A stretch of 63,421 nucleotides of DNA, filler included, from Dicyema japonicum (taxonomy: Eukaryota; Animalia; Dicyemida), in assembly GCA_011109175.1 (NCBI GenBank). It is 12 parts of 11 records of this genome, joined end to end, with 100 filler letters (N's around TTAATTAATTAA, not from the genome) between each part and the next. Parts side by side here need not be neighbours in the genome. Positions count along the whole stretch, not along the records: positions 1 to 26,010 come from RDEW01000090.1; 11 more parts are not named here. One strand, 5' to 3'. Positions within the stretch are counted from its first letter, which is position 1, and each line of letters starts with the position of its first letter. A program made the position numbers and the translations under genes. Below are positions 1-63,421 of the stretch, in pieces. The notes below the pieces were generated by a model. That model saw only the letters and a program-made list of their open reading frames with translations, did no database searches and was not told where the DNA came from.

Positions 1-1619
1 ATGATCAACTGGCTAGCGATCAGCGTGTTCTATTGACAGCTCTGAAGACATTGACTACTCTGCCTATGTACATTATGCATACCCTATCGGAGAGGGAAAG
101 AAAAAAATCAATCATGTCCATACTAAAAAAATATCCACATATTTTTCTCTGAGAGCTTATTGATCGACTTCGCTTACATATCCCGAAACTACGAGAAGCA
201 AACGTCGATTGTCTCGGACACACAAAGATTACGAAGTTTAATGCATCGCAAACTTACAGACGGTGGAATCCGTGAGGATTCTTGCAGATTAGAAATGTAT
301 ACTTGAGCCATCTGAACAGTCCCACGCAGCATTTGTCGAGTGACATCTAGTTTCCAAAGATCTCCCTTGCCTTGTACAAAAACCTCATCTACTTCATTCA
401 GAAGAAGACGTAAAAAATGGGATTATCTCTTTCGTCTAGAGCAGAAGTGGAGAAATTGATGGGGTCCGCCTGGGACATCTAAAAGATTTTATTGCTCAGA
501 ACTCGGGTAGATATGACCTTATTATAGATAACCCAGTAAAAATTGTATAATACATCGATGCACGAGACAGGATGGTTATGAGAACTTTCTCGATATCACT
601 CGTTAAAGGAAATAGCCTGGTCATTCAAGAGGCCTAAATTATAGACGTTCTCAAATTGTAACACAATAATTGTTTCCTAAATAAACTGACTCGCTTAGCT
701 ACAATAAAAAGCCACGATGTACGTAAGGCACAATGATTTCTCGATATCCCCTGTGAAAATTAGATCATCGGTTGAGTCAATAAAATGATCATTTGGCTGA
801 GTCCTGGTACTGGGGGTTTACTAAGACAGATATATCACGTAAAACCACACTGATTAAACGAGAGAAGTAGACAGAGTATGAATATATAAGATTCGAATAT
901 GTAGCCACTGTAAAGTTGTTATGGGTATGAAATCATAAAGAAGTTAGTTAGTTACTCCAGCCATGCTAGCTAGAGAAGGCGGTGATCTTCAACGCCAAAC
1001 TAAAATTGATAAAAAATAAAAAAATAATTAAATTATTTATTATTTTTTTTTAATCTATTAATAAATCTAACTTCTAAGTGTCGTGCTGTCGTCAATTAAG
1101 TCTGAATATATTTTTATTTACATTGATAATCCAATGGACTTCTTTCGCGTGGATTGTTACGTACTGACAGGTAAACAAACTTTTTTTAGTTGCCAGAAAA
1201 AAGTATATCAAAATACGCTGGAGATTTTGTCTGAACATAAAAACCTAGTAAAGAAAAATGTGTTTGATAACTTTCGCCTATATAAACTTGATCAGAGCTC
1301 ATTTCCATTCTTCAAGCTGATTTTCGATACAATTGTAATGACCGTGAAATATTTATCAATTCAATATGTTTATATTACCGGTTTTTTACCCTACCACGTG
1401 GTTTTATTAGAGAGAGATTGCAGAACACTTTAGCAGCAGTGAAGTATATTTCATCGTTAGTTTTAGTACGTCGCAACCCTTTTGTTTATAATAACGTTCC
1501 TAGAAAAGTATCATCTCGTTGCTATTTTCATATCATTCCAATTTTGTTATCTAAGAAAAACATGGATTCACAAGCAGGTTAACCTGATTAAAAAAACTAA
1601 TTATTTTTAAGCTCTAAAA

Positions 1620-1910
1620 CAGTGGTTCTGAACGGGGGCGCTGAAATTTTAATTTTTTATTTATTATAAATATTTTCATTAGGTTTTTATAATTATTTAT
1701 CACTTGCTTTTCAAATTAATTCTACTTTTCTAAAAAATTATATACTGCTATATTTTCTAATTGTATTTAATATTTTATAGATGTGATATACAAAAAAGTA
1801 AAACGACTTGTATATTCTGATGAATATTTAAAGTTTGGATTGATACCCTAACGAGCATAACAAACTACTTCCTATGTGTCTTATGTGTAAGAAGGTCCTC
1901 AAGAATGTTA
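1620..1910 (+). mobile_element. Left end of a Buster-type hAT DNA transposon (TIR plus N-terminal fragment)
   Basis: TIR-like CAGTGGTTCTGAAC at 1620. At ~1795-1905 it reads KKVKRLVYSDEYLKFGLIPNEHNKLLPMCLMCKKVLKN, resembling the Buster/ZBED5 transposase N-terminus. Confidence 0.7.
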
Positions 1911-2039
1911 AATTTATCTTATTATTTTTTTATAAAATCAATCAAGTAAATATTAGCTTGCAAGGAAACAACATTAATTTAATAAACTTAAATTATCATG
2001 TTTTTTATTTTTTTAGAACCCAAATTTGTCATTCAGACA

Positions 2040-2135
2040 AAAATACAAATGCTAATTGAGGAAGCCTGCTGCGTCCATCGCGAACAAGTTCCCTCGGAGT
2101 ATGGGCATTCCAATTTTTGTATCAGCCAGAACGTC
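2040..2135 (-). mobile_element. 3' terminus of a CRE-like (REL-endonuclease) non-LTR retrotransposon
   Basis: Near-identical to segments at 3870, 22045 and 51495. The minus strand encodes a KIGMPILRGNLFAMDAAGFLN* type REL C-terminus. Confidence 0.75.
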
Positions 2136-3369
2136 ACATTGAAATCTGATGGAGTCTATTATTTGAGGCTTATGTTGACAGTTATAAAAGAGTATATATT
2201 TTGATTACTCTAGATGATTTCTTGAATAAGGATTTATTTGAAGCGAAAAAAAAAGATTTTAATTTTTCCACGATTTAACAATAATACTTTAAACTGCACA
2301 TTTTTACAAAATTTATAGTTGAATGTTATACTGTTGAATTAATAATAGAATTGGTTTATTGTAAGATCCATAGTATATTTAAGATGGTATATCTTATACT
2401 AAAAGCAGAACGATTTCTAAATCTCCATATAATGATACTACAAATGTGGATCTACTACTATTATTTTGACTTGTGTTTTTTTTCTTTTTCAGTGTATTTT
2501 ATGAAGTTACAGTTATACCAGAATAATTCTTGGGATATTTTACTGGAAGAAATTTTAATTAAAATTTATTTAGTCAATGACTGTAACCCAAATAATGACC
2601 AAAATTTCCAATTTGGATTTTAGTTGAAGTGATGTAATCCGATGGATACCAGGTGGGAAAGTCAAATATCATATATTGAAAATAACAATATTGTATATGT
2701 ATGCGTTAATCTTTAGATATGTATGAGTTATTCGCTAATGATTATAAAGCATAATATCATAGATTGGACAATAATTATAATGAATGTGGGTTGGCTGGTA
2801 AGCATTCCTTTATTCTATTTCGGCATATATTGCTGATGATGAATATCGGATTTTTAAATTTTATTTTTTGTGTTGGAATAATGAAAAATATAAATTGTTT
2901 GTACGTGGAACGAAACTTCAAATATACTTGGTTAGGTAATCATTATCATTGCGGATTAATTTCACAAAACACACCAATGGATTTTCTATCGAAATATCGT
3001 CTTTTAAATTACAACTTTTCCGTAATGATTCGACTGTTTGATTCAACGGCAATTTAAACAACTTAATTTCAGATGAAGGACGTTTTGTGTAACAATCAAC
3101 CTCTGAAAAATGAAGGAAACATCTAATAATTAGAATTGTATGCGGAGTTATCGGACTGTCAATAGCTGGACTATAACTTTTTTTATATCAAATCGAAATC
3201 TCATTTGGAACTATTTATCAGCAGCTTTATATACAATAATTGGGATTTTTAATTTTGTTGAATTGGTCAAACAATTCGACGTGAATTTTGGAAAAAGAAA
3301 ATTAGTTTTACAGATCGTACTCAAAAAAGAGAATTGCAACGGAAAACATCCGATTAAATGAAACTATGG

Positions 3370-3560
3370 AGAACATAGTGATCGTTTAATGCCATTGGAG
3401 ATACATGCACAACAAATGCGGGTTGAAGAATCAGCAAAACAGCATAGCAGTCGGTTAACCGAATTGAGGAAACATGTACAACACTACGGGCTGAAGAATC
3501 AGCAAAGCTACGCTCGCGACATTCCCACGTGGAGCGTGCAGAGCTGTCTAGTTATTTCTA
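3370..3560 (+). mobile_element. Possible Helitron N-terminal (STPR-like) repeat fragment
   Basis: Repeated RVEESAK/RAEESAK ...SRL motifs across two frames. Motif resemblance only. Confidence 0.3.
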
Positions 3561-3869
3561 AAAATGTTTTAAGATATTAACAAAACCTATATTTACTAAT
3601 TTAATTGTTTATGGCTTTCTGTGAGAGGACAATTTTGTGTGGCAAGGAAGCCAATAGTAGACTTGTTTATGTTTAGGATGCTCAACAATTTACCTTTATG
3701 TTCGATATCCCCTGTGAAAATTAGAAAGAATTATTTTGTATTTGGTGCTGGTATCCAATCAATTTTAAAAGCGTAGAAGGTATGAATCCTATTTTTTTGT
3801 TTCCTCATTCTCCGTAACTGAATCCAATTTAGGAATTTTTTTTAATTTATATTTATTTTTTTAGACAAT

Positions 3870-4085
3870 TAAACAAATGCCAGTTGAGGAAGTTTGCTGC
3901 GTGGATTGCGAACGAATTTCCTCTGAGTATGGCCATTCCAATCTTTTGTCTTAGTCATAACACGTTGTGATTTTCCGTGGGAGTATGGGAATAACGTCAT
4001 TCCATCCGGCCTCTTCCTGTCGCCTCTGTCTAAGCCCAATGGTTTCAATTGGGCCGGAAATCCCGTAGCAAGCATTAAGTCAGCC
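3870..4085 (-). mobile_element. CRE-like non-LTR retrotransposon REL endonuclease / 3' end fragment
   Basis: PLGLDRGDRKRPDGMTLFPYSHGK (PD motif of the REL domain), followed by the shared 3' terminus. Confidence 0.85.
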
Positions 4086-4611
4086 GCACATAGCGGAGAT
4101 CGCTCAAAAAATGATAGAAAAGAAAAGAGCTGGGTATCAAAGTGTAAACAAAATTAAAAAATTATGAGCTATTTACGAGTAAAAGAATATACTAGTAACA
4201 TCTCTGAACATACAAACAAACACTTAGAAGACGGTCCCGAAATCTAAAAATCATAAATGATGTTTTGTTTTCAACTAAAAATAATGGATCACTCAGGATA
4301 GTTGTTTGCTGTCGCATGCAATTAGTAGAGTCTGTCAGGTCTGCTGTATTAATTTTATATTTTATTTGGTATTAATATTAAATATAATAAAGATCACTAA
4401 CCCTGTTAAACAGAATCAGATCGCTCAAAAAATGATAGAAGAGAAAAAAGCTAGCTAATTGAGCGCATTTCCTTGCAAATACATCGCTATTTGGTTGAAG
4501 TTTTCTGTTTGCTTTATTTCTCTTCTTCTCTTCCTACTAAATTAGTGAAAGCAGACGATCTGTACGATGTACAAATGAGGGCAAAAAACAAGATGGCGTA
4601 GGCGAGTAGGG

Positions 4612-4740
4612 TGGCCCCAAAGTTTGGCTCAAGCGAACCTTTTAGGTCTACGCTAAAGAGCTCTTAACTAACTAATTGAAAAAGCAATTATCAAAAACAG
4701 ATATAAAATATATAACTCTAATTATTGTGATCTTTGCTGT
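4612..4740. repeat. 129-bp direct repeat, left copy (pairs with 6252-6380)
   Basis: TGGCCCCAAAG...CTTTGCTGT. 126 of 129 bases identical to 6252-6380, offset 1640. Confidence 0.95.
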
Positions 4741-6251
4741 GAATGAATGAATAAACTTTATTAGGCAAAAACAAATGTTAGTAATCAGGGAAGAACTAAC
4801 TAAGGGCCCTTTCACCGCCTTGCGGCAGCGTTTTCGTGCCATCACTTTCGTCTTCCCCGAGCCTCCTTCTTTAATTTATTTCAAGATCTTTTTAATAACT
4901 TCCTCCGGGTCCTTAAATCAGGGTTTCCTCTTTCCGGCAGCGGCGCTCCATAAGACAATCCTAGAGAATACCGTATTGCCCGCCGCCGAATTTTCCTCAA
5001 GTTGGTGAGGCACTTTTCGCGTTCCTCACTGCAATACCAGGAGTGCGCACCATAGTGAGCATAGGCAGCACCATGGCGTTGAACATTTTGGCCCAGGCAT
5101 CGCGACTCAGCTGAAAAGCCCTCAACGCTCCTAGTCTTTGCACAGCCCGCCTCTTAACGAGGGCGGTGTGCTCCTCGAAACTACACTTGGAGTTGAATGT
5201 CACTCCAAGGTAGCTCGTCCGCCCAGTAACCTCTATAGGTACCCCATAGATGGTTACTCTAGGTATTAAATTATTAGACCGCTTAGGGCGGCCAAAAACT
5301 AACAACTTGCATTTCTCAGGTCTCAGCCTAAGTCCTCTGCTCCCACACCAGCGTATGATTTCATTGACAGCTACTTGAATCCTCCGACACGCTACATCTG
5401 GTTTCCACGAGTGATCCCAGAGTACTATGTCGTCCGCATAGATAGCCATCTCCGTCCTCACATTGGGGTGGGGAGTGTAGACATATATATTGAATAGGGT
5501 AGGGCTTAAAACCGACCCTTGTGGAACTCCCCGGTTAGATCTAAACAAACTAGATCGGCAACCTTTATGCCTTACGTAGTTCATCCGATCCTATAAGAAG
5601 CTTGATAACCAGCTCCTTAGTTCTAGAGAAATTCCTCTTTCTACAAAGGCGCATCGGAGGCCGTCATGCCAACCGAGTCGAACGCCTTCTCCACATCCAG
5701 GAATAGCGCGGCGGTACACTGCTTTTTACTCCTTTCACGAATCTGAGAGCTCAACCTCCAAAGGCAGTCTCCACAGAAACGCCCCTTACGGAATCCCATC
5801 TGAAGGTCCGAGAGGGTGTCTTTTATTATGCATTCCTGGGTGGTATCACTCTCTCTAAGATTTTAGCAACGGCAGGTAACAAGCTTATAGGGCGGTAGCA
5901 ACTAGGCTATTCAGGAGGTTTTCCTGGTTTCCTTAAAAAAACCAGTTCCGCTTCCTTCCAACGCCTAGGAACGTAACCCAACCTGAAGCTACCGTTGTAC
6001 AAACTCACCAAAGTCGCCAAGAGACTTCCAGGTCCTTTCTTGAAAAGGGCCATGGGGATCTTGTCCTGGCCCGGTGCGTTGTTCTTCGATTTTATTATCG
6101 CAGCCCGGACCTCCTCCTCAGTATAAATGCCATTTCGGATTCCCCGAGAGTGCTCTGCTTTCGTCTCCCGTAGAGATGACGTCCTCAATACTTAGTCGAG
6201 CAGTCATCTCGACGAATTTCTCTGGTCGAACTGCAGTGACTGCCCCAAAGC
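4741..6251 (-). mobile_element. 5'-truncated, degenerate L2/Jockey-group LINE (RT domain)
   Basis: APGQDKIP..WKEAELVFLRKPGK, LFLDVEKAFDSV, GVPQGSVLSPTLFNIY, YADD, YLGVTF. Ends in a TTTATTCATTCATTC tail at ~4741-4756. Contains frameshifts. Confidence 0.92.
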
Positions 6252-6380
6252 TGGCCCCAAAGTATAGCTCAAGCGAACCTTTTAGGTCTACGCTAAAGAG
6301 CTCTTAACTAACTAAATGAAAAAGCAATTATCAAAAACAGATATAAAATATATAACTCTAATTATTGTGATCTTTGCTGT
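6252..6380. repeat. 129-bp direct repeat, right copy
   Basis: Matches 4612-4740 with 3 mismatches and abuts the 5'-truncated end of the LINE. Confidence 0.95.
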
Positions 6381-7864
6381 CACTTACATAATGAAATATA
6401 TAACACCAAATAAAAGTGAAAAATTTAATACCATATTTATTCAATTCATTTGAATATTATCTTTAGTCATAAAATTAGTGACTACAACTTCTTCAGCTAC
6501 AACGAAGGTCAAATATTTTATTGAACGTATAATCTAGTTATATATTTTTATTTGAAATTTCGAGCATAAAAAGTTCGTTTGCTCGTCCTTTCTAAGTAAC
6601 TTTTCTAGCACTTGGTTAAATTAACTCCAGGTTTACATACAATGGAAAAGGAAGATGACTATAGAAGAATCAAGTTACTCACTCAAACGTTGAATATAAG
6701 AGTTGCGGAAAATAGCAACAATTTGATATCCAATGATTAAGGTTCTTTTGTCCGCCGTTCTTCTAAAGGATATGCTGAAAAATTTGATATTGGAAATTAT
6801 TATAGATAACATGACTAAAAAACAAATCCAACAATAGTCATAATCTCCACACATTGCACTTGAAACTCCAAGTATTTCGGAGCATTCACAAATTTCTTGA
6901 TGCTAGTTGAATTCTTATAATTAAAGCCACAAAATTATCTGTAACAATATTAGTCTCAATTAAATGTTTTCCGTTAATATAAGGAAGAACAATCAATATT
7001 CTATTATACCAATGATGTCCACAATATGGTGTTTCAGGAATCATCAAAAAATAGTCATACCCGAGAAGAAGACTATGAAATACCTTGGCCTCCTAATTGA
7101 CGAGAGATAATTTCATGGAGTATGGAAAAACATGCAAGAAAAAAAAGCTACGAGAGTTCTAAGGAAAAGATTACCATGTGTTTTGAGCGATTTTTAGGGG
7201 AGACTGTCTGGGTAGAAATCGTTGATACTCCAGTTGAGAAAAGCCCGATCATCATTGATTTGAACTGTTCCCTAAAGCTGCATCGGAAGTAGTTCAATCC
7301 GGATGGTTGAGTTTGAGGAAGGTGACCAATGATGATCTTAGTTCTTCCATCGTGAATCGTCCCTCTCTGGTTGTACAACAACCGAATTTTGAAGCCTTAA
7401 AATAACTTAAATTAAGAAAATCAGGATGAATATCTACGACACCTTTAATGTGGTTTTCGTCATCTTTGGTAAACCCTACGCCCGTCGAGACCCCAGGTAA
7501 GAAATAGATCCTTTTTGGTTTTATAGTTATGTATAAATGATAAAATAGTCATTTATTTATTAACTCCGGATACACCTAGAAAGAAGTTAAAGTAAACAAC
7601 TAATTATGTGTATCCAGTTTCCACTTCTACAGAAACAGAATCCATCCGGAATCACCATAAAAAGTAAGACGTGGAAACCCCTCCAGTCCATTACATGCAG
7701 TCGTGGAAACTCTTCCAATAGAGTGGGGGGTAAAATAGTCATAAAATTTTTAATCAGATAATTAAATTAAAATAACCAATTTTATTTAATTAATTTTGAT
7801 TTTATTGAATAAATAAAATAAATAAATTACATAAATAATATATAGTGGCTTGTTTTTTGTAGAA

Positions 7865-8403
7865 ATGTCAAGTGATTCATTAGAGAATAACAAGAAATAC
7901 TGTAAAAGTAATTAAGTAATTTTAATTAATAGAAGTTCAGCAGGAAGAGTTAAAAGTAACAAAAATAATAAAATTAGATGCCTAATAACGCGCTATTGTC
8001 ACGAAGAGAACGGAGTATTATTTATATAAACCTTAGTTCCAACACGAACACTGAATCCTACAGTTGTTAAGGAGTTTCAGTTTTCGGCTATTAGCACAAG
8101 AGAAGTTAAGAGTTCTATCGAAGCGGAGGAATTAAGGTATTGATTAAAGAAACACTAAGAAAAACATTCAAGGCTTATCCTCTCAATAAAAAGATCCTAA
8201 GCCCATCTTATGTACCCCCCAAACCTGTGCTAAAACGCACTAAGTCTCTCATTACGAATAGAAATATGACAGTGAATGACACTACGAATGAGGCGGTGAA
8301 TAATGTCACAAATTTGAATCCACCAAGATTTAAAGCAAAACCTGTTCCCGGATCTTTATATAAATCTCACAAACAGCCAACATTACCCAAAAAACAAATC
8401 TAA
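7865..8403 (+). CDS. TPX2: Miniature TPX2-like microtubule-associated protein, 5 exons, 148 aa
   Basis: Exons 7865-7907, 7933-7955, 7978-8014, 8037-8136, 8160-8403. GT-AG introns of 25, 22, 22 and 23 nt give an uninterrupted 447-nt ORF. Contains KSSIEAEELRKTFKAYPLNKKIL and PPRFKAKPVP, resembling TPX2 motifs (KSxxExEEL, FKAxPLNxKI, FKAxPVP). Confidence 0.72.
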
Positions 8404-8429
8404 CATTTCAATTTTGTTTTCATTTATTT

Positions 8430-9780
8430 TTCGGTAATTTTGAATGTTTATTCGAATTATTTTGTTGTGGTATGTTTTGGGGATTTTTCCTGACCAAATA
8501 GCTAAGTAATAAAGGAACGCAACTGATGATCCTAATTAACTTTTGGGGAAGATTGGAAGCTTCTACCATCTGTTTTAAGAACAAGGTTGTTGCGATCTCT
8601 CATTACAACAACTTCGTTAACAGTTTCATGAGGGTAACAGTGAAAATTTTCACTGAGGAACCGGACCTACACCAAACAAAAAGAATAAAAAGTAGAGAGT
8701 ATTCTTTGGTTCTCTCTTTTCAATTTGTTATCATAACATTTTTTTAATAAAATTAAATAATTTATTACGTAATCCAGCTAAGGTAATTGATTGGACAATA
8801 TTGTGAGAATTAAATTTTAAAATGTTTTCTGAAGAACGGAAATTCTGAATTTGGAGATTAGGCGTCGATAATATCAGAGATCCTAAAATATTAGTATTCA
8901 AATAACTTAGGGAACCTTTTCGTACATGACCAATTGACGCTTTGTGGTTCTTGTGTGACCTAACAATTAAAATTAGATATACGTACATCGAAATAAAATA
9001 GGTAAACGTTATTTACTCTTCATATGTTTACAAGAATTCCAGAGGGAGAGTAGTAAGATATATAATGGCTTATTTGTGTGTTCAAAAAAATCATGGAAAA
9101 TCATATTACTAAGAACATTGGAGAATTAATACTCGATAACTCCCTTGATCCTTTTCAAACGAAATTTGCTTAGGTTCCTCAATTTTTGTTGCAGATGAGA
9201 ATTCCAGGGCATAATATGTCCAACCCTTCTTTTTTTTTAAACTTTATGCATCGAATGTCTTCTGAATTATCATTTCATCAAGCGTAACAAGAGCTCAAAT
9301 ACAACCTAAGATGAGACATTTCCACCTTCCGGCAAATTGACCCTTGGTTAATGTTATATGAAGAGGGCAATGAATATGACAAAACGATTCACCCTTTTGT
9401 TGTCATAGGAAGATACTTCAAGTAGGTAATCTTATTTTTGACAGATTTACTTTGATCTTTAATAAGAAAAGTAACCTAGGGCGAGACTTACTGGCCAAAA
9501 TGAGATACACACAGATAGAAATGAAATGCACTTGCTTAGATGATCATTATAACCGCAATAAGAAGAGCTCAAACCAAGAGTGGTACCGATGATTTGCTTA
9601 GTTAGTCAAAAGCATTTGCACGTTTCTTACAAGGGTGTGAATACTTAGGGTATCACTTGTCTTGTATTCTTTACTGTTCGTTCTAATAGATTTTCCTCAC
9701 TACTTTTATCTTTCTACGCTTCAGTAATAAAAGTCATCCGCTGTTGTCATTTCTTTTCAACTTGTTCATAGCCCTGATCT
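8430..9780 (-). pseudogene. Degenerate spliced gene remnant, possibly the C-terminal part of an ERMP1-like membrane peptidase
   Basis: Several short GT-AG segments on the minus strand (e.g. gtacgtatatctaattttaattgttag, 27 nt) separate protein-like stretches, including a hydrophobic VPLLV*ALLIAVIMII*ASAFHFYLC with in-frame stops. The family guess is weak. Confidence 0.3.
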
Positions 9781-10499
9781 AGACAGAATAGAAACGTAGT
9801 TTCGTCTATGAAGCCCTAGTTCTATTTTCCTATAATAAAGTTGCTTGTCGATCCCCATTTGCATACCCGTGTAGAGTCCCCTATTTTATAATCTTCGGTT
9901 GGTAGATGGCTACGATTTTTCTTAGCTAATTTCTGTGACATCCGCCAAGTCTTTCAAAATCTGTTTTCGTCATTCTCCACATTCCATAGTTATAGAGTAG
10001 GGTAGTGGTATAAATAAACGTACTTGAAAATAAAGAAATGCGCTTCCAAATGTTCCACATCTTTTTCATTGTCCAGAATTTATCTCCAAGATATCCCGGA
10101 ATTTATCTCCAAGAAGCCTGCAGAACTTTTTATTAACTTCCAATTTTCATTAACCCTACGTGGGCATCCGTTGAATTCACATCGACTGACAGAAAATCTG
10201 CATATATTAATTATAATAGATGTTCTTTTAGGTAACTACTCCCTCAATCAGCCTCTATATAAATTTCTGAGTAACTGACAAAACTGAGTCACCCTTAGGA
10301 GCACTAATACAAGTCACTCGTAGGAGTACCAATACCGATTAACTTTTAACTTCTCGAAAGTCCAGATTAACTTTTATCCACTATCGTACACTAAACGATC
10401 TTTAACGAGTCGAATGCTTTCGACAAGTCAACTCTCATAATGTAAATAATTTTCCAGTATTTCTGGCATATTTCCATCATAAGCTCAGAAAAGTATAAT

Positions 10500-10940
10500 A
10501 TTTTCATGGAGCATCATAATATTACCATAGAGCATCATAAACTCGGAACAATGCCAGCTACTAGTTCATCGTTTAAAAAGATTCATGTTAACAAAACAAC
10601 ATGTCTGAGAATCTTTATCAAAAATGGAGTCAAGATCAATTCCCTGATTGGCAAACTAGCACGTCTAACGAATCTACCCACCGATCTTTTCCCCCCAATG
10701 CTTGACCACGCCGCAATCAAAAATAATGGCTCCGGCTTCATCGGTCTGTGTGGCCAAGAAACAAGTCGTTTCTTCCATTTAAGGCTAGTGGCTTCAAATA
10801 CACGAAATTTGGAAAAAAACCCACCCTTCTTCAAACTCTAATAAAAGATGATCGTCGTCTATTTAGGAAAGCCGTGGGTTCTCTGGAAGAACATAGGAAA
10901 AACCTCTCGATCCTGTTGAGGCGTACCGAGATCATTTAAT
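10500..10940 (-). mobile_element. Decayed LINE AP-endonuclease fragment
   Basis: Broken frames resembling the APE C-terminal half (FLIAAWSSIGG...GRFVRRA...). No intact ORF. Confidence 0.4.
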
Positions 10941-11945
10941 TAGTTGGTTTACTCCTTCTTTCTTGGTGTTCCTTTTCGGGGTTATTAAATAAATAAATAT
11001 AAGGGAGTCACTAGGTCCAGGAAAACGATGGGACTTTAGGGTAAAAACGGAGTTTTTTTCAACTTTCTTAATGAATACTGGGATACTCAATTCGTTTTAT
11101 AAGTCAACTATACTTTTATTCTTTGTTTCTTTTACTAGTCTTATAGTTTTCCTTGATCTCCATTCATCTTCACTTTGAGTCTCAGGGTTAGAGCAAACTT
11201 AATCGCCGATCTCTTCGGTTTTTTTTAGCAAAAAAAGATTATTTCCTCTGAGAAAAAGGCCACCCTTAGCAGCCAAATGAAAAAAGACTATATAAATAAA
11301 GATAAAGTATCCTCAAAATCTACATATATCCAAGATATAGCCTTGCTTGAAGAGCTTTCTTCCTTTTAGCATCAAATCTTCTATGAGGTCGCCTTTAAGT
11401 ATAAATATTACGCCCAGATAACGGAGTAGGTTCAGCGTACAGCCCAAGCAGGGGAATTTTTTGTGTTGGGAAAATTCAATTAGGTGTACACTCAATATTT
11501 CACAAACGACACTCGTTCGCTTGGGAAATCTCTAATGTATTCATACAGGCATAAGATACTTTAAATCAATGAATTTTTTCAGAAGGTCCTCATGAAACAC
11601 AATATCAAAAACCTTGCTTATGTCGGGGAGGATGACATCAGAAATCCCACACTCAAGAAATTCTTTGATTTAACGAGACTTATTCCCTCAACGTGGAAAA
11701 GACAATTGTTCACATGATCCCGAAAAAAAGAAAGTCTAGATTAAATTCAAAAATATAAGCCGATTAGCATAATTTGCAGCATGTTACGGTCTAATGGTGT
11801 GTTATGGCACTGATAAACCTCGACTGCGACCAAATTTACTAAAAATTGGCAGAGTCGTTTATTATATATAAAAACACTAAATATGATGTTTTTTGTCGAT
11901 AAGATTTATTTAGTTTTTTTAGGTACAATTGTCATCTACGTACGA

Positions 11946-12000
11946 CAGGGGTGGCTAACCTTTTTCGCTCGCGAGCTACTTTTGTATAGTTATTTTCTGG
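11946..12000 (+). mobile_element. Solo hAT terminal inverted repeat
   Basis: CAGGGGTGGCTAACC followed by GCTCGCGAGC, the same arrangement as the left end of the hAT at 54659. Confidence 0.6.
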
Positions 12001-14829
12001 CGATTGACTGTATACATTTTTTGTATTTTAATAACAATTTATTTAATATTAGATTTTATTTAACAAAACAAGAGAACAAGAAACACACACGTCAAAAATG
12101 GAGAGAATTTTTATTTTATAATAAAAAATTAATGCTATTTTTGGCATTGTAGATTAGCAATTTGGATTGAAAACACTCGGAGTTTATTTAATTCTTCATG
12201 GTGTTCTGAATTTTCTCCCTCAACATGGAGGAAGGTAATTCACCTTCTATTCTGCGTCAGTTTTTTTTTCAGTCATCGTTTTGGACCAAAAAGACAAGTT
12301 GACGATCTTCTATATCTCTGGTATGGGATATCATTTGAGTTGACACCTCATCTTTTTCTTCTCGTTAGCTTTTGTCTGCTAGTAAGAGTTTTTAATTTGC
12401 CGGAAGATGGAGATAGTGACTAACTTATATTACACGGAATGTCTGCTTAGTTTTCATGATGGATGAAAGCCTATGTCTTCTTTCTTGTGACATGGACGAG
12501 GTGATGGACTCATGAGACATCGAAAATTATAAGTTCTCAAGAATTGAAGCGTCGATGTACGTAGTATTGTGGTCTGAATCTCGTCCACCCAAAAATTGAA
12601 GAACTCTGATGATACTTTGTCAGAAGCTGCAGTATATGGCGGTAGCTAAGATGATTATATGTAAGGCTGGTAGGCCGAATATTATCTATAAAACTGTTAC
12701 TACTTTTTCAAACACTTGAAATACAGTTTTAATCGCAAATACGATTATCGATTAGTGAAGCAAAATTATTGAAGCGATTGCCTTCATCTAGGTCAGTGAC
12801 GGAAAAAGTTTAAAAATGCATCACAATATCAAATAGTCGGTTAAAATAAGCACGTTGATTAGAACCATGCATATTCCGTACCCCACCTTAACTTTATAAA
12901 AAGTAAGTCGTGTCCTTTAGGTAACCTTTGTCGTAATCTGAACGCTCTTCCACTCAGGCGAATCTCAAAAGTCATCAATTTGCCTTGAAGATTACGACAG
13001 TCAAGTGTTCGATAACTTACTAACTATATTATTATTAAAGTTACTCCCAAAATTAATGGTTTTTATTAGGCATGAAACCAGGGGCTAAAATAAGAGATGT
13101 TCAAGTGTCGACAATTCTGGTACGATTTCTTTCTGACGTTGTGGAGATTAATCCAAGACTCCACAACGAACTGTATAGACACCGGAATAACTTAAGTAGA
13201 CAATAACCCGTGTCCTCTTTCTCGTGATTCTGGGGTTAATAAAATTAAATGATGTTTTTCTATGATAATAACTATTAAGATACGCGCTCGAAGCCATCCA
13301 TGTGGATCCTTGGTGACCCTTTGGATCATTAAACCCATCCGACGGAATAAGAGAAATGTAAAGAAAACTAAAATCAAATTTAAATTAAATTAGTATTTGA
13401 AAGAGCGTTTATTTTTTTTATAAAACACCATATATACTGGAAAGGAGTTGGGAGATATTCAGTTCCAACTGTAGGAGTAAACTTGTCTTTTTCGAGCATA
13501 TCGTCGGACTAAGACTTGTCCGATCTGTACCCGCTATTGTGGAAACCCCTCCAGTCGAGTGAGGACAAGAGATATCATTTTTGGATAATAATCAGGTATG
13601 GACGTCTCCGAAACAGGTGGATACACCTCTTAGGATTTTAGGAATGCTGGAGAAGTAAAGAATTTGTTGACCGCTACGTACTTAGTCAATCCAAAGAACT
13701 AGGGGAAAATAAATAAATTCGATAAAAAATTCTAGCTGACATACAACAGAGTCCACTAGAAATAAAGAATAGACTAGGAGCTTTTCGCTAGTAGTTGGTC
13801 GAAAAGAATTCTATTTAACTTATTTTATTAAGCAGATACTACACTTTGATCTTAATCAAAAAGTCGAGAGGGACCAATTTGACTGATCCCTGGAAGTATA
13901 GCTTTCACTGAGTGTAGAGATCGTTAAGCGAGTTGATAATGATGGTGTGTTCCTGTAGTTGCCCATTTAGGAAAGTCTAATGAACGCCGGTTTTAAAATC
14001 CAACTGCTGAAAAATCGCATAGACTCCTTTGACTGCACTTGGGTCAGGATTAAGGAACTGCTTAAAATCTCTTAGTGTTTTTTTAAGATAAATTCAAAAA
14101 TTCTTTTCAACTGCATCATTGTTGGTGATTTTAACTCAAAAAATGAGTGTTTTTTGGTTTTTAATGTTCTAACCAGAACAAAAGTTGTTTAATAACTTAA
14201 TCTAACAAGGTGGGATTCGAGAGCTAACTTATTTTGAAATTTATCTATACTCAACGAGTGGCAGAGACAAAAATGAGTCATCCGGGAGAGAAGATAAAAT
14301 TATTAAAATAAGAATATAGAATAAATAATTAAACAAATTATTTTAAAGTAAAGTTGTTATGGCAGGTCTCCAATATGGCTTGTAGACATTGACAAGGATT
14401 GGATTATTTGCTTAACGTGGTCTTTTGGTCACCAATTCCGGAAAGGAACGAAGAGAGCCATTAACTTTTCCCAGCCACTTGGGGACTCCCGTACCACACA
14501 ATGGGAGTTACCTCTCATAATCGCGAACCCAATTTTCTGCAAAAGCCATAGCGTATTCTAGGTTCAGGATATTAGATATTTTTCAGACAGCAAATACTGA
14601 CTCTGTGGATTAATAAATAACTTCATTCTCGACGTTTTAGGAGATTAAACGGGTGAGCTTCCTTCCAACTCTTCAAGAGAAAAAAATTAAAGATAATACT
14701 GGAATGGGCTGTGCAATAAAATCAATGGACAAGCAGTTATTTAACAGAAAATCAAAATTTAATGTACTTTAAAGAAAACAAAGTAGCCATCACACAAATA
14801 ATGATCACATTAAGAAAAATAATGGAGTG

Positions 14830-15150
14830 GTTTACCTGTACTGACAGCTTTTCCCAGTCGAAACTTTTGAGGTCGGCAATGAAAGCGGGAGAGGCCGCCC
14901 GTTTATATGAAAACTCAAAAATAAAGAAATACAGCAGCCTCCTAAACCGATCCATGTACAGCCAGTGGTCGTCGAGACGAGCGGAGTCTTTGGCCCCAAG
15001 ACGGTCTCTTTCCTTAGAGCACTTGAGTGTCTATTGACCAAAGCCTCGAGGGAGCGTCGGGAAACCGAGTGGCTTTTCCAAAGGATATCCCTGGCAGTAG
15101 TCAGAGGTAACAGCCACTCGATCATATCCGCTGGACTCAGTAATTAACTA
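14830..15150 (+). mobile_element. CRE-like non-LTR REL endonuclease / 3' end fragment
   Basis: KIKKYSSL...VVVETSGVFGPKTVSFL...WLFQRISLAVVRGNSHSI*. Confidence 0.88.
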
Positions 15151-15512
15151 CTCAGGTTGAGACATATAATCGATGTTAAGCTGGAGTGAATAGAAAGTGA
15201 AAAATTAACTGTTTGTTCTTAATAATTAAATATATTATTTGATTCTTACAAATAATGGAGAAAGGCAGAAAGTACGATCTTCTTCGCAAGTGCGCTGGAT
15301 AATATGCCAAGTCAATGTGGGCAAAGCGATAGTACACGATAGCGAAAGTGCTCTTCTCGAATAATACACAAAGGGAAAGTGCACGTGGTCCGAGTAGTCC
15401 TTAATTGAGATAAAGTCGTGAACAAATACTATAAACACCACTTAAGTTATTTAAAATTAGAATGCCTTGTAGAAGTCTACATACAAAAGGTAGCGGCGAT
15501 CAAAAAACGAAT

Positions 15513-16750
15513 CTGACATAATGCTTCTGACATAATGACAACATAACAATTTGGGATACAAATAGCCTTGAAGGAAAATATGTCCTAAATAATCTTGAGA
15601 TGATTCAGAAACATAACAATTTGTGGTGAATTTATAAACATCGGAACTCTTGAGCCAAAGATTGAACTCTTTTCACAAACACAAGGTCACATGGCGAGTC
15701 GAATATTGACAGTTACTACAAAATGGTCATCGCCAGAATGACACCAAACCAAGAATTACATAAATACCAAAAGGACACACGATACACATAACAGTAGAAA
15801 TCTTTACCTAAACGGACTATCACTATAACAAAAGAAGGATCTACAGGAGATGCCTCGACAACTGTGCAACATGCTAACAAATCCCCAAAGTCTGTAAACA
15901 ACTGCTATAATCAATACGACATGCAGCGGACAAACGAACAAAAATGTATTAATGCTTGAATACTGAAGACTAGCATATCAAATTGTCATAGAAATATTAA
16001 CCAAAATAATCGTAATATGATGGAGACAACAAAACAATTTGAGATCAAATAGCCTGGAAAAGAAATATAACGAAAATAATCCTGAAATGAAGCAGACAGC
16101 ATAATAATTTGGGATACAAATAGGATGATAAAAATAGGGAAAATCCTAAATTATATCCATTAAGAACAATTAGTCAAAACCATCAGGAGTTCCCCTGGAC
16201 GACACTTCCTTCAAGTCCGAGCAAGAGAAGTCTGATGAAGCAGGCGTGTTTTCTGGTTCAATAAATTCGAAGAGAATTCTTGATACGTCGGAGCCTGGAT
16301 CACTTAATTTAGCAAATTAATACCTTCTTTCTTCGTACTCTTGGAGTTTTAAAATAATATGTTCAATCAATTTAAATGTAATATTTAATGGCCGGCTCCA
16401 TTAGCCTTACTATCCCCCAAAAAAGTTACCATAAAGTGGAAAAATACGAGTACGTAATATCTTCAGTGAAATAGGAAAAAAAATCTTGTGTGGCTACATT
16501 TGCGGAGTAGAAATCTAATTTTGGTTACATTTAAATCCATATATGGTTGAGAAGTACTTTGGTGAGGTGATGACGTGCATCGTTTCTTAATTGGATGACA
16601 GTTGAGAAAAATGTCTAAAAACACTCATTATACAATCGAGCTTCTCCTTACTTGCCAATGTTACTATCATATTCGTTGAAGCAGTGTACAATCACGATGT
16701 AATGACATAACAATTTGAGATGCAAAATATATGGAAGAGAAATATCCAGG
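15513..16750. repeat. Degenerate ~70-bp minisatellite units in dispersed blocks
   Basis: Recurrent ACATAACAATTTG(A/G)GAT-CAAATAGCC motif at ~15541, 15610, 16031, 16100 and 16705, with ~70-bp spacing within blocks. Confidence 0.6.
15660..15930 (+). mobile_element. RTE-family fragment (endonuclease-RT linker)
   Basis: Aligns by eye with the reverse complement of 31440-31720 of the RTE element (CAAGGTCA.AT.G.GAGTCGAATATTGACAGT...CACACGATACACATAACAG). Confidence 0.8.
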
Positions 16751-18039
16751 AGAATATATATAGTGACAAATCAAATAGTGAAAAATAATCGATATTTATA
16801 GGTTAACAAAATACAAAATATATATTAAACATTTTGATAACAGCCTTCAACACTATTTGATGAATCCAATAATATAATGTATGACAGCACAGTTGAAAAT
16901 ACAACAAAATATAAAGAAACAGCCAACCACAAAAAAGTGGCAAAAGCATGCCAAATAATATATTAATGTAATAATAGGTTCGCCATATTGTAAAATTATT
17001 TTAATAATAAATATGTATTAAATTAATTTAAATCAGTTAAAATTTGTCGTGTCTATGTCCTTATCATACTCTCAGTCTGTCTATTTTACCCTGCTTGAAA
17101 AGTTTTGAATTTTATGTCGTGACTCACCTTCGTGTGACATCGCTCACTTGAAGTTTTCTGAAAAGAGTCGCAAATTCCTTATTTTGCAATATTAACGGAG
17201 ACATACGGATTCTGAGTATCTTTGGGAAAGGGGGAATTAGAAGTTTCCAGGGCGTAAAGGTGGACAAATAAAAACTCTATAGCAAATTCTAATCCATTTT
17301 ATAGTGAAATTGTTCTTATTAAAAAAATCTGAGTATTTTTACAAGAAATCATGTAAGTACCTTAATTCTACATAACATTATTAAAGGGAATGTGATTAGG
17401 TCATCGTTGTATGCGGATTCCGCAGCGATTAATATGTGAATAGGATGAAATCTCACGGCATCATAGACCGGTTCGTTTTCCAACCGATTTCCGTGAGATA
17501 TCTTACGTTATACTCAAAAATTGTCTGATATTTGCTTGGAGAGGTTGGTGGATCACCCTTTGGTATACCTCGGATCACTTAAAGTTTTTCATAGAAAGTC
17601 ACGTGGATATTATCCAAGTTATTTATTCATAGACTTAATCCGATAATAAATTCGCAAATTAGCAAGTAGTATCATATCACGAGTATTTCTAATGCAGTCA
17701 CGTGTATATTATTACCAGAGAATGAATTTTTGTTTTTTAACCTACTTCATAAGTTGTCAACATGAGCTAGTAAACACTTGTTAATTTGACTGTTCTACTT
17801 ATTACAAGCATATGTCGTCAGTTTAGGCATGTCAATTTAGGCAGGCCCACACAGGATTGTCATAAAGTTGACGATTTTGAACACTTATTCTCTATCATTA
17901 AAATGAGACCACCAAAGAAAAGCAGTGGAGTTAGTCAATGGCGTCAAATTGATAGGCCGCGGTTATGACCGTCTACGTGATCAGAATGCCAATTTTCTTT
18001 ATTCTCATCATTGTTAGAGTCTGATTCTACACTCAGAAC

Positions 18040-18202
18040 AAAATACATATATGTGAGGATATCTGGTTTCTATTCAAACCTTGCTGAAAAGTTTTTAACG
18101 AGGATTGTGGCAATGTCAATTCTACCTATGTATGAACAGTTTTTTTCCTTCATGAGATCAATAAAATTTCAGAGTACAAGGCTGACTGATGAAAACTTGT
18201 AA
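18040..18202 (+). mobile_element. hAT transposase C-terminal dimerisation-domain remnant
   Basis: YEQFFSFMRSIKFQSTRLTDENL, matching the hATC motif seen at 55609-55863 and 60848-61324. Confidence 0.6.
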
Positions 18203-18714
18203 TCCCTGATTTATATCATGGTATTTTCATTTAACGAGACTAGAATCCGGATACTTTGTCATCCTAGACTTCATTCATATATCAAGAACTTCAGAATTCT
18301 GACTTGTTTTAAGTCCATTCACCACTGGAAACCATGTAAGAAGAGTCTGAGGATTATTATATGTTTGGATCAGTTAATTGGTTGTTTTTAACATTTTTCT
18401 TGATGAAAGAGTAATGATTACTCATTATTTGAAAAGAAAAGATAACGATCTGTAAGCCAGAAAACTCTTTATCTAACATACAATTTCAAACTCCAATTTC
18501 AAAGTACACGAAAACAATGACTGCAGAACGAGACATTTTTTGATCTATATTGTCTCCAGTAAAAAGAAAATCTCGATAAAAGAAATTCTATCAACTTTCT
18601 CTACTAAAAACAGAAACATTTTCAAAGAACGGTCAACCAAGAAAAGTAATCTAAAGGATGTCGTCTTGGAAACTGAGGTCGATTTCAGAACTCGTAACCA
18701 GCGAACGAAATTGT

Positions 18715-18834
18715 TTCCCTGAGAAATGAATAAATAGGTCCTTTTGAATAACGTGGGGCCAATGACGCCATCATAGGAAAGGAGGAGAAATGTTCAACCA
18801 ATTAGACACATGACACCACGTGGCGCCACGCGGC
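18715..18834 (-). mobile_element. Internally deleted copy of the structured leader/SINE-like element
   Basis: Head GCCGCGTGGCGCCACGTGGTG and GATGGCGTCATTGG...CAAAAGGACC, shared with 32500-32752, 34473-34705 and 53210-53360. Confidence 0.7.
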
Positions 18835-19089
18835 TTTAAAATTAAATGAGTGCTCTCTTAATTAGTCAGTGGGGCTGGACGAATCAACAGCAGTTAGATT
18901 TGAGTCTCTAGTACTTTTTTTTCTTACGTTTAAAATCTAATAATCAATAAAGCAAAAATGTCGTTGTGGACGTTTTAATAGATCCATATGGATATCATCC
19001 ACTGTCGTGCAGGTTGAGCTATTTCAACTGGACTTTGAAAAACCCACTTTCCTTTGCTGTCCACCACTGCATTTGGAGTCAACTGATTT

Positions 19090-19330
19090 CAGTATAGACG
19101 ATGGATGATAACATTCCTGGTTCAGGACGCTACATGTTTTGTTTGATACACACTCCCTGAAAATTTCCGCTTCAGTCGCGGACCCAACTCATGCATCGAA
19201 GCAAGCCGAAAATCAGAAGAAAAGCAAGTTCGAAGTATTCCGAGGATAACTTGTTTGTCCCATTTATTGTTGAAACGTTAGTATCCTTGGCCCACAAGAG
19301 GGAGATCTAGTCCGTCAGATCGGCCCAATA
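19090..19330 (+). mobile_element. CRE-like REL endonuclease fragment
   Basis: LVQDATC...ENQKKSKF...LFVPFIVETL pattern. Confidence 0.6.
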
Positions 19331-20859
19331 ATTTATAGGGTCATAAAGGATTCATGGATATAATGATATTAAGAATCCATTATTGCCATAACATCGAAAG
19401 TTGATTTGTCTAAAGACGGAAGCCGAAAACAATCATAAATAAGTCGGTTGGAAGCGTAGTACGGTAAAGAAGTACAGAAACAAACTCTAAAGTATGCAGA
19501 TGATTACTCGTGTAGTTTGATCCCTGATGGTAAAAAAAGGGATTTTGATAATAAGATCAAGTACTCGGAAAAAGGACTACTAAGTCTGGATGATCAGTTT
19601 ATCACTCTATTGAGATAGAGACGGTAGTCGAGTATTCAAAGCCAATGCGTCTGGTTATGACGACATAGACATGATGATTTCAACGAGAGACTGAATATCT
19701 TGTTTGGTTTTTACGACCTTATAGTCTATTAATATTTTAAGTTGTAATGTTCGTCATTGATCTTTTCGTCAGCTATTGAAGCTTAAAAAACGACTAATAT
19801 CCAGTCTTCGATGATACAACATTTTTCACAAATCGATTGAAAAAACAATGGACGTATTGAATAACTTCTTCGTGACGTTGCCATCCTGAAAGGCAAGTTC
19901 CATCCATATTTGTCAAATTTATTAATTCTCGATAAATTTTGTATAATCTAAATTAATTTAATATTTATTTTTAAAAATTGTTTCACAAGATGGCGAACCT
20001 AATAATAAATTAATATATAATTATACGCATGCTTGCCATTTGGTTGTGGTTGGTTCTATTGTTCTTTATTTTATCTATTTTTTCTTCTGTATTGTCATAT
20101 TTTTTCTTCAATTATATATATATTATTCGATTTATCAAATAGTGTCGAAGGCTGTAATCAAAATGTATAACATATAGTTTGATAACATATAATTATGAAC
20201 CAATTATTCTCCACTATTTGATTTTTCGGTTCTGAATTTAATTTAATTTTTCATTTGTATCAATACTTTTTTTTATTTTTTAGTGAAAGATATATATTAA
20301 TGAAACTTTATCACTATTTTTGATATTTTTTGAAGAAAATGTTGTAATAATTTCTTATTGGGGCCTAAAATTCCATAAACCCAGCAATATTTTGTCGAAT
20401 TCGAATTTTTGTTCAACGAATCCACTCATGAACTCTTTGAAGCTGTTTAGATGGAGTCAAGAGGTTCCCACGTCCAGTTGTAACCATTTAGTACTAACCC
20501 ACAATCTACAATAGTTTTTATGAGATTAGAACCCTTCTATCTGATGTACATGGGCAGCAGTTCTCAGGTCAATATATTCTTACAAGAAAAAATTAACTAC
20601 TTATGCTTTCCTGAGATATTTGTACACAATGTCACTGAATCTACATTTATAATTATATATCCATAAAATGTGGGTTAGGGATGTGAATAACCATTCGATT
20701 TTGCAAGTGAAATCAAAAATTCATTTAGAAGTCATTGTGTTAATATTATGTCATTGAATTATCGATTAGTCATTGTGTTGTCCTTTTTTTAAACATGTTT
20801 TATTAATGTTCTTCAAATATATATCAACCAATAGTTAAGCCATCGAATCGTGTGTGACA

Positions 20860-21225
20860 GAAGTTATCAAAATGTTGTCATTAATATTTAGGTATCCATG
20901 AATAAGCATATTTCTACTGTATATTTATTGATTTTATGAAGTGAAACATAAAATATATTGAATTTTTTTGATACGAACAAATTAACAATACAAATCATTA
21001 TCATTAAGAAAATGTCAACTGTCACAATAAATATCAGCTAACAGGTTCGCATGAAATGTTATTAACAATATCTAAACACTGAAGAAATATTTACAAAAAA
21101 GCATATTACCACAGTATATTTATTGATTTTATGAAGTGAAACATAAAATATTTTGAATTTTTTGATACGAACAAATGAACAATAGAGATCATAACCATTA
21201 AGAAAATGTCAACTGTAAAAAATAT
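20860..21225. repeat. Two-copy ~195-bp tandem duplication
   Basis: GTATATTTATTGATTTTATGAAGTGAAACATAAAATA...AAGAAAATGTCAACTGT starts at 20919 and 21114. Confidence 0.85.
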
Positions 21226-21269
21226 TTATTTTGGTTTTGTTACTTATCGATTTTTATACTTACTGCTAA

Positions 21270-21995
21270 AGTCTGAGGCCAATCAGCATCGTCTTGCATA
21301 CCTTGTGTCCGCCGCCAACCATGGGAGCGGAGCGTGGCTGGATGCACTCCCGTGTTGCTCACTGGGGACCCGTTTGGACGACGATTGTAATCGGATTGGG
21401 ATCGCACAACGCTTGGGAGTTGATGTTTGCGTCGAACACCGCTGTCGTTGTGGAGGGATCGTCTATGCCAAAGGGCTGCACCCGCTCTCATGCAAAAGGA
21501 GTGCGTGCAGAGCACCCCGCCATGCTGCTATGGAAAACATTGTCATGCGAGCTCTTTAAGCAGCAGGATTTCCGGCATTACTAGAACCTGTGTGATTGGA
21601 CCGCCTAGATGGGAAAAAACCGGATGGGTTAACTATCTTTCCGTTCACTGAGGAAAAATCCCACTTATGGACTGAACTGTTATGGATTCTTTCTCGAACT
21701 CGATGATACTCAGTTCGGCGCAGTCTGCTGGATCGGAAGACGATCTGGCCGAGAAAATCAAGATTAAAAAATATGGCGAAATTGGAGACCGCTACCGTTT
21801 TGTACCGGTAGCAATCGAGACGTCTGGTGCAGGGGAGTATCACAGCCTTTTTCCTGAAGGAAATCAGGGGGAAATTGGCCCACCTTAAGAAAAACGTGCG
21901 GGAAGCGGTCTGGATGAAGCAACGATTTGAAATTGAGTTGTCCGCCGAAACCCTCACTCAATGATGTCAGCAGCCGCTCTCCCCGATAGTTAATA
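21270..21995 (+). mobile_element. CRE-like non-LTR retrotransposon, zinc knuckle plus REL endonuclease, degenerate
   Basis: SGAWLDALP, CRCGGIVYAKGLHPLSC (CCHC), KKPDGLT, YRFVPVAIETSG. Confidence 0.9.
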
Positions 21996-22044
21996 AATAA
22001 TATTTTATTGTTAATAAATTTTTATGATTAACGAGAAGGGTTAT

Positions 22045-22135
22045 GGCTAAGACAAAAGATTGGAATAGCCATACTCCGAGGGAACTCGTTCGCAATCCAC
22101 GCAGCAAACTTCCTCAACTGACATTTGTTTAATTG
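22045..22135 (+). mobile_element. 3' terminus of a CRE-like element
   Basis: WLRQKIGIAILRGNSFAIHAANFLN*, the same family as 2040, 3870 and 51495. Confidence 0.85.
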
Positions 22136-22629
22136 TTAAAATTTTTTTTGTAAAAAAAATAAATTTTTTGTAAAAAAAATTCAAAGATCCTTTTGTGTTT
22201 TGCCATATGGTTGAGTTTTCTAGGAAAAATTACGATTGGCTATTAAAAACATCTTCAAAGATGTTGAAGCTGGCTTACAAAGAATCTTTTGGAGAGACTG
22301 GATCGTTTGTCATATTTATAGTTTTTGGATAGCCATTTTTAAAGATGTTTTTGGAAACTGGATTTTACAAGACAATCGTATGAAACATCGTATCACATGT
22401 CTCCAGATTTCCTTTGGATTTCCAAATCAATTTCTTTATAGGATACAAATGTGGACCGTAGGTGAGCAAACACAACAATTGGTCGTGAAGAAATCTATCA
22501 ATATCCTTTCAGGTAAGATTTTTACGATCTCATATTTTGCTCAAGGGAGGGCATCCTTTCAAGTCTACTTCACTACGAACTTTCCATAAGAAAAGAGAGT
22601 TTGGTGATCAAGGATGTCTTAAGGTTATC

Positions 22630-22950
22630 TAAGTCGCCAGAGTGTAGGTTATAATGATCTGAGGCATGGATTTGAACTTTCTCTCGAAGCAGTATCAAAA
22701 AAACAATGACCAAGTCCCCGCAAATGTTGCACTGGACAACTACATCGCATACACAGGAGTCGGATTCCGCGGAAGGCCAAGAATGACACTTCCGAATATC
22801 TTGAACGAAGACCTATCGGCGGTTGGTATGAGACTAACTTCGGCGGACGATCTGAACTGTCTAAGAGAACTAGTGGGCAACAGAAGATCGCGGTCAAAAT
22901 TGACGGAGAGGATGATTAGGAAATCAGCACGAAAGAAACTTAACTAATTT
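22630..22950 (+). mobile_element. RTE non-LTR retrotransposon 3' end
   Basis: FRGRPRMTLPNILNEDL...LTSADDLNCLREL, homologous to the C-terminus at 30050-30250. Confidence 0.75.
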
Positions 22951-23039
22951 ATGTATTCTCGGGGGTGCTTTTTAATGATTATAATAATAATATAATTTTT
23001 TTATTAAAAATTATTAAAGATAAGAGTGAATGGTCATAT

Positions 23040-23250
23040 AGCGGCTGCCCTGACTGCATGGCTATTCCCTCTCAGGATGGCGAGATTCGCTCAAATAACC
23101 AGCAGCGTTCACGAGGGTCTCCTGATCGTGTAACGATCCGATTTCCTTTAAGAATTCCAGCGTCGCAAGCGCAAGGGAACAAGACGTCTCAACTGCGAAT
23201 GTGACAAACAAAAAATCCTTTGGTAGGACCGCGTACTTTTCCCGTTTCAA
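23040..23250 (-). mobile_element. CRE-like REL endonuclease / 3' end fragment
   Basis: KYAVLPKDFLFVTFAVETS...WLFERIS-AILRGNSHAVRAAAI* (one frameshift). Confidence 0.85.
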
Positions 23251-24039
23251 CTTCTCGATCTTCTCAGTGGCAGAACAGGCTCCGGAGACACTCAGGAGTA
23301 GACTGCAATATACTTTGCATGTTCCTCTATTGAAGTGGATTTTAAAACGCTAAGTAAACTACAACTTGAGTTACTCTTAAATCGAATAAATAAGAATCTA
23401 ATACAAAATTTTGGCTGAGAAATACGAGGGAAATTATGAACTCGTCTCATTGACTATTAGAGAGAAATAATCCTCAATGTTCTGAAGTCTTAGATTGTCT
23501 TATTCATGACAGAATTTTTTCTTTGCTGTCTGTGAGTTATGCAAAAAATGGAAGAAGACTGTTGACTAATAATACATAAACATCTCCATGTATGTTATGA
23601 ATGGAATGAGTCCTCATTAGAAAAACTTCTTTAGCAAGGAAACCAGTGGAACGGCTCTTAATTACGAGTGCCATTAGTAAAATGATATTCATTTAAAAAA
23701 GAAAAAAATGTAAAGTCAGAGACAAGGATTACGAAGGCTTTCACTCTGATTACCGCTATTTCGAGTCTCTTCCTCAACCAGAGTCATTCTTAAGGCTCGC
23801 ATCTCATAGAAGCAAGCAATAGTCCAAAACTGGAGAGAAATGTCCAAGAGTCCTGAATTCTCAATCTCAATAAGAGTGAAATAGTAATATCGTGAGTAAT
23901 CCGTACTTTTATTTATTTTATTTCCGTACTTTCGGAGCAGTCACTTCAGTTCTAAAAGTAAATTATTATTTTTTTAAAGTAAACTAATTTTATTAAATAT
24001 TTTTGGATAAATATTCACCTAATTTTAAGCCAAAATCTA

Positions 24040-25830
24040 CTATAGAGGTCGAGTGGTACAGTGTAACAAGTGCGTTGTAGAACGGCCTGATCTGAAGCCA
24101 TGTTGAAAATCAGGAAATTGTAGAACAGGGGTGATTAACATTAGTACAAGCTTCTCCAACACTTTTGACAAGGCGTAAGTTATGAAGACAGGACGGTAAG
24201 AGGATGTATTGTCTTTTGATTTTCCAGGCTTAAAGATTGGAGTAATCAATGAGTCCTTCCATATGTTTGTTATTGTATGAGAATTAATAGACTGGTTGTA
24301 TAGTCTTGATAACACAATATGAGTCTGAGGTCCTAGTTGTTTAAGGTGGATTGCACAGACACCGTCGGGACCACAGGCTTGGGTTAGTCGTAGAAATTTA
24401 ATGATTCTTTCCACGCCGTAAGGAGTGAAGAACGTCGTATATGTCGACTGTTGTGGACTACCTCGTTTGACACGCAGAGATCGAGAGAAGTACTTGTGAC
24501 TGATCGACATATAGTATTTCATGAGGTCATTAGCGAGTTTCCGTGCTTGTTCTGGGGCAAGGGTAACGGTTTCCACTCCGCCGTCATCTTTCTTTGTGAG
24601 GCTGTTGGTACTCTTTAGTGTCTTCCAGAAGGTTCCACACGAGTTCTTGTGGCATAGTCGACCAACAAGCCGACTCTACTTGTGTCTGTGTTTATCACGG
24701 ATTACTTGGGAAATTCTGCGATTTAGAGAGCGCATGGACGACATAGTGCCATCTGATTTCATTCCGGTTCTCTTTAGGCATCCCGTTTGTTTGATAAGTT
24801 CCAGGATGCCCGAAGATAGTTTCGGATTGAATTTTCTGTAAGAAGATATTGAGATGACATTTTGTCCGCTTTTCGAATAACTGAAGTTAACATCAGTCTT
24901 TCACAGCGAGTCCCGATAGACAATTATCCACATACTGCTAAATCCAAACCAATTTGCCTTCGAATAGTTCTTGAACTTTGTAGAACATCTTGGCAGACAA
25001 ATAGATCTTTTCAGTTTCAACACAATTGGGTTATGGTCGCTTGTATAACCATAACGAACATCCCACGTAAAGTATCCAGCAAGCATAATATAAGTCTGGG
25101 GAAGTTAAGATATCCCCTCTTAGGATTGGGGTCCTCGTATGGAAATCCGGATTATTGAGAATAATTAATTCGTTGAGTATAGATAAGATGTAATATCCGC
25201 GATTATTAGCTGATTGTGTCCGCAGCCAGAGCGGATGTTTGGCATTTAAGTCTCGGATGTTTGGCATAGTAGCAGATCCTTTTGTCCACACAGTCTTAAT
25301 AGGTTGGAGATGTAGGAAGTAGTACGTGACTTCTGAGGCGGGATGTAGACATTACACAGTGTAAAACATCTCGTCGGAGAAAAGGAAACTTCAATAGAAA
25401 TCTATTCCAGAATAAGACTCCTTTCACAGAGAGAAGATACAAAAAGGGTGACATCCGTAAATTTAAGTCCATCCTTAGCAAAGTCTATAATCTCCTCCGA
25501 GACTTTTTGTTCGGTCCCTGCGAAGTACACAATATCCAGGAAAACAAGGTGTTGGGTACTTTCTAGAGAGCTTCGATTCTCGAATGAGGGCAATGTCCAC
25601 TTTCAAATAAGATAAGAGGGATCGTAGTTCCAACACTTTATTGCGGATTCCATTTACATTTAATTGTAGAATAGTCAGTGTGCAGTTGGGTCCCGGATTA
25701 GGTTCTACATCACCAGACAGAATTAGTAAAGAGAAAACGGGGGAATTGGCATTCCACCCTTCTGAAGATCGCAGGATGGTAGGGAAAGTCGAACGGTTCT
25801 CTTCCATGCAGAACTTGCACTAAGCGGCAC
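24040..25830 (-). mobile_element. APE-RT LINE (Ingi-like) with N-terminal 2A peptide, degenerate and 3'-truncated
   Basis: LLILSGDVEPNPGP, then ILQLNVNGI...IALIRESKL (APE), RDLNAKH, and RT motifs ACGPDG, WKDSLITPIFKPGK, SSYRPV, QHGFRSGRST. Confidence 0.9.
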
Positions 25831-26110
25831 CACAACAACAGATGAACCGTATAACGCCACGCTAATCTATAAAATATTTCCTGAGGTCCTAGATGTTTAA
25901 GATAAGCCGTGATTTTATAAAGGATGCCAGCTTATCTGCTTGTTTGAGAACGCCTATGTTCTTTTGTATGGTTTTGTCACTCAAAAGGCATTTTTCACAG
26001 CAGGGTATTANNNNNNNNNNNNNNNNNNNNNNNNNNNNNNNNNNNNNNNNNNNNTTAATTAATTAANNNNNNNNNNNNNNNNNNNNNNNNNNNNNNNNNN
26101 NNNNNNNNNN

Positions 26111-28166
26111 TGGCATTTATTACATACTAGAAATAACAATATCTTTAGTGTAGTATCTTCCCCATTAAAGAAGAACGCATCTTTACACAGCACATGTTAT
26201 AGAATACCTCGCAGACAACTAATATAGTTACACTAACGTGTTGGACGTAACACCACGATCTATTAAGATATATTAATAGTTACTCTTCTCTGTTAGCAAA
26301 CACAGTACCAATAGCAAATATACTATAATATAGATATAGCCCTGTGATTAGTATAATCCCTTTATAAGGTACCTTCTCTAATTAAAGAACGATAGGTAAT
26401 CTGTCATAGTATGCTTACAACTCAGACACAGAGTATCATAGGTCACACTTCCATAAAAGATACAGTTGCTCTTGCTATATAACAGTGTATAACACCCATA
26501 GACAGTATCACACTCTCTTACACTCTCCCGGACAAACTCATAATTAAGAGTAGTTATAAGCAACTCTCACTACCAGCTTAGCCCAACCACTGATAATAGA
26601 TAGTATAGGAATAGAGTCCCTTCTCATAATAAGATAGCATGCTACTACTACACAGGACGTAGATGGTGTCACTAACAGTGAATATACATTCTAACTACTT
26701 CACAGTACAATTACCACATGCTATTAAACATATAGTTAACTCTCCGTAAAGAGAATAGTATCCCCAAAGTTATGGGTAAATCAAAAGATAAATGATGGCA
26801 TTTATTACATACTAGAAATAACAATATCTTTAGTGTAGTATCTTCCCCATTAAAGAAGAACGCATCTTTATACAGCACATGTTATAGAATACCTCGCAGA
26901 CAACTAATATAGTTACACTAACGTGTTGGACGTAACACCACGATCTATTAAGATATATTAATAGTTACTCTTCTCTGTTAGCAAACACAGTACCAATAGC
27001 AAATATACTATAATATAGATATAGCTCTGTGATTAGTATAATCCCTTTATAAGGTACCTTCTCTAATTAAAGAACGATAGGTAATCTGTCATAGTATGCT
27101 TACAACTCAGACACAGAGTATCATAGGTCACACTTCCATAAAAGATACAGTTGCTCTTACTATATAACAGTGTATAACACCCATAGACAGTATCACACTC
27201 TCTTACACTCTCCCAGACAAACTCATAATTAAGAGTAGTTATAAGCAACTCTCACTACCAGCTTAGCCCAACCACTGATAATAGATAGTATAGGAATAGA
27301 GTCCCTTCTCATAATAAGATAGCATGCTACTACTACACAGGACGTAGATGGTGTCACTAACAGTGAATATACATTCTAACTACTTCACAGCACAATTACC
27401 ACATGCTATTAAACATATAGTTAACTCTCCGTAAAGAGAATAGTATCCCCAAAGTTATGGGTAAATCAAAAGATAAATGATGGCATTTATTACATACTAG
27501 AAATAACAATATCTTTAGTGTAGCATCTTCCCCATTAAAGAAGAACGCATCTTTATACAGCACATGTTATAGAATACCTCGCAGACAACTAATATAGTTA
27601 CACTAACGTGTTGGACGTAACACCACGATCTATTAAGATATATTAATAGTTACTCTTCTCTGTTAGCAAACACAGTACCAATAGCAAATATACTATAATA
27701 TAGATATAGCTCTGTGATTAGTATAATCCCTTTATAAGGTACCTTCTCTAATTAAAGAACGATAGGTAATCTGTCATAGTATGCTTACAACTCAGACACA
27801 GAGTATCATAGGTCACACTTCCATAAAAGATACAGTTGCTCTTACTATATAACAGTGTATAACACCCATAGACAGTATCACACTCTCTTACACTCTCCCA
27901 GACAAACTCATAATTAAGAGTAGTTATAAGCAACTCTCACTACCAGCTTAGCCCAACCACTGATAATAGATAGTATAGGAATAGAGTCCCTTCTCATAAT
28001 AAGATAGCATGCTACTACTACACAGGACGTAGATGGTGTCACTAACAGTGAATATACATTCTAACTACTTCACAGCACAATTACCACATGCTATTAAACA
28101 TATAGTTAACTCTCCGTAAAGAGAATAGTATCCCCAAAGTTATGGGTAAATCAAAAGATAAATGAT
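26111..28166. repeat. 685-bp tandem repeat, 3 units filling a whole contig
   Basis: Units start at 26111, 26796 and 27481. Six variable sites, all transitions. Bounded by N gaps on both sides. Confidence 0.97.
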
Positions 28167-28362
28167 NNNNNNNNNNNNNNNNNNNNNNNNNNNNNNNNNN
28201 NNNNNNNNNNTTAATTAATTAANNNNNNNNNNNNNNNNNNNNNNNNNNNNNNNNNNNNNNNNNNNNCTAACTAACTAACTAGGGTAGGATGGTAGAAATA
28301 TAATAGCTACAATATATACTTAATTTATGATTTAGAGTTATTTAATAAATTTAAATAAATAA

Positions 28363-29542
28363 ATGTCATTTCAAAGTGCGTTTTTAATGAGGGTAGTAAT
28401 AACAGGAGCAAACAGGTAAAGTAAATTAATTAAAATTAAGTGGAATTGGTTATTCAACTGCAGAACTTCTTTCTGATACATGCTCTCCTTTGCATTTAAT
28501 ATTGGCTTGCAGAAATGAGGCTCGTGGTCTCCAGGCCCTCAATTCGTTAAAAGAAAAATTTACAAACTGCTACTTTGATCTCATTTTAATGGATATTAGT
28601 TCACTTAATTCAATTCTGAAAGCATCTCAGGAAATAAAGCAAAAGTATCTTATGATCATTCCCTAGACTTGGGCACGTGGATGTTCTTATTTGTAACGCC
28701 GGAGTCATGGGAACTTGTCATGTTGTATGGAGCTACTTTTTTAAAACTTTATTTTCTCGGTAACTCTATTTTATTAAAAAGTGACGTTTTTAACATGTTT
28801 TCGACTGGCCACGGTCTCCTCTGTCAGGAAGACCGGTTAACATCCGACGGTATGCGGGAGATTTTTGCCACAAACGTTTTTGGTCATTTTCAGCTAATCC
28901 TTTCCCTTGTGGATCTCATGGGAGGAGATGAACTTTCGAGAATAGTCTGGACATCTTCTTCGAATGCCAACAAAAGTGAATTTGCTTTCAACGACATCCA
29001 ATTTGAAAACACGTTGGTTTAAGTAATATTTTCAGCCGACAACCGTACTCCGCCTCCAAATATGCCGTGGACCTATTGAGTACCGCTATTAACTTGCATT
29101 TCCGTGAATCCCATGTTGGTTTTTCACTGAATCGCATTCTTAGAACATATTTTCTGTTGTTGGAAATCCTGGAATGGTTGTGACGCCGATGACCTTGGGA
29201 ATAATGCCAATGTCATTTTGGTCCCTTTTCCATCCTATTCTGTGCTTGGTAAGGGATTGGTTGTGAGCAGATGAGACCTCTAGTTCCTGAGTTGACGATG
29301 TCTCCTGAGAACGCTGCTCAGATGCTCAAATATTTGTCTGTAGATAAGAATGTTGACACATGGGACTTTTCCGCCAAGTATCACTGCTCAACTAGCATCG
29401 CCGGTTCAGTTTCTGTGCTGAAGATTTGTGTATATGATTTTCTTGTTAACTTTCTTAGAACGAAGACTCCTCATTTCGTAATGACGCTTTGAAATACTAC
29501 TCAATTCTTGAACAGTTCCTGTACTCTGTAACAATTGACTAA
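28363..29542 (+). CDS. HSD17B7: 3-ketosteroid reductase / 17-beta-hydroxysteroid dehydrogenase 7 (SDR), 8 exons, 335 aa
   Basis: Exons 28363-28415, 28441-28644, 28667-28759, 28782-29012, 29036-29114, 29144-29248, 29271-29429, 29459-29542. Introns 25/22/22/23/29/22/29 nt give a clean ORF. TGANSGIG, ILACRN, NAGVM, MFSTGHGLLCQEDRLTSDG, FATNVFGHF, WTSS and PYSASKYAVDLLS (YxxxK) follow HSD17B7 as I recall it. Confidence 0.93.
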
Positions 29543-30029
29543 GAGTTATTTATATGATGGATTTTTTATTTTTTGTGTGTTTTGAAGCTTTATTTCCCAG
29601 TTTAGGTCAAGTAATCTTTGTTATCTCTTTTTAAGCCATATAGAATGAATTTTCTTCGCAGATTGTCAACATGGATAAAATTGTTTTCCAATTTTGCAAT
29701 TATTTGTCGGTTATTTGTTCATTATGGCCTGGAGGCATTGATAACGTAATGGGAGTTATTATTTTGCAAAACGCAACTAAAAGAAAGTTATCTAGTCGCT
29801 TCTGCAACACCGTGGACAATTTTTCACGTTAGATTCCTCCACGCTTTCCTTGAGAAGGCGATTTTTCGGATGAAGTCTAGGTCGTCTGCATTTTCNNNNN
29901 NNNNNNNNNNNNNNNNNNNNNNNNNNNNNNNNNNNNNNNTTAATTAATTAANNNNNNNNNNNNNNNNNNNNNNNNNNNNNNNNNNNNNNNNNNNNCCATT
30001 GGTCATGACAAAGATTGTGCAGCAGAGGA

Positions 30030-32430
30030 AATAATAAGATTTATTAATTTCTTCCATTTCCCCCTGTCCTGGGCAACATCCCGTAAGGCGTCGAGGTCGT
30101 CTCTCGTCTTTTAGTTGTTTCCCCAATCTCCGAGGGTCTCTATCCAGCGTAACTGGGAGAGTATTTTTCGGATGTCCCTTGAAACGAAGTCCGTCAGCTT
30201 CGAAATAGTCTTCCATGGAAGTATTTGCTGGTGTCTCCAAATCCATTCTTAGAGTGTGTCAGAATAGTCTCCAGCTGCATGCCGTATTTCTAGTGAGATA
30301 GGTTTGCTTGATGTCCTGGTATAAACTATTTTGCTTCTGAGCCTTGAATGCTATGCCGAGGCTTGAGTACGTCGAAGCTGATCTCTATGGAACAAGTCTA
30401 GATTGTGATTATCCGTATCAGAAAGTCCCACGTTGTTTCAAATGGCTTAGAGCACATGTCCCGTACCCTGACCGATAAGTAAGTTTTTGATAAAAGTACC
30501 CCGACCATCCGGGTAGAAGATTCGTCAAGGAATTCTGCGAGGACATCCATCAATTTCTGACGATTGATTGAGTCAAAGCTCTTGAAATATCGATTCAAAG
30601 AATGTTTGTCGTATTTTTGAACTTGAGTAGTGGAACAACGCCATCTATAGCTCAACACAATGTCAGAAGTCGACCTTCCTTCTCAAATGCCGCTGTGGAA
30701 CTCGGATAAAAATTGTTCCGTACGAGGCTTTATCTTTTGTAGAGTAATAATTGTAGGCACTTTCCGTACAGTGTTCATAAGAATTACTGGTCTAAGTTTC
30801 TCCACTTTTCCCTTAGCTTTGTTCTGTTTTTTGACAGGGACCAGTATTCTTTGTCCAAGAGGTAAGTGGTTGCTCGTTTTAAACATTCCATTGAAGAGGT
30901 TCGCAATGAGGGTATGTAGGTTTTCACTTCAATACTTTAGTAGCTCTGGTTCTAGCCTATCTGGTCCTGGACTTTTGTTGTTTTTAAGCTTAAGACAGGC
31001 TTTCGCACTTTTGCGGGGGTTATTTTCACCTCCAAATTCCTGGAATGAACAATAAATGCTGCAATTCTGTTGCTGTCTGACTTAAACAATTTCTTGAATT
31101 GACAGGCAATTAATTCTGCAGAGTCTGCTATCCGTCTGCCATTTTCGTCGTTAATGATTAGAGGTTGTCTGAGTTTGCACCCACGAAGTAATCTGATCGC
31201 CTCATAGTACTTTCCATTGTCCTTCAGATTTTCAAGTGCTTTCAGTCTCGTTTCTTGACATAGTGGAAACATACTTTCAGATTTTCTTCTTGATATTTGT
31301 TCTTTCACGAATAAGCTCCTCTTTGATATGCTTGTCTTCAGTGTTTAAGTATTCAAGCCAAATAGATTTTTGTTTCTGATATATTTGTTGTCCCCATTGA
31401 TAATGTGCTGACCATTTATGTGTCTAGAAGCTGTTTGTCCGCTGCCCCTCGTATTGATTCTTGCAGTTGTTTCTAGACTTTGGGGATTTCTTGATTTGTT
31501 TTTACACTGCTCATCTTCATTTCGAGGCATCTCCTGTAGTCAACCCTCTTTTGTTGTAATGATAGTCAGTTTGAATAAAGTTTTCTCCTGTTATGTGTAT
31601 CGTGTGGTCCTTTGGTATTTATTTTCTTCTTGGTTAGGTGTCAGTGATATTCTGGCGGTGACCACTATTTGGTCACTGTCAATATTCGACTCACTATATG
31701 ACCTTGCGTTGGTGAAGAGTTTTATCTTTGGCTCGACAGATTATATAGTCAATCTGATTGTAGATGTTTATAAATTCACCACAAGATTTCTTCCTACACC
31801 CTGTCCAGGTAGTTTTGTGTCTTGCGGGGTGCATGAATGCAGTGTTACAGAGGAATAGTCCGTTTGCCTGACAGTAGTTAGCAAGTAGTGTTCCTGCAAC
31901 GTTCCTTATTCCTCTTCCATGTCTTCCCATAAATGTTTCATCCGGGTCTCTTTGTATTCCCACTTTTGCGTTAAGGTCGCCAGCGATGACAGTAATCGAC
32001 AAGTGTGAAAGTTCAGAGTAAACTTCAGAGAGACAGGAATAGAACAGATCTATCTCAGTAGGGTCTTTTTCAATCCATCCACTGTGGGGTGCGTACACGT
32101 TTATGATGGATAGTAAACTTTTAGAAGGGCAAAGCTTGTTTATGCAAATCTGAAGTAAACAAATTCGGTCGTTTATGCTCCAATAGCGGTGAATCATTGG
32201 TCTCAGCTCTTTCTTTATCACAAATCCTTGGCCAAAGTGTCTGCTTTCACTTCGAAATGAGATGAAATGATAGCCCAATAGCTCTCTTCTAGCCCATAGT
32301 GCAGTTTTGTTTCTTGCAAGCATCCAACTGTAACTTTTTATTTTAGCAGATCGTCGCATAGTGCTGTTCTCTTCCATGATTGTGTGAACCCTCTGACATT
32401 AAATGTGAATAGCTAGAAAGATGAATTTAC
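30030..32430 (-). mobile_element. RTE non-LTR retrotransposon, near full-length but degenerate
   Basis: TFNVRG, NVYAPH, IAGDLNAKVG, QIDYII (APE); RPVILMNTVRK, KSFDSINR (RT); C-terminal FKGHPKNTLP. AT-rich tail at ~30030. Confidence 0.92.
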
Positions 32431-32499
32431 GAGTTTCCTTTACTTTTCAGATATATTGTAAAGAGCCACGTCACCAGCTCAACCAAAAACGTTCTGTTG

Positions 32500-32752
32500 A
32501 TGAAAAAATTAAATTAAAATAATTCTAAAGACCAAGGATAACAAAACTAACTCTTTGATCCTGACTCGTTCCAGCGTTCCAGAACTTGTCTCCAGATAAC
32601 GACATTGTCCCCGGGGAAAGAATAGTGGATCCTCTTAATGCCGACCGGGCATTGGGCGTTTTCTCTGTGAGGTGAATCCAATGACGCCATCAAAGGGAAG
32701 GAAAATAATTTTTGATTTACTAGCCACATAGCACCACTTGGCGCCACGCGGC
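32500..32752 (-). mobile_element. Structured leader/SINE-like element immediately 5' of the RTE ORF
   Basis: GCCGCGTGGCGCCAAGTGG head and AATGCC-CGGTC-GGCATT hairpin. Homologous to three other copies in the window. Confidence 0.7.
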
Positions 32753-32999
32753 AACGTTTAGAATGGAAGATCCACCATTATTGGTTATTGTATAGATTCC
32801 AATATTATTTAAGCCAAAACTGTCGACAACCCATCTAATCTCCCTACTCAGTTTATTGCCAAAGGATTCAACATACCCAGACGTCACCAATGTACTGTGA
32901 TGCGTTCGTTGGATGTACAGAAGGCCCTTTATTCTGTGTCAAATACATTCATACTAATTATTCGACACCAAAATTAACCCAAAAATAAAGTTGTGGATT

Positions 33000-33290
33000 G
33001 TGAATATGATGATTATTATTATTAACCCCAGGCTTACAATAGTAAGCCCAGAACAGTCATAACTAATTAATCCAAGGAAGGAACCAAAGGGAGAACATCT
33101 GCTTGTGCCGACCAAATCCATCTTCCAATATTTCATTACAGTCTTCCGCTTCCGAAGAGAGGTGAGAAGTAGGTCTGCCTCTTCTATTACGTCGCACGTC
33201 CTACCGTCGCGGACATAAAAAAGAAAGAAACAGTCTTCACAGATTCTTCCGGGACAAAACCCCACTGCTCCGGAATCAGAGAATCATTCT
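33000..33290 (+). pseudogene. Fragment of an unidentified spliced gene family (paralog of 39.0-39.8 kb and 40.1-40.8 kb)
   Basis: INPRLTI | 35-nt GT-AG intron 33042-33076 | ...ACADQIHLPIFHYSLP...VARPTVADI. In-frame stop present. Confidence 0.45.
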
Positions 33291-33869
33291 TCTCTATATG
33301 TCTGCATATGTACCTGGTTAAAGTCATATGTACCTGTATTAGCGACATTTTCCATAAGTATAATTTTTATATCTCTACAATTATAACAGTTATGCTAATT
33401 AATCCAAGGTCACAAAAATATCGAAAGTGTTCTTACTTCTTGTTTTTTTATTTTTTTCTTGCGTGTGAGTTTATAAGACAATCAGTTACAAAGTGATAAA
33501 TCACTGATGAGAGCGTCACTTGTTAATCCCAGAAGCATCGCAGATGCATAGAAGCTCAGACCGAAATGGGCAGAGATTCTAACCCGGAACCATCTTGATT
33601 TGGTCGTGCATTTATTAAATTTGCGCCATCCGGTAAACTTTTTTTAACTTTATAAAAACATATTGTTCATCTTTAAAGTGCAATCACTTTTTATAACTCA
33701 ATAAAATCATATTGTTCACATTTAAAATATAGACAGAAAATCAATATCTGAGAGTTGAATTCAGTTAGTACAACGAACTCACTCTAAATTTAATAACCAT
33801 AATAAAACATTAATGACGTTAGTGATATTTAACCACGTCAACGCAAATGATGCGTTTAATGGTTAATTT

Positions 33870-34270
33870 TTTAATAACCATGCTGCTGTAAAAAATCGAG
33901 TGGACTCGGGACTCTGTTATCCATGCTGGAACCCACCGGCCTGGATAGAGAATATTAAAAACGGCCAGATAAAATTAAATTTTTTTATGTTAGAGGAAGG
34001 GAAACCAATTGTGTGGAATGCTACCTGTATCTACTCTATATCTCCTACCAGGTTCACCGGAAAAATGATAAAGATATCATTCGTCTTATAAAAGGTGAAA
34101 AAGAAATACCATTGGCTCTTCAATCGATTCACGGTTGCGTACAAGTGCTGTCGAAAATTTTTTCTTCAAGAGCCTAGGATGTCTAGTTACATTCGAAAGC
34201 CATGATGTCAGTGAAATTCAATGGATTTTCCAGTTGATCTTTATTGCTATCGTAAGAAGCATTAATTATT
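33870..34270 (+). mobile_element. CRE-like REL endonuclease fragment
   Basis: LEPTGLDRE..KRPD, EGKPIVWNATC, VTFESH. Confidence 0.65.
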
Positions 34271-34472
34271 CAATATCTATTCCCATTTTAGCTATTCTTC
34301 GACGGACGGAATCATTTTAGGTGGCATTTTTCCCGTAATCTCCGAAGATTCGCCATTTTATGACACCTGAAATTTATTCCACGTTTATTTATTTATCACG
34401 CTTTTTAATATTTAATATTAGCCATCTGAAAACTATTAATAATTGATTTTTATTTAATTAAATAATAACGTT

Positions 34473-34705
34473 CGCGTGGCGCCATGTGCTGCTACGTGGA
34501 TTGTATGTCAAAATTATTTTCCTTCCTTCCGATGGGGTAACTGGGTCCACCTTACTGAGGAGGCGCCCAATGCCTGACCGGCATCAAGAAGATACAACAA
34601 TTCTTACCTGGTGAAAGTTCTGGAATGCTGGAACGAGTCAGGATCGAGGAGTTAGCTAGTTTGGTTACGGTTGGTCTTTGGAAATAATTTTAATTTAATT
34701 TCTAA
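34473..34705 (+). mobile_element. Solo copy of the structured leader/SINE-like element
   Basis: CGCGTGGCGCCATGTG...CCCAATGCCTGACCGGCATCAAG...GTTCTGGAATGCTGGAACGAGTCAGGATC. Colinear with the reverse complement of 32500-32752. Confidence 0.8.
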
Positions 34706-35759
34706 ATTCCATCACCCAAAAATATAAAACCCCTAGGTTGAGAAACAATGAATGTGCAATTTTTGTTAAACAATTTCTATCAGTTGTTTCTTTTTCGTGC
34801 AACTGTGGGAGTGTTGTCGCTTATTATCTCCATATATTACTACCTTTTTGAACATTCTAATAGGGAGTCATGTAAATAGCTTTCACTAACATTAGAACAT
34901 CAAGCATAGACCTACGAATTCAATTGATACAATTTTGATTTTTTCGTGGAGTATTAGTCCAATTTCTGCAAAAATATTTCTTACATTTAACACGCTGAAG
35001 GTATTACTCCCACTTTAACTAAAAGTATTTTATTCTTCTTGTTCTCAAAAATATATGAATCTATATAAAAAAGATCATTAGCATGACTTCTCATTTTTTA
35101 ATTTGAGATTTACCTATGCTGAGGTTTGAGTAATGGAAACATTACTATTCTCGCCTGATTTAAATATTTTTTTAGCTCATCCTGGTATTTAACATTCGTC
35201 AATTCAAAGAATAGTAAATCTCTAATTTCTTATTTTTCTTAGTTTTAGGTTTTCATAGCTGTCCACAAAGACTTTTTATTGTCCAATAAATAAGATCATA
35301 TTGGTACTTAGGTATTTTTTAAATGAAAATTTAACAAAATATTGATAAATACAAAAATATAGTCATTGCAATAATTTCTTTCGAATTCTTGATAATATGA
35401 TGCTAGGATAAAGTTCGCAGGATTGACCAACATCACTCAACTCACCATATACAGAAGAACCCAGGGCAATTGCAATATTAGAAAGCTGTGATACTACGTT
35501 GTCTGTTTGTGAGACAGAAGGATAATTCAGATCCCGATCATTTCCATGGTTATTATAAAACTAATTCAAAAATTTAAATGTAATTTAATACTTTATATCT
35601 TCTGCTATGTGCCATAAACTTGACAACTAAGAAAATATCTTATTTACATAAAACCTTCATTAGTGATGCTATCCAAATATATCTTGCTAGCATCTGATGG
35701 AATCCAATTTTCATTATTTTTCTTAAAAATTATTAAAATGCAAACAAAAAACGCCTGAA

Positions 35760-36276
35760 GAGAAATCTCTACTTTATCATCGGCCACATAAATAGGGTCT
35801 TTATTCTGCTCAAGAAGAGACTTTCATATAAATAATAATAACCTGATCAATTTGTTTCCCACTAATTTTCATATCAAGAAGACAAGCCTTACACNCCCGA
35901 CATTTATAATAAAAGTTTTTTATTTTTATTTATTGTAAAGATGATGAGTACCAATTTAAATTTGAGAGGATGAATTTGCAGTCTTCATATTATAGAAGAA
36001 TAAATAGGAAGATGGGAGTCCATCGATCAAAATATGAGTTAGATGTTGGAGATATTGTATTCTATTTTTAATTACTTAAAGGTTCGTATACAAAAAGATT
36101 ATGGGACGAATCCTTCTCTTCGATTAAAAAAATTTGAACATCCGTATGGGGATCCAGTAACTATTGTCGAGAAAGTGTCTAACAATTTTGTCAAAGTCGA
36201 AGATAGTGCTGGGTCTATTAAGAAAGTTCATTCAAGGCGACTAAAAAAATTCAAGACAACTTTAAATAATGGTTAA
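35760..36276 (+). mobile_element. Gypsy-like integrase C-terminal remnant
   Basis: KFEHPYGDPVTIVEKVSNNFVKV...KKVHSRRLKKF resembles the GPY/F module. Upstream frames are broken. Confidence 0.5.
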
Positions 36277-36589
36277 TTATCATTTGTTAATTGTCAATAA
36301 TTGACCTTAGTTAACTTTGATGTAATAGATAATTTTTATTTTTGACAATCATTGACATTGATGGGATCGGCTCGCAGCGCTCGTGACATAACCGAAGGAA
36401 CGAAAACGAAGCTGAAGAAAAGAAAGCTCAGCTTAAGGTAATTAATTTAAACTGTTTTTTCTTAACTTGACATGCTGTTGCCTCCTTCTCCTTTGCGTGC
36501 CGCTTTTATCGCTGCTGCTTCTCTGATTGCTGCTTAATGTGATAGTTATGTATTTAATTTAAACTCCCCTAACCCGGAATTACAAAATA

Positions 36590-37016
36590 AATACAAAGAT
36601 AGGCGTTCCAGTGGTTTTATTACGAAATCTTTCGCCACCTAAATTATGCAACGGAACGAGGTTAGTTATCAAAAATTTGATGGCTAACGTAATAGAAGCG
36701 ACGATATTAACAGGTAAGTATAGAGGTAGGATGTATATATCCCACGAATTCCGATTATTTCTGATAAATTACCGTTTAGATTTAAAAGGCTTTTCACATG
36801 GACAGCTGTATATGGGATGCTCAAGGGTAGGCAGAAGAGAAAATTTATTCATATATGCCAAGGACGGACGACAAACATCGTTTATCAACAGGCGTTAGAA
36901 TAGGGTTACATCAAACCAGGTCGTTTTATATATCTACATAAACTTATAGTTGTTTGATGAAACAGGCCCTCCGCAGGAGCTAGGTTCGCGGTGAGCGAAG
37001 CGAGCTGCTGAGCTAG
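36590..37016 (+). mobile_element. Helitron 3' end (PIF1-like helicase C-terminus and terminus)
   Basis: VVLLRNLSPPKLCNGTRLVIK, FSHGQLYMGCSRVG. Hairpin TTCGC-GGTGA-GCGAA, then CTAG (37013-37016) followed by T. Confidence 0.9.
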
Positions 37017-38614
37017 TAAACTATAATTCTATTCGTGCCGCGTCTGGACAATCCTTTTAATTAGCCTTTTCCATCCCCTCCTGTCCGATGCCAAAGTGCC
37101 GCAGACTACTAAGGTCTTCACCGTCCTCCTCTAACATTCACTATTGCGTAGTTCCATCCGCTTAATTTCAAACAATATCCGTTTTCTGAACATTCAGTGA
37201 TAGACACCATTTGCCAAACAGCCTGATGCAACCTCCAAGAGACGTAAGAGTGCTTCTTTGTCAGTCGAAATAAAGTCAACATCATCGGCATGCATGATCT
37301 CATAATATCATTGTTGTAATACTTCCGGAGGTTTGTAAGATAATATAATTTACATGAAATGCAAGTTTTAATTTCATAAAATATTATAATTGTAAATGGA
37401 TTTAAAAAAAAATTTAATAATAATGAACACTTTTTTTTAATATGAAATGTTTCACTTTTCAAACACAAAAGTATTAGAAATAAATATTAAGCCCAGAACA
37501 TGATAAAAGTTAAATTTAATTAGCCTTGAGGAAATTATAATCGAATCTATTTTTGTAGTCGATAGAACAGAAATTTACAATTAATTTTTAGAGATAGTGA
37601 GTAATACTTCTCTAAATCAAAAACGAGAATCAATCTTTAACTACAGACACGATTTATCATTTTTTATCAACTAGTGTAAGTCAGTCATCAGAGATAACTG
37701 TCATTATGATGTTGGATGAAAATGTTTTGTGGGTAAAATTCAATATTTAACATGTGGTCAATCAAAGTAAAGCGTATCACTGTCGATAGTTTTAATAACC
37801 GCAAGCAGTCGTATTTATTTTCTGAAACATGAATCTTCATATATTTACTAGATATATCTGAAAATTTGTGGTTTTCGAATTAAGGTTATGTAATATTGCA
37901 TCCAATGTTATCACGAGTTACAGCTTCAAAAATAGAATATCATTTCATACTGATTAGTCCGATATGAAATCCTAATTAGTAATTAAAGAAGATATCTAAT
38001 AAGTAATTACTAACTATATCACAAAAGGTTATGACTACTCAATTACTAATTTCAGGTAAACCTAAATAACTAAATAGAAATTAATAAAAATAGAGGAAAT
38101 TTGCAAACTTTAGTTTTGATATTGAAAAAGCATTACAATTTTATTTAGTTAACCAAATTTAACCTAAGGTTACGCTATTTAATTGAGATTTTCACTCTCT
38201 GTTGTTGGAGATCTCTCTCCTCCTTTTAGGGGGAGAGTTTGCTACCAGTTCCTCATTCTCCTCGCTCTTGTAAAAGCATAACATAATAATTATTAATTAG
38301 TCAAAGGAATAATTTTAATAGTAAGAAAAACATTTGAAGAATAGGACATTCTTCACCTAACACAAAAGTATTGGAAATGAAAACTACAGTCATACAACAG
38401 AATGAATTTTTAATTCAATAAATTTTCTTTTGTTCTGATAGGTATGTTTNNNNNNNNNNNNNNNNNNNNNNNNNNNNNNNNNNNNNNNNNNNNTTAATTA
38501 ATTAANNNNNNNNNNNNNNNNNNNNNNNNNNNNNNNNNNNNNNNNNNNNTTCTCACTAACCATTTGGTTAACCGAAATGAAATCATTCTCCTTACAAATG
38601 ACTATATTTCGCGG

Positions 38615-38866
38615 TTAACATGGGATTGACTGTGTTATAAAGCAACTGTATATTCCAATGTCCCCCAATTGCGAACCATCCAAAGACAAATAACTATGAT
38701 TGCATTTACTAACGATGAATCCCAACATTCTCGATTTCCCACAAAGTTTAGCTAGATCGGAGAGATCCCTCAAATATTCTACAGTGTTGTCCAAACCCAA
38801 GTTGAGGATCTCATCAAACCCCTTCAGAACAATGTAGGCAGTTTTTTCAACGAGTAGGAGACTCAC
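38615..38866 (-). CDS. Protein-like exon(s) of an unidentified gene; weak resemblance to an ORC5 segment
   Basis: 83-codon open frame with KTAYI...LDNTVEYLRDL. Resemblance from memory only. Runs into a gap region. Confidence 0.3.
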   Translation of the reverse strand: MSLLLVEKTAYIVLKGFDEILNLGLDNTVEYLRDLSDLAKLCGKSRMLGFIVSKCNHSYLSLDGSQLGDIGIYSCFITQSIPC

Positions 38867-40800
38867 ATGAAAACCTCACAAGATGACTGATATTTATTAT
38901 TTATTTACCACATGAATTATAAAAAAATTAAATGCTGCAAAATTAAACTATTAATGCTATAAAATTATTTAAATTAAACAATATAAAATATATAAAATTA
39001 TTTTTAATTAAAAACAAAAATTTATCATATGTTTTTTAGTCTTCTTGTTGAACTTAACGTCTGATGACTCGGATCTGAAGGTTGTGATTTCGAATCTGAA
39101 AGACGGATTTTTTTTGCGAAGGTAAATTCTTGTCAAACAGATCCCACCCATGAGGCGACAAGTGCTTCTGGCACGACACAGTAGTTGAAAGGGATCTTCC
39201 TATTTTCGTCCTGACCAAATTCTCTGATTCACATCACATCATGAAACTATTTCACCGAAGAATGAAGTGATGTCAGAGACGGTAGGACGAGCGACGAAAA
39301 TGGTAGATAGAGGACCTACTTCTCAACCGCTTTTAGCACGCGGAAGCCTGTAATCTACAATTGGAAGATGGATTTGGTCGGCACAAGCGAATGTTATCCC
39401 TTGAATTCCTTGGATTAATTAGTTATGACTGTTTGTGCTGGGCTCACCAAAGATTGTAAGCCTTGGGTTAATAATATGTTTCTCGTTGGGGAACTGATTC
39501 TTTAATTAACTCAAAAATATTATGGGAGTGATGCATGATGTGTGTAAAAACTACTCTGATCAGACAGAACATACGTAAAGGAGAATTAATTCGATAACTA
39601 AACAAGTTTCCTGTAAGCCTTGGGTTAATAATATGTTTCTCGTTGGGGAACTGATTCTTTAATTAACTCAAAAATATTATGGGAATGATGCATGATGTGT
39701 GTAAAAACTACTCTGATCAGACAGAACATACGTAAAGGAGAATTAATACGATAACTAAACAAGTTTCCAGGATCACCTAAATTTGATNNNNNNNNNNNNN
39801 NNNNNNNNNNNNNNNNNNNNNNNNNNNNNNNNNNNNNNNNNNNNNNNNNNNNNNNNNNNNNNNNNNNNNNNNNNNNNNNNNNNNNNNNNNNNNNNNNNNN
39901 NNNNNNNNNNNNNNNNNNNNNNNNNNNNNNNNNNNNNNNNNNNNNNNNNNNNNNNNNNNNNNNNNNNNNNNNNNNNNNNNNNNNNNNNNNNNNNNNNNNN
40001 NNNNNNNNNNNNNNNNNNNNNNNNNNNNNNNNNNAGGAGACTCACATGAAAACCTCACAAGATGACTGATATTTATTATTTATTTATCACATGAATTATA
40101 AATAATTTGAATGCTGCAAAATTAAACTATTAATGCTATAAAATTATTTAAATTAAACAATATAAAATTATTTTTAAATAAAAACAAAAATCTATCATAT
40201 GTTTTATAGTCTTCTTGTTGAACTTAACGTCTGATGACTCGGATCTGAAGGTTGTGATTTCGAATCTGAAAGACGGATTTTTTTCCGAAGGTAAATTCTT
40301 GTCAAACAGATCCCACCCATGAGGCGACAAGTGCTTCTGGCACGACACAGTAGTTGAAATGGATCTTCTTACTTTCGTCCTGACCAAATCCTCTGATTAA
40401 CATCACATTATGAAAACTATTCCACCGAAGAATGAAGTGATGTCAGCGACGGTAGGACGAGCGACGAAAATGGTAGATAGAGGACCTACTTCTCAACCGC
40501 CTTTAGCACGCGGAAGCCTGTAATCTACTATTGGAAGATGGAATTGGTCGGCACAAGCGAATGTTATCCCTTGAATTCCTTGGATTAATTAGTTATGACT
40601 GTTTGTGCTGGACTCACCAAAGATTGTAAGCCTTGGGTTAATAATATGTTTCTCGTTGGGGAACTGATTCTTCAATTAACTCAAAAATATTATGGGAATG
40701 ATGCATGATGTGTGTAAAAACTACTCTGATCACACAGAACATACGTAAAGGAGAATTAATTCGATAACTAAACAAGTTTCCAGGATCACCTAGAGAACTC
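38858..40800. repeat. Segmental duplicate pair 38858-39787 / 40036-40800 across a gap; first copy has an internal 157-bp tandem duplication
   Basis: Both copies begin GGAGACTCACATGAAAACCTC. The internal repeat starts at 39456 and 39613 with 2 mismatches. Confidence 0.92.
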
Positions 40801-41409
40801 GTGCTAATGACATTCAATGTGAGAGGAATTGTGACCACACTGCAAAGGACATAACTGTGAAGGACCTTAGTCGTTGTGAAATTTCTGTAGCCTGCTTTAA
40901 GGAAGCAAAAGTAAAAAAGGAGACTTGATGGAGTCGTAGGAGCATTTAGAGTTATACTGCTAGAACCAGAATGCAGACATTATGGACGGGGATTTGCTTT
41001 TCATCGATGTAGTGCCAATACGATTCACAGATGCTGAAGTGTAAGTGACAGGATCTCACTCACTCAACTGAAGTTGGGAAAATCGCTGGCTCTGGTCATC
41101 AAGGCATATGCTCCGACTATAGCATGAAGTGTCCATTAGACGACCTCCGAAAAATTGCAATCTCAAGAGGAGCGTGAGGCGTCAGAATGCATAGATATCC
41201 GGGATGCGACACAATCTACATCAATGGATTAACTTTTTTGTTGCGAATGTGCATAATAATTAGGGCGAATTTTTTTAAACCTAAAAAATAAAAAATTTAA
41301 CCTAAAAAANNNNNNNNNNNNNNNNNNNNNNNNNNNNNNNNNNNNNNNNNNNNTTAATTAATTAANNNNNNNNNNNNNNNNNNNNNNNNNNNNNNNNNNN
41401 NNNNNNNNN

Positions 41410-41776
41410 GGCGAGTTTGCCACTGACGAACTCAGTCATCAACGTGTGGAGGTTAAAATTCATCAGTTCGAGGATCATGAAGAGAGTCCCCTCTTCCTCG
41501 ATTATGTCCAAAAATCTGATTAGTTGACTGACCTCACTTTATTATGTTTGGGTGGTCGAGGGACTTCATTAGGGCGATCTCTCTAATGGCTGTGCTGGGA
41601 ACTCCTTCGCCCACTCTACTCCACTCTCCTTACTGTACTTACACATCTATTGACACCGATTTGATTGCCACCGATTTAGAGGTGGCTGTTTCTGTCGCCT
41701 TGAATACGACGCCGTAGGACCCTTCTCCCAGCTTTTCTACCATTCTATACCCAAAGGGGCATGGAAATTGTTCCAT
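41410..41776 (-). CDS. CDK1/CDK2: PSTAIRE cyclin-dependent kinase, 5' portion (truncated by gap)
   Basis: Exons 41776-41643, 41615-41538, 41515-41410. Introns 27 and 22 nt. MEQF...[14 protein letters not shown]...VAIK...[29 protein letters not shown]. Confidence 0.92.
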
Positions 41777-42538
41777 CAGCTATAGACAGTAAGACCACCC
41801 GTAGGCACCACCAGGACTATTTTCCTATTGCCAGTCAAATTAGGAATTTAATTTACTAAGTAGTTATCTTTAAAAAGTATAATTAATTCTAAAATTTCTG
41901 CTTACTACACAATTTGAGGAAGACCTGGCTCGCCCGCAGAGGACTTGACGAAGAGAGTTCGTATGCCACTGGTAAAGCTCATGCTCCTCCACAACTCGGA
42001 GACATAGATAAAACAATCTAAGAGGGGCATTAGTTTTTATATTATCTGTTGAGGTCAAATAACTATGAACAATTAGATTTTAATCATTCTAAACTTTCAG
42101 GATAGCCAATTTTGAAAGATTAAAAGGCATTGTCGACATGTAATACGCATAAATATACGAGTATCAGCTAACCATTATGCACCAATATCCTCCAATGATA
42201 CTTTTGGAGGTTCATAAGGGAAGCATGTAGTCACATAATAAGTAGGTTGAGCCCTAAAACTGGAACTTATCTTGCACATGTCAATAATAAAAATCACGTG
42301 TCTTTGTATTTGATATAGTCTTACCAAGTGAATAATGTATTGCCAGACTCATTTATCATTGCCTTGCAAGATTTGGCAGAGACTTGCCTTCTTTTTCAAT
42401 GTTTTGTGTCCTCCTGGTTTTTTGAGTAATTTTTTCCATGCGAATGAACTGATAAATTAATTTCACTCAATTTTTACTGAATGCAAAGCGTAAGGTTAAT
42501 TAGTAAAAATATGTTAATGTAATTGAATATGAAATTCA

Positions 42539-44369
42539 TTATAAATCCATAAAATTAATGTCGCTTCTAATTCCGCTCGATTCCGCGACCAGTTTGACCA
42601 ATTCAAAATAAGAATAAATAAAGGCCCGGCTAATCTCCAAAGAATACTTTCCACAAATGTTGAGATCCCTCATATTTGCCATCAGCAGACACCGGGCCAT
42701 TCTGATCTGCTCCTGCTGCTTTCTCTCATTTTCCAATCGCTCGTTCTCTTCTCTCGCAATCCTCGACAACTCTTCGGCTGCCAGTCTAAGACTGAATCAA
42801 TGAAGGGGACCTCTCTTCCTCCTCCTGTTGTTGTCGTCTGATTTTCTCCTGTTCCTTCTCGAACATGTACCGCAAATACTCCGATTTCTCCATGCTCTCC
42901 AACATGATCCTTTCTTTCTCTAGTCTGACATTTTCCTCAATCATCCGAATTCTTTCAAGTTCTATAACTTTCAAAATCACCAGCCACCCTTTTTCCGTCG
43001 TTCTTCCTCCTCCTGTTGCTCCCTAATCCTGTTCATGCGCTCGTTGTAGGCATTCCTCTCTCTCTCGAGGAGTTCCTTCGCCTTCCTCTTCTGTCTCTCA
43101 CTGGCCAATGCGAGTTCACGCTGCCTCCTCTCTTCCCGCTCTTTTTCTTCTAGTTCCCTCCTTTAGAGAGATATCCACAAATGGGTACGCAATTTCCTGT
43201 TCTTTGAGCTGGAGTTGTTCGCTCAGTTCGCTTTGAAGTACTTTTTCCATTTCATTTTCGAGTTGCTGCTTTTTTAGCATCTCCAAACGTTGTTCCTGTT
43301 TGGCAATTGATTGGTCTTGCCTCTTTTTCAAGGCCAATTCCCCTCTTTTTAGCGTTGATTCTCCTTGTTAATCGAATGTCTTCTGAACTCCTGTGGAATT
43401 TGCGTTTTGGAAAGTACCTCTTCCTTTAAAATTTCTAGATCTGATTTTTGGCGAAGTTGGTTGTAGAAAAGTTTAGTTTCTGGCTGAACGTAGGTCGATC
43501 CGACTTGGTATTCGTTGTCGGAAGTTTCCTCACTCTAAAGTTGTTACAAGACCATCCTGACCTCAATTCGAATGATGGACATTTCAGTTTCGTCCCTGAC
43601 AAACGACTTGACTGTCAGGACACTTTCTGTTGTGGGCATCACAATCTCGGACTTTTTCTCCGTATAAATCGAATTTTCGCGAGATTTAGATTTACTGCTC
43701 TCGGCCGATTGGATGTTGACTATTTGGGATGGCCCTGATCCCGGAGAACTGTATTTCGTACTGCTTTTGTTTTTTTCAGATATTTTATTGGTGGAAACTG
43801 ACTTGCCCTCCGTCAGCACCTCCTTTTCGCTGTGCTTCTCTGAACTTGCCTTTTCCGCCTCGACCAGGCTTCCTCTCCCTAAGTCAATTCGGCCTCGAAT
43901 ACAAAGGCGTGATTAAGCATAGTTTAGAATAATTTTAACCTTTGGCTTTGACGTCCTTCATGGCCTTTTTTAAGATTTCCTTTGCCATTTTTTTAACTTT
44001 TTTGAACTTTTCTTGAACCATCTTCTCTGCTCTCGACTTGTTCTTTCCGACTCGACTTGGTTTGGGCGGGTTTCTCTGCAACACTTTTTACGCTCGATTT
44101 ATCTTTCCCGCCTTCCTTGCCTCTTTTCTCTGCACGTTCAGATTACATGTTAAATACTTGCGGGTGTGGAAATATACTTTTGGGAGTTTCCAACGAGTTA
44201 ATGCTCTTGTGGTCCTTGCAAGGCTCCAAAATGTTGGTTTCTCCTTCCGAAATGACTGTGGGGGTGTCTTTAAGGTTATCTGTGGGGGACGAATCCTTAG
44301 AACTCTCTTTATGTTTTTGGGGAGTTGTTGTCGATGATGTGTGATATAATCAGGGGACTGGGGGACTGT
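42539..44369 (-). CDS. KIAA2012: KIAA2012-like (DUF4670) E/R-rich coiled-coil protein, 3' part, with apparent lesions
   Basis: Introns 43939-43879, 43561-43535, 43188-43161, 42987-42968 and 42810-42786 join the ORF-track pieces. EKERIMLESMEKSEYLRY and C-terminal ISRAFIYSYFEL resemble the KIAA2012 end as I recall it. One unresolved frameshift near 43350 and a TAA near 44090. Confidence 0.62.
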
Positions 44370-46420
44370 NNNNNNNNNNNNNNNNNNNNNNNNNNNNNNN
44401 NNNNNNNNNNNNNTTAATTAATTAANNNNNNNNNNNNNNNNNNNNNNNNNNNNNNNNNNNNNNNNNNNNAATTATATGGAGTAACAATCTCAGAATCAAA
44501 CAGATCTTTCGTTCTATTCATATATAAGGGACACAGGGATTGTAAGAGCAAAACTGAAGAAAATGTCTTCTTAGGTCCATGAAAATTTGTAAAAATTAAT
44601 GAAATAAATTTCAAAAATAAGTAGGTAAAGAAATCAACTAAATTATGTAATCAAAACATAGATACATCCATTTTTAACATATACTCTGTCGAAAGGATCG
44701 AATCCTTAAAGTACAAAAGAGTTTCAATCTTCAGAGAATACAAAATCATGAAAATTTATTAATTTTAAGAAAGTAATGAATATATATGTGCATAATTTTT
44801 TAATTAAAGCGGAAATTTATTATGTTAAATATGCCACAAAGAGTGAACTAGCGAATGAAATTAAAAATAACGCGGTATCAGATCGCGTTATTGAATGCCT
44901 GTTTGTTTCACTTCTCGGAACATGACAAAAAATTTAGTTTGTTCAGTTGGTAGTGGACGTCCGTTCTGTACCTGTAAATCAAGTTCATCCATGGAGAATG
45001 ATCATTTTAATACTCTGGAGAACTTTGAAGCTAATCCGTCCGAATGCGCACCAATTTCAAATATGAAGATGCCTCCTTGTAGTTATTGCCAGCTTAAAGC
45101 TNNNNNNNNNNNNNNNNNNNNNNNNNNNNNNNNNNNNNNNNNNNNNNNNNNNNNNNNNNNNNNNNNNNNNNNNNNNNNNNNNNNNNNNNNNNNNNNNNNN
45201 NNNNNNNNNNNNNNNNNNNNNNNNNNNNNNNNNNNNNNNNNNNNNNNNNNNNAATGATATTGTAGTGTTCTACTTTTCTCTAAAGGTGATTTATATTATT
45301 ATTTCTTCGAGGTCCAAGGAGAATTTGACATAATTCAGGTTATCAGTACGGACTATACTCTATAATTTTTCTTACATAACTGATTATATTTCTCAACATA
45401 AAATCATCATGGTTAACTCTAGTATGTAAATAAGTCTATCTGGTAAAGGATAAAGATGTGTTGGTTCCCAGATTAAAATATTGTCCATCAAAGATCTCCT
45501 GCCCTTTTTAATTTATTTCCGTACTTTGAAAGGCACAATTCCTGGTTGTGATGTAGACTGATGACTTGATCCTTAGAAGCAGTAATAGTTCCATATATGA
45601 GTCCGAGACAAAATTGCGGATATTTTTGGAATTTGAGTCCCAGTTATAGTTGAGCTAACTGTCAGTCTCTTCCGAATAATTTTCTTGCGCATTTGCTACC
45701 AGGACTTTTAACCTTTCACCCTCTAATGAGAGAAACTCAACTTTCTCTAATATGACTCGTACAACTTGTCATCCTGGACACTTTTTCCTTTGCGGAATTT
45801 AGTAGAAAAAAGGCAGAAACCGTTTCTTTATCTCTGCAACAAATAGTTTAAACAATTTTATTTGTCATCATTGCTGAAAAGTTCCGCGTGTTTCGCAAGA
45901 AATCTCTGCAAAATCTTTTGAAAGAGAAACAGTGTGGTTACCAGTCAGCGATGGAGACATTGAAAGAACACATGATTTACATTGGTTTCATTTTAAATAA
46001 TAATATACTCACTTATTTCTTTGCGTTCTTGGGGTAGAATAAATTTCACTTTTTTAGATGGGGTAGTCGTTTTCCATTTAAAAAAATAAGATATTACAAA
46101 AAGGGACATAATAGTCTTAATGTTATAAGGACAAAGCTTTTGTTGAAATAAATTTAATATTAGATTCTAAAAAATAAAATACATTGATTTTGATGCCAGA
46201 TATTAGCTACCAGAATCTATTGAAGCATTTATAAAAAATTAATGATTGCATTAAAGTTAAGATCATATTGTCGATTAATTGTAGGAGTATTGCACAGAAT
46301 GTCTCCTAAGTTTTACTATAGATGAAAACTTTTATCTTTCTTTTAGTGAGCTTAAACAAGTTAATTACGAGTGCCGAGCAAAAGGCCTGATGGCCCTTAG
46401 TTGAATCTTGCTACCACATA

Positions 46421-46636
46421 TTTTAACTGAAAGTTTTGGCATGAGGAGTACGCTCATCAGTGAACATCTTGTTGCTGAACCGGATCGTCTACAAAAGGAC
46501 TCACAACAAAAAAATACTCGACTGTTGTTTTTAACTGAAAGTTTTGGCATGAGGAGTACGCTCATCAGTGAACATCTTGTTGCTGAACCGGATCGTCTAC
46601 AAAAGGACTCACAACAAAAAAATACTCGACTGTTGT
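46421..46636. repeat. 108-bp perfect tandem duplication (36 codons)
   Basis: TTTTAACTGAAAG...CGACTGTTGT occurs twice. ORF 46408-46683 repeats LTESFGMRSTLISEHLVAEPDRLQKDSQQKNTRLL. Confidence 0.92.
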
Positions 46637-46820
46637 ACGATGTAACAAAAAAAATTTTTGTTGATGGACATTGTTCTTCATAAGTTAAATGTGGGGGAGA
46701 GTTAAAATAACTCCTGTCTTNNNNNNNNNNNNNNNNNNNNNNNNNNNNNNNNNNNNNNNNNNNNTTAATTAATTAANNNNNNNNNNNNNNNNNNNNNNNN
46801 NNNNNNNNNNNNNNNNNNNN

Positions 46821-49800
46821 AACGCGGTGGTGGAGGAGAGTGCTCGACCGGACTACTGCATGAAGGATATAATGGACGCCATTGGGAACGAGAGGATCCT
46901 CAACGACATTCTTGGTATCAGGGACGAGGGTAGTCTGGTATGGCCGAGGGTAGATCCCGGGGAGGACTTCGTCAGCGAGCCTCCATTTTCATCCCCCAGG
47001 TCGTCGTCGGTGACTCCACCACAAGTGGCACTTTCTCAGTGCACGCCTTCTCCTAAACGAAAGGTCTCGGAGAAACGGAGAAAGATGGTTAGTACGATTT
47101 CGGGAAATCCGCCGACTCCATTTGCTATTCCAAGGTATATAATTATTCCGATCCACAAAAGACGTGGGCCTTACTCAAAAACTAGATCGAGGCTGCAATC
47201 GAATTGTAGTTCATTCTGCAGTGATGCTCTTGATAAGTCTACGAAATGATGTGCTCTTTTTTACTTTTTAAAAAATCATGTATTCGGTTGAAAATGTAGT
47301 TAGTTGCTATCGTGTAAAATATTATTCTTTGAGGATGTCGAGTTTCATTTGAATTATAAAAAAATCCGCCCTCCCCATTTTCCTTATATGAAGCGGGTTT
47401 AAACCCTACGGGCAGGGCCAGCCTGCCGTCAGTTCGAAACATAGCAAACTCAAATTTACAGCGTCTCAAACTATCAGCTAGCCAACCATTTTTATTTGAC
47501 CATTTTTGTTAATAACATTAGTCCCAATATATTTTATTTATTTTCTTTACATTTTTATGGATACAATAATCAAAATATCTAAGACCCAGTTTACGAAAAG
47601 ATTGATTTTCAATTACCCCGAGATTGCAAACAAACGATTTTCTAGCAGCTGCTCGTTCGCAAAAGTCATTGATCTTCGTAGAAATCCGTACTCCGATTTC
47701 AAAAAAACTCACGTAGACGCTACTGAGACACCATTTTTGGAAAAATGAAACAAGAAGACGGACTCCGGAAATGAGGTGTAGTTTTTGATTTTTGGCTTCT
47801 CTGTCTTGTTATAGTAACCGCCGATATTTAACCAGTAGTCTAACAGAATAGTCGTGTTTAATACTTGGTCAGAAAACTTGCGTCAAATACAATCAGAAAA
47901 CTCCCTTCGAAGTTTATGCCAATCGTATTTACTTGCTATGCCACATTATCTCGGCATGACAAACCCTCGAAAGCAAAAATCGTCACATTCAGAGTAATCG
48001 ACTGATAAATACACAAATCAAAAGCACTACAACTAATTCTTATTTGTGAAACTGTCTGACATCGTATCGACACGAACGTAAAATAGTCATTCCATAAAAT
48101 GCTTATAAAGAGTTAGTGTTAAAAGTAGAGTTTATTTATATAAATTAAATGTTAGTTATAGTCATCTGGGTCGTAGTTTGGAGGTAGATCTTCCTCTCTG
48201 ATCACTGAATAATGAATATTGTCAAAGACCTCGGTAGCGATTGCTGTATCGACCTTTTCTGGATGGGCGACTGTTCAATCTATATTGGTCGGCCATCAGT
48301 CCAGTGAAAGCTATGAGATTTGTCTCAGGGAACATAACTACCACTTAATGTTAGAAAAGCAGTCAATCCTAGTGCAGGGTAGTCATACAGGCCATTCTTA
48401 ATGAACTGTACGACTATGGTTACTATACATACAAAATTACATTTCTGGGTACTGGAGGACATTGTGCACACCACAACGATTTGGATTTTAATTCTATTAT
48501 TGTCATATATTTATTAAAATAATTAAATTGACAAAAGTATAATATTGAAAACTATACTTAGTCAGGAAAACAATCCTAATATGTGCAACTGGTTACATTT
48601 TTTAAATGTTGGTGAACCTAAAGTTTTTTCCATTGTCACTTTAATTCCAAAGGAATACAAATAAAATCAGATGCTAGCCATGTAACGAACAACAGCAACT
48701 GAGGTTCGCTGGAAAAGCCAACTCGTCTCCCTCCGGTCGTTTGTATTCGATGAGATTCTCCTACCAATGTCAGTGAGAAGTTTAGTCGCAGCCTTGCCCA
48801 CGATTCCAGAGGTTTCGAAAAATTGAGTTTCGACAGACATTTTATTGTTAAAAATGACATAATCAGAAAAGTCATTCGAAATTGTGACTTATAAAAATAA
48901 CAACAAAATTTTTTTTTGCGGAAAACTTTAGAAAATGATAGACAGCAATGAGAAAACAAGATTTTTAAAAGTCTACGATCTCGCAAGTCCGTAGTCTATA
49001 GGGAGAAGTTGTCGAATTCTCGTTTCAACACGGTGGCAGAGGAGAGTGCTCGACCGGACTACTGCATGAAGGATATAATGGACGCCATTGGGAACGAGAG
49101 GATCCTCAACGACATTCTTGGTATCAGGGACGAGAGTAGTCTGGTATGGCCGAGGATAGATCACAGAGAGGACTTCGTCATCTATCCTCCATTTTCATCC
49201 CCCAGGTCGTCGCCGGTGACTCCACGACAAGTGGCACTTTCTCAGTGCACGCCTTCTCCCAAACGAAAGGTCTCGGAGAAACGGAGAAAGATGGTTAACA
49301 CGATTTCGGGGAATCCGCCTTTGCTATTCCAGAGGATATAATTATTCTGTTGCCCAAAAGACGTGGGCCTTACTCAAAAACTAGATCGAGGCTCCAATGA
49401 ATTGTAGTTCCTTCTGCAGTGATGCTCTTGATAAATCTACGAAATGATGTGCTCTTTCGGTTGAAAATGTAGTTAGTTGCTATCGTGTAAAATATTGTTC
49501 TTTGAGGATATCGAGTTTAATTTGAATATTTACTTTATAAAAAAATCCGCCCTCCCCATTTTCCTTATTTGAAGCGGGTTTAAACCCTACGGGCAGGGCC
49601 AGCCTGCCATCAGTTCGAAACATAGCAAACTCAAATTTACAGCGTCTCAAACCATCAGCTAGCCAGCCATTTTTATTTAACCATTTTTGTTAATAACATT
49701 AGTCCATATATTTTATTTATTTTCTTTACATTTTTATGGATACAATAATCAAAATATCTAAGACCCATTCTACGAAAAGATTGATTTTCAATTACCCCGA

Positions 49801-50668
49801 GATTGCAAACAAACGTTTTCCTAGCAGCTGCTCGTTCGTAAAAGTCATTGATCTTCGTAAAAATCCGTACTCCGATTTCAAAAAAACTCACGTAGACGCT
49901 ACTGAGACACCATTTTTAGAAAAATGAAACAAGAAGACTGACTCCGGAAAAGAGGTGTAGTTTTTGATTTTTGGCTTCTCTGCCTTGTTATAGTAACCGC
50001 CGATATTTAACCAGTAGTCTAACAGAATAGTCGTGTTTAATACTTGGAATACTTGGTCAGAAAACTTGCTTCAAATACAATCAGAAAACTCCCTTCGAAG
50101 TTTATGCCAATCGTATTTACTTGCAATGCCACATTACCTCAGCATGACAAACCCTCGAAAGCAAAAATCGTCACATTCAGAGTAATCGACTAATAAATAC
50201 ACAAATCAAAAGCACTACAACTAATTCTTATTTGTGAAACTGTCTGACATCGTATTGACACGAACGTAAAATAGTCATTCCATAAAATGCTTATAAAGAG
50301 TTAGTGTTAAAAGTAGATTTTATTTATATAAATTAAATGTTAGTTATAGTCATCTGGGTCGTAGTTTGGAGGTAGATCTTCCTCTCTGATCACTGAATAA
50401 TGAATATTGTCAAAGACCTCGGTAGCGATTGCTGTATCGACCTTTTCTGGATGGGCGACTGTTCAATCTATATTGGTCGGCCATCAGTCCAGTGAAAGCT
50501 ATGAGATTTGTCTCAGGGAACATAACTACCACTTAATGTTAGAAAAGCAGTCAATCCTAGTGCAGGGTAGTCATACAGGCCATTCTTAATGAACTGTACG
50601 ACTATGGTTACTATACATACAAAATTACATTTCTGGGTACTGGAGGACATTGTGCACACCACAACGAT
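46821..50668 (+). repeat. ~2.2-kb tandem segmental duplication carrying gene-like ORFs (46821-48480 / 49020-50668)
   Basis: Offsets 2206 to 2188. Paired ORFs 46827/49009, 47506/49736 and 48219/50407 (the last pair identical). Confidence 0.95.
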
Positions 50669-51494
50669 NNNNNNNNNNNNNNNNNNNNNNNNNNNNNNNN
50701 NNNNNNNNNNNNTTAATTAATTAANNNNNNNNNNNNNNNNNNNNNNNNNNNNNNNNNNNNNNNNNNNNCAAAAAATTGTTGCCTTAGCAAGGAACTCTAT
50801 GTCCGAAAGGAACCGTTGGTTCCTTAAAATAATCTAAGATGTATAAAATTGAGAAAGGAACAGTATCTAGAATAAAAATGGAGACTAGACAAGGATTCTG
50901 CAAATTTTATTGGCAATTTTTGTCAATAAAGTCAAAAATTGATATGTTCTTTAAAATTGCTTAAAACTTATAAAAATGTAGTTTTTAATAAAAATTTTAT
51001 ATAAATCAAAAGTAATAAAGTCAAAATGTAAAACGGTCAAAATTAAAAACATTACCAGAACTATTGCGGCTCGGATAAATTTTAAAAAATTTCTAAGGCT
51101 AAAATGTATGACCGTTTTAAGAAGTGCCATTAACTATCTTTTAAAGCAATTTCTGGTGAAAAGAATTCATGAAAAAATTCAATTAAAAAATTATGAGTTT
51201 TGACAAAGTTTAATATATACGATATTTTTATTTGTGATGAAACTTTCCTTTTCGTTAAAAAAAAATGAAATAAATCATTTGTCACTAAAGATAAAAATTG
51301 TGTAGTAAAAAATTTGTCGTCCTTCTTTGCTGTAGTATTAAAGGTGAAAAATTGAAACCGTTGGTTCCTTAAAATAATAAGAACTTTTGGAAATTCATAT
51401 TTCAAGTTTAATGGACATAGAACTTTGTGGAATTGAAAATAACACACAAATATTTGATGGGTTTATGAATTTTTTTAAAGAAAATTATTTAACA

Positions 51495-51730
51495 AAGAAA
51501 CAAATGTTAATTGAGGAAGCCTGCTGCGTGGATCGCGAACGAGCTCCCTCTGAGTATGGCCATTCCAATCTTTTGTCTCAGCCAGAACCCTTCTCCTTTA
51601 TCCCTTTTTTTTCTGGCAAGAATTCCTCCGAGTTCGCGCAAGAACTCAGCCGTTAATGGACCAATGGTTCCTGATGACTCGACCGCAACAGAAGTAAATT
51701 GGAACCGGTCCCTGAGGCAAGAATATTTAT
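51495..51730 (-). mobile_element. CRE-like REL endonuclease / 3' end fragment
   Basis: KYSCLRDRFQFTSVAVESSGTIGP...WLRQKIGMAILRGSSFAIHAAGFLN*. Confidence 0.88.
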
Positions 51731-52039
51731 TGATTTTTAAATTTTCCGCAATTGAAATTGAAAATCAAGTTTTAAAGACACAATAAATAATCTTGAAACT
51801 TCATTATTTAATGTTTTTCTTGAAGCACTTTATTAGATTTCAGAATGAACGTCTCCAAGAAATTACAGGGAAAATACAATATTGGGGGAAATTAGCAATT
51901 ACTTTTTTAATTAATAAATAAATGGATTTTTAATTTTTAACATGCAACTTGATTTTAAAAAAATTAAAAAATAGTAATGAAAAATGGATAAAATATTTTA
52001 CTCTGTATTTGGGCGCTTTTCTATTGGGTAAGGGTTGAA

Positions 52040-54050
52040 CTGAATTTTGTTGAACGGACTCCCGGTATGGTGTCAGCCTTCAATGAGTTCCGTTGCTGTT
52101 CAAAACGTGCTCCGGTGATTATGTTGGTAGTTTTTCAAACGGTGGACAACTTGCGTAGGGAGGTGGGGGAGTTAACAATTTACCATGGAGCGCTTGGAGA
52201 CAAGAGTTGGTCGTATAAACTGGCGATATGCTGTGGAGAGGCATTTATGCTTAAGTGAATTTCAAATTTTTTCTGTTAAATTTTTCGGGGACACAGTTGA
52301 ATGCTTTGGTAATATCAGTGATACTATGACAGTTAAATTATTCAGCGGAAGTTTGATAAAAATGGAAGAGGACGGACTTCTTCACCTCTTTTCTGAAGCG
52401 GAAGCCTGTAATGTACTATTGGAGGATGGAATGATTCTCCTTAGGTTAATTGTGTTGGGATTTAAATGTTTGCGGTTATTAAATTGATTTTGACGTTGGA
52501 AAGTGGGGTAGTTATTGGATAAGAAAAATTAAACATCTAAGATCGACGAGTTACCTGAGCAACTTAGAAATCAACGAGGAAAATCCAATTGCGATAAAAA
52601 CGATATTTTAATAAATACTTTTTTCAGTTGTGCAGTTATTTCAAAAAGTGAAATCAGTCGAAATTCTGGTTCATAGACTACATAAAAATCACTAATACTC
52701 TCGAATCTGCGACTTTTGGACTTATTAGGTGGTTTCAGATCACCTCAGCATAAACAATTGGCGTATTTGTCCATCACTCAGACTTCGTAATTTACAGACT
52801 ACTCAGTACTCTGCTTGGGGCATTGGGTTTCATGGTGGTGGTCTACTCACTCCCATACATTCTTCCCTCCATTTCACAGACGCTAACTACCATACAGCCA
52901 TGCAAGTTTCAGATAACCCCTTAAAGAAAATTCCGCCTTTTCTCAAATTGAAACATAAAGGAAGGTCCGACCTCAGATTTAGTTTTCTCACGCAGAACAG
53001 ATAATCCGACAACAAAATATTTTTTCTATCAACAGTGAAGATGTCGCCGAAGTCGATGACATTGTAATAACTGTACAGCAAATAAGAAGACGTAATGGTG
53101 ATCACTTCTATGAGAAGGTATAAACAAGGGATCGTAAAGTACAAAGACCAATGGTAAAAAAACCAACAAATTCCTTGATCCTTACGAGTTCCGACAGAAT
53201 CCTCACCCAGACAGAGTGATCCAGTCAGGGGAGCTGAGGTCAATTCCAGAACTCGTCTTCAGATGGAATGAATAGAAGGATCCTTTTGAATGTCGACCAG
53301 CATTTCGCGTCTCCTTAGTTAGCCGGATCCAATGATGCACCAGAGGGAAGGAAGAGACCTTATACCGTGTTCAATTGTTTGTGTTACATTACCATGCTTT
53401 CGAGAGTCCTTTTTAGGACAACTGATTGCATGTAAGTCCTCTTTGCTCCGTCAATAGACATCTTGTCCATACAATTCTTGAAGTATTTCGAGACAACTCA
53501 TCCCAGATAATCCTTACTTGACAGACGTAGGAAGAGTTCTCCTACAAGGAGGTCATATTTGTAACATTCCCCAACTTCAACTTGTCTGTAGTGACCATGT
53601 GAAGTTCACCCGTTTCGATGAGAGCTATTATGATCAGTAGTTTGATTGCACAACGAGCCCATACTTGAGAAAAACAAGTTCGTATCTTGCAATAGGCAGA
53701 ACAAAGCTTCACTCCTTGGACAACTATTTCCAGTCCTGGCCACCCACTGAAGGTTTCCACATCGACATTAGGTTCCTCACATTTAATGAGCGCACCGAAT
53801 GTAACGATTTGATTTTGGTTGTAATTCTTTCTCATCCCCCTCAAAACATTATATATTGTGGCCTTGAGGGACTCAACATTAATATTCTCCTTGTAAAAAT
53901 TCCATATTTAGAGGTAAGAAATCCTGCGATTGTAGCCAAATACCACTTATTAGTTCTAATAACTCACAGAACCCCCAACTTCGTAAAAACAGCCGAATTC
54001 TTCTCCAGAGTTTTAAGATTGTTCACTTGAACGTAACCGAACTAATCCTT
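52040..54050 (-). mobile_element. Heavily decayed APE-RT LINE remnants
   Basis: APE-like LEIVVQGVKLCSAYC at ~53.7 kb. RT-like VIDFGDIF and IVYAE at 52.7-53.1 kb. C-terminal YRQFIRP at ~52.2 kb. Confidence 0.55.
53210..53360 (-). mobile_element. Fourth, diverged copy of the structured leader/SINE-like element
   Basis: CATTGGATCC...AATGCTGGTCGACATTCAAAAGGATCC..CTATTC.TTCC..ATCTGAAGACGAGTTCTGGAA, colinear with the 32.6-kb copy. Confidence 0.7.
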
Positions 54051-54483
54051 TCCCAAAGTTAAGTTATTATCGGGGTCATTTAACTGCTATTTCGTAGTCT
54101 AATGAATCACCTCTTTTCACAGATCGAATTAAAAATTATTAAATTAAAATTTACTAACTCCAGATATAGCGAGAGAGAAGTTAACAGTAGACAACTAGTT
54201 AAGTGTATCCAGTTTTCCGTGGTACGAGAGTCCTTCAACGTNNNNNNNNNNNNNNNNNNNNNNNNNNNNNNNNNNNNNNNNNNNNTTAATTAATTAANNN
54301 NNNNNNNNNNNNNNNNNNNNNNNNNNNNNNNNNNNNNNNNNAAAAATTGACCAAATTGACCTAAAAAACTGTTTATAGAAACCTTTTTTTGATATTTTTT
54401 TAATTAATCATTATTTTTAGACTAAAGTCTAACTCTGAATTGTAATTGACTTTATTGACTTATGTTGCCCTACTCATTACTTA

Positions 54484-57285
54484 CAGTGCCTGTCATAAAA
54501 ACTTGGATTTGAAAAAAATTGGGCTTTTTACTCAAAAAATAATTTTTTTAATTAATTTACACGATCATTAGTGTATTTACTAATAAATAAATTAAATTAA
54601 TTTAAATTTATATTGTCATAATTTTATTTTAACGCAGAATTTAATAATTGACCTAACACAGGGGTCGGCAAAACCAGGCTCGCGAGCCTTTGAAGGCTCT
54701 TTAACTCTTACGGTAGGCTCTTTCAATTTTTAACTATTTTTTTTATAAATGATTTCAATTTTTAACTATTTTTTTTGTTTTGTTAATAACAAAAATCTTT
54801 GCACGTTTAACATTAATTTTTTGTGGTACATCGATATATGCCTAGCAAGAAAAAAATTAATAAAAAAATCGATAATGCGCGACAATTTCAATCAAAATGG
54901 ACTGAAACTTTTGCATTCACGTCTAATTCAGAACAACTACCGAAATGTCTCATCTGCCAGGAAACATTGAATCAAAATAAAAAGTCAAATTTAGAGAGAC
55001 ACTTTAACACAAAACACTCAAATTTCGCCAAAAAATATCCAATTGGTGATTCCCGAAAGAAAGCTGTAGAAGAACTTACAAAAAATATTCAATTCGAGAA
55101 TTCTGCTTTTAAATGTTGGTCCGACAATGCCAGGACTGCAAATATTGCAAGTTTTGTAATAAGCCACGAGATCGCAAAAAAGGGAAAACCATTTACCGAT
55201 GGGGAATTTATAAAGGCATGTTTCATTAAAACCTCTGAAGAACTTTTTCACGATTTTTCAAATAAGGCAGAAATCGTGAATAAGATAATGCTCTTTTGTA
55301 TATGAAGGAATCTTTCAATGACAGGTTAAAAATGAATGTTTAAATATAAAGGTTTGAGGATTTTAGAAAAGAAAAAGCAACACTATCGTTCGTTATAAAC
55401 CCTCTACGTGCTAAAGTCAGCAATTTAAATTTATTGCCATTTGAAATCAACGCAGCTGAGTTCGAAATGCAACTATTGGACTTGACATGTAAGGAATTAT
55501 GGGCATCAAAGTTTATTCGCCTTTCAGAATTACTTGAAACCTTGGAACAGAAACATTGTCTGGTAAAATTAAGAATGATATTAATTTTATACAAAAAAAC
55601 TGGAAGATGTGATTCTCGAAACTTGGAATTCTCTTCCAGATTCTTATTATGAATTAAAAAAATTTGCATACGGAATTTTGACAATATTTGGGTCCACTTA
55701 TATGTGTGAACAAAGTTTTTCTCATATGAATTATATAAAATCGAAATTAAGGAACAAAATTACAGATTCGAATTTGGAATCTAACCTCAGATTAAAATTA
55801 ACGACTTACGACCCAGACATTGACCAACTCTCCAAAGAAATGAGGAATCACATTTCTCATTAATGCGTCTAATTAATTTAATTTTTTAAAATGAATTTTT
55901 AATTATTTTTTAAATTAATGTCTATTTAATTTTATGAATTTAAATTTTTGACAAGTGGTAAAAGGTGGCTCTTCAATTTTTCGAAATTTCCAAAAATGTT
56001 CAAAATTGGCTCTTCTCCAAAAGTATTTGCCGACCCCTGACCTAACATAAATACTTGGATTTTTTGTTGCTGTTGAATTGACAAAAATATGTACATTATT
56101 TCAAAGCCTAAACTAACTGAATTCACTAAAGGAATCATTATTGGCCTCTATTCTTCTGGGAAAACAATAAATGAGATCTCAATACTATTGAATATTCCGA
56201 GATCAACTGTTGGCTTTGTAACTAAGAAATATGCAAATACGGGATCTATCAAAAGCAAAATTGGGTCAGGACATCCACCTATCTTGACAAACGACCAATC
56301 CAATGAGTTATGTGTGATATCGAGGAATGTACCGTATATGTCTGCTGTATCTCTGTCCGCTATTCCTAAAGATCGATTCTATATTGATATTTCCCCTCGA
56401 AGAATTGGTCGAATTTTGAAGAGATGGTCTCTATACTCGAGTTGCAAAACATAAACCATTGTTGAACGTAAAAAATGTTAAATCGAAATGGGTACATGCA
56501 ATAAAATTTCTCGGCATATCTGATGACATATGGGAAACAGTCATTTTTTCGGACGAAACAATGTTTGATGCCTTTAATAATAAAAAAACGTAAAATTGTT
56601 TATCGTGAAAATAGACATGCCTTTCAAAAATGCATTATTGTGCCAACAGTAAAGTACGGAGGAGGAAGATTAATTATTTGGAAATGTTTCTCATATGAAG
56701 GTGTGGGAAATCTTGTTTTATTAAAGGAAAATGAATGGCATCAATTATATTAATCTCTTAGCAAATAACCTCGTACAATCCTCCCAAAAAATATGGCTAA
56801 AATCTTTTATTTTCCAACAAGATAACGCGCTCATCCCAGAAAGCGGGCATTGCAACCCAATATCTGAAAGGCAATAAGCACGAAATACTGGACTGGCCAT
56901 CCCAATCCCCAGACCTTAACCCGATAGAACATCTTTGGGCCATGATGAAATCGGAATTATCAAAAAACCGGCCAAAAAATTAAGGAATTGGAGATATGCT
57001 TATTGGAAATTTGAGCATCTATACCAAAAAAGTTGTTGCAAAATTTGGTCTTTTCAATGAAAAAAGAAGTCTAGAAGTCTACGAGGCAAATGGACGATTT
57101 CTTCATATTAATTTTGGTGTTTGTTACGTAAAATAAAAAAAACCAATTTTTTTGTCGTATAAATTAGGGGCGTATGCTTTGAAATACAAATATAGACATT
57201 ATATGCTTAAATTGATAAATGAAGTATTTTGGCAATCCGATGAATAATAGTTTAAGTTACAAACAAAAAAAAATCCAATAAAAAT
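54484..57285 (+). mobile_element. Tc1/mariner DD34E element (degenerate), interrupted by a hAT; right end disrupted
   Basis: TA|CAGTGCCTGTCATAAAAACTTGGATT at 54482. Transposase from 56089 with an HTH region, WETVIFSDETMF, FIFQQDNA and WPSQSPDLNPIEHLW. Confidence 0.9.
54659..56039 (+). mobile_element. Internally deleted hAT (GTF2IRD2/SPIN-Charlie-like) with intact ends
   Basis: Perfect 14-bp TIRs CAGGGGTCGGCAAA/TTTGCCGACCCCTG. 8-bp TSD ACCTAACA at 54651-54658 and 56040-56047. CLIC...LERHFNTKH N-terminus and FGSTYMCEQSFS dimerisation domain; catalytic middle missing. Confidence 0.97.
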
Positions 57286-57289
57286 CCCA

Positions 57290-57915
57290 CATTTTCTTTT
57301 CCAACTGTTCGATAAGGTAGGCACTCTCCTCCGTTCCGAACCAGCCCTCGTAGCCTTATGTTAGGACTGGCAGTACACACGTCCTGTGGACATAGATGTA
57401 CGTTCCCGGATCCAGATGGAACAAGATTAAGCTTTTAAGGGTTCTTACACTCCTTTTCCTCTGATTTGTTACATGGTTAGCATACGAGCCACGACAGTTG
57501 ACAAATACTTCAAGGTAGTGTGAATTCAAGATTTTGGAAAGATTCATAACATAACGACTCATAGCATAAGCTCACGACGCCGCACAACGAGTCCCTCTCC
57601 GCATCTATAAAATGGTTCTCTTTTCAGGTCCTAGGGTCCAAGTCCTTCTCTTCTGCCTACTTCTTTAGCACAGCCATGTATGACTCACGTCGTCTCCATG
57701 ACTGGGAAATCTTCTTCGAGGTATCCATGACCAAGATATCATCATCATATATGATGAGTTTGCAGGTACGTAGTGACAGTAGGGGAATGTCCGCCAGAAC
57801 GAGGTTGAAAAGAAGTGGACTCAAGACCGATCCATGCGGGACGCCCCTTCTAAGTTCTACACACCCTGATAGGACATTCCCACAACGAACAGAAGATTTG
57901 TTTTCGGACAAATAG
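57290..57915 (-). mobile_element. Jockey/L2-group LINE RT and 3' fragment
   Basis: RRGVPHGSVLSPLLFNLVLADIP...IIYDDDI. Confidence 0.8.
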
Positions 57916-57929
57916 CTCTGATGAGTGCA

Positions 57930-58855
57930 TGGTTATTTATTAGTTCTTCATCCTAATCCTTCGCGTCTTTCTAGCATGTTTATGAGTTGCATGTAAAATT
58001 GCGTAAAGCCTACTCAGATTTAATCTGCTGAATACGATCTTATAATCGGTGTTTGTTAGGGCACCTTCAAACAAACGGGAATCGACTAATAATATCTTTT
58101 GGGACTGCTTGCACAAAATATAATCTATTTAATTATATATTTTTAGTTCCTCTGCTTGTTTGTTTTTTTTACAACCTACCCGGGTTGTCTTGTGTCGGTC
58201 GGCGTGCTGAAAAGCTGTGTTGCACAGAAACAAATCGTAGGCATTACAAAAGTCGATCATGAGATTTCCAGAGGAATTTCGGTATCCCCTTCCGTGATTA
58301 CCAATGCAACGTTCACCCCTGCGTTTAATTCCTGCCTTTGAGTTCCAGTCTCCCGCAACAAAAATTAGTACGGACGAGCAGAGTTTGGAGTACACTTCCG
58401 ATAAACTCGTATAGAAATCATCAAGCTCATCCATACAAGCCGATAATCTTCTCGTGTGAGGTCCATACACATTTATGACAGTCATAATCGATTTCTTATT
58501 ACGTAATCCGATATTAAGTTGGATAATGGCGATTCGATCTGTTACCCTCCATACTTTAAGTAGCCAATCCACAAGTGAGATGGGTATAGCGATGCTCATC
58601 CCATAATGACGGGAGTCGGACGGTAATAGTATTAACCGGTAATTGTCATGACATACATCTCGTTCTACAGGTACCTTCGTCTCTTTCAGGCATTCCACGC
58701 TGGTTTTGTATCTATCCAGCACCTTACATAGAATGTTCTGTTTGATGTTTGAGGCAATACCTCTGAAATTGAAAGATTTAATGGAAAAAAGAGTAGGATG
58801 GAGAGATCGAGAGTACGATACCGACATAGCAAAGTGAGAGGTGTCAACCAACTCA
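57930..58855 (-). mobile_element. RTE AP-endonuclease segment (inverted relative to the adjacent RT)
   Basis: SFNFRGI, CLKETK, INVYGPH, VAGDWNSKAG, IDYILC. Confidence 0.92.
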
Positions 58856-59794
58856 ACCAACTCGCATATCAAAATCAGTTGATCAATACTTATCGCCAAG
58901 TCAAAGCGGATTCAGAACGGGAAGATCAACCGCTGATATAGTATGGAGTCATCGGTAGCTTACGGCCATATGCCAGAAGTACAGGAAAACAATGTACATT
59001 CTGGGAGTTGACCTATCAAAAGCGTTCGACTGTATCTGTAGAGTTAAACTATTGCAGGTTCTTGAGGATATTGTTGATGCGGACTTTTTGAGAATTGTCC
59101 GTTTTCTGCTATATGATACGAGCCTCGTAATGAAAATGGGGAGAGACCATTCGAATAAATTTACCACCAGGATTTGTACTCTGCGAGGGGACTCTCTTTC
59201 GCCAGTTCTTTTTGTAATCTATTTGGAAGCCGCGTTGAGGGATGTTAGAAAGGAATTGCATCACTTAAATAATCATTTTGTGGAACTGATATACGCTGAT
59301 GACATCGATTTTGTATCTGAGGATGTGGAGATTCTAAGAACTGTAGTAGACAAAGCTACAACAGTTTTGAAGAAATGGTCCCTGAAGATCAATCCGGAAA
59401 AGACGGACCTAACTACGATTCAGCGGCTGTCGACACGGAATGATGAGAAGTGGAGGTTTACTAAAAGGCTCGGGTCGCTTCTGGGAGATGCTGAGGACAT
59501 CGCCCGCAGAAAAATGTTGGCAACGTGTGCACTAAAAAAGATGTGGAGTATCTGGACACGCAGAAAACTTATCTCTTTAAATCTTCGGATACGCTTGTAT
59601 AATGCCTTCGTACAACCAATCCTATTATACAATTCGGGAACATGGGGAACATCGAAAACGGACCTTGACAGACTAGACGCTTTTCATAGAAAGCAATTGA
59701 GAAAAATCGCGGGTATCAAATGGCCACAGATCATCAAAAACGACACTCTCTACAAATTATGTAAATGCAAGCCGATTAGCAAGGAAGTTACTAC
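58856..59794 (+). mobile_element. RTE reverse transcriptase segment
   Basis: SQSGFRTGRSTAD, LGVDLSKAFD, GDSLSPVLFVIY, YADDIDF, LYNAFVQPILLYNSGTW. Confidence 0.95.
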
Positions 59795-59899
59795 NNNNNN
59801 NNNNNNNNNNNNNNNNNNNNNNNNNNNNNNNNNNNNNNTTAATTAATTAANNNNNNNNNNNNNNNNNNNNNNNNNNNNNNNNNNNNNNNNNNNNAGCTT

Positions 59900-60095
59900 C
59901 TCTTTACTAGGAACATGCTTTTTTTTGCACACTTCGCATTCAGGAAGATAGACGAAGGAATCTACTCAAGGCAAGAGCAGCCGGGAGACGTGTATACCAT
60001 CCCTTAAGCGAGAAACTGACCTCACGCCAGGTCGGAGTGAGGATCACTAATGGCGGCTTTAAGACTGCAGTACAAGCAGTTAGGAAATTTTTCGC
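59900..60095 (+). mobile_element. CRE-like RT fragment
   Basis: FRKIDEGI...LTSRQVGVRITNGGFKTAVQAVR resembles the CRE RT QxGVG..GGxEAAVHAVR motif. Confidence 0.5.
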
Positions 60096-60099
60096 TTCG

Positions 60100-60829
60100 A
60101 ATCATGTTTCTTCATTTATTACGGTCAATTTCCATTTTTGTGTTTGGTATGTTATGGAATTATTGGAACAATTAATCACTCCCTTCTATTAGCTGTTCAT
60201 GAAATTGTCATAATGAAGCTTTTGGAAATCAATGTCCGCTATCAAACAAAGTTTTCGGAATGTTTGCTAATTTACCTGTTTGGTATGTTATGGAATTATT
60301 GGAACAATTAATCACTCCCTTCTATTAGCTGTTCATGAAATAGTCATAATGAAGCTTTTGGAAACCAATTTCCACTCTCAAACAAAATTTTCGGAATGTT
60401 TGCTAATTTACCAATCGGGATTCCTGTTTCATTAAAATTTCGACACTTTCATCTTATCCACCACAAGAATAAGGGGGAATATATTGATCCCGATCTTCCA
60501 AGTTATTGGGAAGTCAAGGTTTTCAAAAATACATTTGGAAAATTTATGTTCATCTTACTACAGCCACTCTGTTATGCAATTCTACCTCTGATTCTATTCC
60601 CTGCATCAATTACTATGCTAGATGTAAACATTCATATATTATTTATTCCCTCTGATAATTTTATCACTTTATTTCTAGATTCTAAACACGACAATCCAAC
60701 TTTGGTATCTTTATCTGGCGGACTATGGGGCTAAAGCCATCGGTTATGTTATTAGCTGGAACATTTTTCGGGACAGGAATTCACCCAATGTCTGGACATT
60801 TTATATCTGAACATTACATGTTTTGCAAG
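60100..60829 (+). pseudogene. DEGS1: Sphingolipid delta-4 desaturase pseudogene fragment
   Basis: NHSLLLAVHEI, FGMFANLPIGIP, HFHLIHH, LQPLCYA, GIHPMSGHFISEHY. 55-nt intron 60624-60678. 136-bp internal duplication and frameshifts. Ends at a hAT remnant. DEGS1 vs DEGS2 not resolved. Confidence 0.9.
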
Positions 60830-60847
60830 ATTCAGCTTAAGACTTCG

Positions 60848-61412
60848 TCAATCGTCGAAGTTTATGTTTTTTGTAAGAAGTAGCGTTTTCGTGGGCTGAT
60901 NTTCTGGCTCGTATGAGCTTATTGCTATTCTCATGCAATCTCCAAGATGGTCATCCGTTAAACGGGTCCTGTATTGAGATTTTATCATTTTCATGCTTGA
61001 AAATGATGTTTCGGATAAATATGTGCTTCCAAAGCATGAAAGAATTCGTTGATACGAATGAATAAAAATTGGATATTTTTCTGGAGACATAAATCTCCAC
61101 ATGTTGACATTTGAATATGATTTTAAAATGAGGTCATTTTTTAGATTTATAATTTCTATTTCAATTTTTCTTGGTTCAACGTCAAAAATCTTTCTAAATT
61201 CTTCTGAAACATTTTCGATGTCTTTCTCCATGAGCGGAGAAGCAAAGAAACTGCATAATATTGTAATTTTCTTGAAATCGCTAAATCTGTGTTTAAACTC
61301 GTTCATTATATTTTCTAGTACCATTGCAAATTCATTGAGATAATAATTTTTATCGGCAAGTTGTTTTGTGAATTCATCTTCAATGTTAGGAAAATGAGTA
61401 AAATTTTCTTTT
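60848..61412 (-). mobile_element. hAT (GTF2IRD2-like) transposase C-terminal fragment
   Basis: EFKHRFSDF...SCFGSTYLSETSFSSMKMIKSQYRTRLTDDHL. Confidence 0.9.
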
Positions 61413-61512
61413 NNNNNNNNNNNNNNNNNNNNNNNNNNNNNNNNNNNNNNNNNNNNTTAATTAATTAANNNNNNNNNNNNNNNNNNNNNNNNNNNNNNNN
61501 NNNNNNNNNNNN

Positions 61513-63421
61513 TTATTGATATTATGGATTGCATTCATGTAAGTGTTTTTAGTAATAACGAACATATATCAATAATATATATCCATTAAAAATTAAACTG
61601 TAATGCCAATAACGAGATAAATCAGATTTACTTTAAGTGAACTTGTTAAAAAATGAAATTTTTTATGTGATAAGTTCTTATATATATGACATATTTAATT
61701 CACGTAAATATTTTTAGTAATAACTAACATGTATCAATAATATATATCCATTAAAAATTAAACTGTAATGCCAATAACGAGATAAATCAGATTTACTTTA
61801 GGTGAACTTGTTAAAAAATGTTAACTTTTAATGTAATAAGTGCTTATTGATATTACGGATTGCATTCATGTAAGTATTTTTAGTAATAACGAACATATAT
61901 CAATAATATATATCCATTAAAAATTAATCTGTAATGCCAATAACGAGATAAATCAGGTTTTATTGCCGGTAAACTTGTTAAAATATGTTAACTTTTTATG
62001 TGATAAGTGCTTATATATAAGACATATTTAATTCATGTAAGTATTTTTAGTAATAACGAACATATATCAATAATATATATCCATTAAAAATTAAACTGTA
62101 ATGAAATAACGAAATAAATCAGATTTACTTCAGGTGAACTTGTTAAAAAATGTTAACTTTTTATGTGATAAGTGCTTATTGATATTACGGATTGCATTCA
62201 TGTAAATATTTTTAGTATTAACTAACATATATCAATAATATATATTCATTAAAAATTAAACTGTATAGCCAATAACGAGATAAATCTGATTTACTTCAGG
62301 TGAACTTGTTAAAAAATGTTAACTTTTTATGTGATAAGTGCTTATTGATATTATGGATTGCATTCATGTAAATATTTTTAGTAATAACGAACATATATCA
62401 ATAATATATATCCATTAACAATTAAACTGTAATGATAATAACGAGATAAATCAGATTTACTTCAGGTGAACTGGTTAAAAAAGTTAACTTTTAATGTGAT
62501 AAGTGCTTATTGATATTACGGATTGCATTCATGTAAATATTTTTAGTAATAACGAACATATATCAATAATATATATCCATTAAAAATTAAACTGTAATGC
62601 CAATAACGAGATAAATCAGATTTACTTCAGGTGAACTTGTTAAAAAATGTTAACTTTTTATATAATAAGTGCTTATTGATATTACGGATTGCATTCATGT
62701 AAATATTTTTAGTAATAACGAACATATATCAATAATATATATCCATTAAAAATTAAACTGTAATGCCAATAACGAGATAAATCAGATTTACTTCAGGTGA
62801 ACTTGTTAAAAAATGTTAACTTTTTATATAATAAGTGCTTATTGATATTACGGATTGCATTCATGTAAGTATTTTTAGTAATAACGAACATATATCAATA
62901 ATATATATCCATTAAAAATTAATCTGTAATGCCAATAACGAGATAAATCAGATTTACTTCAGGTGAACTTGTTAAAAAATGTTAACTTTTAATGTAATAA
63001 GTGCTTATTGATATTACGGATTGCATTCATGTAAGTATTTTTAGTAATAACGAACATATATCAATAATATATATCCATTAAAAATTAAACTGTAATGCCA
63101 ATAACGAGATAAATCAGATTTACTTCAGGTGAACTTGTTAAAAAATGAAACATTTTATGTGATAAGTTCTTATATATAAGACATATTTAATTCACGTAAG
63201 TATTTTTAGTAATAACGAACATATATCAATAATATATATCCATTAAAAATTAAACTGTAATGACAATAACGAGATAAATCAGGTTTTATTACAGGTGAAC
63301 TTGTTAAAAAATGTTAACTTTTTATGTGATAAGTTCTTATATATAAGACATATTTAATTCACGTAAGTATTTTTAGTAATAACTAACATATATCAATAAT
63401 ATATATCCATTAAAAATTAAA
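61513..63421. repeat. AT-rich satellite, 165-167-bp unit, ~11.5 copies, runs off the window end
   Basis: Marker CCATTAA at 61583, 61748, 61914, 62081, 62246 (variant), 62412, 62577, 62743, 62909, 63075, 63240 and 63407. Confidence 0.98.

Follow-up and report, generated by a model that had tools for sequence, protein, structure and literature searches.

The window, by which is meant the whole stretch of Dicyema japonicum DNA that was analysed (63,421 nucleotides, filler included), carries on scaffold C365 a minus-strand LINE fragment of 1511 bp from a family designated here LINE-A. The fragment is enclosed by two direct repeats of 129 bp (Table 1). A repeat search and a pairwise alignment that included the flanks found 126 of the 129 positions identical, and identity dropped abruptly at all four outer and inner edges. 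The three mismatches were at 4624, 4626, and 4676; the first two, numbered here in the tail-side copy, fall 12 to 14 nt from the 5′ junction when placed in the other copy. There were no runs of N between the copies, and no gene-like open reading frames were found near the LINE. These results confirmed the preliminary description, in which 129-bp repeats were said to bracket a LINE exactly, one copy touching the (ATTC)3 tail and the other touching the truncation point. Chance was considered as the origin of a 98% match that is 129 bp long and borders an insert with base precision, and was dismissed.

Table 1. Features of the window locus, and repeats flanking LINE-A copies at this and three further loci
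Feature	Location	Strand	Basis or remarks
LINE-A copy, 5′-truncated, frame-broken	4741-6251	-	RVT_1 matches; 93% identity to longer copies
Microsatellite 3′ tail, (ATTC)3	4741-4752	-	Sequence read; directly against 4740
First bases of truncated LINE, including 9-nt stretch	6239-6251	-	Same motif in ten other members
Putative TSD copy, LINE 3′ tail side	4612-4740		3′ half of element X plus 64 bp of unique DNA; alignment
Putative TSD copy, LINE 5′ truncation side	6252-6380		Repeat search and alignment
Element X, older multicopy repeat, 3′ part	4538-4676	+	Homology in 28 loci spans this interval
Flanking repeat, window	C365		129 bp; copies 97.7% identical
Flanking repeat, L042	C318		108 bp; copies 92.6% identical
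Flanking repeat, L049	C223		196 bp; copies 95.4% identical
Flanking repeat, L046	C310		467 bp; copies 97.2% identical

The LINE-A copy in the window matches positions ∼2726 to 4253 of a 4262-bp full-length reference member and retains the reverse transcriptase (RT) domain and the 3′ untranslated region. Its broken reading frames match Pfam RVT_1 (E value, 3.6e−15), and this match, the alignment to the reference, and the (ATTC)3 at 4740 bore out the earlier identification of a 5′-truncated LINE with an (ATTC)n-like tail. LINE-A is present in a few dozen copies in the genome. These begin at many internal positions but share one 3′ end, composed of a conserved GCCTAATAAA motif, a few further bases, and then two to four units of 4- to 5-mers (TCATT, TCCGT, or ATCGT); no long terminal repeats were present. 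Full-length members are ∼4.3 kb, for example at L061 (5487-9831) and L062 (1663-5924, minus strand). In the L061 member, ORF1 encodes 542 amino acids with CCHC zinc knuckles (zf-CCHC_6 and zf-CCHC), and ORF2 encodes an APE endonuclease (Exo_endo_phos and Exo_endo_phos_2; L061:7119-8627) N-terminal to the RT (RVT_1; E value, 1.4e−40). The 5′ truncation has removed the APE domain from the window copy. In the ∼100 amino acids remaining C-terminal to the L061 RT, neither a nuclease nor any other Pfam domain was identified, and hence no restriction-enzyme-like endonuclease (REL). The nearest named relatives were annotated "mobile element jockey" (∼36% identity), a name assigned automatically. Both the CCHC-containing ORF1 and the use of a microsatellite instead of a poly(A) tail agree with the Jockey/CR1/L2 supergroup, and the assignment is made at supergroup level only. 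Judged from these sequence features, the element in the window is a 5′-truncated APE-type LINE with a microsatellite tail.

At L061:3656-9831 (G000:C343:140655-146830), an internally deleted, tailed LINE-A abuts the 5′ end of a full-length copy in head-to-tail orientation, and this arrangement defines the true 5′ end of the family. The cluster of LINE-A copies on C343, which has a period of ∼7.2 kb, was also considered as a possible long-duplication case and was rejected, as the LINE is cut at both ends there and is a passenger of a segmental array.

The complete 129-mer gave exactly two full-length matches in the 67.5-Mb genome (67,542,437 bases in 377 contigs), and no similarity between the 129-mer and LINE-A was found. 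The caveat raised in the preliminary description, that the 129-mer could itself be a multicopy element or part of the LINE consensus, applied only to bases 1 to 65, which are the inner part of an older multicopy repeat, element X; the whole 129-mer occurs just twice and is unrelated to the LINE. Element X is ∼200 to 215 bp at full length and ends in a TAAC-type tail. With bases 1 to 65 of the 129-mer as the match region, at least 40 scored matches and at least 78 candidates were obtained in the genome, and copies of X lie around 1362-1574 in loci L003 to L030. The duplication edge falls in the middle of X, and the duplicated segment extends 64 bp beyond the end of X into unique DNA. As the duplication starts within X and X continues through the edge, this edge is not a repeat terminus. 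X was already in the target before the LINE arrived, and an identity of the 129-mer as an independent multicopy element, although partly true, leaves the pair unexplained. In appearance, X is retroposon-like, resembling either the 3′ terminus of a further non-LTR element or a short interspersed element (SINE). An allelic single-copy site for the window insertion was not seen, and the whole 129-mer had no further genomic match. On alignment and copy number, the window repeats are supported as behaving like a target site duplication (TSD).

The recurrence of such repeats within the family, which had been proposed as a check, was assessed by comparing upstream with downstream flanks in all LINE-A copies whose two junctions were covered by the retrieved loci (11 in addition to the window copy). 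Long abutting flanking repeats of 108, 196, and 467 bp were found at L042, L049, and L046, respectively. The check was therefore positive for 3 of the 11 other copies, or 4 of 12 if the window copy that prompted the search is included. No long flanking repeat was detected in the other eight (L041, L044, L047, L050, L052, L054, L061, and L063), which showed at most a few matching bases. At each of the four positive loci, one repeat touches the 3′ tail of the insert, the other touches its 5′ end, and the DNA beyond them is unrelated; a complete 3′ end with its microsatellite tail lies directly against the duplicated segment in every case. The four duplicated segments are unrelated to each other and to LINE-A, and in a genome search the whole segments from L042, L046, and L049 were each found at their own locus alone.

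The segments at L046 and L049 include an APE-coding piece of an older LINE, LINE-B, that extends past the duplication edge. An explanation of these edges as repeat termini was rejected, since longer queries and translation showed LINE-B running through them. LINE-B is a second abundant LINE family with more than 500 candidate copies and recognisable APE motifs, and its fragments at L046:2378-3100 and L049:2292-2500 (minus strand) were the targets of LINE-A insertion. The most diverged duplication accompanies the most diverged LINE, with the L042 element sharing 87.6% identity with the reference versus 92.8 to 96.9% for the others. L042 is also the least clean of the long-duplication cases. A third copy of 88 bp of the segment is present at L042:17-104 (G000:C318:388164-388251), 1.28 kb from the second copy; its left half follows the sequence of one of the other two copies and its right half that of the remaining one. 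The 1278 bp that separate this third copy from the second are low-copy sequence, for which a single paralogue (71%) was found on C334, and were not obviously a transposon.

At the 5′ junction in the window, a 9-nt stretch at 6242-6250 matches exactly the terminal bases of the upstream duplication copy. The preliminary description had taken this GCCCCAAAG echo for a template-jump scar. The 9-nt match is real, but the motif occurs with one or two differences at the same internal position in ten other LINE-A copies; it is thus conserved LINE sequence, and its origin as a nontemplated scar was rejected. An identity of 9 nt between target and LINE is too much for chance and points to homology that may have helped to place the joining of the cDNA. 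Both copies of the motif are retained side by side, whereas plain annealing and extension predicts that one would be kept, so this detail is unexplained by that model. The 5′ junctions at L046 and L049 showed 2 to 5 nt of ordinary microhomology.

A similar duplication was found incidentally with a different element in L014, a locus that had been retrieved for its copy of X. W250 is an interspersed element of 250 bp, for which at least 1,682 candidate copies (95 to 98% alike) were counted; its 5′ end is constant, while its 3′ end is ragged and varies by a few bases. The W250 copy in L014 (1875-2350; G000:C328, about 49378-49853) is flanked by a 112-bp duplication. Three paralogues of this locus, L021 (1081-1192), L015, and L025, contain the 112 bp once and lack the W250 insert, with boundaries that agree to the base. 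This was the only case with an empty site, which is paralogous rather than allelic. An Rfam scan of the window region and W250 returned chance-level matches only, and no tRNA, 5S, or 7SL origin was identified.

A much longer duplication may be represented on scaffold C35 (G000:C35:872100-888999; loci L065 and L062), where an array has the arrangement [S][full-length LINE-A][S][LINE-A][S...], S being 2.65 kb and the repeats of the array 98 to 99% alike. The left edge of the array is no more than 7 bp away from the junction at which the LINE tail gives way to S. Read from this edge, the array may fit a duplication of 2.65 kb that was later expanded by a single unequal exchange.

The reading that we favor, with a probability of about 0.7, is that the 129-bp repeats are a genuine long TSD generated when LINE-A inserted by target-primed reverse transcription. 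Four lines of direct observation lie behind it: how the insertion is built, that the duplicated segment is unique, that the pattern recurs in the family, and which domains the element encodes. The anatomy implies strand breaks 108 to 467 bp apart, with LINE cDNA primed at one of them. The tail is intact and immediately adjoins the segment in all cases, as is characteristic of target-primed reverse transcription that starts at a nick. For the order of the nicks and the cause of the distant second break, we infer the following. APE would have cut, at the present 6380|6381, the strand that is complementary to the sense strand of the LINE, and the freed 3′ end would have primed cDNA synthesis on the microsatellite tail of the LINE transcript. 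Reverse transcription would have halted after ∼1.5 kb. The other strand would then have been broken 129 bp downstream, at what is now 4611|4612, rather than a few bases away. The broken strand end could have been joined to the cDNA beside the 9-nt homology, after which both single-stranded 129-bp copies would have been filled in. The source of the second break was more likely a nick or gap left by host replication or repair than the element endonuclease, given that the lengths are not fixed (108 to 467 bp, perhaps 2.65 kb) and that the unrelated W250 does likewise. The nucleosome-scale nick spacing mentioned for R9 in the preliminary description found no clear support here, as the lengths vary (108 to 467 bp).

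Host activity could also account for the whole structure. A staggered break, either a nick pair or a gap of 100 to 500 bp, would be filled in and LINE cDNA captured in it, and the duplication would then be a property of Dicyema repair or replication. Variable lengths are expected where no ruler is encoded by the element, and a duplication of the same size accompanies the different element W250. Tandem duplications of similar size that lack any insert were also identified elsewhere, lying back to back at L007:2812-3046, L050:2350-2538 and 2853-3106, L011:207-504, and L026:1060-1326. Those with periods of 93, 116, and 126 bp are 100% identical, and those with periods of 133 and 146 bp are 95.5 to 98.7% identical. 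The window itself holds a further direct repeat of 134 bp (20901-21034 and 21096-21225; 89% identity) with a period of 195 bp, in which the copies are separated by a 61-bp unrelated spacer; no element was recognised in these 61 bp. The sizes of both the insert-free tandems and this 195-bp period would be in keeping with host breakage, but the 100% identical tandems may be gap-closing artefacts, or they may be very recent duplications in the long-TSD size range. Further, endonuclease-independent captures of L1 usually lack intact tails, whereas here a complete, tailed 3′ end lies exactly against the segment in every case, a hallmark of cDNA synthesis primed on the tail by a nicked end. Capture at a host break is accordingly judged unlikely as the explanation of the window locus.

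An assembly artefact would require that a heterozygous LINE with an ordinary short TSD was mis-joined during merging, gap closing, or the merging of haplotypes, so that one flank was written twice. The D. japonicum assembly (67.5 Mb in 377 scaffolds, 49% repeats) has a heterozygosity of 1.24% and was produced with Platanus and Falcon, merged, and then processed with SSPACE, GapCloser, and HaploMerger (Lu et al. 2019, PMC6736024). Such a hybrid pipeline, the heterozygosity, and the 100% identical tandem duplications of about read length noted above make errors of this kind conceivable. However, both junctions, that of tail with segment and that of segment with the LINE 5′ end, would need to have been invented. 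The copies differ by 2.3 to 7.4%, compared with a heterozygosity of 1.24%, with no N runs between them, and those flanking LINEs are 0.7 to 2.4 kb apart and separated by the LINE. The same exact anatomy was seen at five independent loci with five different lengths, divergence was largest at the oldest LINE copy, and at L014 the duplicated segment is defined to the base by three paralogous empty sites. We therefore regard an artefact as quite improbable. Short tandem duplications do occur in this genome, but a pre-existing 129-bp tandem with a LINE landing at its junction is very improbable, as is a later duplication of the flank across the LINE, since the former needs a LINE to have hit the junction to the base at either end on four or five separate occasions, at loci that are unrelated, and is at odds with the single copy carried before insertion by the paralogues L021, L015, and L025, while the latter would need to begin precisely at the tail and to stop precisely at the truncation point.

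With LINE-A insertion and a long TSD as the preferred reading, a close known parallel is ZfL2-2, an L2-clade LINE of zebrafish. In DT40 cells, 1 of 25 ZfL2-2 insertions had a TSD of 1228 bp (Suzuki et al. 2009, PMC2666801), and retrotransposition of L2-clade LINEs is recognised to yield such long TSDs (L-TSDs, defined as those of >20 bp) as a rare product. As in the ZfL2-2 case, an APE-type element with a microsatellite-like tail is abutted at both ends by a target duplicate of a length far above the usual few bases, and the ZfL2-2 L-TSD was attributed to breakage of the second strand at a point far downstream of where the first had been nicked, as is proposed here for LINE-A. The two differ in that the ZfL2-2 example was 1 of 25 assay insertions in which the usual TSD was ≤20 bp, whereas for LINE-A it is 4 of 12 fixed genomic copies, in another animal lineage and in a family placed at supergroup level only. 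Against a rate of 1 in 25, the frequency of long repeats gave a binomial P of 0.008, while Fisher's exact test gave P values of 0.076 without and 0.03 with the window copy in this small sample. The excess over the ZfL2-2 assay rate is thus only modestly significant, and long TSDs appear to be unusually common in LINE-A.

Long and variable duplications are also made by Dualen-4b_cRei of Chlamydomonas reinhardtii, in which more than half of new insertions carried duplications of >50 bp with a median of 900 bp (Lopez-Cortegano et al. 2023, PMC9977147). LINE-A resembles it in producing flanking duplications of variable length that are read as long TSDs. The authors ascribed those of Dualen to its pair of endonucleases, REL and APE (PMC9977147). 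Dualen is from a green alga, makes longer duplications, and encodes APE and REL in one ORF, unlike LINE-A, which has APE and RT only; with no second nuclease in LINE-A, the explanation given for Dualen is not applicable to it. The R9 element of bdelloid rotifers is a REL-type element that inserts at one site in rDNA with a fixed TSD of 126 bp (Gladyshev and Arkhipova 2009, cited in PMC9977147, PMC2861651). The duplication in the window is nearly the same length as that reported there for R9. R9 differs from LINE-A in being REL-type, rDNA-specific, and fixed in TSD length, since LINE-A is APE-type, lacks a C-terminal REL, and is flanked by duplications of 108 to 467 bp at target sites of unrelated sequence.

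The premise of the preliminary description, that TSDs of APE-type LINEs are usually short and a long one is unusual, agrees with the ordinary ranges, which are ∼15 bp for L1 and ∼5 bp for ZfL2-1/CR1-1_DR (CR1/L2-type) (PMC4245944) and 10 to 12 bp for RTE (PMC6007223). It was too strict in that long TSDs are precedented, singly in ZfL2-2 (1228 bp) and as a routine outcome in Dualen-4b. Long TSDs of the Caenorhabditis elegans RTE-1 element found no confirmation in a search of the accessible literature. LINE-A itself is like ordinary APE-type LINEs in its architecture and integration pathway, and the 8 of 11 copies that lack a long TSD show at most a few bases, as in CR1/L2. The window copy and three others exceed the usual ranges 10- to 50-fold.

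The structure in the window therefore belongs to a known class of outcome and does not represent a new kind of mechanism. The apparent novelty lies in how often long TSDs occur in an animal LINE family with APE as its only endonuclease (4 of 12 copies; 3 of 11 if the window copy is left aside). The break of the second strand during LINE integration is a still-open step of target-primed reverse transcription. To our knowledge, the length of the TSD is the sole fossil record of this break, and it is normally narrow and clade-specific. If an APE-only family does generate TSDs of 100 to 470 bp in about one-third of its copies, and an unrelated short element does the same, this would show that the host, and not the element, is able to determine where the second break falls, and the explanation that two endonucleases are needed in Dualen would be weakened. 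Insertions with long TSDs would copy host sequence as a by-product and supply substrates for unequal exchange, through which tandem arrays could form locally in the compact genome of a parasite. Tentatively, and with the balance of probability against it, this could be a general property of D. japonicum: the second strand would routinely break hundreds of bases from the first nick whichever element inserts (LINE-A or W250), and a large share of insertions would carry duplications of 100 to 500 bp, occasionally of kilobases, that seed tandem arrays by unequal exchange (as on C35) and contribute to the 49% repeat content.

Two further observations concern the LINE-A coding region. A 40-bp stretch of the reference just upstream of the YADD codons, positions 3520 to 3562, contains the starts of four copies and the points where two others resume after an internal deletion (L046, L047, L049, L054, L050, and L052). 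This clustering suggests that the stretch may be a preferred stop or template-jump point for the RT. The best database relative of the LINE-A RT was a protein annotated in Octopus sinensis, LOC115231655 (P0001, 209 amino acids), with 54% identity to the translation of L061:8579-9703, while all other relatives shared ≤40% identity. Octopuses are hosts of dicyemids, and the O. sinensis relative could be dicyemid DNA in the octopus assembly or the result of a transfer of the element between host and parasite. The octopus protein starts at the same truncation hot spot.
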